Assembly (NCBI GenBank): GCA_003282175.1
Contig: QBZX01000002.1
Span: 50,742 to 114,741, forward strand
Direction of reading: 5' to 3'
DNA from: Pelagibacteraceae bacterium AG-337-G06
GTDB taxonomy: Bacteria > Pseudomonadota > Alphaproteobacteria > Pelagibacterales > AG-422-B15
Length of the DNA stretch: 64,000 bases
Position 1 is the first letter of the stretch. The number at the start of each line of letters is the position of its first letter. Below are positions 1 through 64,000 of the stretch, one piece after another. The notes beneath the pieces are model-generated. The model saw only the letters and a list, made by a program, of their open reading frames with translations. It made no database searches and was not told the DNA's origin. Made by a program: the position numbers and the translations under genes.

Positions 1-2
1 GA

Positions 3-770
3 TTAGATCATGATTGGATCAAAAAGCACTTGCCAGAAGATAGAAGTGTTAAATTTGAAAATATCACTAATCAAATGGGGGTATTGGTTGTTGCAGGACC
101 TAAGTCTAGGGAGTTACTAGAACGTGTTTCCTCTGATGATTTCAGCAATGAAGCTTTCCCATGGTTATCAGGCAAGAATATTAAAATTGGCAGCGCTGAA
201 ACATTGGCAATAAGAGTTAACTTTGTTGGTGAACTTGGATGGGAAATACATTCGCCGATTGAGGTTCAAAATCATATTTTTGATGCATTAATGGATGCAG
301 GTCAAGATCTGGGTTTGAAACCTTTTGGAATCAGAGCCATGGACTCATTAAGATTAGAAAAATCTTATAAGCTAATCGGTACAGAGTTATCAATTGAGTA
401 TGCTGGATATGAGTCGGGCATTGATAGATTCATTCATCCAAATAAAGGTCAATTTATTGGAAGAGATGCACTAGTACAATGGAGGGAAAAAGGCTTTGAA
501 AATCATTTTGTCACGTTAGAAGTACACGGGGTCACGGATGCTGATGTTTTAGGCAACAATCCTATCTACTGTAATGGAAAGGTAGTAGGCAGAGCAACAG
601 GTGGTAATTATGGATTTAGAGTAAATAAATCACTTGCTCTTGCAATGGTGAATCCTGCTCAGTCAGAAGTTGGTACAAAATTACAAATTGATATATTAGG
701 CAATATGCACGATGTGACAGTTATACCAGAGAGCCCGTATGATCCTAAAAATGACAAAATAAGAGCTTAA
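3..770 (+). CDS. GcvT-family protein, C-terminal part of a dimethylglycine/sarcosine dehydrogenase-like enzyme (truncated by window edge)
   Basis: Frame is open from position 3 (LDHDWIKKHLPED...). Folate-binding motifs RVNFVGELGWEIH, FGIRAMDSLRLEKSY and GQFIGRDAL; adjacent to the sox operon. Confidence 0.85.
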   Translation, partial: LDHDWIKKHLPEDRSVKFENITNQMGVLVVAGPKSRELLERVSSDDFSNEAFPWLSGKNIKIGSAETLAIRVNFVGELGWEIHSPIEVQNHIFDALMDAGQDLGLKPFGIRAMDSLRLEKSYKLIGTELSIEYAGYESGIDRFIHPNKGQFIGRDALVQWREKGFENHFVTLEVHGVTDADVLGNNPIYCNGKVVGRATGGNYGFRVNKSLALAMVNPAQSEVGTKLQIDILGNMHDVTVIPESPYDPKNDKIRA

Positions 771-781
771 ATAAATATTTT

Positions 782-1834
782 GTGTCTAGTGCAATCACCC
801 TCTACAAGAAAATCCTTTCAGAAGAGCAAGTAGAATATAATCATAAACAAGAACTATTAATTTACGAACTTGATAAGTTCTTAAATTATAAAAAAAAGAG
901 TTTTATTCTTAAAATATTTGATATACCGAACAATAGAAATAAGAAATGTTTCTATATTCATGGAGGTGTTGGCATTGGCAAGACTCTCATTATGGATCTT
1001 TTTAAGGACTCAGTAAAAAATAAACAAAGAATTCATTTTCATAAATTCATGATCGAAGTTCACGACGAATTGCATTCTTTAAGAAGTCAAAATAAAGCTA
1101 AAGAATTTTTAATTGCCCAGCTAGCAAAAAAAATTAAAGATAGATACGAATTTATTTTTTTTGATGAATTCCAAGTAACCAATATTGCTGATGCTATGAT
1201 ACTTGGCCATCTATTTAATGAGTTATTTAAAAATAATGTATATGTAATACTAACATCAAATAGTAAGCCAGAAGATTTGTATAAAGACGGTTTGCAAAGA
1301 GAGTTGTTTCTTCCGTTCATAAAAATAGTAAAAGATAATTCAATTATTTATCACTTAGACATAGATACAGATTACAGAACGAAAAATCTAAATAATCGAG
1401 AGACCTTTTTTATTGCGAACTCTTCAGTGAGTAGTCTTAGAATATCGGATATATATGAAAAAATGATAGAAGGGTATAAACCTAAGGATGAAATTATATC
1501 AATAAAAAAGAGAGACTTTGTCATAAGAAGACTAGCAAATCGCATTGCTTGGTTTCAGTTTGAGCAAATTTGCGGAGGACATATTGGTGCCGAGGACTAT
1601 CTTGAGATGATTAAGCATATAGATAAAATTATAGTTGAGAATGTACCAATTTTTAGCAATGCCAACGCGAATATGCAGGAGAGGTTTATCAACCTGATTG
1701 ATGTACTTTATGATAATCAAATTCAAATTATTATTAGTTCTGATAAAGAAATTGAAAAGTTAGGAAGTGCGTTTTACCTTAAAGATAAATTTCAAAGGAC
1801 TTTAAGTAGATTAATTGAAATGAGATCTAACTAG
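782..1834 (+). CDS. zapE: ZapE / AFG1-family ATPase
   Basis: Walker A GGVGIGKT, RIHFHKFM, Walker B FFDEFQVTNIADAMIL, TSN..PEDLYKDGLQRELFLPFI, C-terminal FQRTLSRLIEM. Confidence 0.92.
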   Translation: MSSAITLYKKILSEEQVEYNHKQELLIYELDKFLNYKKKSFILKIFDIPNNRNKKCFYIHGGVGIGKTLIMDLFKDSVKNKQRIHFHKFMIEVHDELHSLRSQNKAKEFLIAQLAKKIKDRYEFIFFDEFQVTNIADAMILGHLFNELFKNNVYVILTSNSKPEDLYKDGLQRELFLPFIKIVKDNSIIYHLDIDTDYRTKNLNNRETFFIANSSVSSLRISDIYEKMIEGYKPKDEIISIKKRDFVIRRLANRIAWFQFEQICGGHIGAEDYLEMIKHIDKIIVENVPIFSNANANMQERFINLIDVLYDNQIQIIISSDKEIEKLGSAFYLKDKFQRTLSRLIEMRSN

Positions 1835-1846
1835 AAATAAATTTAT

Positions 1847-3076
1847 ATGAAGATAGCAGTTATAGGCGCAGGAATTGTTGGCATCTCTTCTGCTAATTGG
1901 CTACAGAAATACGGACAAGATGTAACGTTATTCGACATGAATGATCCTGGCAGTCAAGCAAGCTTTGGGAATGCAGGAACCTATGCAAGGTATGCTAATA
2001 TTCCTACTAACTCTTCATCATTTTTTTATCTTTTCCCATATCTTCTTTTAAACAAAAACAGTCCTCTTTTTATAAGATTTAAAAGACTCAATAGGACTTT
2101 GCCTTGGATTCTTAATTATTTATACAACTGCAGAAATAGCAATGTAAACGTAACAGTAAAGAATTTAACCAAGCTTCTTTCTAAAATGGATGACGGATAT
2201 GAAGAATTGTTTAAAGAGGCTGGTGTAGAACCTTATTTATCTAGAAATTCTATTATGTACGGATGGTCAACAAGATTATTTTTTAATTCAGCAAAAAAAG
2301 ATTTTAGTAAACGTGAACAAACAGGAATAAAGATCCAAATCCTTAATCATGATGACATCTCAGATTTAGAGCCAAATATAAATAATATTTTCTATAAAGG
2401 TGCATTGTTTGAGGGTAGTTATTTTGCAAAGAACCCAAAAAAAGTAAGTGAGCTATTAACCGAGTTATTTGTGAGTAAGGGGGGCATTTTCAAAAAAGAA
2501 AAAGTAACAAATATTGAAAAGTTAGAAAAAAGTAAATTGCAAATAAGTACAGGCATTACAAGTGAAGTATTTGACAGAGTTATTATTGCTTCTGGAGTCT
2601 GGTCAAAAAGTTTGGTAGAAGCAACAGGCGACAAAGTGCCACTGGAAGCAGAGCGCGGCTATCACATTGTGAATCCCGAGCTAAAGGATATTATTTCACG
2701 TCCTATTTCTTGGCAAGAAAGAGGAACGTATTTTACTCCTATGGAAGATGGACTCAGAACTGGAGGAATAGTCGAATTTGGTGATACAAATTATGAAGAA
2801 AACCCTAGGGTTATTAATTTTTTAGAAAGAGCCCTTAAATCAATATTCCCACAGTCTAATCGTCCTAAACAATCTTGGGTTGGTTTTAGACCTTCCGTTC
2901 CAGATTCACTCCCAGTTATTGGACAATCTTCAAAAAACCCTTATATTTATTATTGTTTTGGTCATCAGCACATTGGATGGTCATTAGGAGGCATATCAGG
3001 AAAACTGATAGCCCAAAAAATTTGTGCAAATAAAACTGATATTGATTTAGCGCCCTACTCGTTGGAGAGACTTTAA
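1847..3076 (+). CDS. DadA-family FAD-dependent oxidoreductase (D-amino acid dehydrogenase-like)
   Basis: GAGIVG FAD motif, ASFGNAG, PLEAERGYH, WVGFRPSVPDSLPVIG, FGHQHIG. Confidence 0.85.
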   Translation: MKIAVIGAGIVGISSANWLQKYGQDVTLFDMNDPGSQASFGNAGTYARYANIPTNSSSFFYLFPYLLLNKNSPLFIRFKRLNRTLPWILNYLYNCRNSNVNVTVKNLTKLLSKMDDGYEELFKEAGVEPYLSRNSIMYGWSTRLFFNSAKKDFSKREQTGIKIQILNHDDISDLEPNINNIFYKGALFEGSYFAKNPKKVSELLTELFVSKGGIFKKEKVTNIEKLEKSKLQISTGITSEVFDRVIIASGVWSKSLVEATGDKVPLEAERGYHIVNPELKDIISRPISWQERGTYFTPMEDGLRTGGIVEFGDTNYEENPRVINFLERALKSIFPQSNRPKQSWVGFRPSVPDSLPVIGQSSKNPYIYYCFGHQHIGWSLGGISGKLIAQKICANKTDIDLAPYSLERL

Positions 3077-3078
3077 AT

Positions 3079-4320
3079 ATGAAATATTCTTTTTACAATT
3101 TAGTTCGTAACTCATTTTCATACCATGAGAATTGGGAAAAGGCATGGAGCAGTCCTGAGCTTAAACCCGAATATGATGTTATTATTGTAGGTGGAGGTGG
3201 TCATGGACTTGGTACAGCTTATTATCTAGCTAAAGAATTTGGTGTAAAAAATATTGCTGTTCTTGAAAAAGGCTGGATAGGTGGTGGCAATACTGGTCGA
3301 AATACAACAATTATACGCTCTAACTATTTATGGGATGAAAGTGCAGCACTTTATAATCATGCAGTTAATTTGTGGGAAGGTCTTTCAAGTGAACTAAATT
3401 TTAATGTAATGTTTTCTCAGCGTGGACTATTTCATCTAGCCCATTCAGTTCATGACATGCAAGAAATCACTAGAAGAGGATATTCAAATTACTTGAATGG
3501 AATAGACGCTGAGATTTTAAACCAGGATCAAGTTGCAAAAAAAATTCCTCACATGAATATACACGGCAGATATCCCGTGTTAGGCGCATTGCTTCAAAGG
3601 CGAGCAGGTACCGCAAGACACGATGCTGTTGCCTGGGGATATGCAAGGGCTGCTGAAAATCTTGGTGTTGATATAATTCAAAATTGTGAGGTAAAAGGAA
3701 TAGATATTTCAAATGGAAAAGTTGTGGGCCTTCAAACAACAAAAGGCTCTGTTAAGGTCGATAAGGTAGGATTAGTGCCCGCAGGACATTCATCTGTATT
3801 AGCTGACATGGCAGGCTTTACTTTACCTATTAATTCTGTTCCTCTTCAAGCCCTTGTAAGTGAGCCGATTAAGCCAATTTTAGATTGTGTCATTATGTCT
3901 AATTCTGTACATGTTTATGTAAGTCAGTCTGATAAAGGTGAATTAGTTGTCGGTGCAGGTTCTGATGCATATAACTCATACTCTCAAAGAGGTTCATTTG
4001 ATATGATTGAACACATGATGGCTCCATTAGTTGAACTATTTCCAATATTTTCAAGGTTAAAAATGCTGAGAAGTTGGGGAGGTATTGTGGATGTAACACC
4101 TGATCGAAGCCCTATAATTGGAAAAACTCCAGTGAAAGATTTATTTATTAACTGCGGGTGGGGTACAGGAGGATTTAAAGCTACTCCAGGATCAGCCCAT
4201 GTATTTGCTGAAACTGTTTCAAAAGGTGAGCCGAATGATATTGCAGCTCCATTTTCACTAGACAGACATTATTCTGGCGCTTTAGTAGATGAAGCCGCAG
4301 CAGCAGCTGTAGCTCACTAA
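3079..4320 (+). CDS. soxB: Sarcosine oxidase beta subunit
   Basis: GGGGHGLGTAYYLAKE, GGNTGRNTTIIRSNY, ARHDAVAWGYAR, GWGTGGFKATPGS, C-terminal AAAAVAH. Confidence 0.96.
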   Translation: MKYSFYNLVRNSFSYHENWEKAWSSPELKPEYDVIIVGGGGHGLGTAYYLAKEFGVKNIAVLEKGWIGGGNTGRNTTIIRSNYLWDESAALYNHAVNLWEGLSSELNFNVMFSQRGLFHLAHSVHDMQEITRRGYSNYLNGIDAEILNQDQVAKKIPHMNIHGRYPVLGALLQRRAGTARHDAVAWGYARAAENLGVDIIQNCEVKGIDISNGKVVGLQTTKGSVKVDKVGLVPAGHSSVLADMAGFTLPINSVPLQALVSEPIKPILDCVIMSNSVHVYVSQSDKGELVVGAGSDAYNSYSQRGSFDMIEHMMAPLVELFPIFSRLKMLRSWGGIVDVTPDRSPIIGKTPVKDLFINCGWGTGGFKATPGSAHVFAETVSKGEPNDIAAPFSLDRHYSGALVDEAAAAAVAH

Positions 4321-4324
4321 TTTT

Positions 4325-4609
4325 ATGTTTGTTATTAACTGTCCATACTGTGGTGAAAGAGATCAAACTGAATTTTCGTGTCACGGGGAAGCTCATATAG
4401 CAAGACCCGATAATCCAGCAGAAGTTAGTGATGAAGAGTGGGGAGAGTACCTCTTCTTTAGAAATAATCCCAAAGGAATACATTTTGAAAGATGGACTCA
4501 TGACCATGGCTGTAGGCGATGGTTCAATGTGATGAGAGATACTGTCAGCGATAAAATTATCAAGACTTACAAGATGGGCGATCAAAAACCAGGAGTCACA
4601 GATGTCTAA
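4325..4609 (+). CDS. soxD: Sarcosine oxidase delta subunit
   Basis: CPYCGER..EF, RNNPKG..FERWTH.HGCRRWFN..RDT Zn-binding pattern; located between soxB and soxA. Confidence 0.95.
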   Translation: MFVINCPYCGERDQTEFSCHGEAHIARPDNPAEVSDEEWGEYLFFRNNPKGIHFERWTHDHGCRRWFNVMRDTVSDKIIKTYKMGDQKPGVTDV

Positions 4610-7607
4610 TCAAAATAGAACAATGTACGGTGGTCGAATTGATCGTGGCAAAGTTATAAATTTTGTTTTTAATGGAAAAAAATATAAAGGCTTTCACGGC
4701 GATACTTTAGCATCAGCATTGCTTGCCAATGATGTTCATTTGGTTGGGAGAAGTTTTAAATATCACCGCGCTAGAGGAATTTTAACTGCAGGTTCTGAGG
4801 AGCCCAATGCGATAGTTCAGTTAGGTTTAGGCGCAAGAACAGAACCAAATATGAGAGCGACAGAAATAGAGCTGTACGAAGGTCTTGAAGCAGCGAGTCA
4901 AAATTGTTGGCCTTCTGTAAATTACGATATTGGTTCATTAAATAATGTTTTATCAAGTATATTTCCTGCAGGCTTCTACTACAAAACTTTTAAATGGCCA
5001 CCAAGTTTATGGTTGTTTTATGAACACTTTATTAGAAAAGCAGCTGGACTGGGGCATTCACCAACTGCAAAGAATCCTGACCGCTATGAACAAAAGTTTT
5101 ACTATTGTGATTTGACAATCGTAGGTGGAGGAATATCGGGTTTACTATCTGCACTTGCCGCAGGTCGCTCAGGATGCAGCGTATTATTAATTGATGAAAA
5201 CCCTGAACTTGGAGGCTACTTATTAGATTATAATTTTTCAATTAATGAAAAAGATGGCATTAAATGGATAAAGAACATAGTCGATGAATTGTACTCAATG
5301 GATAATGTTCGTATTCTAAAACGAACTACTGCGATGGGATATTATGACTATAATTATCTTACAGCTCTAGAAAAAGTGACTAATCACTGTGATCAACTAT
5401 CAAAAACTCTACCACGAGAAAGATATTGGAGAGTAAGATCAAAAAAAATTGTATTAGCACAAGGGGCTTTTGAAAGACCACTTGTATTTGCCGATAATGA
5501 TAGGCCAGGAATAATGATGGCATCTGCGGGAAAGAAGTACTTATCAAGATATGGTGTTCTACCAGGTAAGTCTGTAGTCTTATTCACAAACAATGATCAT
5601 GCTTATCAAACGGCATTCGAGTTTAATGATAAAGGTGCAAAGTTATCAGTTGTTGATACGAGAGAGAATATTGATTCAAGAATTCAAAAAAAATGTGAAG
5701 ACCTTGGAATAAAACTATATTCGTCATCTTCAATAATCTCTACAAGTGGAAATAAAAAGGTTAATCAAATAGAAGTTCAAAAAGTCGATAGAAAACAAAA
5801 TGAACTGTCTGGTGAATGTATAACTCTGGACACTGATTGTATTTTAATGTCAGGTGGATGGAATCCAGCTGTTCAATTATTCAGTCAATCAAGAGGAAAA
5901 TTAAGATACGATAACTTATTAAATACCTTCGTTCCTGATAAATTAATTCAAGATCAAATTATTATTGGATGTAACAACGGATGTTTTGATCTATCAAAAA
6001 ACTTAAATCACTCTTATCAGGAGGGTCTTAATGTTGCCAAAGATCTAAACTATGAAATTGCAGATAGTATCAATTGGTCAGGTGAGGAAGAAATCTCCTT
6101 CACAGAGTCTTCAGTCGAACCTTATATGCTTGGCAAGAAAAAGGTTACAAAGGGGTCAAAGCATTTCATTGATTTTCAAAATGATGTCACGGCTTCCGAT
6201 ATTTTCTTAGCACAAAGAGAAGGGTATATCAGTGTCGAGCATACCAAAAGATATACAACAACTGGAATGGGAACGGATCAAGGGAAAACTTCAAATGTAA
6301 ACGCGCTCGCATTGATGTCACATATTCATGATAAACCAGTAGATGAAATAGGGCATACAACATTTAGACCTCCTTTTTCGCCTCAAACTTTTGGCGCAAT
6401 AGCAGGAAGAAGTGTTGACCATTTATTTGATCCCGAAAGAAGAACTTCAATTCACAAATGGCATGAAGAGAACAACGCTGTTTTTGAAGACGTAGGTCAG
6501 TGGAAAAGACCATATTATTTCCCAAAAAAGAAGGAAAATATCCATGATGCAGTAAAGAGAGAATGTTTAGCAGTACGGAATAGTCTTGGGATGCTTGACG
6601 CATCCACACTTGGTAAAATCGATTTAAGAGGGCCGGATACAACGAAATTTTTAAACATGATTTACACGAATGCCTGGTCAAAATTAGAAATTGGTTCTTG
6701 CAGGTATGGACTAATGTGCAATGAACATGGAATGATTTTTGATGACGGGGTAACTACCAGATTAGGTGAAGATCACTATCATATGACGACTACGACTGGT
6801 GGGGCAGCAAGAGTGATATCATGGCTAGAGGAATTTCTTCAAACAGAATGGTTAGACATGGAGGTATTTTGTACCTCAGTTACCGAGCAATGGACTGTTC
6901 TCTCAATTTCTGGTCCTAACTCAAGAAAATTTCTTCAGGAATTAACAGATATTGATTTATCAAAAGAAAATTTTCCTTTTATGAAATTTAGAGAGGGAAA
7001 AGTGTGTGGTATAGACTCAAGGGTTTTTAGAATAAGTTTTACTGGAGAATTGAGTTTTGAGGTCAATGTACCATCCCGATACGGTAGATTTGTTTGGGAG
7101 CAGTTTATGCAGCATGGTAAAAAATACAACATAACTCCATATGGCACTGAAACAATGCATGTTCTCAGAGCTGAAAAAGGATTTATTATCGTAGGACAAG
7201 ATACTGATGGAAGTGTTACTCCTATGGATATGAATATGGACTGGATAGTATCTAAAAAGAAACAAGATTTTTTAGGAAAACGATCATTTACAAGACCAGA
7301 TACTTTGCGTTCTGATAGAAAAAAATTTGTTGGGCTTCTTGTGAATGATAAAAAAACAGTTCTACCTGAAGGATCACATATTGTAGAAAAAGTACTTAAA
7401 CAGCCACCAATGAAAATGCTAGGACACGTAACATCAAGTTACTATAGCCCGATCTTGGGCCACCCGATAGCGCTCGCAATGGTTAAAAATGGCACAAACC
7501 GCCTTGGCGAAAAAGTTGAAATTCCCCTTATGAACGGAAAGGTTATAGAAGCGACAATCGCTGACACAGTTTTTTATGATAAGGAGGGAAATAAAAATAA
7601 TGAATAA
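4602..7607 (+). CDS. soxA: Sarcosine oxidase alpha subunit
   Basis: GDTLASALLAN, RSFKYHRARG, EHTKRYTTTGMGTDQGK, C-terminal GcvT-like domain; 1001 aa. Confidence 0.96.
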   Translation: MSNQNRTMYGGRIDRGKVINFVFNGKKYKGFHGDTLASALLANDVHLVGRSFKYHRARGILTAGSEEPNAIVQLGLGARTEPNMRATEIELYEGLEAASQNCWPSVNYDIGSLNNVLSSIFPAGFYYKTFKWPPSLWLFYEHFIRKAAGLGHSPTAKNPDRYEQKFYYCDLTIVGGGISGLLSALAAGRSGCSVLLIDENPELGGYLLDYNFSINEKDGIKWIKNIVDELYSMDNVRILKRTTAMGYYDYNYLTALEKVTNHCDQLSKTLPRERYWRVRSKKIVLAQGAFERPLVFADNDRPGIMMASAGKKYLSRYGVLPGKSVVLFTNNDHAYQTAFEFNDKGAKLSVVDTRENIDSRIQKKCEDLGIKLYSSSSIISTSGNKKVNQIEVQKVDRKQNELSGECITLDTDCILMSGGWNPAVQLFSQSRGKLRYDNLLNTFVPDKLIQDQIIIGCNNGCFDLSKNLNHSYQEGLNVAKDLNYEIADSINWSGEEEISFTESSVEPYMLGKKKVTKGSKHFIDFQNDVTASDIFLAQREGYISVEHTKRYTTTGMGTDQGKTSNVNALALMSHIHDKPVDEIGHTTFRPPFSPQTFGAIAGRSVDHLFDPERRTSIHKWHEENNAVFEDVGQWKRPYYFPKKKENIHDAVKRECLAVRNSLGMLDASTLGKIDLRGPDTTKFLNMIYTNAWSKLEIGSCRYGLMCNEHGMIFDDGVTTRLGEDHYHMTTTTGGAARVISWLEEFLQTEWLDMEVFCTSVTEQWTVLSISGPNSRKFLQELTDIDLSKENFPFMKFREGKVCGIDSRVFRISFTGELSFEVNVPSRYGRFVWEQFMQHGKKYNITPYGTETMHVLRAEKGFIIVGQDTDGSVTPMDMNMDWIVSKKKQDFLGKRSFTRPDTLRSDRKKFVGLLVNDKKTVLPEGSHIVEKVLKQPPMKMLGHVTSSYYSPILGHPIALAMVKNGTNRLGEKVEIPLMNGKVIEATIADTVFYDKEGNKNNE

Positions 7608-8181
7608 TGATAAAAACCATTTATCGCCATTAGCTTATAAAATCCCAATCAACTCAGATAATATTTCCCTGCAGCAAAATGAATTTATTGGAAAACTAAA
7701 TTTAAGAGTTAAAGAAAACGATCTTAAAGCTAGAGAAGTAGTTGAAAAACATTTTAACTATAATCTACCAAAATTGTCAGGAGAAGTTAGCGGCAACGAT
7801 GAAAGTAGAGTGTTATGGCTTGGACCCAATGAGTATCTGATACTATGTGGTGATGAAAATAAATCCAATATTATCAACATTTTAAAGGAAAAACTTAAGG
7901 AATCATTTTATTCTCTCACTGATGTTTCTGATTACTATCTTACAATGAGATTAAGCGGTCCTAAAAGTATTGAGGTGCTCAGTAAAGCATGCCCACTTAA
8001 TTTTGAAAAAAACTTACTGAAAAAAGACTCATGTGCACAATCATATATCAGCAAAGCAACAGTTTTGATTGACAGGCTATCTGATGAACCTGTTTTTGAT
8101 ATTTCTGTTCGATGGAGTTTTGCCGAATACTTATGGGACTGGTTAGCGGACTCAAGTAATGAATTTGTTATTAGTGAGTAA
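7600..8181 (+). CDS. soxG: Sarcosine oxidase gamma subunit
   Basis: LWLGPNEYL, TDVSD, VRWSFAEYLWDWL. ATG 7600 is preferred over 7576 because AAGGAGG lies at 7581-7587. Confidence 0.92.
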   Translation: MNNDKNHLSPLAYKIPINSDNISLQQNEFIGKLNLRVKENDLKAREVVEKHFNYNLPKLSGEVSGNDESRVLWLGPNEYLILCGDENKSNIINILKEKLKESFYSLTDVSDYYLTMRLSGPKSIEVLSKACPLNFEKNLLKKDSCAQSYISKATVLIDRLSDEPVFDISVRWSFAEYLWDWLADSSNEFVISE

Positions 8182-8189
8182 TAACTATT

Positions 8190-8537
8190 ATGAAAATATC
8201 ACTAGTTCTTGCTCTATCTCGATCAATATTTAAAAGATGCCCGCGTTGCGGTAAGGCAAGTATTTATAAAAAATATCTTAAGCTAAAATTAAATTGTAAT
8301 CATTGTGATGAAGATCTCTCAATTTATAGAACTGATGATTTTGGGCCATGGCTTACAATCATTATTGCTGGCCATATCATTGTTCCACTCGTTTTATTTA
8401 TTGAACAAGTTTATGCCCCTGATCTTTGGTTGCAAGCTGTGACGTGGATCCCATTAACTATTGCAACAGTACTTTTTATACTTCCAGTATCTAAGAGCAT
8501 TTGCTTAGCAATACTTTGGAATTTAAATGATAAATAA
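8190..8537 (+). CDS. DUF983-family small membrane protein
   Basis: RCPRCG...CNHCDEDL..YRTDDFGPWLTIII.GHI followed by two TM segments. Confidence 0.8.
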   Translation: MKISLVLALSRSIFKRCPRCGKASIYKKYLKLKLNCNHCDEDLSIYRTDDFGPWLTIIIAGHIIVPLVLFIEQVYAPDLWLQAVTWIPLTIATVLFILPVSKSICLAILWNLNDK

Positions 8538-9564
8538 TTTTATCAAAGCAGCTTTATTCAACTTTTTTCTATTGTATTCTTTTCAGGCTTACTCCAACGA
8601 AATAACTAATAGACCAGCACACCATCTAGCAGATGGTACATATGCAAATACAAGTGGAGTGGCATATGAGAGTAGCTTTAATAAATTATTAAAATGGAGT
8701 TGGGAGAGAAGAAGTAAAAATTTAGAAACTTTTGAATTCGAAGTTGAAATACCTAATTACAAAGAAATATATGAAAATGAAAATATCGTCATTACATGGA
8801 TTGGGCATGAGTCTTTTTTATATCAAAATAAAGACATTAATGTTCTTACGGATCCGCATTTTACAAAGAGAGCATCTCCATTAAATTTTGCAGGACCTAA
8901 GAGATATATGGCGCCAGGAATGAAAATCGACGATTTACCAAATATTGATGTAGTAACTATCTCACATAGTCATTATGACCATCTTGATTATACAAGTGTT
9001 AAATTACTATCTGAAAAATTTGAAAATATTCTTTTTCTTGTTCCTTTGGGTCTGAAAAAATGGTTTGAGAGCAAAGATATATATAACGTTAGAGAGCTTG
9101 ATTGGTGGGACTCAATTACAATTAAAGAAACACTTATCACCTTTGCGCCAGTGCAACATTGGTCTGCTCGTGGTTTATTTGATCGAAATGAAACTTTATG
9201 GGGCGCATGGCATTTTAAAAACAAGTTTCATAGTTTTATACACTTAGGGGATACAGGATATACAGATGATTTTCGAGTAATTAGAGAAAAGTTAGGTCCA
9301 GTTGATCTAGCAGCCATTCCCATTGGAGCCTATGAGCCAAGATGGATTATGGAATTTTCTCACATCAACCCTGAAGAAGCTGTGATGACATTCCTTGATC
9401 TAGAAGCGAGCAAAGCTATTGGTATGGCATGGGGAACTTTCATCTTGACTGATGAGCCAGTAAAGGAGCCTCCTCGTGAGTTATTAAAAGAACTAAAAAA
9501 ATCTAATATATCAAACGAAGATTTTTTTATTTTAAAGCATGGCGAAAGTTATCTGATTGATTGA
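8527..9564 (+). CDS. MBL-fold metallohydrolase, NAPE-PLD/RomA-like, with signal peptide
   Basis: TWIGHES, LTDPHF..RASP, SHSHYDHLD, PVQHWSAR, GDTGY, PIGAYEPRW.M..SH.NPEEA. Confidence 0.88.
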   Translation: MINNFIKAALFNFFLLYSFQAYSNEITNRPAHHLADGTYANTSGVAYESSFNKLLKWSWERRSKNLETFEFEVEIPNYKEIYENENIVITWIGHESFLYQNKDINVLTDPHFTKRASPLNFAGPKRYMAPGMKIDDLPNIDVVTISHSHYDHLDYTSVKLLSEKFENILFLVPLGLKKWFESKDIYNVRELDWWDSITIKETLITFAPVQHWSARGLFDRNETLWGAWHFKNKFHSFIHLGDTGYTDDFRVIREKLGPVDLAAIPIGAYEPRWIMEFSHINPEEAVMTFLDLEASKAIGMAWGTFILTDEPVKEPPRELLKELKKSNISNEDFFILKHGESYLID

Positions 9565-10439
9565 AGTTTAACTTTTGAAAGAAGAAATAAGGCAATAAAT
9601 GAGATATAGGCACCTAAAATAAAGGAACTCGCACTTATTTCGAACAATTCAGGTAAAATTACTTGAGCAAACACAGTTTCCAGGAATTTATTTAAAACTA
9701 GAAAAACAATTAATGCCAACGAGCATGACAAATAGTGCATGAAGCTATTTGATACTCGCTCGTAATTAAAATATCTTTTATCTAAATCTGATCCTATCAT
9801 GAAGCCTAATATAATTCCTCCTAGACCTGCAACTAATGCATAGCCATGTTCCATGGGCCACGAGAAATAAAATAAGATAAGTGCAATAATTACTGATGTG
9901 TATTTTAATCGATTACTAAATTTATATTTTCCTGAGTCAATATTTTGATAAAATAGATGTGCAGCATATAGAGTGAACAAACCTACTGTCATTCCACCAA
10001 GAATATCACCGATGTCGTGTACGCCCAGGTAGATACGGCTAAAAGGTATGCCCAATAAAAAAAAGATTGATACAATTTTTGCAAAGAGGTTCCGTACATT
10101 GAGTGCAATATAAAGCCATATAACAACTGCTATTTGAGTATGACCGCTTGGAAAGCCAAAAGAGGTTTCTGTTTGAAGCCACGGATCTATATTTAGATAA
10201 AGATCTGGTCTTGGATCTTGGAAAAAATCTTTTAACCAAGAATTAATTATTGCACTAAAAAAAACAATTAAAACTAGCCTGCCAAATATTTTTCTGTCAA
10301 AGCACCAATAAGTGAACGGAATGAACATAAAAAGAAAGTCTCTGTACCCAAGCCATGTTAAAAACTCAAATATCGGAGTTAAAATTGGAGATCTCAAGTT
10401 AACAACCCAAGAAATATCTGTTAGCATTTGATAAAACAT
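9549..10439 (-). CDS. PAP2-family membrane phosphatase
   Basis: K..FQDPRP, FGFPSGH and SRIYLGVH...D motifs; multiple TM helices. Confidence 0.88.
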   Translation of the reverse strand: MFYQMLTDISWVVNLRSPILTPIFEFLTWLGYRDFLFMFIPFTYWCFDRKIFGRLVLIVFFSAIINSWLKDFFQDPRPDLYLNIDPWLQTETSFGFPSGHTQIAVVIWLYIALNVRNLFAKIVSIFFLLGIPFSRIYLGVHDIGDILGGMTVGLFTLYAAHLFYQNIDSGKYKFSNRLKYTSVIIALILFYFSWPMEHGYALVAGLGGIILGFMIGSDLDKRYFNYERVSNSFMHYLSCSLALIVFLVLNKFLETVFAQVILPELFEISASSFILGAYISFIALFLLSKVKLQSIR

Positions 10440-10496
10440 TTACTCGTCTTATTTATTACATTATATAATCAATTTTTAGTTTTAAAATTAATTAAT

Positions 10497-11447
10497 ATGA
10501 AAGCAATCGGATACAATTCATATGGAGGCATTGAAAAACTCCAAATATTAGATGTTAAGAACCCACTACCAAAACGTCATGAAGTTGCCATCAAAGTCTC
10601 AGCAATATCACTGAATCCTGTTGATTTAAAAAAAATGAGAGGTGGGTTTAAGCCCATTACTAACATAAACAAATTTCCAATAATAACTGCATGCGATTTT
10701 AGTGGAGAAATAGTTGAAATTGGCAATGATGTTGGTGCATTTAAAGTCGGAGATCAGGTATTTGGTATGCAGGATATATTATTCAATGGAAGCGCAGCTG
10801 AAATAATTACAATATCTCAAAAATATATATCTTTAGCTCCTAGTAATATTGAACTATCTGAATCAGCAGCAATACCTCAAGTGGGCAATACATCTTTATT
10901 AGCTCTAAGAAATATCGCGTCTTTAAGAAAAGGACACAAGTTGTTAATCAATGGTGCCTCGGGAGGAGTTGGAACATTTGCACTTCAAATGGCAAAAATA
11001 TATGAAGCCGATATTACTGCCGTTACAAGTGATAGAAATATTGAATGGGTAAAAAATCAATTTGGTATTGAAAATATTATCGATTATACAAAAACTGACC
11101 TCACAGAAACATCTGATAAATATGATATTATTTTTGATGCTAACGGAAATCTTTCATTTCCAAAAATTTCTAATTCTTTATCCACAAATGGTATTTATGT
11201 AACAACAAAATTCAACATCTATAACAATATTGATACTGCAAAACAGCTATTCAAACGAAAGAAATCTCGTACAGTACTATCTGGAAGAACATCTACATCA
11301 AACCTTGATATGTTCAGGATGTGGATTGAAGATGGTAAGTTGAAACCTGTAATTGAAAAAACTTATTCATTTGACCAGTACCACGAGGCCTACGAGCATT
11401 TATCGAGCGGTAGAGCAAAAGGGAAGCTGTTAATAAAAATTATTTAA
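10497..11447 (+). CDS. MDR-family NAD(P)-dependent quinone oxidoreductase / alcohol dehydrogenase-like
   Basis: MKAIG start at 10497, SLNPVD, DFSGEI, INGASGGVG, GRAKGKL; no Zn-ADH Cys cluster. Confidence 0.85.
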   Translation: MKAIGYNSYGGIEKLQILDVKNPLPKRHEVAIKVSAISLNPVDLKKMRGGFKPITNINKFPIITACDFSGEIVEIGNDVGAFKVGDQVFGMQDILFNGSAAEIITISQKYISLAPSNIELSESAAIPQVGNTSLLALRNIASLRKGHKLLINGASGGVGTFALQMAKIYEADITAVTSDRNIEWVKNQFGIENIIDYTKTDLTETSDKYDIIFDANGNLSFPKISNSLSTNGIYVTTKFNIYNNIDTAKQLFKRKKSRTVLSGRTSTSNLDMFRMWIEDGKLKPVIEKTYSFDQYHEAYEHLSSGRAKGKLLIKII

Positions 11448-11449
11448 TC

Positions 11450-12295
11450 ATGCGCACTACTATCAACCAGATTATATCGCCAATAAATACATCAGATGGC
11501 GCAGGTGTTAAATTAAAGCGATCAATTGGTACTCAGCTTCTTGATTACTTTGACCCGTTTTTGATGCTGGATGAATTTGGCTCTGATAAAAGCGATGATT
11601 ACCTTGGCGGGTTCCCGGCTCACCCACACCGAGGCATAGAAACAGTTACGTATATGTTAAATGGTGAATTTGAACATAAGGATAGTACTGGGGCAGTAGG
11701 AGTCATGAAGTCAGGTGATGTTCAATGGATGAAGACAGGAAGTGGGATTATTCATTCAGAAATGCCTGCAATGTCTGAGGGTAAATTACATGGATTCCAG
11801 CTTTGGATAAATATGCCTGCAGAAAAAAAAATGGACGACCCTGAATATATTTACTTAGACTCAAATCAAATCAAAACATACGAAGATACTGATATTAAAG
11901 TTAAGGTTATTGCTGGTTCTTTTAAAGAGGTAAGTGGACTCGTAAAAAAACATAATATTGATCCTACGTATCTTGATATTCAAATTATTAGCGACCAACC
12001 ATTTAAATACAATCTAGAAAATGAATACAACTCATTTATTTACGTATATTCTGGCAGCATTTATTTGGACGGTGACAATAGTGAAATTAAAAGTTCACAT
12101 TTAATTACTTTAAATAAAGGTGGCAGCTTAGTGGTTAAAAGTAAAAATAGAGCAAAGTTTCTATTAGTATCTGGTAAGCCTATTGGTGAACCAATTGCAA
12201 GAGGTGGCCCTTTTGTAATGAATACAAGAGATGAGATTATTTCTGCTATAAATGATTATAATAATGGCACATTTGTTAAGGCGGGAGTGAAGTAA
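11450..12295 (+). CDS. Pirin family protein
   Basis: DPFLMLDEF, GFPAHPHRGIETVTY, GIIHSEMP, GFQLWIN, GPFVMNT. Confidence 0.95.
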   Translation: MRTTINQIISPINTSDGAGVKLKRSIGTQLLDYFDPFLMLDEFGSDKSDDYLGGFPAHPHRGIETVTYMLNGEFEHKDSTGAVGVMKSGDVQWMKTGSGIIHSEMPAMSEGKLHGFQLWINMPAEKKMDDPEYIYLDSNQIKTYEDTDIKVKVIAGSFKEVSGLVKKHNIDPTYLDIQIISDQPFKYNLENEYNSFIYVYSGSIYLDGDNSEIKSSHLITLNKGGSLVVKSKNRAKFLLVSGKPIGEPIARGGPFVMNTRDEIISAINDYNNGTFVKAGVK

Positions 12296-12760
12296 ATGGC
12301 ATGTATTTATGACTTTTCTGTAAAAGACATTGATCACCAAGAAATTAGTCTTAAAAAATTCAAGGGTAAAACTTTGCTTATAGTTAATGTTGCTAGCCGG
12401 TGCGGTTTTACACCTCAATATACCGGACTTCAGAATTTATATGAAAAATATAAAGATAAAGGATTTGAGATCTTAGCTTTTCCATGTAATCAGTTTGGCT
12501 CACAGGAAAAAGGAACTAATGATGAGATTAAGGATTTTTGTAGTAATGAGTACAATGTGTCGTTCACACTTTTTGATAAAATTGAAGTAATTGGAGATAA
12601 TGCTTCACCTTTATTTAAAAAACTTACTCAAGATGCAGGTAGAGAAATACAATGGAACTTTACAAAATATTTAATAAACAAAGATGGTGACTTTGTACGT
12701 GGATTTGGAACTCAAAAAAAACCAGAAGAAATAGAAGAACATATTATTAAAATATTGTAA
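12296..12760 (+). CDS. Glutathione peroxidase family protein (Cys-type)
   Basis: LIVNVASRCGFTPQY, LAFPCNQFG.QE, WNFTKYL. Confidence 0.95.
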   Translation: MACIYDFSVKDIDHQEISLKKFKGKTLLIVNVASRCGFTPQYTGLQNLYEKYKDKGFEILAFPCNQFGSQEKGTNDEIKDFCSNEYNVSFTLFDKIEVIGDNASPLFKKLTQDAGREIQWNFTKYLINKDGDFVRGFGTQKKPEEIEEHIIKIL

Positions 12761-12762
12761 TT

Positions 12763-13338
12763 ATGGCTGACCAGATAAATCAAATATTTGTCGAACCGCA
12801 GACTTGCTATAAGTTTTTAGACAAAGAAGTCTCAGATCAATCACTCAATGATTTATATGATTTGCTGAAGTGGGGCCCTACATCTTTTAACTGCAGTCCC
12901 ATGAGGTTAAAATTTCTTAAAAGCAGGCAAGCAAAAGAAAATTTATCACGACTTGTAAGTGAGGATAATGTTAATAAGGTCTTGAATGCACCTGTTTGCA
13001 CGATTATTGGCATGGATACCGAATTTTGGAGAGACTTACCAAAGAATTACCTTCGTGAGAATGCAAAAAAATATTTTGAAAATGACCCAGAAAAATCTCA
13101 AATTACTGCATTTAGAAATTCATCAATTCAAGGGGGTTATTTTTTGAAAGCCGCCAACGCTCTCGGTCTGGCTGTGGGGCCAATGTCTGGATTTTCTAAC
13201 GAATTAGTTGATGAGGAATTTTTTAATGGGACAACGACCAAAAGTAATTTTTTATGTAACCTAGGTTACCCTGATAAAGACGGTTATTTCGAAAGAGCGC
13301 AGCGTTATAACTTTAGTGATATTGCAGAAATCCTCTAA
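12763..13338 (+). CDS. RutE-like nitroreductase (malonic semialdehyde reductase family)
   Basis: LKWGPTSFNCSPMR, AFRNSSIQGGY, GPMSGF, NFLCNLGY. Confidence 0.85.
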   Translation: MADQINQIFVEPQTCYKFLDKEVSDQSLNDLYDLLKWGPTSFNCSPMRLKFLKSRQAKENLSRLVSEDNVNKVLNAPVCTIIGMDTEFWRDLPKNYLRENAKKYFENDPEKSQITAFRNSSIQGGYFLKAANALGLAVGPMSGFSNELVDEEFFNGTTTKSNFLCNLGYPDKDGYFERAQRYNFSDIAEIL

Positions 13339-14306
13339 GCTGCAATAAGGTTTAAGTAGGCATACTCAAGTTTTTGAATGTCTCTTAATCTAATCAGATC
13401 ATTAATTTCTTGCTTAAATTTCTTCGATCCAGGAACTCCAAAGCAAAACGCTAAAAGGGGACTTAATAGTTCATAGGTTGAAATTAGATCAATATTCTCT
13501 TTCACATAATCAAAATATTTTTTTACTACAAAACTCCTATCTAACTCTATCTTTTTCAAGCTATAAAACTTAGAGTCAACATCTTCTAAAAAAAATGGGT
13601 TGGCTTGAATTGATCTTCCTACCATCACTCCATCTAAATAATTCAATTGATCTAGACAATCATCAATATTGTCTAAACCACCATTGATTATGAATTTAAT
13701 ATGTGGAAACTCTTTTTTAATTTTATAGACAAAATCGTATTTAAGTGGCGGTAACGTACGGTTTCTTTTAGGGTCAAGACCTTTAAGATACGCTTTACGT
13801 GCGTGAATAAAGATAATTTTGATACCACTTTCAATAACTGTTGAAATGAAACTTTTGAAAAAGTCATATGTATCAAATTCATCTACTCCAATTCGACATT
13901 TCAATGAAACGTCCATTGAAGTTTCAGACTTCATTCCTTGAAGACATTGTTTGACCAGGGTTGCTTCTTTCATTAGACATGCACCCATTTTACCCTGTGA
14001 TACTTTTTTTGATGGACAGCCGACATTGAGATTTATTCCCTGATAATTATATTGATTTGCAAGTTCTGTTGAATATTTTAACAGATTAACGTCAGAACCG
14101 CCCACTTGAAGAATCACAGGTGACTCGATAGATTCTTTTCTCAGCATTTTCTTAAAGTCACCTCGATGTAATGCTTGGCTAGCTATCATCTCTGTAAATA
14201 ACACTGCTTCCTTAGATATCAATCTATACATATAGCGTGCACTTGATGTGGTTACACCCATCATTGGTGCTACGGAAAACTTATAATTTAAATTTAATTC
14301 ATTCAT
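13335..14306 (-). CDS. dusA: tRNA-dihydrouridine(20/20a) synthase
   Basis: FSVAPMM, NLNVGCPS, GACLM, KCRIGVD, HARKAYLKGLDPK.NR..PPL.Y, INGG, GVMVGR. Confidence 0.9.
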   Translation of the reverse strand: MNELNLNYKFSVAPMMGVTTSSARYMYRLISKEAVLFTEMIASQALHRGDFKKMLRKESIESPVILQVGGSDVNLLKYSTELANQYNYQGINLNVGCPSKKVSQGKMGACLMKEATLVKQCLQGMKSETSMDVSLKCRIGVDEFDTYDFFKSFISTVIESGIKIIFIHARKAYLKGLDPKRNRTLPPLKYDFVYKIKKEFPHIKFIINGGLDNIDDCLDQLNYLDGVMVGRSIQANPFFLEDVDSKFYSLKKIELDRSFVVKKYFDYVKENIDLISTYELLSPLLAFCFGVPGSKKFKQEINDLIRLRDIQKLEYAYLNLIAA

Positions 14307-15163
14307 ATTTTTTGTTTAATCGTAATTAAAACTCCACTACTAACAATGCAAAGAATACCAAAACAAACGATTATATTTGGTATATCTTTAAAAAATAAAA
14401 TGCTTATTAACATATTACTTATGATTTCAAAATAGTGAAATGGCGCCAAAATACTTGCTTCAGCATTCTGATAGGCCTTAATAAATATAAAATGTACTAA
14501 AATCACAACTAATCCAATTGAACCCATCAATAGATACTGGTCAATTGTTGGAGAGCTTTCCCAAAAAAATGGAAGACACAGTGTCATTATTATGGCGCCA
14601 GGTATAGCAGTGTAACATAGACTTACCCAAGGATCAGAATTGAAATTAACCCTTCTTGTGTAGATTAAGTACATGGCGTAACAAAATCCAGACAACAAAG
14701 CCAAAAGTGAATAGAAATTAAATTCTTCAAACCCTGGTTGTATGACCAGTGATGTTCCAAAAAAACCAAAGAAAGTACAAAATATTTTAAAAGAATTTAA
14801 TTGTTCTTTAAGAATATAAGAAGACATGAATACCACAATAATTGGAGCAACGAGCATTATACTTAAGGCATTGGCAAGAGGAATTTCTGAAATAGCACCA
14901 TAGAAAAAAGCAGTAGCTAAAAAAATAAAAGTTCCTCTAACAATTTGGTGTTTAGATGAGGAACTAAAAAATAATTTTTTACCCTTTATAAAATAAACAA
15001 GGGGTACCAGAAAAATAAAATGACTGAAGAACCTCGCCCAAATAATTTCTAAAATATGAATGTCTTCGCTTAAATATTTTGCTAGTGCATCGTATAGGGG
15101 GGCAATCAGTAATCCTAAGCATAAAAGCGATATGCCTAAGACAACATTCTGCTTAGGAAGCAT
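14303..15163 (-). CDS. DMT/EamA family transporter
   Basis: About 10 TM helices; DALAKYLS, IIWARF, VIQPG, AEASILAPFHY. Confidence 0.88.
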   Translation of the reverse strand: MLPKQNVVLGISLLCLGLLIAPLYDALAKYLSEDIHILEIIWARFFSHFIFLVPLVYFIKGKKLFFSSSSKHQIVRGTFIFLATAFFYGAISEIPLANALSIMLVAPIIVVFMSSYILKEQLNSFKIFCTFFGFFGTSLVIQPGFEEFNFYSLLALLSGFCYAMYLIYTRRVNFNSDPWVSLCYTAIPGAIIMTLCLPFFWESSPTIDQYLLMGSIGLVVILVHFIFIKAYQNAEASILAPFHYFEIISNMLISILFFKDIPNIIVCFGILCIVSSGVLITIKQKI

Positions 15164-15166
15164 TAA

Positions 15167-16345
15167 TTATTTATTAAGTTCGCGCATAGCCTGATCAATA
15201 CCTTCAATGGTTAAAGGAAACATTCTATCCGAAAAAATTTGCTTTATGATTGAAGCTGATGATATGCGGTCCCAGTATCTTTCTGGTATTGGATTTAACC
15301 ATATTGCGTTTTCATAGACATTCAGAAGCCTAGTTAGCCACGTCTCACCTGACTCTTCGTTCCAAAATTCAACACTTCCTCCAGGATATGTAATCTCATA
15401 TGGACTCATTTCGGCATCGCCAACAAATATAACTTTATAGTCTGAAGGGTATTTATGAAGAAGATCCCAAGTCTTTATGTTCTCATTGTACCTTCTTTTA
15501 TTATCTTTCCATACGGCGTCATAGAGGCAGTTATGATAGTAAAAATACTCCATGTGCTTAAATTCTGTTCTTGCTGCAGAAAAGAGCTCTTCACATATTT
15601 TTATATGAGCATCCATCGACCCACCAACATCGAAAAATAAAAGTACTTTTATCTTATTCCTACGTTCGGGCATCATCTTTACGTCAATGTAACCTTTATG
15701 TGCAGTAGATTTGATTGTATTATCTAAATCTAGTTCTGATTCAACTCCTTCACGAGCAAACTTCCTTAGTCTTCGAAGTGCAACTTTAATATTACGAGTT
15801 CCCAACTCCACATCACCATCGAGGTTGCTGAACTCTCTTTTGTCCCATACTTTTACAGCTTTTTTATTTCGACTTTCTTTTTGACCAATCCGAATGCCTT
15901 CAGGATTATAGCCATATGCACCGAAAGGAGATGTTCCTCCAGTGCCAATCCACTTACTACCACCTTGATGACGTTTTTTTTGTTCTTCTAAACGTTTTTT
16001 TAATGTTTCCATTAGCTTGTCCCAACCGCCTAAGGACTCAACCATTTTTTTCTCTTCGTCAGTAAGGTATTTTTGCCCCATGAGCTTCAACCACTCTTCT
16101 GGTATTTCTTTTTCTGTTTCACTTTCAGAGTTTTCGAGCCCTTTAAAAGAATGTCCAAAGACTCTGTCAAATTTATCCAGATATCTCTCGTCTTTAACTA
16201 GCGCTGATCGGCTTAAGTAATAAAAATCATTTACATTAAAAGAGTCCACAACCCTTTTGTTCATGGCCTCCATAAGCATCAAATATTCTTTTAAGGATAC
16301 AGGTAAACTTGCTTGCTTAAGGTCAAAGAAGAAATTAATGAACAT
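15167..16345 (-). CDS. vWA-domain protein (CoxE-like MoxR partner)
   Basis: MIDAS-like DVGGSMD, HQGGSKWIGTGGTSPFG, FVGDAEMSPYE, WLNP. Confidence 0.88.
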   Translation of the reverse strand: MFINFFFDLKQASLPVSLKEYLMLMEAMNKRVVDSFNVNDFYYLSRSALVKDERYLDKFDRVFGHSFKGLENSESETEKEIPEEWLKLMGQKYLTDEEKKMVESLGGWDKLMETLKKRLEEQKKRHQGGSKWIGTGGTSPFGAYGYNPEGIRIGQKESRNKKAVKVWDKREFSNLDGDVELGTRNIKVALRRLRKFAREGVESELDLDNTIKSTAHKGYIDVKMMPERRNKIKVLLFFDVGGSMDAHIKICEELFSAARTEFKHMEYFYYHNCLYDAVWKDNKRRYNENIKTWDLLHKYPSDYKVIFVGDAEMSPYEITYPGGSVEFWNEESGETWLTRLLNVYENAIWLNPIPERYWDRISSASIIKQIFSDRMFPLTIEGIDQAMRELNK

Positions 16346-16373
16346 ACTAATTTATCTTAATGAAAAAATAATT

Positions 16374-17228
16374 CTACTCAAGATTCTCATTTTCTCTTCG
16401 AGAGATAAAGGCTAATCGCTCAAATAAATGAACGTCTTGCTCATTTTTCAAAAGAGCGCCATGAAGGGGTGGAATAAGCTTTTTGGGATCTTTTTCCCTC
16501 AATATTTTTGCATCCACGTCATCGGTCATCAATAATTTAAGCCAATCAATAAGCTCAGATGTTGATGGCTTTTTTTTGATACCTGGGACTTCTCTAATAT
16601 CATAAAAAATCTTAAATGCTTCTTGTATAAGGTCTTTTTTTATTTCAGGATAATGTACATTAACAATTTCTTCCATAGTGTCTGGATCAGGAAACTTAAT
16701 GTAATGGAAAAAACATCTCCTTAAAAAGGCATCAGGTAGCTCTTTTTCGTTATTTGAAGTGATGATTACAATTGGTCTATTTTCTGCTTTTATGGTCTCT
16801 CCTGTCTCATAAACAAAAAATTCCATTTTATCAAGTTCTAGGAGAAGATCGTTTGGAAATTCAATATCTGCTTTATCAATTTCATCAATCAAAAGTACCG
16901 GTCTTTTATTACTCTCAAAAGCATTCCACAATTTACCCTTACTTATATAATTTTTAATATCTTTTACTTTTTCATCTCCAAGCTGAGAGTCTCTTAATCT
17001 AGTAACAGCGTCATACTCATACAGCCCTTGTTGAGCTTTGGTCGTTGACTTAATATGCCATGTAATAATTTCGGCCCCTAATGATTGAGCAACCTCGTGA
17101 GCCAACATAGTCTTACCAGTGCCAGGCTCTCCTTTGACAATGATCGGTCTTTCCAAGGTTATAGCTGCATTAACCGCAACTTTTAGGTCCTCAGTAGCTA
17201 TATATGAACTTGTGCCTTCAAATTTCAT
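16374..17228 (-). CDS. MoxR-family AAA+ ATPase (CoxD-like)
   Basis: GEPGTGKT, LLIDEIDKADIEFPNDLL, ITSNNEKELPDAFLRRC, KKPSTSELIDW. Confidence 0.92.
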   Translation of the reverse strand: MKFEGTSSYIATEDLKVAVNAAITLERPIIVKGEPGTGKTMLAHEVAQSLGAEIITWHIKSTTKAQQGLYEYDAVTRLRDSQLGDEKVKDIKNYISKGKLWNAFESNKRPVLLIDEIDKADIEFPNDLLLELDKMEFFVYETGETIKAENRPIVIITSNNEKELPDAFLRRCFFHYIKFPDPDTMEEIVNVHYPEIKKDLIQEAFKIFYDIREVPGIKKKPSTSELIDWLKLLMTDDVDAKILREKDPKKLIPPLHGALLKNEQDVHLFERLAFISRRENENLE

Positions 17229-17371
17229 TAAATTCTTAAAATTGTTTCAGGAAACATATTATATTTCAGCTATATATCAATCATAAAAATTGTATTGTTC
17301 AATTGACTTAAATATCAAAAACTACTAAAAGCACCAGACTGTTTTTAATTCTAAATCCAAAAGGAGTAAAC

Positions 17372-17782
17372 ATGGTAAAACTTCCAAAGAGCTATAAGCC
17401 TACAAAATCTGAAAAATTCATGAACGCGAAACAGAAGGAATATTTTAGAACAAAGCTTAAAGATTGGAAGAATGACATTTACAAAGAAAGCAGAGAAACT
17501 GTTGAGAATCTCCAAGATTCAATCGCCCCAGCCGATATGTCTGATAGGGCTACCCAAGAATCAGAAAAAACACTAGAACTCAAATCAAGAGACCGGCAAC
17601 GAAAATTAGTTGCTAAAATAGATGCAGCATTAGCTAGAATCGAAAATGGAAGTTATGGTTACTGTGAAGTTACAGGCGAACCTATCAATATTGAGAGATT
17701 GGATGCAAGACCAGTAACGACACTAAGTATAGAGGCTCAGGAAATGCACGAAAGAAACGAAAAATTGCATTCTGATGATTAA
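17372..17782 (+). CDS. dksA: RNA polymerase-binding transcription factor DksA
   Basis: FMN..Q.EYFR.KL..W, coiled-coil tip D..DRA, RDRQRKL..KID.AL.RI..GSYGYCE.TGEPI...RL.ARP; SD AAGGAG at 17361. Confidence 0.95.
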   Translation: MVKLPKSYKPTKSEKFMNAKQKEYFRTKLKDWKNDIYKESRETVENLQDSIAPADMSDRATQESEKTLELKSRDRQRKLVAKIDAALARIENGSYGYCEVTGEPINIERLDARPVTTLSIEAQEMHERNEKLHSDD

Positions 17783-17895
17783 AAAAACTTATTAACAAAG
17801 AAAATCGGCCAAATTCATATATTTATTCACGTATTTTGCTTATGGATGTAACATCTGTAAATAGAATCACCTGTTGATAAAAATATAAAATATAA

Positions 17896-17910
17896 GAACA
17901 TTAATTGAAC
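17896..17910 (+). promoter_or_regulatory. Alphaproteobacterial LexA (SOS) box, distal
   Basis: GAAC-ATTAATT-GAAC is an exact GAAC-N7-GAAC direct repeat upstream of recA. Confidence 0.7.
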
Positions 17911-17962
17911 AAATTATATTTTATACAATAAAAACAGTAGCTTAATTAGTATTGTAAAATTA

Positions 17963-17977
17963 GAACAAAATGTGTAC
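17963..17977 (+). promoter_or_regulatory. Alphaproteobacterial LexA (SOS) box, proximal
   Basis: GAAC-AAAATGT-GTAC matches the GAAC-N7-GTAC variant, ending 38 nt before the recA ATG. Confidence 0.75.
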
Positions 17978-18015
17978 ATTGAGAACAGTTATTAATTACA
18001 GTTTGGAGAAAGCAG

Positions 18016-19095
18016 ATGAGCAAAGCAAATTTGAAAGTAGTAGACGATAAAAAAATGGACAACTCTGAAAAAGCAAAAGCCTTAGATGTAGCAATGTCAC
18101 AAATTGAGCAGACTTATGGAAAAGGTTCAATTATGAAACTGGGCCAAAGAACTGCCATGGATGTTGAAGCTATTTCAACTGGATCCTTGTCGTTAGATGT
18201 AGCATTAGGAATAGGTGGTTTACCAAAAGGTCGTATTGTTGAAATCTATGGCCCTGAATCATCAGGTAAAACTACTTTGGCACTCCATGTTATCGCAGAA
18301 GCACAAAAGAAAGGCGAGAACTGTGCATTCATTGATGCTGAGCATGCGTTAGATCCTGCGTACGCAAAAAAATTAGGAGTGAATATTGATGAATTGCTAA
18401 TTTCTCAACCTGATACTGGGGAGCAAGCACTAGAGATTACTGACTCACTAGTTAGGTCTAAGGCAATATCCGTATTAGTAGTTGATTCCGTAGCCGCATT
18501 AACACCAAAGGCAGAAATCGAAGGTGAAATGGGTGATGCGCATATGGGTCTTCAAGCTAGATTGATGAGCCAGGCATTGAGAAAGTTAACTGGATCAGTT
18601 TCTAAATCTAATTGTATGGTTATCTTCATTAATCAAATTAGAATGAAAATTGGTGTAATGTTTGGCAGTCCCGAGACAACCGCAGGTGGAAATGCTTTAA
18701 AATTTTATTCATCATGTAGATTGGATATTAGAAGGATTGGTGCAATTAAAGATAAAGATGAAATTATTGGAAACCAAACGAGAGTTAAAGTTGTAAAGAA
18801 TAAGGTCGCACCACCATTTAGATTGGTTGAGTTTGATATAATGTACGGCGAAGGCATTTCAAAGTTAGGTGAGCTTATTGATCTTGGAGTTAAGGTGGGA
18901 ACTATTGAAAAATCTGGAGCATGGTTCTCATATAAAGGAGAGAAAATTGGTCAAGGAAGAGAAAATTCTAAGATCTTCCTCAAAGAAAATCCCGCTATAG
19001 CTCAAGAAATTGAGTCGATAATTAGAGGGCAGTCAGAAGAAATGCCTGAGCAAATTGGTGAAAACTCGGAAACCGAAGAACCAGAAGAAGAATAA
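18016..19095 (+). CDS. recA: Recombinase A
   Basis: [49 protein letters not shown]; acidic C-terminal tail. Confidence 0.99.
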
Positions 19096-19120
19096 ATTTT
19101 AATCATTATAATTGATCATA

Positions 19121-19158
19121 GCAAGGAGGCGCTGAAAAGTGCCTTTTTGCGTTTTATT
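19121..19158 (+). terminator. Probable intrinsic terminator after recA
   Basis: GCAAGGAGGCGC-TGAAAA-GTGCCTTTTTGC forms a 12-bp stem with G-U pairs, followed by GTTTTATT. Confidence 0.7.
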
Positions 19159-19175
19159 CAACAGGGTGTTATACG
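19147..19175 (+). promoter_or_regulatory. Putative sigma70 promoter of alaS (leaderless-type)
   Basis: TTGCGT-N17-TATACG with TG extension, ending 6 nt before ATG 19182. Confidence 0.5.
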
Positions 19176-19181
19176 TAACAT

Positions 19182-21764
19182 ATGAGAATTAATGATCTAA
19201 GAAATGCTTTCATATCATATTTTGAAAATGAGGGGCATGAGCACGTTCATTCGAGCCCCCTTGTCCCACAGAATGATCCAACACTTATGTTTGCTAATTC
19301 AGGAATGGTGCAATTTAAAAATGTTTTTACTGGATTAGAAAATAGAGACTTCAAAAGAGCAGTTACTGCACAAAAATGCATTAGAGCGGGCGGCAAACAT
19401 AATGATCTAGAAAACGTTGGATATACTTTGAGACATCATACTTTTTTTGAAATGTTAGGAAATTTTTCTTTTGGAGATTATTTTAAAGATGATGCAATTA
19501 ATTATGCCTGGAAGTTCATTACATCTGATCTCGCTATAAATAAAGAGAAACTATGCGTTACAATTTATCATGATGATGAACAAGCATATGTTGTATGGAA
19601 AAAAGTTGCTGGCCTTAGTGATGACAGGATAATTAGAATTTCAACCAAGGATAATTTTTGGTCCATGGGTGAAACAGGTCCATGTGGACCTTGCTCTGAG
19701 ATATTTTATGACCATGGTGAGAAATTTACCGGAAAGTTACCCAGTGAAGCTGACGAAACTGGTGACAGATTTGTTGAAATATGGAATCTAGTTTTTATGC
19801 AATTCGAACAGTTGAATTCGAACGAGAGAATTGATCTGCCTAAGCCCTCAATTGATACGGGTATGGGAATTGAGAGAATTGCCGCTGTCATGCAAGGCAC
19901 AAATGATAACTACCAAGTTGATAGCATGAAAGAAATTATTAACAATTCAATAGATCTAACTAAAGCTGACGACAATAAGTTAATTTCAAGTCACAGAGTG
20001 ATTGCAGATCATCTACGTTCTTCATGTTTTTTAATAGCTGATGGCGTATTACCTTCTAATGAGGGAAGAGGCTATGTGCTGAGAAGAATCATGAGAAGAG
20101 CAATGAGACATGTTCATCTGCTTCAATACAAAGATACTTTAATGCATAAATTAGTCCCAACCTTGATGCTTAACATGAAGGACGCTTATCCAGAATTGTT
20201 AAGGGCAGAAGTATTAATCAAAGAGACATTAAAGTATGAAGAGGAAAAATTCAAAAATCTTTTAGAAAAAGGTATTACGCAATTAGACTCTATATCTCAA
20301 AATCTTGGACCTAATGATATTTTTCCAGGAGAGTCTGCATTTAAGCTATATGATACTTATGGGTTTCCAATTGATCTAACTCAGGATATATTAAAAAGTA
20401 AAAATATTTCTATAGATATTGAAAGTTTTAATAAAAAACTTGATGCGCAAAAAGAATTAGCACGAAAAAATTGGTCAGGTGCGGGGGGAGCTGTAACTGA
20501 TAGAATTTGGTTTGAATTAAATAACGAATTACCTGCAACAGAATTCCTTGGGTATAATAGTACTGAAACTCAAGGAGAAGTTTTGTCAATAATCAAAAAA
20601 GATCAAAGAGTGAAAAAGTTAGAAGATAATGAAAAAGGAGCGCTTATATTAAATCAAACTGTTTTTTATTCAGAGTCAGGTGGGCAAATCGGGGATACAG
20701 GAACAATAAAAGGAGAAGATTTTGAGTTCAAAGTTGAAGATACTCAAAAAAAAGGACAAGTAATTATTCATACAGGCGTCATGGTTAGTGGTATTATAGA
20801 AATTGGTCTAAATGCATCCTTATCAGTTAATCAAAAGCAAAGAAATGATTGTCGGGCATATCATTCAGCTACACATATTTTACACCAATCTCTAAGAGAT
20901 AGACTTGGGGAGCATGTTACACAGAAAGGATCTTTAGTTTCAAATGACAAATTAAGGTTTGATTTTAGCCATCATAAATCAATGACAAATATAGAAATTG
21001 AAGATGTCCAAAATAAAGTAAATGAAATTATCAAGAATGAATCTGAGGTTGAAACACAAATAATGTCCCCAGATGATGCCGTAAAGGCAGGTGCTCTTGC
21101 CTTGTTTGGAGAAAAGTATTCAGATGAAGTAAGGGTTCTCAAAATAGGTAAATTAAATGACAAAATATATAGTACTGAGTTATGTGGAGGAACACACGTC
21201 TCAAATACAAGAGAAATTGGGGAACTGAAGATTATCAGTGAGTCTTCTGTTGCCTCAGGCGTAAGAAGAATTGAGGCTTTAAGAGGAGATGACCTATTAA
21301 AATTTAATGAAGAGAAGAAGAATGAAAATCTTAGGTCAGAAGAAAAAAAATTAGATCTAAAAAAAGAAAAAGAAATTTCTACTGTAAATATAAAACTTCT
21401 TAAAGAAGCGATACAAATGAGCATTAGTAATGACTCTGATCAAAAAATAATTATTGAATTCTGTGAAAATGTGCCAATTAATGAGTTAAGACCACTGATA
21501 GATAAGTATAAAAAATTAATTTCTGGAGACGGCGTTATAATCATCTGCGTTAAAAAGGATGATAAGCTAAGTTTCCTAATTGGCGTTACTGATCTATTAA
21601 CTAACAAAATTGGAGCTGACGAAATAGCTAAATTTGCATCTTCTATTTCAAATGGTAAAGGGGGTGGAGGCAGAAAAGATTTTGCTCAATCAGGAGGTAT
21701 GCTAATTAATGAAAATGATCAAAAAAATAAACTCAGAGAGTTTATTATTGATAAGTTACAGTAA
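19182..21764 (+). CDS. alaS: Alanine--tRNA ligase
   Basis: [34 protein letters not shown], editing motifs HSATH and ELCGGTH, C-terminal [15 protein letters not shown]. Confidence 0.98.
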
Positions 21765-22974
21765 GTTTTTTATTTAGGTTTCGTTCAATAATTTCTAAAA
21801 AATCTTCAGTACTATGCCAATCTTGTTCATGAGGCATTAATAAAGCCAGATCTTTTGTCATTGAACCACTTTCAACTGTCTCAACACAAACTTTTTCCAG
21901 CTTATCTGCAAACTTAATAAGCTCATCATTCTCATCCAGCTTTCCACGATATTTAAGACCCCTTGACCATGCAAAGATAGAGGCAATGGGGTTAGTTGAG
22001 GTTTGTTTGCCTTCTTGATGCAATCTAAAATGTCTCGTGACTGTTCCATGAGCAGCTTCTGCTTCGATCGTTTTTCCGTCTGGCGTCATAAGTACACTTG
22101 TCATGAGCCCTAGTGAACCAAATCCTTGAGCAACAGTGTCTGATTGTACATCTCCATCGTAGTTTTTACACGCCCACACAAATTTTCCATTCCATTTCAA
22201 TGCAGATGCGACCATGTCATCTATCAATCGATGCTCGTAATCTAAATTAAGTGATTTAAATTTTTCTGCAAAGTCCTTTTCATATACTTCTTGAAAGAGA
22301 TCTTTGAAACGACCATCGTATTGTTTTAAAATTGTATTTTTAGTTGACAGATAAACAGGCCATTCACGCATTAATGCATAATTCATACAAGACTTTGCAA
22401 AGTCTCTGATCGAGTCGTCTGTATTATACATCGCCATAGCAACACCACTTGAATGAAATTCATACACCTCTTTTTCAATTGGTTCCATATTTGGATCTTC
22501 AGGAGTCCATTTAATACTTAACTTACCTTTCCCAGGAACTCTAAAATCCGTTGCTTTGTATTGATCTCCAAAAGCATGTCTACCCACAACTATGGGGTCA
22601 GTCCATCCAGGAACAAGTCTTGGGACGTTTTTACATACTATTGGCTCTCTGAAGACTGTTCCTCCTAATATATTTCTTATAGTTCCATTTGGTGATCGCC
22701 ACATTTCCTTTAGTTTAAATTCTTCAACACGGTCTTCATCAGGAGTTATTGTGGCACATTTAACTCCAACCCCGTATTTCTTAATAGCATTGGCAGAATC
22801 AACAGTAATTTTATCATTGCTTCTATCTCTGCTTTCAACTCCGAGATCATAATAATCAAGTTCAATATCAAGATAAGGAAGGATGAGTTTATCTTTGATA
22901 AACTGCCAAATAATCCTTGTCATTTCATCGCCATCTATCTCAACTAATGGTGTTTTAACTTTAATTTTATTCAC
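21745..22974 (-). CDS. icd: NADP-dependent isocitrate dehydrogenase (type II)
   Basis: [53 protein letters not shown]; GTG start. Confidence 0.97.
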
Positions 22975-23509
22975 AGATTCTCAATTCTTTTTTTAATTCG
23001 TCCAGATTTGTGATTACCTTATATGCTTCTTTCATATTTTCGCCAGCAAAATTCTTCCTTACTAGATTATCAATGAGCATAATCAAATCATCCCAAAAAT
23101 TATTAAAATTATATATTATGATTGGTTTACTATGGATGTGAAGCTGCTTCCATGAATAAACTTCAAAAAATTCTTCCAAGGTGCCAATGCCTCCCGGAAA
23201 AATTAAAAAAATTTCTGAGCTATTAAACATTTCTATTTTACGCTCATGCATAGAAGTGACAATTTTTAAATTATTCAAACTTTTATTTTTTTTTTCAAAG
23301 TCGATTAAATGCTTTGTTATTACTCCATATACGTGTCCCCCTGCTGCAATCGAGCTATTAGAAATTGTTCCCATTAGGCCCATATTTCCACCTCCGTATA
23401 CAATCTTATATTTATTTTTACCTAATAGCTCACCAACTTTTCGGGCTTCTTCTTTGTAAACTTCGTCAACATCATTTGATGAACTGCAGTAAACTGCAAT
23501 AGATTTCAT
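22967..23509 (-). CDS. LOG-family (TIGR00730) nucleotide phosphoribohydrolase
   Basis: [29 protein letters not shown]. Confidence 0.92.
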
Positions 23510-23512
23510 TTG

Positions 23513-26500
23513 TTATAAAGGCTCACTTGAAAGAACTTTAGTCGCTGAGTTTATATTCTTTCTAGTGAAAATTGATTTTAATCGATCTGGTAAAGCCAGT
23601 AGTGATGGAGTAACAAATAAAGTTGCTACAGTGGCAAAAGATAATCCAAAAACAATTGCCCATGCAAGAGGCTGTACAAAATATGTTTCAGGAGATTTGT
23701 AAGAAAGCGTTCTATCAAAAACATCAACGCTAATTTGTAATGCTGAGGGTAGTAAACCAAATACTGTTGTTACAGTTGTTAAAAAAATTGGTCTGATTCT
23801 ACTTTTTGCTGCAAGTAATATTGATTTCATCTTATCTGACTCATTCTTTCTAATCTTTCTATAGCTGTCTATAAGAATAATATTGTTGTTCACAACAATT
23901 CCTGTACAGGCAACTATACCTAATCCAGTCATGACACCACTAAAGGGCATTTGTAAAATAATTAATCCTACAAAAATTCCAGTAGTCGATAATGCAATTG
24001 AAAATAGAATTAGAAACGTATGATAAAAATTGTTAAACAGCGAAATTAAAATTATAAACATTAACAATAAGGCGGTACCAAATGCAGAAAATACAAAGAT
24101 AAGGGAACCCTCAGAATCCTCCGCTTCGCCAACAAGTTTTACATTTGCTTCGATTGGAATGTTTGCCTCGCTTAGCCAAGTCTTTATTTTATCTATATTT
24201 TCAGCAGTATTAAAGCCATTCTTTGTATTGGCGTCTACAATTAGTATCCTTTCAGCATTTTTCTTTCCAATTGAAAAAATTTTATTTTTTGGTTTTTGAG
24301 TGACAAATTCTGAGATAGGGAGGGGACCTCTATTAGTATTTATAAATATATTTTTTACCTCATCTAGTGTTCTCAGGTCATCTGGTAAATATAGTTTAAT
24401 ATCTAATTCTTTGTCTGTATCAGCTGGACGAATAGTGCCTATTTTTGTTCCTGTAGTCGCAAGATTAATTATTGCGCCAATAGATTGTACTGAAACATCA
24501 TACTTTGAGGTTTCTTTTCTATCAATATCGTAAAGCCATTCTATACCTGTAACAGGATATTTTATTTCAACATCTTTCACACCCTCAAATTTTATCAATT
24601 CATCTCTTACTATCTGCGCTACTTGATTTATTAGTCTTTTGTCTTTTGCAGTTACCTCAATTTCTATATCTTTTGGACCAATGATTGATGAGCTATAAGT
24701 ATTTCCTTTTATTCTGGCTTGAAATCCATTCAATTTATTTAGATCTTTCTGTATATCTGACAATAATATATCGCTATCAGGCCTTTGATCGATCGGCACT
24801 AGGTCTAACCAAACTCTTCCAACTATATCAGTAGGACTATCATCAAATAGCCAAATACGATTTCTGCTAATAGTATTTGCAACATAATTGCCTACATAAG
24901 GATTTGCGTTTATGATGTTAGATACTTCTGTTATATAACTTCCAGTTTCAGTAGGGGACAGGTTGCCCCTTGCCATTACCTCCACACGTGCTGTAGCGGC
25001 CTTATCATTTGGAAAAAAAATAACTCCACTATTAAATTTGCTGTAAAGCATGATCACTGCTGTAAATGTAATAAGTGTCATTATTAATACTGTAATAGGT
25101 TTAGTGATAGCCTTACTTAGCAAGTTTTCATAAGTATTAATAAAAATATTATCACGTCTTATATTATCATTTGACATCTGTGATGTTTTTCTTTCTATCA
25201 TTGACCCCATTGCTGGCAGAAAAATTAATGTAACTATTAATGATGTAGACAATACAACTATTACTGTAAGAGGAATGACCCTCAGCCATTGACCAAGCAT
25301 TTCAGGCCAAAAAAGTAAGGGAAAAAATGCAGCAATTGTAGTAAGAGCAGAAGCAATAATAGGCCAAAACATATTGTATGAGGAATTTATATATGAATCT
25401 CTTCTTCTAACACCTCTCTCCTGCTCGGCTCTCGCAAATTCTGTTATCACAATTGGCCCATCGACTAAAAGACCAACAGCTAGTATGAGTCCAAATACGG
25501 TCATTAAATTGTATGTCATGCCCATGTAGTCAAGAATTAATATTGAAAACAAGTATGTCGTAGGAATTGATAACCCAACGATTAGGCCACTTCTGATTCC
25601 AAGGGCTGCGATGACAATTATCATTACTAATATGACAGCTGTAATTACTGTATTTTCAGAGGATTCTATCCTTTGTTTTATCTCAGTAGACTCATCATCT
25701 ACAATGACTGTCTTAATTAAAGGATGAAATTTTCCATCATTCTCTTTCAAAACATTTTTTACAAACTTATAAGTATCAAGTACATTTGTGCCAGACTTTC
25801 TTGATACCTCGAGGCTTAGAGCCGGTTGGCCATTAACAATAACAGTATTCTTGCTTCTATCATAACTTCGCTTTACTTCAGCAATATCACCTAGGGATAA
25901 AGTGAAATTATCGTTTGCGTTGATAGGCAAATTCTTTATCTGCCTATAATTTTGATAAAGACCAGGTATCTTGACAGAAAAATCTGCATTATCATCGGTA
26001 AGCGCTCCCGCTGGAACAATGTTATTATAGGATTTAAGTGCATTATATACATCAGAGATATTAATCTTATATTTTTGGAGCAGAGTTGGATCAAGGGTAA
26101 TTTTAATAATTTCTTCTCTCTCACCTTTTATGTCAACTTCAGTAACATTGCCAATTTTTTCCAATGAGTCTTTATAAGAGTTGGCAGCTTTGAGAAGCAC
26201 TTCATAAGGCACGTTTCCATATAAACCGATATAAATTCTTGAGAACATTGAAGAGTCATATTCTTTTACTTCAATTATTTCCATTTCCCTGGGGAGCTTA
26301 TCATTTGCATCAGAAATTGTATTTCTTACTAATTTTGCAAGACTATTGTTCTCAGTATCCAACTTAAAAGATACCATGAATGAGGCAATATTATCTTTTG
26401 ATATTGAAATAATTTCATCTAAATCTTTAAGTGCCATTAATTCTCTTTCAATTGGCTCGACTATTAACTTTTCAATTTCATTTGCAGACATCCCGTCATA

Positions 26501-26668
26501 TTTAATAATTACCGCTACCGTTTTAAGGTCAATTTCTGGCATCTCTTCTTTAGGAAAAGTAATATATGAGATCACCCCTAAAAGAATAATCATAAGCAAG
26601 AGCGTAGAGATTGTTTTTTTTCTTAAAAGGATAGCCGATAAGATATTACGTAGCATTTTATGCCTCAA
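23513..26668 (-). CDS. RND efflux permease, AcrB/HAE1-like (copy 2)
   Basis: 1051 aa; TM4 GLLVDGPIVITE, TM10 GIVVNNNIILID, RIRPIFLTT. Confidence 0.92.
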   Translation of the reverse strand: MRHKMLRNILSAILLRKKTISTLLLMIILLGVISYITFPKEEMPEIDLKTVAVIIKYDGMSANEIEKLIVEPIERELMALKDLDEIISISKDNIASFMVSFKLDTENNSLAKLVRNTISDANDKLPREMEIIEVKEYDSSMFSRIYIGLYGNVPYEVLLKAANSYKDSLEKIGNVTEVDIKGEREEIIKITLDPTLLQKYKINISDVYNALKSYNNIVPAGALTDDNADFSVKIPGLYQNYRQIKNLPINANDNFTLSLGDIAEVKRSYDRSKNTVIVNGQPALSLEVSRKSGTNVLDTYKFVKNVLKENDGKFHPLIKTVIVDDESTEIKQRIESSENTVITAVILVMIIVIAALGIRSGLIVGLSIPTTYLFSILILDYMGMTYNLMTVFGLILAVGLLVDGPIVITEFARAEQERGVRRRDSYINSSYNMFWPIIASALTTIAAFFPLLFWPEMLGQWLRVIPLTVIVVLSTSLIVTLIFLPAMGSMIERKTSQMSNDNIRRDNIFINTYENLLSKAITKPITVLIMTLITFTAVIMLYSKFNSGVIFFPNDKAATARVEVMARGNLSPTETGSYITEVSNIINANPYVGNYVANTISRNRIWLFDDSPTDIVGRVWLDLVPIDQRPDSDILLSDIQKDLNKLNGFQARIKGNTYSSSIIGPKDIEIEVTAKDKRLINQVAQIVRDELIKFEGVKDVEIKYPVTGIEWLYDIDRKETSKYDVSVQSIGAIINLATTGTKIGTIRPADTDKELDIKLYLPDDLRTLDEVKNIFINTNRGPLPISEFVTQKPKNKIFSIGKKNAERILIVDANTKNGFNTAENIDKIKTWLSEANIPIEANVKLVGEAEDSEGSLIFVFSAFGTALLLMFIILISLFNNFYHTFLILFSIALSTTGIFVGLIILQMPFSGVMTGLGIVACTGIVVNNNIILIDSYRKIRKNESDKMKSILLAAKSRIRPIFLTTVTTVFGLLPSALQISVDVFDRTLSYKSPETYFVQPLAWAIVFGLSFATVATLFVTPSLLALPDRLKSIFTRKNINSATKVLSSEPL

Positions 26669-29600
26669 TAGTCTGTTTGCTTTGTAATCTAAAAAGTGAT
26701 CTAATGTGAGATGGTAAAATTAAGAGGCATGGCGTTACTATTAGAGTAAGAAATGCTGAAAATGACAACCCATAAACAATGCATTGTGCAAGAGGTGTCC
26801 AGAAACCACTTACATTAGAGTCATATTCAATTGTTCGAGACAACGGATCTATACTATAGTTAAGGGCTAAAGGAATTAGGCCTAACATTGTTGTAATTGT
26901 TGTTAAGAAAATAGGTCGAAGTCTTTGTGCACAAGCTTTTAAAACACTATTAAACAAATTGTCAGTATCTTTGTCTCTAACAAAGTTAAAGGCATCAATT
27001 AATATAATATTATTGTTTACTACGATGCCTGCCAGTGAAACCACGCCAACACCATGCATTATTGCTGAAAAGGGTTGGTTAAATATGAGTAAGCCAAAAA
27101 ATACACCTGCAGTGCTCATAATGACTGCTGTAAGTATAATAAAACTTTGATAAAAACTATTAAACTGTGTCACTAGTAAAGCAGCCATGATCAATAAAGA
27201 AATTATAAATGCCTGTGTCACAAATTTCATAGACTCGGTTTGCTCTTCGTTTTCGCCACCGAAAGCAACATTTATATATGAGGGGTAATTTTGATCAGCA
27301 ATCCACTTTTGTATTTGAACTACCTTGTTTGCAGCAATTTCTCCTTGATCAACATTAGCTTTTATGTACATAGCATTTCTTGCGTCGTATCTACGAATAA
27401 AGCTAACATTTTGCTTAGGTTTTTTTTCGACAAAATTACTTATTGGAATTTGACCCGATCTTGTTTCTATCATTATGTTATCAAGCTGATCGATTGACCT
27501 CTCATTATCGGCATACCTTACATATATTTCTAACTCATCATCCACATCATCCGGCCTATATTTGCCAATCATTACTCCATTAGTTACAAGACTTACTGCT
27601 TTTCCAATTGTAAATATATCAGCCCCAAATTGTGCAGCCTTTGGTTTGTCTATTATAAGCTCCCAATCGACCCGAGGAACCGGTAATGTATCTTCCACTC
27701 CAACTAATCCCTCTACATTTTCGTCAATATATGCACGAACCTCTTTTGTTATACCTATTAAGCTATCACTGCTAGGACCAGTAATTCTAACCTGTATATC
27801 CTTGCCAACTGGTGGACCACCAGATTCTTCACTAATCTCAATCTTTATTCCATTAATTTTATTAAATTCATTTCTCAAATCAGCTATAATTTTATGACCA
27901 TTTTCTCTCTTATCTCGGTCTACGAATTCAAAGAATGCTGTAGCAATTAAATCTTCGGAATTTCCACCACCGCCAGATGATACAACATTACTGAATTGAC
28001 CAGTCTGCAAAAAGTAATTTTTAATTCCAGACCTTTTACTAATTATAATTTCAACATCAGTTGCGAGTCTATTTACTTCTTCAATTGACAAGTTTCCACG
28101 AGCAAATATTTGTATTTTACCAAAATATGGATCTCCCGTAGAAAAATATATCATCCCCTTTCCGAGGCTGAAAAACCCAGCAATGATTGTAAACAAAATG
28201 ATAAATACGGATGCTAAAGTCAAAATAGGTCGCTTGAGCAATTTTTCCAATAAATTAACGTATATTCCTATATAGCCTGTAAGCTCTTTCAAATTAAAAC
28301 TTTGATCAGATCCAAGTTTCTTAAACGCGTTTGCAGAAGCATTTGAGGGCTTGCCAACAACACTTCCGATAACTGGCACAAACATCAAGCTAAATATGAG
28401 AGCTATGGCAAGTACAACAAAAACTGTTACAGGAAGAATTTTCATAAATTGACCACTCACGCCCGGCCAAAAGAACAAAGGTATGAAGACCGCTAAAGTT
28501 GTTGCTGCTGAAGCAACAATAGGCCAGAACATTCTTTTGGCAGAGTAGATGTAGGCCTTTTCTCTACTAAATCCCTCAAGCATTTTCCTATCAGCCATTT
28601 CTACCACCACTAAAGACCCATCAATGAGCATTCCGAGCGCTACAAGTATTCCAAAGATTACCATAAAATTATAGTCGTAGCCCAATATATACATAACAAA
28701 AAGAGCAATCAAAATTGATACAGGAATTCCTGATCCTACAATCAAAGAAGATCTTATACCTAGGGCTAACATTGTTACTAACAAGACAAATATGGTTGCA
28801 AGAAGAATATTGCCTTGAAGAGAGTCTACATTATCTTGCATAATTTCTCTTGTATCCATAACGTAAGTAAAATTTATATCAGATGATACTTTAGCTTTAA
28901 ATTTTTGAACCACCTCATCTACTTGATTGATAGTTTCGATAACATTTCTCCCACGACCTTTTTTTACAAGGAGCGATATTCCTGGCTCGCCATTTACTTT
29001 TGTATAACTTATTCTATCTTTAAAGTTTCTTCTGATTTCAGAAATGTCACTAAGATTTACAGAGCTATTATTTGTCGATCGAATAGGTAACTCATAGATA
29101 TCCCTTGCATCTTCAAATAATCCAGGAACATTAACTGAAAATTGACCTTGTCCAGTCTCAATCTCGCCAGCAGTAACCACTTGGTTATTATTTGCAACTG
29201 CATTTATAATTTCGCTAAAAGAAATATTGTAATTTTCCATCTGTGATCTGTTTAAAGTAGCTTCAAGCTGTTCTTCTCTTGCGCCAGCTAACTCAACTTC
29301 AAAAATTGATGGTATTAATTCAATATCTTTTTTTATTTCCTGAGCTAAATTTAAAAGATAACGTTCTGAAGCTGAGGGAGAGTCAATTGACAAGATGATT
29401 GTAGGATTATCTTGAACAGAAACTTCACTAACAACTGGCTCTTTGGCATCGTCAGGAAATTTTACCTTGGCATCATTAACAGCATCTCTAACTTTATCTA
29501 GTGATTTTTTCATCGTTGCAGCAGCATCAAATTTAACTATTGCTGCAGCATAATTTTCAAATGCAAAGCCTTGTAACTGGTCGACCCCTTCAATACTTCG

Positions 29601-29807
29601 CAACTCATCTTCTATTGGCTTTAAAAGTAATCTTTCAGCATCTTGAGGGGAAATACCAGTTAGACCAACGCCAACATAAACGACCGGTATAATTATCTCA
29701 GGCTCGTTTTCTATTGGAATATTAACACGGCCAAATATACCTGCACAAATAAGTACTAAAAGTAATGCTAAAGCAGTTCTTTTTCTGTCTACTAAAAATT
29801 CAATCAT
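26658..29807 (-). CDS. RND efflux permease, AcrB/HAE1-like (copy 1)
   Basis: 1049 aa; GISPQDAERLL..PIE.EL, TM4 GMLIDGSLVVVE, GIVVNNNIILID, RLRPIFLTT. Confidence 0.93.
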   Translation of the reverse strand: MIEFLVDRKRTALALLLVLICAGIFGRVNIPIENEPEIIIPVVYVGVGLTGISPQDAERLLLKPIEDELRSIEGVDQLQGFAFENYAAAIVKFDAAATMKKSLDKVRDAVNDAKVKFPDDAKEPVVSEVSVQDNPTIILSIDSPSASERYLLNLAQEIKKDIELIPSIFEVELAGAREEQLEATLNRSQMENYNISFSEIINAVANNNQVVTAGEIETGQGQFSVNVPGLFEDARDIYELPIRSTNNSSVNLSDISEIRRNFKDRISYTKVNGEPGISLLVKKGRGRNVIETINQVDEVVQKFKAKVSSDINFTYVMDTREIMQDNVDSLQGNILLATIFVLLVTMLALGIRSSLIVGSGIPVSILIALFVMYILGYDYNFMVIFGILVALGMLIDGSLVVVEMADRKMLEGFSREKAYIYSAKRMFWPIVASAATTLAVFIPLFFWPGVSGQFMKILPVTVFVVLAIALIFSLMFVPVIGSVVGKPSNASANAFKKLGSDQSFNLKELTGYIGIYVNLLEKLLKRPILTLASVFIILFTIIAGFFSLGKGMIYFSTGDPYFGKIQIFARGNLSIEEVNRLATDVEIIISKRSGIKNYFLQTGQFSNVVSSGGGGNSEDLIATAFFEFVDRDKRENGHKIIADLRNEFNKINGIKIEISEESGGPPVGKDIQVRITGPSSDSLIGITKEVRAYIDENVEGLVGVEDTLPVPRVDWELIIDKPKAAQFGADIFTIGKAVSLVTNGVMIGKYRPDDVDDELEIYVRYADNERSIDQLDNIMIETRSGQIPISNFVEKKPKQNVSFIRRYDARNAMYIKANVDQGEIAANKVVQIQKWIADQNYPSYINVAFGGENEEQTESMKFVTQAFIISLLIMAALLVTQFNSFYQSFIILTAVIMSTAGVFFGLLIFNQPFSAIMHGVGVVSLAGIVVNNNIILIDAFNFVRDKDTDNLFNSVLKACAQRLRPIFLTTITTMLGLIPLALNYSIDPLSRTIEYDSNVSGFWTPLAQCIVYGLSFSAFLTLIVTPCLLILPSHIRSLFRLQSKQTIEA

Positions 29808-29813
29808 TACAAT

Positions 29814-30878
29814 TTATTCTACTAATTCAACCTCAACATTTTGATTGTTTACTACATACTCTTGACCCACAGTAATGATGGTAGAATTTTTTGGCAATCC
29901 AGTTACCCATAATCCTTCAACAGTATCTTCAATAATTTCGATATTACTAAATAAAACTTTTGTATCGTTGAGAATTTTTATACCAAGATCTCCAGCATCG
30001 TTAAGTGATATTAAATATGAAGGTATTAGATGTGCTTGAACCCTACTGATAGGAACGAGCATATCAGCTGATAACCCTTCTCTTATAATACCTTTTTTAT
30101 TATCTACAGTTGCTTCAATTTTATAAGTTCTTGTACTTGGATTTGCACTTTTGCTTATAAAACTTATTTTTCCAGTAATAGAACTTTTATCTAAGAAATT
30201 TATAGTAACTTCTTTTTCTAAATTGATTTGATCAACATTTTTTTCAGTTACTTCACCTGTAATTATCATTGGATTAAGTTTCATGACCTTAGCACAAGGG
30301 GAGGCTGGTGTAATCAAGTCACCTAATTCTAAATATACATCCTCAACAAATCCATCAAAAGGAGACCTTATCTTTATATTATCCAACTCATTAATAGCCA
30401 TCTCAACCCTTGCAATTGAGGCTTTTAAAGCCGCTTCAGCTGTTGCAACTGAATTGTCTGATCTATATCCCTCTTCAGATAGCGTTTTTATTGCATCATA
30501 TTGCAATTGGGCCTTATTTTTAGAAGCATTCGCTTCATTTAAGGCTGCAATTCTATTTTCAGGATCAAGCTCACAAATAAGTTCATCTTTTTTTACAAAT
30601 GATCCTTTTTCAATTGTATAGACAATTGTGGATGAAGTTTTTGGCTTTAACAGAACAACTTTATCTGCTTCTGCTCTTCCTCTTATTGTAAGGAAATAAG
30701 TTTTATCAAGAGCATTAAAATTCTTTGCACGTACAGAAATTAGTTCTTCAACAACATTGTCATCACTTACCTGAGCAACATCATCGTTACTGCTAAATGA
30801 CCCTGAGAAAATCCAGGCTATTACAATCACAAATATTATAATTGCAGATAAATAATTTATAGGAATTTTCTTAAACAT
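29814..30878 (-). CDS. RND periplasmic adaptor (membrane fusion protein)
   Basis: N-terminal TM anchor, lipoyl/hairpin region IRSPFDG, TRTYKIEA, LWVTGLP....ITVGQEYV. Confidence 0.92.
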   Translation of the reverse strand: MFKKIPINYLSAIIIFVIVIAWIFSGSFSSNDDVAQVSDDNVVEELISVRAKNFNALDKTYFLTIRGRAEADKVVLLKPKTSSTIVYTIEKGSFVKKDELICELDPENRIAALNEANASKNKAQLQYDAIKTLSEEGYRSDNSVATAEAALKASIARVEMAINELDNIKIRSPFDGFVEDVYLELGDLITPASPCAKVMKLNPMIITGEVTEKNVDQINLEKEVTINFLDKSSITGKISFISKSANPSTRTYKIEATVDNKKGIIREGLSADMLVPISRVQAHLIPSYLISLNDAGDLGIKILNDTKVLFSNIEIIEDTVEGLWVTGLPKNSTIITVGQEYVVNNQNVEVELVE

Positions 30879-30879
30879 A

Positions 30880-31428
30880 TTAATTTAACTTTTCTCTATT
30901 TTTTTCCATATAAGTTAATCCACTTTCAATTAAAGTTGTTGCTAAGCCTCTAATAAAAGTAATAGATTTTTCATTTCTAAGAGCTTGTAGATCTGATGGT
31001 ACCGGACCATCATACTTAAATTGTTCAAGTTTTTGCTGAAGAAAGAGGACTCTTTCATTTAATACCGTTTCTAGGGTCTCCTTAGGAAGATACTTTGCAA
31101 ACAATAAAAGTAAAAAAAATTCAGATTTAATTTGGTCACCAAAGTTACCAGAACGAATATAAGCTGAAGCATCACCTAGTAGGTTTTCCTTCATCAAATC
31201 TTTCCCTTTTTTTGTAATTGTATAAACCTTTTTATCTGGTTTCTTACTTTGAGATAATTGTTTACATGAAACATATTTTTCAGATTGAAGCTTATTTAAA
31301 GTTGGATAAATTGTTCCAAAACTTAAACTATAAAAATCAGATAATGGACCCTCAAACATTTGTTTAATTTCATAGCCTGATCTAGGACCCAATGAAAGTA
31401 AGCCTAAACAGAGAGTATCTTTTTGCAT
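30880..31428 (-). CDS. PadR-family transcriptional regulator
   Basis: LCLGLL...PRSGYEIK, SFGTIYPTL.KL, PDKKVYTIT.KG. Confidence 0.92.
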   Translation of the reverse strand: MQKDTLCLGLLSLGPRSGYEIKQMFEGPLSDFYSLSFGTIYPTLNKLQSEKYVSCKQLSQSKKPDKKVYTITKKGKDLMKENLLGDASAYIRSGNFGDQIKSEFFLLLLFAKYLPKETLETVLNERVLFLQQKLEQFKYDGPVPSDLQALRNEKSITFIRGLATTLIESGLTYMEKNREKLN

Positions 31429-31429
31429 T

Positions 31430-32719
31430 TTAATTCACCTTTAAATTTTTTTTATCGAGTGTGCCAGACATATACATAATTTGAGTTTTAACAATTTCTC
31501 TATCTTTTTGTTTATTGAAATAATTGATTTCTGAATTGAGCAATGACTGTCTAGCTTTCAATACATCGAGCACACTTCTTTCACCAACTTCTTGTTCTAT
31601 TACAGTGCCTTTATAGGCAGTTTGATTAGCATTGTAAGTAAGCTCAGCAGCTTTTATTGTTTGTTCAGAAATTTGGAACTTATCCCAGATATTCTCAGAA
31701 AGGATTACTGTCTCATTACGAGTTTTTTGCAAAAGTATATATTGACTGTTTTTCATTTCTTTTGCTTTACGCACATTGGATAATGACTTTCCAGCCGTAA
31801 AGATTGGCCAATTAAGAGAAGCTTTGATTTCTTCGCTAGTTAGCTCATCTACAGTTGATGAATATTCATCTAATTCAGACTTAGTTGCTGTGAGATTTAG
31901 TTGTGGATAGTAAGCAGATTGTGCGACCCCTACATTAGCATCCATAATATTCAAGTTTGCTTCAGCCATTCGTATAGAATAATTATTGGCAATTAAGCTC
32001 TCTTTAAATTGATTGAGTGAATTTGGTATATCTGCGTTAATTTCGGAAAAAATTAAATCTTCTGCTTCAACACCAACTAAATCAATGAATAAATTTTTTA
32101 AATTTTTTAGGATTATTTTTGAATCTAACAAATCAATCTTGGCATTATTTAAGTATGCTTCAGCCTGAGCAACGTCAGTTTTAGATGCAAGTCCAACCTC
32201 ATATTCCTTTATTGTTGCATTTGATCGTTCTGTGACTGACTCAAGATTATCTCTATATGACTGAACGGTCTTTTCAGCAATTAGAACATTATAATAAGCT
32301 TCAATTGTTTCTAATATTATATCCTGTGTTACTTTCTTCTCATTTAGTCTTTTCAGATTCAGAGATTCCTTTGATGATATTGAATTATAAATACGGCTGA
32401 AGCCGCTAAACAAATTTTGGGATAAAATTATTGATTTACTGCTTGGGGATAACTCGTAATCATTTGAGGTAATACCTGACTGTGCTCTAAGGTTTGAGTA
32501 TTCGGTTTCGGCTATATTAGCGTTTATATTAATAGAGGGTAAGTAACTAGTCTTTGATTGAAAATAATCTTCCTCAGCAATATCTACTGCATTGGCCTCT
32601 ATTTTAAGTAACAAGTTATTTGCCAAAGACTCATCAATTGCTTCATTTAAACTTAATGCTCCTGCATTGTTTGATAGCAACAATGTTGATAAACTTATTA
32701 GATACACAAAAAATTTCAT
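31430..32719 (-). CDS. TolC-family outer membrane channel
   Basis: Signal peptide, LSLNEAI..SL.NN, YEVGLASKTDVAQAEA, VGERSVLDVL.A. ATG 32719 has AGGA upstream. Confidence 0.9.
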   Translation of the reverse strand: MKFFVYLISLSTLLLSNNAGALSLNEAIDESLANNLLLKIEANAVDIAEEDYFQSKTSYLPSININANIAETEYSNLRAQSGITSNDYELSPSSKSIILSQNLFSGFSRIYNSISSKESLNLKRLNEKKVTQDIILETIEAYYNVLIAEKTVQSYRDNLESVTERSNATIKEYEVGLASKTDVAQAEAYLNNAKIDLLDSKIILKNLKNLFIDLVGVEAEDLIFSEINADIPNSLNQFKESLIANNYSIRMAEANLNIMDANVGVAQSAYYPQLNLTATKSELDEYSSTVDELTSEEIKASLNWPIFTAGKSLSNVRKAKEMKNSQYILLQKTRNETVILSENIWDKFQISEQTIKAAELTYNANQTAYKGTVIEQEVGERSVLDVLKARQSLLNSEINYFNKQKDREIVKTQIMYMSGTLDKKNLKVN

Positions 32720-32745
32720 ATTCAAGTTCCTAAAAAAGAAGGTAT

Positions 32746-32794
32746 CTATATCAGTTTGATATATATTATCAATACCTATATCAATTTGATATAG
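32746..32794. promoter_or_regulatory. Two tandem palindromic operators (putative PadR sites)
   Basis: TATATCA-GTT-TGATATA (32747-32763) and CTATATCA-ATT-TGATATAG (32776-32794), offset by exactly 30 bp, just upstream of tolC-padR. Confidence 0.7.
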
Positions 32795-32858
32795 TAGAAT
32801 TTAATATTATTTCAAGTAGTATGCATCTACTATTAAATTGTTGAAAAATAACGACTTT

Positions 32859-33482
32859 ATGAAAATAAAGAATAAATCATTCAAAGATAAAAGTAAGAAA
32901 TGGCTTAAAAGGCATGTAGATGATGAGTTTGTGCAAAAGTCTATTAGTGATAATTATAGATCCAGGGCTGCATACAAGCTAATAGAAATTATTGAGAAAT
33001 ATAAAATATTAGATGGAGTTAAAAATATAATTGATTTGGGCTCAGCGCCTGGAAGTTGGTGTCAAGTGCTTAAAAATCAAGGGAAAAGTCTAAGCTCAAT
33101 AATTGCTGTAGATATCCTAGAAATGGCAGAAATTAAGGGTGTCACTTTTTACCAATCAGACTTTTTATCTTCAGAGTTCGAGATAGTTTCCAAAACTGTA
33201 GGCCCATTTGATCTTATACTTTCTGATATCTCGCCTAATTTGTCAGGCAATAAAGTCTCTGATTTTCTTCTTTCCAAGGATTTGGTTGAGAATGCCTTAA
33301 GTTTTTCACTTCAGAATCTTAATACTAATGGGCATTTTGTGGCAAAGTATTTCAGAACAGGCGATATTTCAGATGTTCTTACTATATGTAAAAGGAATTT
33401 TTATAAGGTTGCTTCATTTAAGCCAAAATCAAGCAGAAAAAATTCGAGTGAAATATACCTAGTTTGCCTTAGAAAAAAATAA
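32859..33482 (+). CDS. rlmE: 23S rRNA Um2552 methyltransferase RlmE/FtsJ
   Basis: S.KWL.RH..D.FV, YRSRAAYKL.EI, DLGSAPGSW, LSDISPN, KP.SSR..SSEIY. Confidence 0.93.
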   Translation: MKIKNKSFKDKSKKWLKRHVDDEFVQKSISDNYRSRAAYKLIEIIEKYKILDGVKNIIDLGSAPGSWCQVLKNQGKSLSSIIAVDILEMAEIKGVTFYQSDFLSSEFEIVSKTVGPFDLILSDISPNLSGNKVSDFLLSKDLVENALSFSLQNLNTNGHFVAKYFRTGDISDVLTICKRNFYKVASFKPKSSRKNSSEIYLVCLRKK

Positions 33483-33490
33483 CACCTTGA

Positions 33491-33519
33491 TTGACATAAT
33501 TTGTTAAATAATTTATTCA
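33491..33519 (+). promoter_or_regulatory. Putative sigma70 promoter of guaB (leaderless-type)
   Basis: Perfect TTGACA-N17-TATTCA, ending 6 nt before ATG 33526. Confidence 0.5.
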
Positions 33520-33525
33520 TCAGAG

Positions 33526-34992
33526 ATGGAGCGTTCCGCTATTCAAAAATCTCTTTCATTTGACGATGTCCTAATAAAGCCTGCGCGCTCGTCTATTCTT
33601 CCCACTGAGGTCCAATCACATACGTCTATCACTTCAAATATAAAACTTGGCATACCATTAATTTCCTCTGCGATGGATACTGTTACCGAATATAAGTTAG
33701 CTATCGCTATTGCTCAATCTGGTGGACTGGGGATACTTCATAAGAATATGTCTATTGACGATCAAGCGCAAAATGTTGCGAAAGTAAAAAAGTTTGAAAC
33801 TGGCATGGTAATTGACCCAGTGACTATAGCACCTGAAGCCACTCTATCAGATGCTTTAGATCTAATGAAAGAGCATCAAATTTCTGGTGTTCCTGTAGTC
33901 GATAGGAACGATAAATTACTTGGCATTTTAACCAATAGAGATGTTCGTTTTGCAACTAACATGTCTCAAAAAATTAGTGAATTAATGACAAGTGAAAATT
34001 TGATTACCGTTAAAGAGGGAATCTCTAGCGACGATGCACAAAAATTACTACATGCTCATAGAATTGAAAAATTAATTGTTGTTGATGATAATAGAAAATG
34101 TATTGGGTTAATCACGGTGAAAGACATCGAAAAAAGTCAACTCAACCCTCATGCATCTAAGGATGCCAAAGGAAGGCTGATAGTAGGCTCTGCAATAGGC
34201 GTTGGAATAGAAGCAATTAATAGAGCTGAACGCTTAATTGATGCTGGTGTAGATGTATTGGCAATAGATACTGCCCATGGCCACTCAGAAAAAGTTATTT
34301 CTACTCTTGAAGAAATTAAATCTCATTTTTCTATTGACGTAATCGTTGGCAATGTAGCTACAAAAGAAGCCACAGCAGAATTAATTGATAAAGGTGCAGA
34401 TTGTATAAAAGTTGGTATAGGTCCAGGGTCAATTTGTACTACAAGAGTGGTTGCTGGTATAGGGGTCCCTCAATTCTCAGCAATTTTGGATTGTTCTGAA
34501 ATTGCAAACAAAAAAAATATTCCTGTCATTGCTGATGGAGGCATAAAATATTCTGGAGATATTGCAAAAGCTCTAGGCGCAGGAGCTAACGCAGTTATGA
34601 TAGGATCATTGTTTGCAGGGACTGACGAGTCACCAGGAGAAGTTTACTTATTTAAAGGTAGAAGCTATAAATCATATCGTGGAATGGGTTCTTTGGGTGC
34701 AATGGCACGAGGGTCTGCAGATAGATATTTTCAAGAAGAGATTACAGAAAGCAATAAACATGTACCTGAAGGAATTGAAGGAAGAGTTCCATACAAAGGA
34801 CCAATATCACCAATAATATATCAACTTGTTGGAGGCCTCAAAGCTTCAATGGGCTACACAGGTTCTAAAGATATTATGCGATTTAAGAAGAATGTTCAGT
34901 TTATTGAAATCACAGGCGCAGGATTAAAAGAGAGTCATGTGCATGATGTTGACATCACTCGTGAGTCGCCAAATTATCCAACAAACATTTAA
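33526..34992 (+). CDS. guaB: IMP dehydrogenase
   Basis: [11 protein letters not shown] pair, catalytic loop [34 protein letters not shown]. Confidence 0.98.
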
Positions 34993-34996
34993 GTAG

Positions 34997-35395
34997 ATGA
35001 AATATTTTATAATTTTAATTTTTTTTTTATACTCATTTCATTCTTTGTCTGCATCAAATTTTTATGACAATGCTCTAGAGAGTTTCTATGACACTAGTTA
35101 CGAAACAGCCATTAAATATCTAGAAAAGGAAATTGTATTCAACCCTAAATCATCTGAGTCATTTCTTTTACTTGGGAAATCTTATGAAAAGATTGACGAT
35201 CTAATCACTGCCAATAAATATTATAATATTGCGTTTACATTAATACCTCACAATTTAGAGCTTAACTTTCTTTTAGGAAAGACTGCATATAACTTAGGTA
35301 ATATAGAAGATTATGCTGAATTTATTTCTAATTTAGAAATCCTTTGTGATAATGATTGTGAAGAAATTAACAACTTAAAGATACTAGCTGAGTAG
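34997..35395 (+). CDS. Small exported tetratricopeptide-repeat protein
   Basis: Signal peptide, TPR-like helices (A...LEK.I.FNP...ES..LLG..Y), C-terminal LC...CEE...L. Confidence 0.75.
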   Translation: MKYFIILIFFLYSFHSLSASNFYDNALESFYDTSYETAIKYLEKEIVFNPKSSESFLLLGKSYEKIDDLITANKYYNIAFTLIPHNLELNFLLGKTAYNLGNIEDYAEFISNLEILCDNDCEEINNLKILAE

Positions 35396-35396
35396 T

Positions 35397-36935
35397 ATGA
35401 TTTATATTGTTGACTTCGGCTCTCAGGTAACCCAATTAATTGCAAGAAGAGTTCGAGAGGCTGGTGTTTACTGTGAAATTGTAAGTAACATTAACCTTTT
35501 AAATAAAATTAAGGATACTAAACCAACTGGTATTATATTCTCAGGTGGTCCAGCAAGTGTTCATAAGTCGCGTACGCCAAAAATTAACCAGAAAATCTTC
35601 TCCTTAAATATTCCGATTCTAGGAATTTGTTATGGTATGCAACTTATAGTCCATCAACTTGGAGGTAAAGTTGAAATATCTAATAAACGTGAATTCGGTA
35701 AAACATTAATTACGCATATTAATAAAAGTAAGCTGTTTCAAGGTATAAAATTGAAAAATAAACAACATTTTGTTTGGATGAGCCATGGTGATAAGGCAAT
35801 TAAATTGCCCAAAGATTTTTTTACTATTGCAAAAAGTAAAAACTCTAAATTTGTAGGCATAGAAAATAAAAAACTAAAAATTTATGGTCTCCAATTTCAT
35901 CCAGAAGTGGTTCATACGCAACAAGGTGAAAAAATAATCAAGAATTTTATAATCAATGTTTGTAAATCAAAGCCAACATGGAGTATGCAAAACTATCTCA
36001 AAATGCAAGTTGCTAAAATAAAGATAAAAGTTGATAAGCACAAAGTAATTTGTGGGTTATCTGGAGGTGTAGATAGCATGGTGACTGCAGCAATAATTTC
36101 AAAAGCAATTGGTAAACAATTAACATGTATTTATGTGGACACTGGGTTAATGAGGCTAAATGAAACGAAGGAAGTTCAAAATTTATTCAAGAAGTATTTT
36201 AAATCGAGGCTTGTTACGGTTAATGCCAAGAATAAATTTTTTAATTCTCTTATAGGAATATCAGATCCTGAAAAAAAACGTAAAATTATAGGTAATCTAT
36301 TTATTAAAATATTTAATGCTGAGTCAAAAAAAATATCTAAGGCAAAATTCTTAGCCCAAGGTACTATCTACCCGGATATAATTGAAAGTAAAAGTTTTCA
36401 TGGAGGGCCGACTTCCGTCATTAAGTCCCATCATAATGTTGGAGGGTTACCCAAAAAAATGCAGCTAGAACTTGTTGAGCCTTTACAAGAATTATTTAAA
36501 GATGAAGTGCGCAGAGTCGGCAAAGAACTAAAATTGCCAAAAGAATTTATACAAAGACATCCATTTCCAGGACCTGGATTGGGTATTCGAGTATTGGGTG
36601 ATGTTACAAAAGAAAAAGCACAAATTTTACAACAGGCAGATAAAATTTATATTGATGAGATTAAAGCAGCTAATTTATATGATGAAATTTGGCAGGCTTT
36701 TGCTGTCTTATTGCCGGTTAGAACTGTTGGTGTAATGGGCGACCAAAGGTCATATGAGTTTGTTTGTGGCTTGAGAGCTGTTACATCTGTAGACGGCATG
36801 ACTGCTGATTTCTATCCTTTTAGTGGTGAATTTTTAAGTAAAGTTTCTACTCGTATTATTAATGAAGTGAAAGGGATTAATCGTGTAGTTTATGATACGA
36901 CTTCCAAACCGCCGGGCACTATTGAGTGGGAGTAG
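35397..36935 (+). CDS. guaA: GMP synthase (glutamine-hydrolysing)
   Basis: DFGSQ, GICYGMQ, QFHPEV, LSGGVDS, IKSHHNVGGLP, RHPFPGPGL, KPPGTIEWE. Confidence 0.98.
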   Translation: MIYIVDFGSQVTQLIARRVREAGVYCEIVSNINLLNKIKDTKPTGIIFSGGPASVHKSRTPKINQKIFSLNIPILGICYGMQLIVHQLGGKVEISNKREFGKTLITHINKSKLFQGIKLKNKQHFVWMSHGDKAIKLPKDFFTIAKSKNSKFVGIENKKLKIYGLQFHPEVVHTQQGEKIIKNFIINVCKSKPTWSMQNYLKMQVAKIKIKVDKHKVICGLSGGVDSMVTAAIISKAIGKQLTCIYVDTGLMRLNETKEVQNLFKKYFKSRLVTVNAKNKFFNSLIGISDPEKKRKIIGNLFIKIFNAESKKISKAKFLAQGTIYPDIIESKSFHGGPTSVIKSHHNVGGLPKKMQLELVEPLQELFKDEVRRVGKELKLPKEFIQRHPFPGPGLGIRVLGDVTKEKAQILQQADKIYIDEIKAANLYDEIWQAFAVLLPVRTVGVMGDQRSYEFVCGLRAVTSVDGMTADFYPFSGEFLSKVSTRIINEVKGINRVVYDTTSKPPGTIEWE

Positions 36936-36991
36936 ATTTTAACTATTAATTTTTACCTAAAAATTTAAATGAATATAACTATAATAAAGCA

Positions 36992-37507
36992 ATGAAAGAC
37001 TTTTTTTATAAAATCTTTAATTTTTTTAAATCAATATTTAAATTAAATTTTACTGATTTTACGTGGATTAAATCAGCTAAATTTATTGAGTTAAATAATA
37101 TTAATGTTTCAGAAGACCCTGTAAGACCAGAGCTTGATCTTGAATGGAGAACTACACATGACAGAAAAATATATGGTTTAGAATATAATAATGAAATTGA
37201 AGGCATAATGTGTTTGGCGTTTACTAAGGATGTTCCTCATTCAATAAGAGAATTGGACTTAATGAGCCGATTGGCAGTCTACGAGCAAAACGCTGATACA
37301 ATTATTGCTTATACTGTATGGTCTAGAAAAAAAGGTGCGGGCAAAAAAATTATGGAAGAAGCTCTAAAATTTGGCAAGGAGATGGGTTATAAAAGGATTG
37401 TTACTCTATCCCCATTGACTCCCATGGCCACTCATTACCACATCAGAAACGGGGCAAAACTCTTAGGACATAATCCAACGACCCAGAATTTTGAATATTC
37501 TCTCTAA
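36992..37507 (+). CDS. Hypothetical protein with GNAT-like fold (resembles a family seen in aquatic phages)
   Basis: EDPVRP, AYTVWSRKKGAGKKIM (GNAT motif-A-like), RIVTLSP, HYHIRNGAK, NFEY. Family resemblance is from recall only. Confidence 0.6.
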   Translation: MKDFFYKIFNFFKSIFKLNFTDFTWIKSAKFIELNNINVSEDPVRPELDLEWRTTHDRKIYGLEYNNEIEGIMCLAFTKDVPHSIRELDLMSRLAVYEQNADTIIAYTVWSRKKGAGKKIMEEALKFGKEMGYKRIVTLSPLTPMATHYHIRNGAKLLGHNPTTQNFEYSL

Positions 37508-37567
37508 TACTGCAGGCTATTAACTCAAATCCATGGAAACTAGATATAATTAAGCTATATATTAATC

Positions 37568-39010
37568 ATGGCATCTAAAAAGAACATAAATGTGATGTGG
37601 TTTAGGCAAGACCTGCGGTTAGCTGACAATCCCGCTTTATCAAAGTCATTAGAGGACGGAAAGACTTTGCCCATTTTTATATTTGATAATGTAAATTCAA
37701 AAGAACATACAAATGGCGCTGCAAGCAAGTGGTGGCTGCACAATTCATTAACAAAATTAAATAAGTCATTAGATAGTAAGCTCTGTTTTTTTAGAGGCAA
37801 CCCAATAGATATTCTTGATGAAATTAATAAACAATTTGAAATTTCAAATATATTCTGGAGTCGTTGTTATGAACCTTGGAGAATAAAAAGAGATAAAAAA
37901 ATAAAAAAATATTTCAGTGATAAAGATATAAATGTGAATACTTTTAATGGATCGCTTCTATGGGAGCCTTGGAATATAGCAAAAAAAGATGGCACTCCAT
38001 ATAAAGTGTTCACTCCCTACTATAGAAAAGGGTGTTTAAATTCGGAAAAGCCTCGCATGCCATTACCAGCACCTAATCTGTCTAATTTAATATCAATTGA
38101 TAACCATAATGTAAAAATAGATGACTTGGAGTTAGTGCCTAGGCAAAATTGGCATAATAAAATGACTTCTCTTTGGTCTCCAGGAGAAGAAGGTGCACTT
38201 TATAAAATTGAAGAATTTATTTCAAATGGATTAAATAATTATAAAGAAGGCAGAAATTTTCCGTCCAAGCAGAACGTTTCTCAACTTTCACCTCATTTAC
38301 ACTTTGGTGAAGTCTCACCAAACCAAGTATGGTATCGAGCAAAGACAAAAGAAGGAAAATTAGGTATTAAGAAAGACTTAGATCACTTCTTAAGTGAATT
38401 AGGTTGGCGAGAGTTTTCTTTTAATTTGCTCTATCATTTTCCATTTCTTCCAAAGGAAAATTTACAAAAAAAGTTTGATAATTTTCCTTGGGACAATGAC
38501 AAAGATAAATTAAAGAAGTGGCAAAGAGGACTAACTGGATATCCCATTGTGGATGCTGGCATGCAAGAATTATGGCAAACTGGCTATATGCATAATAGAC
38601 TAAGAATGGTAGTAGGCTCATTTCTTGTAAAAAATTTACTTTTGCATTGGCATCATGGAGAAAGATGGTTTTGGGATTGTTTAATTGATGCAGATCTTGC
38701 GAGTAATAGTGCAGGGTGGCAATGGATCGCTGGCTCAGGCGCAGATGCTGCTCCTTATTTTAGAATTTTTAATCCAATAACACAGGGACAGAAATTCGAT
38801 CCAGATGGAAAATATACAAGAAAATACTTGCCTGTTTTAAGCAATATACCAGATAAATTCTTATTTAATCCTTGGGAAGCCCCTGAAGATGTTTTAAGAT
38901 CAGCGGGTGTAAAGCTTGGCGAAAATTATCCACTACCCATTGTTGAAATTGGTTCTTCCCGTCAAAAAGCTTTAGAGGCATTTGCTACAACTAAAACTTT
39001 AATATCCTAA
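37568..39010 (+). CDS. phrB: CPD DNA photolyase (class I/III type)
   Basis: WFRQDLRLADNPAL, SQLSPHLHFGEVS, ELGWREF, TGYPIVDAGM.ELW.TGYMHNRLRM, GWQWIAGSGADAAPYFRIFNP. Confidence 0.93.
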   Translation: MASKKNINVMWFRQDLRLADNPALSKSLEDGKTLPIFIFDNVNSKEHTNGAASKWWLHNSLTKLNKSLDSKLCFFRGNPIDILDEINKQFEISNIFWSRCYEPWRIKRDKKIKKYFSDKDINVNTFNGSLLWEPWNIAKKDGTPYKVFTPYYRKGCLNSEKPRMPLPAPNLSNLISIDNHNVKIDDLELVPRQNWHNKMTSLWSPGEEGALYKIEEFISNGLNNYKEGRNFPSKQNVSQLSPHLHFGEVSPNQVWYRAKTKEGKLGIKKDLDHFLSELGWREFSFNLLYHFPFLPKENLQKKFDNFPWDNDKDKLKKWQRGLTGYPIVDAGMQELWQTGYMHNRLRMVVGSFLVKNLLLHWHHGERWFWDCLIDADLASNSAGWQWIAGSGADAAPYFRIFNPITQGQKFDPDGKYTRKYLPVLSNIPDKFLFNPWEAPEDVLRSAGVKLGENYPLPIVEIGSSRQKALEAFATTKTLIS

Positions 39011-39528
39011 TGAATACAGACACTATTCTTCTCATTGTTCAAATGGTAGCTGCATTTGGTGTACTGGTCTCTGTTATTTATTTAGGATTACAAATTCATC
39101 AACAAAATGAAATTACCAAAGCTCAATTTGGACATTCCCTTACTCAGCGAATGTATGAAAGATATTTTAATACAGCTAAAGATAAGGAGTTTAGTAATTT
39201 TTTAGCTAAGGATTGGGCTACTGGTGACTTAGATGACTCTGACAAATGGCGAGTAGCTATTTTTATAAATACATTATTGGTAGATATATTCGATACTTAT
39301 GAAAAAGTTGAGAAAGGGTTTGTAGATGAATCACATTTAAAAATGAGGATGCACATGCTTAAGCTTGGAGTAATGAAAGCACCTATAGCGCAATCTTCAT
39401 GGAAATATTGGAAAGGAATAAAGTCAGATGAATTTATTAAATGGTTTGAAGCAGAAATATATGGAGATTCTGACTCTTTTAATGAAGGGTATCAAGAAGA
39501 AGTAATCCCTAATGTTAGGCGAAAATAG
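39010..39528 (+). CDS. Hypothetical protein with N-terminal TM helix
   Basis: 172-aa ORF coupled to the photolyase (TAATG overlap); hydrophobic LLIVQMVAAFGVLVSVIYLGLQI. Confidence 0.7.
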   Translation: MNTDTILLIVQMVAAFGVLVSVIYLGLQIHQQNEITKAQFGHSLTQRMYERYFNTAKDKEFSNFLAKDWATGDLDDSDKWRVAIFINTLLVDIFDTYEKVEKGFVDESHLKMRMHMLKLGVMKAPIAQSSWKYWKGIKSDEFIKWFEAEIYGDSDSFNEGYQEEVIPNVRRK

Positions 39529-39583
39529 CCAGTTTTTTAGCTTTTTATAGAAATTTTTCTATTTCTAAAGTATAAACCGCTGC

Positions 39584-40411
39584 ATGAAACGTAAATCTGT
39601 AATTGATATCAAAAACCAAAAGGGAAAAACCCCAATTGTTTGCTTAACGGCTTACACTTCCCCCATTGCAAGATCTATTGACGGCTGTGGTGATCTTTTA
39701 TTAGTAGGTGACTCGCTTGGCATGGTTCTTTATGACTATCAAAATACATTACCTGTAACACTCTTCCAGATGATAGAGCATTCAAAATCTGTTGTTAATG
39801 CAACAAAAAAGTCTTGCATTATAGTTGATATGCCTTTTGGCACTTATGAAGAATCCGTTGACAAAGCTTTTATGAACGCCGCAAAAGTAATGAAGGAAAC
39901 AAACTGTAACGGTATAAAGCTTGAGGGTGGAAGAAATATGTTTGATACCGTAAAATATTTAACCGATCGTTCAATCCCAGTAATGGGGCATATTGGTCTT
40001 CAGCCTCAAAGTGTGCTTATAGATGGTGGTTATAAGGTAAAAGGAAGAAATAAATTTGATTGGGGTAAATATATTGATGATGCAATTGCAATAGAAGAGG
40101 CTGGAGCATTTTCAGTAGTACTAGAAGGCATGGCAGAACCATTAGCTGCGGAGATTACATCTAGAATTTCGATACCTACAATTGGCATAGGCGCCTCTCC
40201 TAATTGTGATGGCCAAGTATTAGTAACAGAAGATATGTTGGGCTTAACTAATATTGCACCTAAATTTGTGAAGAAATATGTTGATTTAGAAAGTTTAATA
40301 AAGAAGGCGGCAAGTCAATACGCAGATGAGGTTAGGAATAGAGAGTTTCCAGGCAATGAACATACTTACGCAATGGGCCCTCAAATCGTTAGAAAGAGCG
40401 AAGAAGATTAA
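39584..40411 (+). CDS. panB: 3-methyl-2-oxobutanoate hydroxymethyltransferase
   Basis: CLTAY, LLVGDSLGMV, VDMPFGTYE, KLEGG, MGHIGLQPQ, TIGIGA...CDGQVLV. Confidence 0.96.
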   Translation: MKRKSVIDIKNQKGKTPIVCLTAYTSPIARSIDGCGDLLLVGDSLGMVLYDYQNTLPVTLFQMIEHSKSVVNATKKSCIIVDMPFGTYEESVDKAFMNAAKVMKETNCNGIKLEGGRNMFDTVKYLTDRSIPVMGHIGLQPQSVLIDGGYKVKGRNKFDWGKYIDDAIAIEEAGAFSVVLEGMAEPLAAEITSRISIPTIGIGASPNCDGQVLVTEDMLGLTNIAPKFVKKYVDLESLIKKAASQYADEVRNREFPGNEHTYAMGPQIVRKSEED

Positions 40412-41043
40412 TGTCAGATATTTTAAGGCAAGTTGATGAAGAACTAAGGCAGGACCGTCTTTTGAATTTGTGGAGACGTTACCGTATATATTTAATTGGT
40501 GGACTTATTTTATTAATTGGTTCAGTTCTTGGCTATCAAATTAATAAATCATTAAATAAGTCATTTTATGAGAATGAAGTAGAGAAATATATAAATACGT
40601 TAGATCTTATAGATTTTAATCAAACAATTGAGGGTTTAAATAGAATTGATAATTCAAATCAGTTACTTATTTCAGGTATAGCTCAAATAAAAATTGCTAA
40701 GCTATTAATGGAAAATGGAAAAATGCAAGAGAGCAAATCCAAACTATTAGAAATTATTAATGAAGGCAAGGTAGACCCAATCATAAATGACCTGGCTATC
40801 TATTTTTATTTAATGAGCAATTTAAATGATATATCGATTGAAGAAATAAATATATATTTAGGCAGCAATAAATCAGAGAATAGTACTTTTAAATATCTTT
40901 TCAAAGAAACCATTGCTATTAAACATTTATTAGCAGGCAATATCAAACAAGCTAAAGAAAGATTTGATGAATTAATCAATGATGAAAATGCTCCAAGAGA
41001 TATTATTATTAGAGCGGCTAAATTTTTAGACACAATAAAGTAG
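40411..41043 (+). CDS. YfgM-like membrane-anchored TPR protein
   Basis: MSDI..QVDEELRQDRL..LW.RY plus a TM helix; canonical position upstream of bamB-der. Confidence 0.8.
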   Translation: MSDILRQVDEELRQDRLLNLWRRYRIYLIGGLILLIGSVLGYQINKSLNKSFYENEVEKYINTLDLIDFNQTIEGLNRIDNSNQLLISGIAQIKIAKLLMENGKMQESKSKLLEIINEGKVDPIINDLAIYFYLMSNLNDISIEEINIYLGSNKSENSTFKYLFKETIAIKHLLAGNIKQAKERFDELINDENAPRDIIIRAAKFLDTIK

Positions 41044-41044
41044 T

Positions 41045-42343
41045 ATGAGAAATATTTTCTATATCATTCTACTATCAATATTTGTAATTTTTAGTTGTAC
41101 AAAAAATGAAACTATAGAGGAAAATACTAATAGTTTTTCTATTTTGGCTTATGATGCAGAGGTTTCTGAAACTTTAGGCCTAAATATAGAAGATATAAGA
41201 ATAGATCCTCCAAGAGAAGTAAATTATTGGTCGCAGCATTTTCAGAATCCTGCGAATAATCTGAATAACATATTTTCTTTATCCGCTATTGAAAATAAGA
41301 CAAAGCTTGTTTCTGGATCAAAAGGAGCTCTTAATATAATCCAGCCAATTTATTTTAATGATACAATTTGCTATATTTTACCTAAGGGCTTCCTCGAATG
41401 TAAAAGTCTAAAAAGTAATGAAAAAATATTTTCAATTGATATTAAGGTTAATGGTAATAAAAAATATGAAATTATAAGAGGTGGGCTTGCTTATTTTGAT
41501 AATAAAGTATTACTTGTTGATGCTTATGGGCAGATCTTACTCATTGATGCAAATGATGGCAGTAAAATATGGGAGAAAAAAATTGAATTTTCTATTTTAT
41601 CTCCACCGTTAATTTATAGAAATCAAATTTTATTCATATCATCAGATAATCGATTATTTTCACTTTCTTTTGAGACTGGAGAAGTAGTATGGTCATTTCA
41701 AACAGTGGCAGAAGATAAGAAGAGTCTTATTACAGCGTCACCGATAGCTTTTGAAAACATAATTATTGCTCCTTTTAGCAATGGTGAACTAGTTGCATTC
41801 ACTAATGATACCGGAAGACCTTTGTGGTCAGAAAACGTCTCAAAGATCTCATCATTGAGTAATTTTGATATTAGGGATATTTCTGCTAGCCCAGTCTTAT
41901 TAAATAATACAATTTTTTCAGTTAGCACTAATGGCAAATTGATATCGACAAATGCCATAAATGGAAAAAGGAATTGGGCAATTGATTTATCAGGATACAG
42001 GACACCAACTGTTTCTGGAGGGCAAATATATGTCATTGATGAAGATGGAAAACTTATCTGTCTAAATAAAAATACAGGTGAAGTCTTTTGGATTACAGAA
42101 CTCAACAAATATATAAAAGGTCAAAAAGCAAAGGATCTGAATTTATGGCTAGGTCCATATTTAATAAATAATTTATTATATAATATTTCTTACTTTGGTG
42201 AATTAAAGACTGTATCCCCAATGACAGGCGAAGTTCTGTCAAGTGATAATATAGGTGTGAAAGGTATTATATTACCACCAGTTATATTAAGTAACAAAGT
42301 ATTTATTATGGACGAAAACTCAAATGTCTTCCATTTTGAATAA
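41045..42343 (+). CDS. bamB: BamB-like PQQ beta-propeller lipoprotein
   Basis: Lipobox-like IFSC, repeated G..IW/VVW/PLW/RNW/VFW propeller motifs; yfgM-bamB-der synteny. Confidence 0.8.
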   Translation: MRNIFYIILLSIFVIFSCTKNETIEENTNSFSILAYDAEVSETLGLNIEDIRIDPPREVNYWSQHFQNPANNLNNIFSLSAIENKTKLVSGSKGALNIIQPIYFNDTICYILPKGFLECKSLKSNEKIFSIDIKVNGNKKYEIIRGGLAYFDNKVLLVDAYGQILLIDANDGSKIWEKKIEFSILSPPLIYRNQILFISSDNRLFSLSFETGEVVWSFQTVAEDKKSLITASPIAFENIIIAPFSNGELVAFTNDTGRPLWSENVSKISSLSNFDIRDISASPVLLNNTIFSVSTNGKLISTNAINGKRNWAIDLSGYRTPTVSGGQIYVIDEDGKLICLNKNTGEVFWITELNKYIKGQKAKDLNLWLGPYLINNLLYNISYFGELKTVSPMTGEVLSSDNIGVKGIILPPVILSNKVFIMDENSNVFHFE

Positions 42344-43145
42344 AATAAATTTATGTATTATTGGTAAACCAAATTCAGGTAAATCAACTTTATTTAACTG
42401 CTTACTAGGAAATAGCATTTCTCCAGTTGGTGAAGAATACGGACTCACAAAAAAATTATTTAAAAATAAATTTACTTCATATAGCCACGATTTTACAATT
42501 TTTGATACGCCGGGACTGAGAAGAAAAAGTAAAATTGATGATTTAGACGAAAAGGAAAGAAACAAGGAAGTCATAAAACTTATCGATAGGGTAGACGTAG
42601 TAATTTTGCTCATAGATTCTGTAGAAAATATTACCAAGCAAGACTTTAGGTTGGCTGAAATAGCAATAACAAAAAAAAGGATACTATTTTTTTTGTTTAA
42701 TAAGATGGATCTTATTGACGAAGTTAACAAATTTAAAACTAAAATCGATAAATATTTAAGCAATAATTATAGTCAATATCAGATGATTAATACTGATTTC
42801 ATTTCTGCAGAGAAAAACATCAGAATTAAGAATTTTATAAAAGAAATTATTAAAAAAAATAAACTTGTTCACATTGAAATCACAAAAGCCAATTTAAATA
42901 AATTTCTTAATTATTTAAATAAACTATCAAAATATCCAAAAATTAAAAAAAGAGAAATAAAGCCTAAGTATATTGTGCAATTAAAGGCCAGTTCTCCACT
43001 TTTTAAAGTCTTTATTAATTCAAAAAAGAAAGCGCCTCTTATATTTCAAAGATTTTTTGATAATTCATTTAGGGATTATTTTAAGATAAAAGGAGTACCC
43101 ATTTCTTATAAATTTATAAGCTCCAGCAATCCTTATTCAGACTAA
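42324..43145 (+). CDS. der: Truncated Der/EngA-like GTPase: single G-domain (GD2-like) plus KH-like domain
   Basis: GKPNSGKS (G1), DTPGLRRKSKI (G3, GD2-type), NKMD (G4), FISA (G5), KH-like tail KPKYIVQ....P.FKVF.N......RFF.N.FR..F.IKGVPI....SS.NPY; only 273 aa. Confidence 0.85.
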   Translation: MSSILNKINLCIIGKPNSGKSTLFNCLLGNSISPVGEEYGLTKKLFKNKFTSYSHDFTIFDTPGLRRKSKIDDLDEKERNKEVIKLIDRVDVVILLIDSVENITKQDFRLAEIAITKKRILFFLFNKMDLIDEVNKFKTKIDKYLSNNYSQYQMINTDFISAEKNIRIKNFIKEIIKKNKLVHIEITKANLNKFLNYLNKLSKYPKIKKREIKPKYIVQLKASSPLFKVFINSKKKAPLIFQRFFDNSFRDYFKIKGVPISYKFISSSNPYSD

Positions 43146-43831
43146 AGCTTAATTATCTCACCACTTTTTTCATTCGATAGTAAGAAATTTACAATCGTTC
43201 TTGCTACATCGACTGGTTTTTTTATTTCTTTTTTATTCTCACCAGGCATGATATTTTCTCTAAAATTAGTATTTACCGCACCTGGATAGATAATATTAAC
43301 ATTTATAGAGGTCCCTTTATTTTCATTGGCATAACTTAAGACTAATTCATTTAATGCCGCCATAATTGGTTGATATATACCCCAATATTGGGATTTCATC
43401 TCATCTTTTATTGATGAAATAACTACAAAGTTAGATTTCTTAGAATTTTTCAGCAAAGGGTGAAAATGCTTCATAATTCTAAAATTAGAAACATAGTTTA
43501 ATTTGATAGTGTCATTGAATTCATTTAAATCAATTGACTCTACAGGCGATAGTTTAGTAATTTGACCTGCAGATGAGACAATAATATCTAAAAACTTATC
43601 TTTTTTAAAAATTTCTTCTGAAAGATTTTCAATTACATTAGGTTCACATAAATCAATTGGAACAATTGTACATTCACATCCATTTGAAATTATTTTGTCA
43701 TTTATCTCCTCTAATTTAGACGTATTGCGTGACAAAATATATATGTGTTTAACTGACCTTGACAGCTCTTGAGCAATACTTGCCCCAATTCCAGATGAGG
43801 CGCCTGTAATAAGACAATTAAGAGTTCTCAT
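43142..43831 (-). CDS. SDR-family oxidoreductase (YciK-like) with degenerate catalytic motif
   Basis: TGASSGIG, YWGIYQPIM in place of YWGAYxxSK, PGAVNT.FR...MPGE. Confidence 0.8.
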   Translation of the reverse strand: MRTLNCLITGASSGIGASIAQELSRSVKHIYILSRNTSKLEEINDKIISNGCECTIVPIDLCEPNVIENLSEEIFKKDKFLDIIVSSAGQITKLSPVESIDLNEFNDTIKLNYVSNFRIMKHFHPLLKNSKKSNFVVISSIKDEMKSQYWGIYQPIMAALNELVLSYANENKGTSINVNIIYPGAVNTNFRENIMPGENKKEIKKPVDVARTIVNFLLSNEKSGEIIKL

Positions 43832-43833
43832 GT

Positions 43834-44349
43834 TTATATGTCTATTTCTTCTAAATTTCTTGGCATATGTTCAAAAAAATCTATTCCAATATTTACCATT
43901 TCAGCAAATGAGCTATTGGTCATTAAGTCATTTAACAGAATAGAAGATATATTTTGATTTATAAAAAATAAGGTTATCACAATTACAATATATCCCCTGA
44001 AAATACCCAGGATCCCTCCAAGCCCCATATCAACAAAACCTTTTTTTTTAGGTTGTAAAAATCCAATAATAAGTCTCAGTAGGAATGAAAAAAATATATA
44101 TGAGGTTATTAGTGTAATTAGAAATATTGTTATATCAGATAAAGTCTCATTAGTAATATACTGATCTGCAACAGGTCTTAATAATTTAAAACAATTTTTA
44201 AGTATAAAAAATATTAATATCCATTTGATTAAATTAAAAAAACTCTTTAATAATCCATTTTTAGTGCCAAAAAAAATTGATATCAAACAAATGATCAGGA
44301 AAGAAATATCAAAAGTATTGAGAAATTGAGAATAATTAAGGTCGTTCAT
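43834..44349 (-). CDS. cvpA: CvpA family membrane protein
   Basis: FD......ISI.FG..NGL.K, D..LG.ILG..RG; four TM helices. Confidence 0.8.
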   Translation of the reverse strand: MNDLNYSQFLNTFDISFLIICLISIFFGTKNGLLKSFFNLIKWILIFFILKNCFKLLRPVADQYITNETLSDITIFLITLITSYIFFSFLLRLIIGFLQPKKKGFVDMGLGGILGIFRGYIVIVITLFFINQNISSILLNDLMTNSSFAEMVNIGIDFFEHMPRNLEEIDI

Positions 44350-46786
44350 TTAATGAATTTTTATTAAAGTATCCGAGCAATATCGGCAATATAGTAAGAC
44401 TTCCTACTAAAGCAATTAACATTGCAAGTGCTGTAAATGCTCCAAAATATATTGTAGGGTAAAAATTAGAAAATATTAAAATTGAGAAACCTGCCATAAT
44501 AGTTATTGAAGTATTTTTGATTGCAGTGCTCACTGTTTTTTGGCAGTTATTGACCGCATATGTGTGTGAGCCAGTAATTGCAACATATTCACGATACCTA
44601 TAAACATAATGTATGCAATTATCTACCGCTATCCCAATCGTAATAGAAGCAATTGTAATTGTCATTAAATCCAGGGGTATATTCAATAAGCCCATGCTAC
44701 CCAATATAACAAAACAGGCTACTAAATTTGGTATCAAAGCAGCTAAAGCTATTTTAAAGGATCGGAATAAAATAATTAATATAATAAATATTCCCATTAA
44801 AACAATTCCCAAAGATTTAATTTGAGAGTCAAAAAGACTTTGTAACATGTTATTGTACAAAATTAATATTCCAGTAAGACTTACTTCAATATTCTGATTG
44901 TTATAATTTGACTCCATATGCTCTCTAAGCTCATTAACAAAATCTGCTCTTTTTAATTCTGGGTGAGTGTCGATTACACGAAGAGATATTCTCGCTTGAT
45001 CTTTATCTATCAACACATAGGGTTTTAAAATTTGATCTTTAATTTCTTGCGGTAATTTTTTGTACAAAACTGAAAGTTCGAGAGTGTCAAATTCTTCATT
45101 TAAATTAAGTTTTTCTGCAGTTCTTATAATGGATGCCAACGAAAGTACTTTACCCACAAAATCATACGATTCTAGATAGTCATGAATACTTTTAACACTA
45201 TCAATTTTTTCTTTAGTAAACCAATAGTCTGCAGGATCATAATCTATACCAAAATCCATAAAATCTTCCTCATCAAAAGATAAATCATCACTTGTTTCAT
45301 CTTTGAACTGAATAATAATATCTAAGGGAGTTGTCCCACCCAATTGTTCATCAATCAATTTCATCCCTTTATATATTTCAGTATCTTCTTTAAAGTAATT
45401 AACAAAACTATTTTCTACTTTAAGAGTACTTGCTCCATATATGCCGATAGCAAACAAGGATGAAAAAAACAATAATGTTAATACTGGGAATTTGATCGAT
45501 AAGAAAGAAAATACATCTTTACTATTATTTTTATCTAATAGTGCAGTTCCTTTTAAATTTAAGACTGATATCAAAATTGGTAAGAAAATAAAACTGCATA
45601 AATATGTGATAGTTAGGCCCATACACATCATAAGGCCAAAGTCCATAACCGGTTTAATTCCACTTGTGTAAAGTGATCCAAATGCAAAAATAGTTGTTAG
45701 AGCAGCAAATAGGCAAGGCTTATACATTTTTCCTAGAGTATGTAAAATGTTTTGATTAATTGTAGATTTTCCCTCCTCTAAACTTATTTGTCGATACCTT
45801 ACAACTATATGTACGGTCATTGATAAAGATAAGATCAAAATAAGCATGATAAAGTTTGATGAAATAACGGTCACTTTCCATCCAAGTAGTGAAATAGACC
45901 CGATCATTATTATTAAAATAAATATGCAATTAGCTATACATGCAATCATCCACAAAGGGCTTCTAAAAACAAGATAGAGCACAATTAATATAAAAATAAA
46001 GGCTCCAATACCGAAAATAATAATATCATTTTTTACGAATGCGATAGTATCATTAGCAATCATTGAAACTCCACCTAGATGAATTTTAATATTGTTATCT
46101 TCGAATTGCTCAATTATTGTTCTGACAGTTAAAATGTTATTTTCTCTCTCGTTATCTTGTTTCTTTTTTTCAATTTCATATCTGAGATCTAATTGAGATA
46201 ATAGCTCAAGCTCAGCAACATTTTTTTTATTTAATTCATTAAGCCTTATTCTTTCATTTACTATTGTATTGAAATTAAGATTTTTTTTTAGATTAATTAG
46301 TAAGCCTGTTGTGGTTGCATCTTCACTAATAATTAAGTTTTTGAAAATTGGACTGTTAAGTAATTCTATTTCTGCATCAGCAATATTTACTTGTGGTGAT
46401 TTAATTGTAATTATTTCATTTACGAGATCTGACAAAGATTGATTATTAATTTCTAATAATGGTGCGTCAAAAATTGATTGAGTTGATTCAACAAACGGAA
46501 GCTTATCAATTTCTAAAATAAAAGAATTTAAAAAATCAAGATTTTTCTTTGTAATAAATTTTTGTTTTGATGTGAAAGTAACAATTAAAAAATCACTTGA
46601 ATCATAGTCCTTGATTAGCTGTTGATATTTTTTTAAATCATCATCTTGTTCTAAAATGAGAGTATCAGAAGATGCGTCAAGCTGAAAATTATCAGAGTTA
46701 AATAGGAAAATAAATGCAACTGCTAAAAGTAGAAACAGAGATAATTTTGAATAATTATCAAGAATTGACGAAAAGATTTTTTCCAT
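44336..46786 (-). CDS. MMPL/RND-superfamily transporter
   Basis: 816 aa with two membrane repeats; FQLDASSDTL, GGVSMIAND, ENSFVNYFK..TEIY.GM..ID..LGGTTPL, GIAVDNCIHY. Confidence 0.88.
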   Translation of the reverse strand: MEKIFSSILDNYSKLSLFLLLAVAFIFLFNSDNFQLDASSDTLILEQDDDLKKYQQLIKDYDSSDFLIVTFTSKQKFITKKNLDFLNSFILEIDKLPFVESTQSIFDAPLLEINNQSLSDLVNEIITIKSPQVNIADAEIELLNSPIFKNLIISEDATTTGLLINLKKNLNFNTIVNERIRLNELNKKNVAELELLSQLDLRYEIEKKKQDNERENNILTVRTIIEQFEDNNIKIHLGGVSMIANDTIAFVKNDIIIFGIGAFIFILIVLYLVFRSPLWMIACIANCIFILIIMIGSISLLGWKVTVISSNFIMLILILSLSMTVHIVVRYRQISLEEGKSTINQNILHTLGKMYKPCLFAALTTIFAFGSLYTSGIKPVMDFGLMMCMGLTITYLCSFIFLPILISVLNLKGTALLDKNNSKDVFSFLSIKFPVLTLLFFSSLFAIGIYGASTLKVENSFVNYFKEDTEIYKGMKLIDEQLGGTTPLDIIIQFKDETSDDLSFDEEDFMDFGIDYDPADYWFTKEKIDSVKSIHDYLESYDFVGKVLSLASIIRTAEKLNLNEEFDTLELSVLYKKLPQEIKDQILKPYVLIDKDQARISLRVIDTHPELKRADFVNELREHMESNYNNQNIEVSLTGILILYNNMLQSLFDSQIKSLGIVLMGIFIILIILFRSFKIALAALIPNLVACFVILGSMGLLNIPLDLMTITIASITIGIAVDNCIHYVYRYREYVAITGSHTYAVNNCQKTVSTAIKNTSITIMAGFSILIFSNFYPTIYFGAFTALAMLIALVGSLTILPILLGYFNKNSLNERP

Positions 46787-46789
46787 TAC

Positions 46790-47890
46790 TTATGAAATAT
46801 ATCTTCTTTGATATCTTTTGCCTAGGCTTGTTAAAATTTCATACGGTATTGTATTTATGCTCTGACAAACTGTATTGATAGGGTTCTTATTCCCAATAAA
46901 TTCAAACTCTTTATTAGCTAAATGTTTTAAATTTATAAAATTTGTTAAATCAACTGTTACCAAGTCCATTGAGACTCTCCCAATTAAGTTAATGCGTCTA
47001 TTATCTAAATAAATTTTACAATTATTTGAAAAGAGTCTACTAAATCCATCACCATAACCAATGGCAAAAGTACCTACTTTCATCTTTTTCTTTGCTATAA
47101 ATGTAGCTCCATAGCCTACAGTATCTCCTTTATTTATTTCCCTTGTCTGTATTAATTTGCTTTTTAAAGAAACTACATTTTTGTAATGTTTTCTCTCTCT
47201 AATTTGACAGTTGCCTCCATAAAGAGATATTCCTGGTCTAACCATATCAAGATGATATTTTTTACCGAGCAAAACCCCGCCAGAGTTCGATATGCTGTGC
47301 AGACAATTTGGAAAGTGTTTTCTTATTTTATCAAATTCCTTTAATTGAGTTTGATTTTTTTTGTTTTTTGGGTCATCAGCACAAGCTAAATGGCTCATAA
47401 TTAGAACAAGATCTGAATTTTTAATTAATTTTGATTTATTTGTTATTAGACTTCTAGTTTCATTTTTATCTAAACCAAGTCTCGACATGCCAGTATCAAA
47501 ATGAATTACAATTTTGAGTTTTTTATTATATTTACTTTGGTAGCGCTCTATTTTCTTGAGTTGTTTTAAATTATTGATTACTGGTATTAGTTTATACTTA
47601 CTTATTATATTTAAATCATCTAAAACTAAACCATTAAGAATATATACTTCTACTTTCTTAGTTATTTTTCTAATTTCCATAGCTTCATCAGTAGATGCTA
47701 CAAAAAAGTGCTTGCATTTTGATCTTACTAGCTCGGGTAGAACTTTCTTAACTCCCAGGCCATATGCATTTGATTTTACAGTAGCTGCAACTATACAATT
47801 TTTGGTTACGTTTTTTTTGATTTTTAAGTAATTGTCACTTAGGGATTTTAAGTCAATATCTAAAAAAGTATTTTGATCAATATTCTTCAT
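46790..47890 (-). CDS. alr: Alanine racemase
   Basis: PLP-lysine motif VKSNAYGLG, HFDTGMSRLG, MSHLACAD, VRPGISLYG, VGYG, GRVSMD, TIPYEILT.LG.R. Confidence 0.96.
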   Translation of the reverse strand: MKNIDQNTFLDIDLKSLSDNYLKIKKNVTKNCIVAATVKSNAYGLGVKKVLPELVRSKCKHFFVASTDEAMEIRKITKKVEVYILNGLVLDDLNIISKYKLIPVINNLKQLKKIERYQSKYNKKLKIVIHFDTGMSRLGLDKNETRSLITNKSKLIKNSDLVLIMSHLACADDPKNKKNQTQLKEFDKIRKHFPNCLHSISNSGGVLLGKKYHLDMVRPGISLYGGNCQIRERKHYKNVVSLKSKLIQTREINKGDTVGYGATFIAKKKMKVGTFAIGYGDGFSRLFSNNCKIYLDNRRINLIGRVSMDLVTVDLTNFINLKHLANKEFEFIGNKNPINTVCQSINTIPYEILTSLGKRYQRRYIS

Positions 47891-47901
47891 TTCGAAAGAC
47901 C

Positions 47902-49359
47902 TTACTCATAATTGCTTGAGTGATCTTTGCTAACAAAGTTTCCAAACTTTGTAAACTTACTTTCAAAGCTTAGTCTTATATTTCCTGTTGGTCCATGTCT
48001 TTGTTTTGATATGAGAAGTTCGGCTTGACCATGAATTTCATCCATTTTTTGCTGCCATTCAATGTAATCTGCGGTACCAAGAGCAGGCTCACTTTTTTCT
48101 AAATAGTATTCTTCTCTATAAATAAACATTACTACATCAGAGTCTTGCTCAATAGAACCTGACTCTCTTAGATCCGATAATAATGGCTTCTTATCTTCCC
48201 TTTGTTCAACCTGCCTAGATAATTGTGATAATGCTATAACAGGAATATTCATTTCTTTTGCTAAAGCTTTAAGGCCTTGTGTTATTTCTGAAAGTTCAAG
48301 AACTCGAGACTCATTTCTTGATATCTTACTTGGCCTCAATAATTGCAAATAATCTATAACAATTGCGCCAAGACCGTGTTTTCGCTTAAGCCTTCTTGCT
48401 CTAGAGGCAAGCGTTCCAATATTGATAGCGGGTGTGTCGTCAATGAATAGAGGTATCTCCAATATTTTTTTTGATACTGACACTAAATTATCTAAATCAT
48501 TTTCTGATAAATCACCTTTTCTCATATCATTAGAACTTATTCTTGCCTCTTCAGATAAAATTCTTCTTGCTAGTTGTTCTGATGACATTTCAAGTGAAAA
48601 GAATAGAACACTTGAATCCATATCATTATTATTATGAGCTTCTTTTGCCACATTAAATGCTATATTTGTGGCTAAAGCTGTTTTTCCCATAGATGGTCTT
48701 CCGGCAATTATGATAAGGTCAGATGAATGAAATCCTCCTAATTTAGCGTCAAGATCCCTAAATCCAGAAGATAGGCCAATCACGCTTGTATCCTTCTTAA
48801 ATGCTTTAGTTGTCAGCTCTATAGCCTCTTCAATTGAACTTCTAAATGATTGAACCTTGTTTTTTGTAGTCCCTTTTTCTGATATCTGATATAAATCTTT
48901 TTCTGCATCTTCTATGAGATCTCCAGGTTTTACATCCATATCACTTTCAATAGCATCATGTTGAACCTTGCCTCCAAGCTCATAAAGTCCTCTTCTTACA
49001 GCCATATCGTAAATTATTTGAGCATAGCTCTTCGCATATTCTAGAGAAACTGCTGAATTTGCAAGTCTAAATAGGTAATTTGCTCCACCTATTTCTTCTA
49101 GATTTTTTTCAATTTCAAAATAACTCTGCAAAGTAATCGGTGATGCAATCTGACCTTTAGAAATCATTTTATGTATTACTTCAAATATAACTCTATGAAC
49201 TGGTTCATAGAAATGTTCTGAATTTACTATTTCAGTTACATCGTAGAATATTTCATTATTAATTAGTATAGCGCCAAGTAAACCTTGTTCAGCTTCCAAG
49301 TTGTGTGGAAGCTGTTTGGAAGAAATATTATTGGATTGGATTTGAAATGTATTGGACAT
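47902..49359 (-). CDS. dnaB: Replicative DNA helicase
   Basis: PHNLEAEQ.LLG, AGRPSMGKT, FSLEMS, IDYLQL, LSQLSR.VE.R.DK.P.LSDLRESGSIEQD, KQRHGP.G; no intein. Confidence 0.98.
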   Translation of the reverse strand: MSNTFQIQSNNISSKQLPHNLEAEQGLLGAILINNEIFYDVTEIVNSEHFYEPVHRVIFEVIHKMISKGQIASPITLQSYFEIEKNLEEIGGANYLFRLANSAVSLEYAKSYAQIIYDMAVRRGLYELGGKVQHDAIESDMDVKPGDLIEDAEKDLYQISEKGTTKNKVQSFRSSIEEAIELTTKAFKKDTSVIGLSSGFRDLDAKLGGFHSSDLIIIAGRPSMGKTALATNIAFNVAKEAHNNNDMDSSVLFFSLEMSSEQLARRILSEEARISSNDMRKGDLSENDLDNLVSVSKKILEIPLFIDDTPAINIGTLASRARRLKRKHGLGAIVIDYLQLLRPSKISRNESRVLELSEITQGLKALAKEMNIPVIALSQLSRQVEQREDKKPLLSDLRESGSIEQDSDVVMFIYREEYYLEKSEPALGTADYIEWQQKMDEIHGQAELLISKQRHGPTGNIRLSFESKFTKFGNFVSKDHSSNYE

Positions 49360-49388
49360 TGAGTAAATAAATATGAATTGCTAGAAAT

Positions 49389-49420
49389 TGTCAGTATTTT
49401 AATGATAAAAGATACTAACA
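49389..49420 (-). terminator. Possible hairpin between rplI and dnaB
   Basis: Minus strand reads TGTTAGTAT...ATACTGACA, a 9-bp stem with one G-U pair, AT-rich, with a weak U tract. Confidence 0.3.
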
Positions 49421-49508
49421 GGATTAAAATAATGTTAATATATTCTTAGGCTTTATAAAGAGTATTATGTTTGCCTTTTAAATCTTTGAAATTGGTAAAG
49501 AATTATGA

Positions 49509-49955
49509 TTAAGTTTTTTTTGTTATTTCAAGGTGAAGATTAGCCTTAACATCCTCATATAAGCTTATCTGTATTTCAGTTTCACCTAATTTTTTTATTG
49601 GATCAAGAATTAATGCGTCAGGTGAAATCTTTATTTCAAGTAAAGTAAATAAGCTCTCACTTATAGATTTATGACTAACTGCACCATAGAGGCTACCATC
49701 ATCGTTTGCTTCCATCTGTATTGAAATTTTCTTACCATCTAGTTTTGCTTTAAGCTCATTAGCCTCAACAATTTTTTTATCATTATTAGAGTTTATTTGA
49801 GTGATACGATTTTCTAAATCAGCTTTATTTTTCTTATTGGCAATAATTGCTTTTTTCCCAGGTATCAAGAAATTTTTTGCAAAGCCATCTTTAACCGTGA
49901 CAATCTCACCAGCTTTTCCTAATTTATTTAGTGATTCTAAAAGAATAATTTCCAT
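49509..49955 (-). CDS. rplI: 50S ribosomal protein L9
   Basis: MEIILLE...KLG..GEIVTVKDGFAKNFLIP, G.LYGAV, PIK.LG. Confidence 0.96.
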   Translation of the reverse strand: MEIILLESLNKLGKAGEIVTVKDGFAKNFLIPGKKAIIANKKNKADLENRITQINSNNDKKIVEANELKAKLDGKKISIQMEANDDGSLYGAVSHKSISESLFTLLEIKISPDALILDPIKKLGETEIQISLYEDVKANLHLEITKKT

Positions 49956-50155
49956 TACCGACCTGTATATGGCAATAACGCTAGATATCTTGCTCTTTTA
50001 ATTGCATTTGAAAGATCTTTTTGTTTCTTTATTGAAATATAACTTATTCTCCTGGGGGTAATTTTTCCTTTTTCAGAAATAAATTTTCTTAGAGAGGAAA
50101 GATCTTTATAGTCAAAAGAAGAAGTATTGTTTTTTGTATTATTGTCCATAACCAT
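49955..50155 (-). CDS. rpsR: 30S ribosomal protein S18
   Basis: DYKD...[15 protein letters not shown]......[15 protein letters not shown]. Confidence 0.95.
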
Positions 50156-50481
50156 TATTCATTTTCTTTAATCATTAAAGTAGGAGTTTCACTAAATGAT
50201 TTAACTTTTATTGATAAATATCTGATAACATTTTCATTTAGATTTAATTTTGAGTTCATTAAATCAATATTTTCTTGAGGCATTTCAATATTCATAAATT
50301 CATAAAATGCTTTTTTATTGTTTTTGATAGGATAAGCTAGATTTCTCATACCCCAGCTTTCTTGATAGATGATACTGCCTTTTAGTTCAGAGACTAAGTC
50401 TGTATGATTTTTTAGCTCGCTAGAAAGTTCGTTTGAACTTAAACTTTGTTTAAGTATTATCACATGTTCAAAAAGAGCCAT
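50155..50481 (-). CDS. rpsF: 30S ribosomal protein S6
   Basis: [29 protein letters not shown]. Confidence 0.95.
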
Positions 50482-50553
50482 AAATTAGTCATATTTATTA
50501 TTAAAGTCCGAATAAATATTCTATAATTAGCCATTAAGCAAGCATTCTTTTAA

Positions 50554-51486
50554 ATGAAAACAGCATTAATTTTTCCTGGACAAGGGTCTCAAAACGTTGG
50601 GATGGGGTACGACTTTTATTCTGATTTTCAGTCATCACGTGATATTTATGACCAGCTAGACAAAATAATGGGGGAAAGTCTTGCAAACTTAATTTTCAAA
50701 GGCGAAGAAAGTGAACTTGCCATGACAGAAAATTCACAACCCTCAATAATGGCAACAAGCATTGCAATATTCGCTGCTTTAAAAGAAAGTGGGAAATTAG
50801 ATGATCATTCTTTTGATTGTGTAGCTGGCCACTCTCTTGGTGAATACTCGGCATTAGTCGCTAACAAATCACTTAGTTTTAAAGACTCTTTAAAATTACT
50901 TAAAATTCGATCCAAAGCTATGCAAAAATGTATGCCAATTGGCACCGGAGGAATGGCAGCAATTATTGGAGGCAACGAAGAAGCGATAGCTGGCATCATC
51001 AGCGATATCAGTTCGGAAGGAAAAATTTTTATTGCTAATGATAATGCAATTGGGCAAATAGTTATAAGTGGTGAAATGAAAGCAATTGATTATGTTGTTG
51101 CAAATTCAAGAAAACTTGGTTTCAAAAAAGCTATTAAGCTGCCAGTAAGCGCCCCTTTTCATAGTGAGTTTATGATGAAAGCCTCAATGATAATGAAAGA
51201 TGAGATTAATAAATATAGTTTTAATGCTTTCGCTGTACCACTTTATTCTAACGTGTCTTCTTTACCTTGTAATGTAGGAGAAATAAAGCAGATTCTAGTA
51301 GATCAAATAATAAAAAAAGTTAGATGGAGAGAAATTATAGCAAATATGATAAATGATGGAGTGGAAAGGTTTATTGAAATCGGACCTGGCAATGTATTGA
51401 CGAATTTAGTAAAAAGAATGTCAAAAGAAACAATATCAATATCAATATCAAAAGTAGATGATTTTGAGAAATTGGATAATATTTAA
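50554..51486 (+). CDS. fabD: Malonyl-CoA:ACP transacylase
   Basis: FPGQGSQ, AGHSLGEY, LPVSAPFHS, EIGPG.VL. Confidence 0.97.
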   Translation: MKTALIFPGQGSQNVGMGYDFYSDFQSSRDIYDQLDKIMGESLANLIFKGEESELAMTENSQPSIMATSIAIFAALKESGKLDDHSFDCVAGHSLGEYSALVANKSLSFKDSLKLLKIRSKAMQKCMPIGTGGMAAIIGGNEEAIAGIISDISSEGKIFIANDNAIGQIVISGEMKAIDYVVANSRKLGFKKAIKLPVSAPFHSEFMMKASMIMKDEINKYSFNAFAVPLYSNVSSLPCNVGEIKQILVDQIIKKVRWREIIANMINDGVERFIEIGPGNVLTNLVKRMSKETISISISKVDDFEKLDNI

Positions 51487-51488
51487 TT

Positions 51489-52208
51489 ATGAAGAATGTT
51501 TTAATTACTGGAGCGACAGGTGGAATAGGGTCTTCAATATTAAAATTATTTTATGAGAATAATTATAATATATGCGTTACAGGTACCAACAAGGTTAAGC
51601 TAAATGAAATTGAGGTTAATTATAAAGGAAAAGTTAAATGTATTTCTTGCAATCTTAATGAAGAATTACAAATAGAGAGTCTGGTCCAGCTGTCTAATGA
51701 ATATTATGGATCAACTGACATACTCATTAATAATGCAGGAATTACTAAAGATAATTTGTTTTTAAGAATGAAAGATGAAGAATGGAACGATGTAATTAAT
51801 ATCAATCTAAACTCTAATTTTAAGCTAACAAAACAAATTTTAAAGGGTATGATAAAAAGTCGCTGGGGAAGGATTGTCAATATTTCATCAGATGCCGCTA
51901 AGATCGGAAATGCAGGTCAAGCGAACTATGTTGCCTCTAAATCTGCAATTGAAGGCCTTACACGGACACTTGCAAATGAAGTAGCTTCAAGGGGGGTAAC
52001 AGTTAACTGTGTCTCGCCAGGATTTGTTGAAACTGATATTCTTCAAACAATCGATAAAAAAACATTGCAAAATATGGTAGAAAAAATACCTCTTAGAAGA
52101 ATGGGAACAATCGATGAAATTGCCTCTGCAGTTTATTTTCTTTCTTCAGAAGAATCGGCCTATATTACAGGTCAAGTGCTTCATGTTAATGGCGGCTTGA
52201 CAATGTGA
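51489..52208 (+). CDS. fabG: 3-oxoacyl-ACP reductase
   Basis: TGATGGIG, NNAGITKD.L..RM, GN.GQANYVASK, TGQVLHVNGG; located between fabD and acpP. Confidence 0.95.
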   Translation: MKNVLITGATGGIGSSILKLFYENNYNICVTGTNKVKLNEIEVNYKGKVKCISCNLNEELQIESLVQLSNEYYGSTDILINNAGITKDNLFLRMKDEEWNDVININLNSNFKLTKQILKGMIKSRWGRIVNISSDAAKIGNAGQANYVASKSAIEGLTRTLANEVASRGVTVNCVSPGFVETDILQTIDKKTLQNMVEKIPLRRMGTIDEIASAVYFLSSEESAYITGQVLHVNGGLTM

Positions 52209-52256
52209 TGCAGAACGTACTAAACAAAATGTTAATATATTAAAACAGGAGTATTT

Positions 52257-52490
52257 ATGAGTGAAGTTGCTGACAAAGTTAAAAAAATTATTGCTGAACA
52301 TTTAGGTATAGATGATATGAGTAAGATCACAGATGATGCAAAATTTATTGATGACTTAGGAGCAGATAGTTTAGATACTGTAGAACTTGTCATGGCCTTT
52401 GAAGAAGCTTTTGATGTTGAAATCCCAGATGACAAAGCAGAAACAATATTAACTGTTGGAGATGCAATATCTCACTTAGAAACAGACTAG
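52257..52490 (+). CDS. acpP: Acyl carrier protein
   Basis: [20 protein letters not shown]; SD AGGAG upstream. Confidence 0.98.
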
Positions 52491-52503
52491 TAAAAACAAT
52501 TTA

Positions 52504-53766
52504 ATGAAGAGAGTTGTAGTTACCGGAATGGGGCTAGTGACCCCGTTTGGCTGTGGAAAGTCACAAAACTGGAATAGCTTAATATCTGCTAAATCTGGCG
52601 CTACTAAAATTTCAAAATTTGACTACACAAAATATAAATGCCAAGTCGCATGTGAAGTTCCTATAGGCAATGGAGAAAATGGAACTTTTAATGCTGAGGA
52701 CTGGATTGAGAGAAAAGAAATTAAAAAAATTGATGATTTTATTAAATATGCAATGGCTGCTGGTGAGGAAGCGTTTCAAGACAGTAATTTAGGCACAATC
52801 AATGATCCACAGTCTTACCGTGCAGGTTGTATTATTGGCTCCGGCATGGGTGGACTACCTGGAATTGAACGTACATCCATTGATTATTCAAATGGAAAAA
52901 AAATCAGCCCTTTTTTTATAACTGGAAGAATAATCAATATGCCAGCTGGCTACTTATCAATTAAATATAATTTAAAAGGACCAAATTACTCAACAGTTTC
53001 TGCTTGCGCTTCTTCTGCTCATGCAATTGGTGAGTCATTTCGCCTAATTCAGCATGGACAGGTCGATATCATGATGACCGGCGGATCAGAAGCGACTATA
53101 AGCCCTACAGGCATTGAGGGATTTACAGCGTGTAGAGCATTAAGTACAAAATTTAATGATAACCCCTCAAAATCTTCTAGGCCCTTTGATGAAGACAGAG
53201 ATGGTTTTGTTATGGGGGAAGGTGGCGCAGTTCTTATTCTTGAAGAATTAGATCATGCACTAAAACGTAATGCAAAAATACTGTGTGAAATTAAGGGCTA
53301 TGGAATGTCGTCAGATGCATATCACTATACCTTACCAGATATTTCAGGAGATGGAGCTTACAGGGCAATGAATAATGCTATTGAGGATGCCGAAATTCAG
53401 TCAAATGAAATTCAATATATTAACGCTCATGGAACTTCAACTCCAGCAGGAGATAAAGCTGAGGCTCTAGCTATTGATAGATTATTCGAAGAGAACTCAG
53501 AAAAAGTCTGTGTATCATCAACAAAATCACAAATAGGTCACTTGTTGGGGGCTGCTGGAGCCGTTGAGGCAATATTTTCGATTATGAGTTTAGAAAATGA
53601 AATAGTACCTATTAATTTAAACTTAGAAAATGAGTTGGAAACAAAAAAAATAAATTTTATTAAATCTGAACCTTTAATAATGAAACTTACTAACATAATG
53701 TCGAATTCATTTGGTTTTGGTGGGACAAATGTTTCGTTGATATTCTCTAAGTTTGATGACATATAG
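52504..53766 (+). CDS. fabF: 3-oxoacyl-ACP synthase II
   Basis: RVVVTGMG, SACASSAH (Cys), NAHGTST, STKSQIGHLLGAAG, SNSFGFGGTN. Confidence 0.97.
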   Translation: MKRVVVTGMGLVTPFGCGKSQNWNSLISAKSGATKISKFDYTKYKCQVACEVPIGNGENGTFNAEDWIERKEIKKIDDFIKYAMAAGEEAFQDSNLGTINDPQSYRAGCIIGSGMGGLPGIERTSIDYSNGKKISPFFITGRIINMPAGYLSIKYNLKGPNYSTVSACASSAHAIGESFRLIQHGQVDIMMTGGSEATISPTGIEGFTACRALSTKFNDNPSKSSRPFDEDRDGFVMGEGGAVLILEELDHALKRNAKILCEIKGYGMSSDAYHYTLPDISGDGAYRAMNNAIEDAEIQSNEIQYINAHGTSTPAGDKAEALAIDRLFEENSEKVCVSSTKSQIGHLLGAAGAVEAIFSIMSLENEIVPINLNLENELETKKINFIKSEPLIMKLTNIMSNSFGFGGTNVSLIFSKFDDI

Positions 53767-54355
53767 TCTTAATTCAAATAAATTGATTATTGTCATATCA
53801 TCACCTTCTGGAGCAGGAAAATCATCTATATGTAAACAGTTATTAAAGGATGATCCTCAATTAAATATATCTATTTCAGATACTACAAGACTCCCAAGAG
53901 ATAATGAAACAAACGGTAGAGACTATAACTTTATTAATAAAGATGAATTTGAGAGTAAAATTAAAAATAAGGAATATATTGAATATGCGAGAGTTTTTGG
54001 CAATTACTATGGATCACTTCAAAAGGATGTTCAAAAATCACTAGATAATGGTTTTGATGTTCTGTTTGATATAGATTGGCAAGGTTTCCTTCAGCTTAAA
54101 GCCTCTAATCGGCCAAACTTGTTAACTATTTTTATCATTCCTCCCTCAAAAGAGATTATATACGAAAGACTTAAGTTAAGAGCAGAAAAATCTGGAGATA
54201 ACGAACAAGCTATTCAATATCGAATGAAAATGTACGAAACTGAAATGAGTCATCAAAATGAATACCAATACATTGTTGAAAATGATAAATTTGATGAATG
54301 TGTTACAAAAATAAAGAAAATAATATTTGAAGCTAGGACAAAATTAAATGCCTGA
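53756..54355 (+). CDS. gmk: Guanylate kinase
   Basis: SSPSGAGKSS, TTR.PR..E..GRDY.F, EYARVFGNYYG, FDIDWQG. Confidence 0.96.
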   Translation: MTYSLNSNKLIIVISSPSGAGKSSICKQLLKDDPQLNISISDTTRLPRDNETNGRDYNFINKDEFESKIKNKEYIEYARVFGNYYGSLQKDVQKSLDNGFDVLFDIDWQGFLQLKASNRPNLLTIFIIPPSKEIIYERLKLRAEKSGDNEQAIQYRMKMYETEMSHQNEYQYIVENDKFDECVTKIKKIIFEARTKLNA

Positions 54356-55135
54356 AGCAAGCTTACAATAATCATCAACTGATAAGTTTTCTGCTCTTAA
54401 CCCATCATCAATATCAAACCTTTTTAAAAGGTAGTCATAATCCCTTAAACTAGTTTTAATTTTCTTCCTTCTGTGTTCAAACGATTTTCTGAGTAATTTT
54501 TGCAAATTTGAGATGTCAATATTCAGATACCTTGTAATTGGAATAAATTCAAGTATAGTTCCATCGACTTTTGGCTTTGGAAAAAAAATATTTGATGGTG
54601 CGCTTAAAAGTTCTTTTATTTCACAACGGGCTTGAGATATAACTGATATGCGACTGTAACTTTTTTGATTGTGTTTAGCGACTATTCGATTGGCAACTTC
54701 TTTTTGAAACATCAACACCATCTTATTATAAAAAGGTGGCCAATTGTAATTAACTATCCAGTTTACAAGAAGTTGAGATGACATATTAAATGGTAGATTT
54801 CCAACAATTAATGATTTTTGACTTTTATTTATAGCCTCATAGTCATAATTAATTGCATCGGCATTAAATACAAATATATTTTTATCATTTTTGAACCTAT
54901 CATTTAATTTTTGAAATAATAAAAAATCTTTTTCAATTAAATATAAGTTCTTAAATTTTTTTTTTATCAATTGATCAGTCAAAGCTCCCATACCAGGGCC
55001 GATTTCAAAGATATTAGTATCATTATCACTACGAATTAATGCACTTAATTTTAGAATAAAATCTTTATTTTGAATAAAGTTTTGGCCAAGAGATTTTTTT
55101 GGATACGTCTTATTTATATTCGATTGTAGCTTCAT
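54344..55135 (-). CDS. rsmA: 16S rRNA m6,2A dimethyltransferase RsmA/KsgA
   Basis: PKKSLGQNF, EIGPGMGALT, GNLPFN, MFQKEVA.RI, F.PKPKVD, RAENLS. Confidence 0.96.
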   Translation of the reverse strand: MKLQSNINKTYPKKSLGQNFIQNKDFILKLSALIRSDNDTNIFEIGPGMGALTDQLIKKKFKNLYLIEKDFLLFQKLNDRFKNDKNIFVFNADAINYDYEAINKSQKSLIVGNLPFNMSSQLLVNWIVNYNWPPFYNKMVLMFQKEVANRIVAKHNQKSYSRISVISQARCEIKELLSAPSNIFFPKPKVDGTILEFIPITRYLNIDISNLQKLLRKSFEHRRKKIKTSLRDYDYLLKRFDIDDGLRAENLSVDDYCKLASGI

Positions 55136-55721
55136 TAAACAAGTCTCTTATCATTTTATCGCTCTTTAAATCTAATTGTTTTTGCACAATCATTTCTCTA
55201 GCTTTTTCCTTTGATATGTTTGGATTTTTCATAATAATTTCCTGAATTTCAATCTCACTAGTAGACGTAAGTCGATAATACATTCCTGAAATTAGCTTTT
55301 GCCAAGAAATGCCATCCATTAAATATTTTTTAAATTCACTATACTTGACTTCATTCAATTCAAATACTCTATTAAGATCTTCTTTATTGAATGGATTATT
55401 GCGGTAAAAAAGTAATTCCTGTTGCAAATATTCTTCTTCACTTACAGAAATATCATATTCCTGTATTTTTTGATTTTTAAGATTTTCTTTTATCAGTTCA
55501 TCTACTACTGAATTCAGTATTTGATTATTGTTTTCAGCAGTAATATCGATACCTGATAAAATAGCACCCATCTTCATTCTTTGCACAACATCATAAGACG
55601 TAATAATCTGATCGTTTACAAGTACAGCTATTCTATGGTCGTTTGTGCTAAATGAATTTGCATTCAAAATTAATGACTGTATTATAACTATTATTAGCAA
55701 AATTCTTTTCGTAATTTTCAT
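55110..55721 (-). CDS. surA: Minimal SurA-like chaperone (N- and C-terminal core, no parvulin domain)
   Basis: Signal peptide, IAVLVND.IITSYDV..R, LI.E.LK.Q, C-terminal RDL...ATIEYK; lptD-surA-rsmA synteny. Confidence 0.75.
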   Translation of the reverse strand: MKITKRILLIIVIIQSLILNANSFSTNDHRIAVLVNDQIITSYDVVQRMKMGAILSGIDITAENNNQILNSVVDELIKENLKNQKIQEYDISVSEEEYLQQELLFYRNNPFNKEDLNRVFELNEVKYSEFKKYLMDGISWQKLISGMYYRLTSTSEIEIQEIIMKNPNISKEKAREMIVQKQLDLKSDKMIRDLFNEATIEYK

Positions 55722-55729
55722 TTTAATTA

Positions 55730-57817
55730 TTAAATTCTTGGTCCAAAAACTTTATTTTTCCCATAATTTTTTGTTGAGCCAAATGGCTTTAGTACTACAG
55801 TAAAGCTAAAACCATCACTTTCTTCTATATCCCTGTCTTTTGTAAGATCTCTATAATAATTAAAGTCAATTCCTAGGCAATCATTTTCATAGACTATGCC
55901 ATGTTGATAGCCTATGTTTTTATTTGTATCTAAATTTTTTGCTCCAGTAAATTTTAAAAATAAATTATTTTCCAATTCAAATTTTCCTGCCAATGCAACT
56001 TGCTCTGCAGGATCACTATACTTACCTGAAGTATAATCATAATTAATAGCAAATATTAAATCTCCAAATCTATTAAATGTATTGGCATTTAAAGATCTCA
56101 TCTTTAAATCGTCCCTATCAATTATTAGTGAGCCGTCTAAATAATTTTCTAAGTTGATATTTATATTTGAATTGACGAAATAATCAGATATTTCTCTAGC
56201 TTCATCATTACTGCGTTTATTAAAACGATAGTTTTGACCTATTACAGTACTAATGTCAGGCCCTTTCGCTGAATTAATAAACCATTCAATTCCATAATTT
56301 ATTCTAGGCCCACTTTCCCATTCATTGATAGAAGTCGCCCTATTTGTTGAAAATAGATTACTATTTGTAACTGTTTGAGCTTCTGTGTAGTTATTATAAG
56401 GAGCAACAATAGGCATAATTATAGGTGTGACAGTTTGATTAAATGTCGAGGAGGAATTTAATAAAGGATAAGATATTTTTGAACTAAGTTGGGGATAAAA
56501 ACGAGTATTACTTGTATCGGATCTTGATTTTTCATCAATTGAAATAGATGCGACTCTCAAATTTGCTTCATTATCATAAATAATCCCTAAATTTTTATTT
56601 ATTTCTTGATGTGACCAATTAAGTTGAGTGGAAGCAAGAGATACATAATTTTCATTAAGATTTTTTCTAATTGAAAGTTTATTATTGAGCGATACATTTC
56701 CTTTCAAGTTACTGTTATTAATATTGTAGATGTCATAAATAATATTTGGATATAAGTACTCCCATTGCTGATTTTCTGTTGTTAAATGTTTGTAACCTAT
56801 TGTTTCAATTGAAAAATAGGTGTCACTTTCTTCTCTATCAAACTCTATTCCTGATTTTAACACAGTAAGATTATTGATTTTATTTTTACGCATATAGGTA
56901 TCGTTATTACTTGTTTTTATATATGTATTTAAGTTGCCATAAGAATTAAAAATTTTACTTTCAAGAAATATATGATTACTAGTACCAGTATCATCGTCAT
57001 TGTCATCAATGCTTGAATTAATTTCTAGATCGACTAAATTGTTAAGATGCCTATAATCTAAATTATAAAAATTATTTCCTACAGTTTGGATGTTAGGAGT
57101 AAATGTAAGATCACGATTACTCGCAAGATTTAGAAAAATCGGTATTGAAAAAGTTTCACCTAATTGATCATCAGTTTTAATAGTTGGCATCAAAAACCCA
57201 GATCTTTTTTTAACCGATGGGTCCGGATGAGAAAAATAGGGCAAATAAAAAACTGGAATATTAAATAATTGAATTTGAGCGTGATCATAGTGAATTGTTT
57301 TCTTTACATTATTGTGATAAATTTTTTTAGACTTAAGTTTCCAACCAGGGCAATTTTTAATCAAATAATTTTCTTTTGCACATGGAGTATACTCAGCATT
57401 CTCAACAATACTAATTTCATCTTGCATATCAAAGCTAGAGCCAACAATTCTAGAGCCATCGTGAAGCCGAGCTCTGACAGCTTTTCCAGATATAAGATTT
57501 AAATTGTTTGCTGCATTGAGTTCACTTAGAAAAAAAGTGTTTTGCATTTGATCATTAATTATTACATTTCCATTAGCTTCAAGAAAATCATTACTTTTAT
57601 CATATGTTAATTTGTTTGATTTAATTTTTAAATTATCTTCATTTATAGCGATAGCATCTCCAGTAGCTTTTACTTTTTCATTAATCTCATCAACTTTAAT
57701 TTTATCTGCATAAATTTTAATTTTCTCATCAGCATATATCGCATTATAACAAAGAAGAAAAATAACTAACGAAATAAAAACTGCCAAGAATGCTCTATTT
57801 TTTTTTATACAGCTCAT
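55730..57817 (-). CDS. lptD: LPS-assembly outer membrane protein LptD
   Basis: I.AD.I, YTPC......CP.W, PVFYLPYFSHPDP.VK.RSGFL.P, Y.NDC; follows lptFG. Confidence 0.92.
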   Translation of the reverse strand: MSCIKKNRAFLAVFISLVIFLLCYNAIYADEKIKIYADKIKVDEINEKVKATGDAIAINEDNLKIKSNKLTYDKSNDFLEANGNVIINDQMQNTFFLSELNAANNLNLISGKAVRARLHDGSRIVGSSFDMQDEISIVENAEYTPCAKENYLIKNCPGWKLKSKKIYHNNVKKTIHYDHAQIQLFNIPVFYLPYFSHPDPSVKKRSGFLMPTIKTDDQLGETFSIPIFLNLASNRDLTFTPNIQTVGNNFYNLDYRHLNNLVDLEINSSIDDNDDDTGTSNHIFLESKIFNSYGNLNTYIKTSNNDTYMRKNKINNLTVLKSGIEFDREESDTYFSIETIGYKHLTTENQQWEYLYPNIIYDIYNINNSNLKGNVSLNNKLSIRKNLNENYVSLASTQLNWSHQEINKNLGIIYDNEANLRVASISIDEKSRSDTSNTRFYPQLSSKISYPLLNSSSTFNQTVTPIIMPIVAPYNNYTEAQTVTNSNLFSTNRATSINEWESGPRINYGIEWFINSAKGPDISTVIGQNYRFNKRSNDEAREISDYFVNSNININLENYLDGSLIIDRDDLKMRSLNANTFNRFGDLIFAINYDYTSGKYSDPAEQVALAGKFELENNLFLKFTGAKNLDTNKNIGYQHGIVYENDCLGIDFNYYRDLTKDRDIEESDGFSFTVVLKPFGSTKNYGKNKVFGPRI

Positions 57818-58923
57818 CTAATAATTTTCTTTCTTCTTAATTCTAAGTATTGATAAATGAATACTGCAATTCCAAATGTAATAACTGGCATACTAAAACT
57901 AGCAACAATAGGATGAATTTGAGAAGTAGATCCTAAAGCATTAAGTAAGTTCGATATAAAGTATAAGAAAAATATTATGATTAATGAACTTATTATAATT
58001 TTAGAAAATTTATTATTATGCTTAATACCTTGCACTAGGCAAAATGCTAAAAGAACAAGGGTAGAAATAAAAAATGGAAGACTTACAAGACTGTATAAAT
58101 GCATTTTAAAATCAATTGCAGAATAGCCTAATTCTTCTAGAAAATTTATAAATGTTAATAGGCGCCATACAGAAATACTAGAGGGCGAGGAAAGACTATC
58201 TGATATATCTTCAGGTTTAATATTTGTCTTATAATTAAGGTAATTTTGAAATCTTGTTTCACCGTATTTTGGTGTTAGCTGTATTGCAGACATCATCCAA
58301 TATCCATCTTTAAGTTCAGCTCTTTTTCCGTCAATCCTGCCATTAAAAGCTCCTTTATCGTCGTATTCTAATAGCATAAAAGAATTTAAGACCCTGCCTT
58401 CTTGCTCAGTGCTTTTAGCATAAAGCACACTTGTCAGGTTTGTTTCGTAATTATCTTGTTTGAGCCAAAGGCCATATTTTGTAATAGATGCAAATTTATC
58501 AACTCGGTCTATATATTCATATTCTAAGTTAGAGTATCTATCATCAAATGCAGCAATAAGTGGGTTTGCTAGAGTGATAAATGTAATTCCAATAAAAAAA
58601 TGAAGAATTAAGGCTGGAAAAATAGTTTTTAGATTAGAAATACCCATGCCGCTAATTACTGTTAGTTCTGAATTTCTAATCATAATTAATAATGCCAAAA
58701 TTGAAGAGAAAAAAGAAGTTATTGGCAATGTAAATGTAATTAAATTAGGAAAGTTAAACAGTGTAAGCTGTAATATAATGTTAAAGGGTACTTCTTTTCC
58801 AGCTGTTTTTCTAAATTGTTCAACAAAATCTCCAATAAAAATTATAGAGGCTAATATGATAAAAGTTATAAAAAAAGAATATAGAAAGTTATTTAATATA
58901 TAGTAATTTATTTTATTAAACAT
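57814..58923 (-). CDS. lptG: LPS export ABC permease LptG
   Basis: LptF/G architecture, RNSEL.VI...G.S, GLWLKQ, R.D...A.L..G.W. Confidence 0.88.
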   Translation of the reverse strand: MFNKINYYILNNFLYSFFITFIILASIIFIGDFVEQFRKTAGKEVPFNIILQLTLFNFPNLITFTLPITSFFSSILALLIMIRNSELTVISGMGISNLKTIFPALILHFFIGITFITLANPLIAAFDDRYSNLEYEYIDRVDKFASITKYGLWLKQDNYETNLTSVLYAKSTEQEGRVLNSFMLLEYDDKGAFNGRIDGKRAELKDGYWMMSAIQLTPKYGETRFQNYLNYKTNIKPEDISDSLSSPSSISVWRLLTFINFLEELGYSAIDFKMHLYSLVSLPFFISTLVLLAFCLVQGIKHNNKFSKIIISSLIIIFFLYFISNLLNALGSTSQIHPIVASFSMPVITFGIAVFIYQYLELRRKKIIR

Positions 58924-60031
58924 TTTTATTTCTTGATAGGTATAAAAAATCTTTATACAGATAAATTAGTGTTACCAAAATTATCATTATTGGAAATGAG
59001 TAATAAAGCGTAACTAATTGACTATTTTCGATTAGCAAATTCGAAAATGTAATTTGGAATATCTGAATTACAAAAGCTATGGCAGAAACAGCAATTATAG
59101 GAAAGCGCCAGCTGTCATCGGGTCTCTTAGAAAAATTAATCATGAGAAGAGGCAGCAATGCATAAAATATTATGTATATTGGATTAACATATCTTTTATG
59201 CAACTCAGCAAACTGTTCTTTTTCATTTTTTGAAAAGTTATTATGGGATATATTTTTTAATTTATTTCTTATATCACTTGTAGATAGTTCATCTGGAAAA
59301 ATATGTGAACTCTCTTTCTTATTAAAAGGCGTAAGGTCAAGATTATAGGTATCAAAAGCAATTTCTGATACTCGGTTTACATCGCTATCATATATTTGTA
59401 TAAAGCCATTAAATAATCTTAAATAATTTACATTATCTTTTGTAACGAATTTACCTTTCTCAGCTATGTACGTCTGAGGTTTATTAACATTGCTTTGATC
59501 ATGTATTAAAAGCCCAAATATTTCATCATCTTTTTTTTCCTGCAAGAATACTGTAAAGTTATTTGTAGGTGAGACAAACTTTTTTTCTTTTAATAAAGAT
59601 ATGTGTATACCCGAGGATCTTATTTCAATAATTTTATACCTAAGTTCATTTAATGAGCTTGGTGTTAAAAAAAGACTAAAAAAGAAAACTACTAGAAACA
59701 TAAAAGAAGAAAATAAAATTATGGGCTTTATTAAAATATTTTTTTCTGATTTGCCTGAAGTCCCAAGTATGATTAATTCACTATCATTACGAAGCCTATT
59801 TAGATTAAACAGGACAGCTAAAAAGATACATACTGGAAAAGTTAACAGAATAATTTTGGGCAACAAAAGAACCACATATGAAAGATAGGTTTCAATTGAA
59901 ACATTGTTCGTTGTTAGTAGGTCAATATGTCTCAATCCTTGTCCTAGCCATATTATCCCAGTTAGTAAAATTGATAGAAACAAAAAACTTGAAGTGATTT
60001 CTTTAATCGCATATGTTGTAAATCTTGACAT
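58916..60031 (-). CDS. lptF: LPS export ABC permease LptF
   Basis: IIWL.Q.LR.IDL, NRL..DSEL, AELH.R...P; first of the permease pair, divergent from pepA. Confidence 0.88.
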   Translation of the reverse strand: MSRFTTYAIKEITSSFLFLSILLTGIIWLGQGLRHIDLLTTNNVSIETYLSYVVLLLPKIILLTFPVCIFLAVLFNLNRLRNDSELIILGTSGKSEKNILIKPIILFSSFMFLVVFFFSLFLTPSSLNELRYKIIEIRSSGIHISLLKEKKFVSPTNNFTVFLQEKKDDEIFGLLIHDQSNVNKPQTYIAEKGKFVTKDNVNYLRLFNGFIQIYDSDVNRVSEIAFDTYNLDLTPFNKKESSHIFPDELSTSDIRNKLKNISHNNFSKNEKEQFAELHKRYVNPIYIIFYALLPLLMINFSKRPDDSWRFPIIAVSAIAFVIQIFQITFSNLLIENSQLVTLYYSFPIMIILVTLIYLYKDFLYLSRNKNV

Positions 60032-60038
60032 TTTCTCA

Positions 60039-60047
60039 ATTATATCA
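60039..60047 (-). promoter_or_regulatory. Extended -10 element of lptF (leaderless-type)
   Basis: Minus strand reads TG-A-TATAAT, then 7 nt, then ATG at 60031. Confidence 0.5.
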
Positions 60048-60071
60048 ATATTTTGTTAAAGGTATATATGT

Positions 60072-61583
60072 ATGGATATTCAATTTAGTAACTTAAAACA
60101 AGCAAAAGATGCCGTGGGTATTATATTTTGTGATCATAATTGTAGGTTAATAGGTTATGGTAAAAAATTAGACCTGCTCTCAAAAAAATACTTATCAAAT
60201 ACAATTAAATCTGATGAGTCATTCAAGTCTAGAAAATCAAAAAATTTTGATTACTTGATTATTCATAATCCACAAAACCTTAGTTTTTCAAAGCTATATG
60301 TATTTAAATTAAAAAATATTAACAATGCTTCAAATAGAGACTTTCAAATTTTAGGAGGAAGTCTTCAATCTCTTGTAAAATTTTACAAAGAACATAACGT
60401 CATCATTTACCCTGATGGAATTAATTCATCTAAATTAAGCTTTGCAAACTCTACAAGTGATATGCTACTCGGATTTTTATTAGCGTCTTACAAATTCACA
60501 AAGTATTTTTCTAAAAAAGGTAAGAAAAAAAACATCAACACAATAAAAATAAAAATTTATTCAGCTCAGTATTCAAGATTACAAAAAGGCTATGAAACGG
60601 TGAAAGCCATTCATGATGGTGTCACGATGACAAGAAATCTTGTAACAGAACCGCCAAATATTATGACTCCGCCTGAGTTAGCTAAGAATGCTGCCTCGCT
60701 AGAAAAAGTAGGTGTGAAAGTTACAATTCTTGGTGAAAAAGAAATGACTAAACTTGGTATGGGATCTTTACTTAGTGTTGGGCGCGGAAGCGAACATGAG
60801 TCCAAACTAGCCATCATGGAATGGAAAGGTCATAAAAATAAAAAGAAAAAACCGATTGCGTTTATAGGTAAAGGAGTATCATTTGACACAGGTGGAGTTT
60901 CACTTAAGCCTGCAGGTGGGATGGAAGAAATGAAATATGATATGGGAGGTTCAGCTGTCGTTATTGGATTAATGAAGACATTAGCCATAAGAAAAGCAAG
61001 GACAAATGTAATAGGTGTTGTAGGTCTTGTTGAAAACCACATTGGAAATATGGCAACAAGACCAAGTGACGTAGTGAAATCTTATTCAGGTCAAACAATA
61101 GAGGTGTTAAATACTGATGCTGAAGGTAGACTGGTGCTTGCTGACGCTCTCTGGTATACCCAAGAGAAATATAAGCCTGAGTTAATGGTTGATTTAGCTA
61201 CCTTAACTGGAGCAATAATTATCGCAATCGGCAATGAATATGCAGGATTATTTTCCAATAACGACAAATTAAGTAAACAGCTGGAAGATGCTGGCAAGAT
61301 TGAAGATGAAAAACTATGGAGATTCCCGCTTCATGATAAATTTGATAAAATGATAAATTCATCAATTGCAGATATGCAAAACATTTCCAATGGAAGAGGA
61401 GCGGGTTCTATTACTGCAGCTCAGTTTTTACAAAGATTTGTTAATAAGGTCCCTTGGGCACATCTAGACATTGCTGGAACAACATGGTCAAAAACAAATT
61501 TACCAACATCTCCAAAAGGAGCAACAGCATTTGGGGTGAAGCTTCTAAATAAATTTGTATCAAAATATCATGAGGGTAAATAA
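60072..61583 (+). CDS. pepA: Leucyl aminopeptidase (M17)
   Basis: [49 protein letters not shown]. Confidence 0.96.
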
Positions 61584-62005
61584 TGAGTACTGAAAGAACA
61601 TTTTCAATTATTAAGCCAGATGCAGTTGAAAGAAATAAAATAGGTGAAATCACTGCAATGCTAGAAAATGCAGGATTGAGGGTTGTTGCTTCTAAGAGGT
61701 TAAAGCTAGATCAAGTAAAAGCTTCACAATTTTATGAGGTTCATAAAGAGAGACCTTTTTTTCAAAGTTTGTGCGATTTTATGTGTTCTGGGCCAATTGT
61801 AGTTCAGGTTCTTGAAGGGGAGGATGCTGTAAAAAAAAATAGAGAAATTATGGGAGCTACTAATCCTGAAGAGGCCGTTGAAGGCACAATAAGAAAAAAA
61901 TATGCATTATCTCTAGAAAAGAACTCTGTTCATGGCTCTGACAGCCTTGAAAATGCAAAAATTGAGATAAGTCACTTTTTTTTAGAAGAAGAAATTATTT
62001 CCTAA
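61583..62005 (+). CDS. ndk: Nucleoside diphosphate kinase
   Basis: [35 protein letters not shown]. Confidence 0.98.
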
Positions 62006-62567
62006 GTAATTTTATTATGGAAGCAGGGTAAAGCTTGTGTTCTGCTTTTAGAACCTTTTTTGATAATGTATCCGCATTATCCGTCTTTTCAATAGCAACG
62101 GAAGTTTGCATAATGATTTTCCCATCATCTACTTTACTATTTACATAATGCACACTGCATCCTGACTCGACTTCTTGCGCATCCAATGCTCTCTGGTGAG
62201 TATTAAGCCCTTTAAATTTAGGAAGAAGTGAGGGATGTATGTTTATTATTCTGTTTGGAAAGCTATTAATTAATTTGTCGGTAATTATTTTCATATATCC
62301 CGCAAGACAAATAAGCTCAATATTATAAGGTTTTAGTAGTTTAAGAATCTCTTCTTCATAATGATCTTTGCTCTCAAAATTATTTAAATCTAGAGTATGA
62401 GTATCAATATTATTTTTTGATGCAAATTGAAGACCTATTGCATTAGCATTGTCAGAAAAAACACATACAACTTTTGCTGGAAAGTTATCATCTTTGCAAG
62501 CATTGATAATCGACTCTAAGTTAGAACCTCTGCCTGATATAAAAACCCCAATAGGTTTTTTACTCAT
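61995..62567 (-). CDS. purN: Phosphoribosylglycinamide formyltransferase
   Basis: [33 protein letters not shown]...VD.G.II, EH.LYP. Confidence 0.96.
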
Positions 62568-63606
62568 CGAAATCAAGTCTTCCTATAAATTCTACACTTT
62601 TTTCTTTAGCAGATTTTTTTATTTCAATATTGCCAATTATATCAGATTTTAATTTATATTTTGTTATTGTTTTTCTAACTCTATTGAGATTATTTTCATC
62701 AATTATAATTACCATTCCATAGCCACAATTAAATGTTCTTAACATCTCATTTTGAGATACATTAAAACTGCTAATCCATTTAAATATTGTTGGAAGTTTC
62801 CATTTATTCAAATCTATTACAGCCTTGGTATTTTTACTGAATGACCTGGGTAAGTTTTCGGTTACACCGCCACCAGTTATGTGTGAACAAGTCTTAATAA
62901 GATTTTTGCTAAAAAGATCAAGAATTACATCAACGTAAATATGCGTAGGCTTTAATAATATTTTTCCTAAAGTACTATTTTTGATAATTTTCTTTTTTAG
63001 ACTAATATTATTATCTTTTATAATTTTACGGATAAGTGAAAAGCCATTTGAGTGGATTCCAGATGACTCTATTCCGATGATAAGATCACCTTTGTTTATT
63101 CGTAAAACTTTCTTCGAAATACCACTTTTTACTCCAATACAAAAACCAGCTAAATCATATTTTTCCTTAGTATCATATCCTGGATGCTCGGCTGTCTCAC
63201 CACCAAGTAAAGCACAATGCGAAATTTTGCATCCCTTTATAATCCCTTTAATTATATCAACACCTTTAGAGACATTTAATTTTCCAGTTGAGATGTAGTC
63301 TAAAAAAAATAAGGGAGTTGCTTTATCAACAATCAAGTCATTCACGCACATAGCTACCAAATCTATACCAATTGTTTTATAGTCATTCATTTCCTCTGCA
63401 ATTTGAATTTTTGTTCCTACGCCGTCTGTTGCTCCAACTAATATAGGCTTTTTAATTTTAGAGCTTAAGGGGAATTGACCTGAAAATCCTCCGATTTCAG
63501 TCTTAATAAGACCTTTATCTTTTTTGATTAAGTTGCTAATTTTACTTACAAACTCATTTCCTTTGTTGATACTTACACCAGAACTTGAGTATGATAATTT
63601 TTTCAT
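62560..63606 (-). CDS. purM: Phosphoribosylformylglycinamidine cyclo-ligase
   Basis: Y..SGV.I..G, TDGVGTK, DLVAMCVND, GGETAE, SSGIHSNGFSL, HITGGG..EN, RTFNCG; start set at MKKLSY (63606). Confidence 0.96.
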   Translation of the reverse strand: MKKLSYSSSGVSINKGNEFVSKISNLIKKDKGLIKTEIGGFSGQFPLSSKIKKPILVGATDGVGTKIQIAEEMNDYKTIGIDLVAMCVNDLIVDKATPLFFLDYISTGKLNVSKGVDIIKGIIKGCKISHCALLGGETAEHPGYDTKEKYDLAGFCIGVKSGISKKVLRINKGDLIIGIESSGIHSNGFSLIRKIIKDNNISLKKKIIKNSTLGKILLKPTHIYVDVILDLFSKNLIKTCSHITGGGVTENLPRSFSKNTKAVIDLNKWKLPTIFKWISSFNVSQNEMLRTFNCGYGMVIIIDENNLNRVRKTITKYKLKSDIIGNIEIKKSAKEKSVEFIGRLDFDE

Positions 63607-63621
63607 TTGTCTACTATATAT

Positions 63622-64000
63622 ATGATTTATCAATTTTTCGCTAAACATATTAAACAGTTACTCGCTCTCATTTTATTCTTATTTTTAAATTTTCCTCTTA
63701 TGGCTGACGAAGATATATTTTTTTCAGGAATGAATATTTTAGTGAAAATTCCTTATTCTAATAATTCAAATGTAAGAAACCTAGCAATTTCAAAAGCAGA
63801 AAAATTAGCATTTGAGAAAATTTCAAAAAAACTTTTGACACCAAGAGACTACAATAAAATTATAAAATTAAACGATATTAATTATGAATATTTAGTAGAG
63901 AGTATTGAGTTTGTTGATGAAAAAATATCATCTGAAACTTATAGTGGGAGCTTTAATGTTTATTTTAGTCCATTTAAAGTTAGAGAATTTTATGAGTCTC
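63622..64000 (+). CDS. Exported protein, DUF2066-like (truncated by window edge; absent from ORF track)
   Basis: Open frame MIYQFFAKHIKQLLALILFLFLNFPLMA-DED...RNLAISKAEKLAFEK...LVESIEFVDEKISSETYSGSFNVYF runs to the window end; divergent from purM as in other alphaproteobacteria. Confidence 0.65.
   Translation, partial: MIYQFFAKHIKQLLALILFLFLNFPLMADEDIFFSGMNILVKIPYSNNSNVRNLAISKAEKLAFEKISKKLLTPRDYNKIIKLNDINYEYLVESIEFVDEKISSETYSGSFNVYFSPFKVREFYES

Follow-up and report, generated by a model that had tools for sequence, protein, structure and literature searches.

A Der (EngA) GTPase without its first G domain, encoded beside bamB in the SAR11 order

Introduction

Der (EngA) is a near-universal, essential bacterial GTPase that is defined by two tandem G domains (GD1 and GD2) and has been proposed as an antibacterial target, and its family model TIGR03594 serves as a marker in bacterial phylogenomics and completeness estimates. 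No other free-living bacteria in the sea are as abundant as SAR11. In a 64,000-nucleotide stretch of Pelagibacteraceae bacterium AG-337-G06 (contig QBZX01000002.1, positions 50,742 to 114,741; hereafter the window), the gene at the Der-typical position, with bamB directly 5' of it, encodes a protein with only one G domain. We asked what this gene is; a natural half-Der bears on the long-standing question of whether GD1 is intrinsically required or only adds regulation to a docking unit made of GD2 and KH. We consider it likely that the gene is a der orthologue shortened by loss of GD1 and the linker, and that it encodes a functional, minimal GD2-KH Der.

Architecture of the short der locus

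A Pfam search of the 273-aa ORF found a single MMR_HSR1 domain (residues 10-127, 73.5 bits) and a C-terminal KH_dom-like domain (PF14714, covering model positions 2-80 of 81; 52.9 bits, cut-off 27.3). The Der model TIGR03594 aligned residues 7-264 with its positions 175-431 (out of 432) and left positions 1-174 without a match, one G domain being present in place of the tandem pair; the score of 195.1 bits was below the curated cut-off of 306.7 bits, which is set for the whole protein. The stop-to-stop frame of the gene starts at 42291, immediately after an in-frame TAA (Table 1). An identical 20-nt overlap of der with bamB was seen in 8 of the 8 close relatives from which bamB was recovered, and it probably couples translation of der to that of bamB. 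In genome G193, by sequence reading, a beta-propeller ORF resembling bamB likewise precedes the divergent two-domain Der.

Most of what a sequence-only reading of this locus had described was borne out by these searches and coordinates, namely a 273-aa ORF with one set of G motifs and a Der KH-like tail ending in NPY (the protein ends ...SSNPYSD, with N269 and P270 invariant in 30 of 30 aligned short Ders), an ATG overlapping bamB by 20 nt, and a stop codon shutting the frame upstream. That reading had also placed the gene in a yfgM-bamB-der arrangement; the bamB-der part held and the identity of yfgM did not, the ORF at that position having no match in Pfam or NCBIfam (its positional counterpart in Pelagibacter had a weak TPR_21 match of 27 bits, cut-off 25.5). 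Public records name the short Der only "GTPase" or "GTP-binding protein", and our literature search found no paper that describes a one-G-domain Der of SAR11. Assignment to EngB/YihA/YsxC was rejected (TIGR03598, 49.2 bits against a cut-off of 124.45).

Table 1. Features of the bamB-der region, in window coordinates
Feature	Coordinates	Strand	Remarks
ORF at yfgM position, 210 aa	40411..41043	+	identity by family match lacking
bamB, 432 aa	41045..42343	+	PQQ_2 144.9 bits; TIGR03300 166 bits, under its 285 cut-off
In-frame TAA	42288..42290	+	11 codons 5' of der ATG; leaves no room for GD1
Short der gene	42324..43145	+	273 aa, ATG start, stop codon included; GD2 + KH-like
der/bamB overlap, 20 nt	42324..42343	+	der start on bamB 3' end
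G1/P-loop GKPNSGKST and N25, residues 14-25	42363..42398	+	includes K+-loop asparagines N17, N25
G2/switch I, G40-L-T42	42441..42449	+	G40, T42 invariant 30/30
G3 DTPG, then GD2-specific LRRKSK	42504..42533	+	D61, G64 invariant; RRK strongly GD2-type
TKQD, T104-D107, GD2-type	42633..42644	+	T104, D107 invariant
G4 NKMD, N126-D129	42699..42710	+	K127, D129 invariant; N126 in at least 90%
G5 I-S-A, residues 160-162	42801..42809	+	I160, S161 in at least 90%
KH-like domain, residues 186-264	42879..43115	+	K215, K228, F230 invariant; NPY at 269-271

Identity, motifs and predicted fold of the G domain

The whole G domain scored 161.2 bits on a GD2 profile versus 96.9 bits on a GD1 profile, the part after switch II scored 91.7 bits versus 25.7 bits, and a PDB profile search gave 198 bits to the GD2+KH part of B. 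subtilis EngA and 89 bits to GD1. The first ~55 residues (P-loop to DxxG) were ambiguous (56.2 bits GD2 versus 55.0 bits GD1); over 30 short Ders the N-terminal GD2-GD1 difference ran from -3 to +12 bits, and the genuine GD1 and GD2 domains of 30 held-out full-length Ders showed differences of 18-32 and 20-99 bits. On these profile scores the G domain next to KH is GD2-type, and its first ~55 residues have lost most of the GD2-specific signal. Per-column log-odds of GD2 over GD1 were positive at RRK (+4.8, +3.2, +2.3) and KQ (+3.3, +2.6), in keeping with the earlier suggestion that DTPGLRRKSKI and ITKQD are GD2-type. The further suggestion that STLFN is GD1-like was right for its F (log-odds -1.9, GD1-typical), which is isolated.

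Motif conservation was assessed in 30 aligned short Ders that are 24-63% identical to the window protein. Residues G14, P16, N17, G19, K20, S21, T22, N25, G40, T42, D61, G64, K127 and D129 were invariant in 30 of 30, and the motifs were kept across lineages as low as 24-34% identical; for the role of the two K+-loop asparagines we follow PMC3466195. The G2 loop had been described as eroded, but its functional core is intact, G40 and the switch-I threonine being present throughout, and only the R and D that flank it in GxTRD are altered, to K or to variable residues. An AlphaFold model, a check that had been proposed with the original description, gave a confident GD2+KH fold (pLDDT 90, pTM 0.87) whose best Foldseek match was YphC on the 45S particle (9bsl_W; TMq 0.85, rmsd 2.3 Å, 260 columns), and the predicted geometry of GD2 and KH matches that of ribosome-bound YphC. 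A two-copy homodimer prediction, addressing whether a pair could mimic the GD1:GD2 pseudo-dimer, scored 0.00 and gave no answer.

Search for GD1 and distribution of the short Der

A profile search of the contigs of the genome carrying the window (1.27 Mb, 93% complete, a 20-contig draft) returned 10 TIGR03594 matches and 11 MMR_HSR1 matches. By reading, those outside the window ORF were MnmE, Era, Obg, IF2, HflX, LepA, YchF, BipA, EF-G and EF-Tu, with Era and HflX confirmed by NCBIfam. Using a GD1-only profile built from 16 alphaproteobacterial Ders, we found GD1 encoded on its own neither in this genome nor in any of four closed relatives (5 of 5 without it); the top match in the four closed relatives was the short Der itself (75-84 bits), and in the window's genome MnmE (66.1 bits) scored slightly above the short Der (63.5 bits). 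The proposal that GD1 had been split to another locus is refuted for these genomes. The sequence-only reading had called for such a whole-genome and relatives search and had named a full two-domain der elsewhere, or relatives with GD1 at this place, as evidence against itself; neither was encountered, because the genome has no full der elsewhere and the relatives no GD1.

The architecture is common in the order. Among 151 genomes of the order that are 85% or more complete, none (0/151) had a full-length Der above the TIGR03594 cut-off; across the class, 194 of 201 genomes had one. The short Der was present in 16/19 genomes of group f1, 5/5 of g2, 5/5 of g4 and 1/2 of g7, and was not found in g3 (genus Pelagibacter, 0/108), g8 (0/9), g9 (0/1) or g10 (0/1). 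Relatives, closed genomes included, yielded 41 distinct short Ders of 267-286 aa (stop-to-stop frames 269-290 aa), and in the 23 loci listed the upstream stop lay 10-26 codons before the P-loop; 118 of the best 120 metagenomic homologues were 271-285 aa. TIGR03594 at its own cut-off systematically misses Der in this order. A P-loop-pattern search of genome contigs was too general and was left unused (its 80 loci were full-length Ders from unrelated phyla and one OCS116 SAG).

The genus Pelagibacter has lost der altogether. No remnant was detected as a KH_dom-like match above chance in any of five genomes (0/5), one 16.3-bit KH_dom-like match having an internal stop and an unrelated place, and the 143-aa ORF that follows bamB had no Pfam match. 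The ribosomal protein uL1 was retained in 5/5 genomes examined. Pelagibacter is a free-living bacterium with an ordinary uL1 that assembles 50S without any Der, which points to compensating features in SAR11 ribosome assembly, candidates being slow growth, ObgE, or changes in rRNA or ribosomal proteins. Neither the order-wide spread of the trait nor the absence of Der from Pelagibacter had been foreseen from the window.

Selection and age

The median dN/dS of the short der was 0.081 (36 pairs, 9 genomes; G domain 0.081, KH 0.065), and that of bamB was 0.097 (28 pairs, 8 genomes). This calculation too had been suggested beforehand, and because purifying selection maintains the gene we conclude that the short Der is in use. 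As to RNA, a weak hint of expression came from one metatranscriptome contig (146 nt, ~90% identity) inside der, with DNA carry-over a possible source. In the gene tree the short-Der stems were 0.92 and 1.34 changes per column long, and the end branches of full-length alphaproteobacterial Ders were mostly 0.2-0.7. A single origin of the short Der is weakly supported: the branch uniting all short forms had an SH-aLRT of 39 and 32 rows carried a flag for compositional bias, so the gene tree alone is no proof of one truncation event. The truncation is probably old, as it is common to two families of the order, a distribution consistent with one event.

Alternative explanations

That the short gene is an assembly or annotation artefact, or that GD1 is encoded as a separate gene elsewhere, we regard as extremely unlikely. 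The window's genome is admittedly an incomplete draft in 20 contigs, but the same half-Der architecture is found in single-contig relatives (G025, G026, G035, G036, G086 and G087), contigs from one independent marine metagenome run span the bamB/der junction without indels, which speaks against the assembly collapse raised by the sequence-only reading, and the GD1 profile found no separate gene in any of the five genomes. (Logan contigs were short and highly polymorphic, and uninformative on expression level; bins of the RNA run that lacked coverage carry no weight.) A decaying remnant, open as a reading frame but non-functional, as in the lineage leading to Pelagibacter, would fit the complete loss of der from g3, g8, g9 and g10 and the frameshift near residue 153 in relative G047; the latter, however, occurs once, in a draft of 50 contigs, and identity is 86-87% on either side of it. 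Decay is very unlikely given a dN/dS of 0.08 in both domains, not above that of bamB, a steady length with catalytic motifs kept at 24-34% identity, and hundreds of intact metagenomic copies, and the earlier idea of a decaying copy can be set aside.

The equal scores of the N-terminal part on the GD1 and GD2 sub-profiles, together with the GD1-typical F17 (STLFN) and T104, could be taken to mean that recombination at the P-loops merged the two G domains, with the N-terminal ~20-55 residues coming from GD1 and the rest from GD2. This collapse, which had been offered as one origin of the gene, is improbable: the log-odds never run GD1-like, their mean sum being positive from residue 1 onward, reaching +7 bits where the P-loop ends and staying at about +7-11 bits through switch I and G3, and neither a contiguous GD1-like run nor a switch point was seen. 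In addition, GD2-like residues are present at P-loop position 11 (S) and behind the P-loop (LLG), and the lost signal is equally well explained by general divergence in a fast-evolving, AT-rich lineage. A GD2-KH protein repurposed away from 50S maturation, as an Era-like or 30S/70S GTPase or as a stress or energy sensor, is also unlikely. Consistent with repurposing, E. coli deltaGD1-EngA associates with 30S, 50S and 70S, and its KH domain does so with 30S even in isolation (PMC2673443), Pelagibacter shows Der to be dispensable in the order, the stem branches in the gene tree are long, and YihA/EngB was undetected in the window's genome (best EngB/YihA/YsxC score 51.8 bits on TIGR03598, below the cut-off), which would suggest that the set of assembly GTPases has been rearranged. 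It sits less well with the conserved bamB-der synteny and overlap, with a KH-like domain and GD2-KH geometry that fit ribosome-bound YphC, with the presence of a separate Era, and with the lack of any gained domain or motif. The remaining option of the sequence-only reading, a minimal one-G-domain Der from which GD1 was deleted, is the one favored by order-wide conservation, dN/dS, motifs and fold.

Proposed function and significance

If the short gene is such a minimal Der, how it binds the ribosome, goes through a GTPase cycle and acts in 50S assembly may be sketched from the model and from work on other Ders. In published work, GD2+KH forms a rigid body on the 50S with KH at H80/H89/H92/H93 and GD1 mobile (PMC4245960), E. 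coli deltaGD1-EngA acts like EngA[GDP:GTP] (PMC2673443), and B. subtilis GD2-KH is stable, has micromolar affinity for GDP and GMPPNP, and has a K+-stimulated GTPase (PMC3466195). By analogy, the GTP-bound GD2-KH protein would dock on a late pre-50S particle, with its basic KH-like domain placed at the helices of the peptidyl-transferase centre and its GD2 lying under H68; release would follow once the single G domain had hydrolysed GTP with the help of K+. Lost with GD1 would be a mobile nucleotide-sensing switch gating subunit specificity, the contacts to H82, H88 and uL1, and pseudo-dimeric GD1:GD2 activation. In Pelagibacter the reduction would have been completed by deletion of der from the bamB locus. 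Since E. coli Der needs both G domains in vivo (discussion of PMC4245960), canonical-Der function of a GD2-KH protein is not a given, and since the sister genus Pelagibacter lives without Der, the function can be done without in this background and may have become a different one.

On balance we lean toward a broader reading, apparently undescribed, in which the whole SAR11 order builds its 50S subunit without a canonical Der, using a half-Der in several clades (the window's family, HIMB114/IMCC9063-type genera and freshwater Fonsibacter) that has been under purifying selection since before the families diverged, and none in Pelagibacter. If true, GD1, and then Der itself, would be dispensable in a non-CPR free-living bacterium, and the order would offer a natural series from two domains to one to none for working out the role of each Der domain.

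Comparison with known systems

The short Der resembles Der/EngA/YphC (TIGR03594; PDB 1MKY, 2HJG, 3J8G, 9BSL) in having a G domain of GD2 type that keeps G1-G5 and the K+-loop asparagines, in the Der-specific KH-like C-terminal domain with its NPY end, in adjoining the 3' side of bamB, and in a predicted GD2-KH geometry matching 9bsl_W. Unlike these proteins it is without GD1 and the GD1-GD2 linker (about 170-200 residues), and neither the pseudo-dimer of GD1 and GD2 within one chain nor the contacts that GD1 makes to H82, H88 and uL1 are open to it. Laboratory constructs of deltaGD1-EngA (residues 213-503 of the E. coli protein) and of B. subtilis GD2-KH have the same domain content, and they fold and bind guanine nucleotides and ribosomal subunits (PMC2673443, PMC3466195); those truncations are artificial and their parent organisms need both G domains in vivo, whereas the short Der is natural, selected and the sole copy in a free-living lineage. 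Era likewise combines one TRAFAC G domain with a KH-type, RNA-binding domain behind it and is of similar size (about 280-300 aa), but Foldseek comparison with Era structures gave a whole-chain rmsd of about 20 Å. Assignment to Era was rejected (TIGR00436 60.1 bits, cut-off 116.25; NF000908 77.4 bits, cut-off 237), and another locus of the genome encodes a genuine Era (151.6 and 212.9 bits, respectively).

The nearest precedent for departure from a universal der is in CPR bacteria, also a small-genome lineage, which lack der completely, a loss coupled to uL1 (Mol Biol Evol 2025, PMC12641178; the main text of that paper has no mention of 'SAR11' or 'Pelagibacter'). SAR11 differs from CPR in that uL1 is retained (5/5), in that the lineage is a free-living alphaproteobacterial one, and in having kept the half-Der as an intermediate state.

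A Der-like GTPase with a single G domain

In the short der product, Pfam recognised a single MMR_HSR1 domain over residues 10-127 and a single KH_dom-like domain over residues 186-264, which at 52.9 bits cleared its cut-off of 27.3. Against TIGR03594, the NCBIfam Der equivalog, residues 7-264 matched model positions 175-431 of 432 at 195.1 bits, which was below the cut-off of 306.7. Together with a 20-nt overlap with bamB and an upstream stop (see the table), these matches bear out the sequence-only reading of this ORF as a Der with one G domain. At the position of yfgM, the Pelagibacter ORF had a marginal match to TPR_21 (27 bits, cut-off 25.5), and synteny downstream of short der in the window was unlike that of Pelagibacter.

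Features of the window at and around short der
Feature	Position	Strand	Remarks
ORF at the yfgM position	40411-41043	+	210 aa; no Pfam/NCBIfam match at E<=0.01
bamB	41045-42343	+	upstream neighbour of short der; PQQ_2, 144.9 bits; TIGR03300, 166 bits
In-frame stop TAA	42288-42290	+	closes the der frame 11 codons before the ATG
short der ORF	42324-43145	+	273 aa; ATG start
Short-chain dehydrogenase and CvpA/colicin V production protein	43142-44349	-	convergent, 3' of der; adh_short, 116 bits; 4-nt overlap between the stops of the dehydrogenase and der

To type the G domain we built GD1 and GD2 profiles on 141 full-length Ders from library matches. The window G domain scored 161.2 bits with GD2 and 96.9 with GD1, and past switch II the scores were 91.7 and 25.7 bits. 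The sequence-only reading had raised a collapse of GD1 and GD2 by recombination, and the first ~55 residues are indeed ambiguous (56.2 bits for GD2, 55.0 for GD1); over this stretch, 30 alphaproteobacterial Ders held out for comparison showed differences of 18-32 bits for true GD1 and 20-99 bits for true GD2 segments. However, a per-column log-odds scan found no GD1-like run or switch point, the cumulative preference for GD2 reaching +7 bits by the close of the P-loop, holding at ~+7-11 as far as G3 and climbing to +74 beyond it. We consider such a chimera improbable, and from its sequence we read the domain as a diverged GD2. AlphaFold2 run on an alignment of 30 short Ders gave a model with pLDDT 90.0 and pTM 0.87, for which a Foldseek search of the PDB ranked Der structures first, the top match being YphC of B. 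subtilis bound to the 45S particle (9bsl_W), with TMq 0.85 and an rmsd of 2.3 A across 260 columns. Behind it ranked mt-EngA of trypanosomes together with the crystal structures 2HJG, 4DCU and 1MKY, and E. coli EngA on the 50S (3J8G) took 17th place. A PDB sequence-profile search agreed that GD2+KH of Der was the best match (198 bits for that part of B. subtilis EngA, 89 bits for its GD1).

Assembly of the locus and a search for GD1

Contigs from an independent marine metagenome run bridged the bamB/der junction, one (record 26) with 0 differences over 182 nt and another (record 25) over 367 nt, and no insertions or deletions were reported across four runs. As Der is likewise short in the relatives that have it, an assembly collapse is very unlikely. 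A scan of the whole of the window's own genome (1.27 Mb in 20 contigs, 93% complete, ~33% G+C) gave 10 matches to TIGR03594, none above the cut-off, and 11 to MMR_HSR1; apart from the window ORF, these lay in frames read as MnmE, Era, Obg, IF2, HflX, LepA, YchF, BipA, EF-G and EF-Tu, with Era and HflX confirmed with NCBIfam. The suggestion that GD1 had been split off to another locus fared no better: a GD1-only profile from 16 alphaproteobacterial Ders found no stand-alone GD1 in this genome or in four relatives with single-contig genomes. Its top match in those four closed genomes was short Der itself (75-84 bits), and in the window's own genome MnmE (66.1 bits) came slightly above short Der (63.5 bits), followed by Era, IF2, HflX and YchF.

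Distribution of short Der

Of 41 relatives, 26 gave a match at E<=1e-30, in every case to a short form; the open frames were 272-290 residues long (model positions ~173-431), with the exception of one 397-residue frame that holds the same 273-residue protein. Across the order (151 genomes, each at least 85% complete) no genome had a Der above the TIGR03594 cut-off, which together with the own-genome scan leaves no full two-domain der elsewhere. The short form was present in 16/19 genomes of the window's family (f1) and in genera g2 (5/5), g4 (5/5) and g7 (1/2), and was not found in Candidatus Pelagibacter (g3, 0/108), g8 (0/9), g9 (0/1) or g10 (0/1). Of the best 120 metagenomic homologs, 118 were 271-285 residues long.

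No Der of any form was found in the 108 Pelagibacter genomes. In five closed ones, searches at E<=0.001 returned just frames of MnmE, IF2, Obg and YchF size, and no KH_dom-like match above chance; directly after bamB (loci L061-L065), in place of der, was a conserved, unrelated hypothetical ORF of 141-143 residues with no Pfam match. The order as a whole departs from canonical Der, ending in complete loss in Pelagibacter. YihA/EngB/YsxC was not detectable in the window's own genome, where the top TIGR03598 match was short Der (51.8 bits, cut-off 124.45), so a second 50S-assembly GTPase seems to be missing there, unless its gene falls within the 7% of the genome that is not assembled.

Across the class, Der scored above the cut-off in 194 of 201 genomes (a count that takes in the unpublished genome G200), the exceptions to a full Der being two members of this order, G193, G185 and three drafts in which nothing matched Der. 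From a different alphaproteobacterial order, the closed genome G193 (1.4 Mb) encodes a very diverged Der with both G domains (425-residue frame, 177 bits); in its GD1 we read the G4 motif as NQLD instead of NKxD, which may reflect independent GD1 erosion in another streamlined lineage. G185 (0.5 Mb) has a shortened Der, presumably a reduced endosymbiont version, whose 375-residue frame spans both model G domains (170 bits). In a library of 1.8 billion representatives, 146 of the best 150 matches to short Der were Ders of 423-608 residues aligned over GD2+KH at ~27-35% identity, and the other four were short Der's own cluster or fragments.

Selection and motif integrity

Among nine genomes of the window's subclade (36 pairs, Nei-Gojobori), median dN/dS of short der was 0.081 (dN 0.039, dS 0.525), with 0.081 for the G domain and 0.065 for KH; bamB gave 0.097 in eight of the nine, one locus having been dropped where no upstream ORF was recovered. 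In the 30 aligned short Ders, which come from both families and share 24-63% identity with the window protein, invariant positions were G14, P16, N17, G19, K20, S21 and T22 in G1, N25, G40 and T42 in G2, D61 and G64 in G3, T104 and D107, K127 and D129 in G4, K215, K228 and F230 in KH, and the C-terminal N269 and P270. In this GTPase superfamily, N17 and N25 are the pair of asparagines that form the K+ site (PMC3466195). Short der is therefore under selection, contradicting the idea of a decaying copy, and the G2 loop, described earlier as eroded, is not so in function, keeping G40 and the switch-I T42 in 30/30 homologs. The window protein is a genuine GD2-KH Der, conserved and kept by selection. 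In a 50-contig draft of genus g6 (G047), short der carries a single frameshift near residue 153, flanked on either side by 86-87% identity to a genus-mate; this is either a sequencing error or a recent inactivation.

Origin of the truncation

GD2+KH sequences from 41 short and 32 full-length Ders were placed in a tree (IQ-TREE quick, LG+C20). One branch united all the short Ders, with a support of just 39; support was 97 for family f1, 99 for family f2 and 96 for 30 full-length alphaproteobacterial Ders, with G193 and G185 as long, unplaced rows. The simplest history, given the identical boundary, the same bamB overlap and the confinement of the trait to one order, would be one N-terminal deletion in an ancestor of the order, after which Pelagibacter and some further genera lost the gene altogether. 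Such a single deletion fits the tree but is not proven by it.

Comparison with known Der systems

Short-Der sequences are already public under generic names: 'GTP-binding protein [Pelagibacteraceae bacterium]' for close homologs of the window protein, 'GTPase' for Candidatus Fonsibacter entries identical to the g4 proteins (277 aa), 'GTP-binding domain protein' for the alpha proteobacterium HIMB114 entry identical to those of g2 (269 aa), and 'GTP-binding protein EngA' or 'GTPase' for the Candidatus Pelagibacter sp. IMCC9063 entry identical to that of g7 (267 aa); g3 locus proteins are identical to public Candidatus Pelagibacter entries (RS39, HIMB15xx strains). In the main texts of openly accessible papers, we found no description of a one-G-domain Der or on Der absence in SAR11, and the SAR11 Genome Atlas preprint mentions neither 'GTPase', 'Der' nor 'EngA'. 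The supplementary tables of a 2025 survey of ribosome-biogenesis factors in >30,000 genomes (PMC12641178) may list Der absence in Pelagibacterales. That survey reports co-loss of der and uL1 in CPR bacteria, whereas uL1 was kept in all five SAR11 genomes checked, two Der-less Pelagibacter among them. On TIGR01169, uL1 scored lower in these two genomes (235-241 bits) than in the three with short Der, the window's own among them (285-296 bits), although so few genomes allow no interpretation.

When canonical Der is bound to the E. coli 50S, its KH domain is lodged at the peptidyl-transferase centre between H80, H89, H92 and H93, its GD2 is positioned below H68 and contacts H68, H75 and H88, and its GD1 contacts H82, H88 and L1; GD2+KH behaves as a rigid body whereas GD1 shifts position with its nucleotide state, and the GD1:GD2 pseudo-dimer is thought to activate hydrolysis (PMC4245960). 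E. coli EngA shows no ribosomal binding without GTP on GD2, and deltaGD1-EngA binds 30S, 50S and 70S and mimics EngA[GDP:GTP] (PMC2673443); B. subtilis GD2-KH binds nucleotide at micromolar affinity (PMC3466195). From this published work on canonical Der and GD2-KH we infer that SAR11 short Der would be a naturally occurring counterpart of the half of Der that docks on the ribosome under the control of GTP, probably now a slow, K+-assisted switch from which the GD1 regulatory layer is gone.
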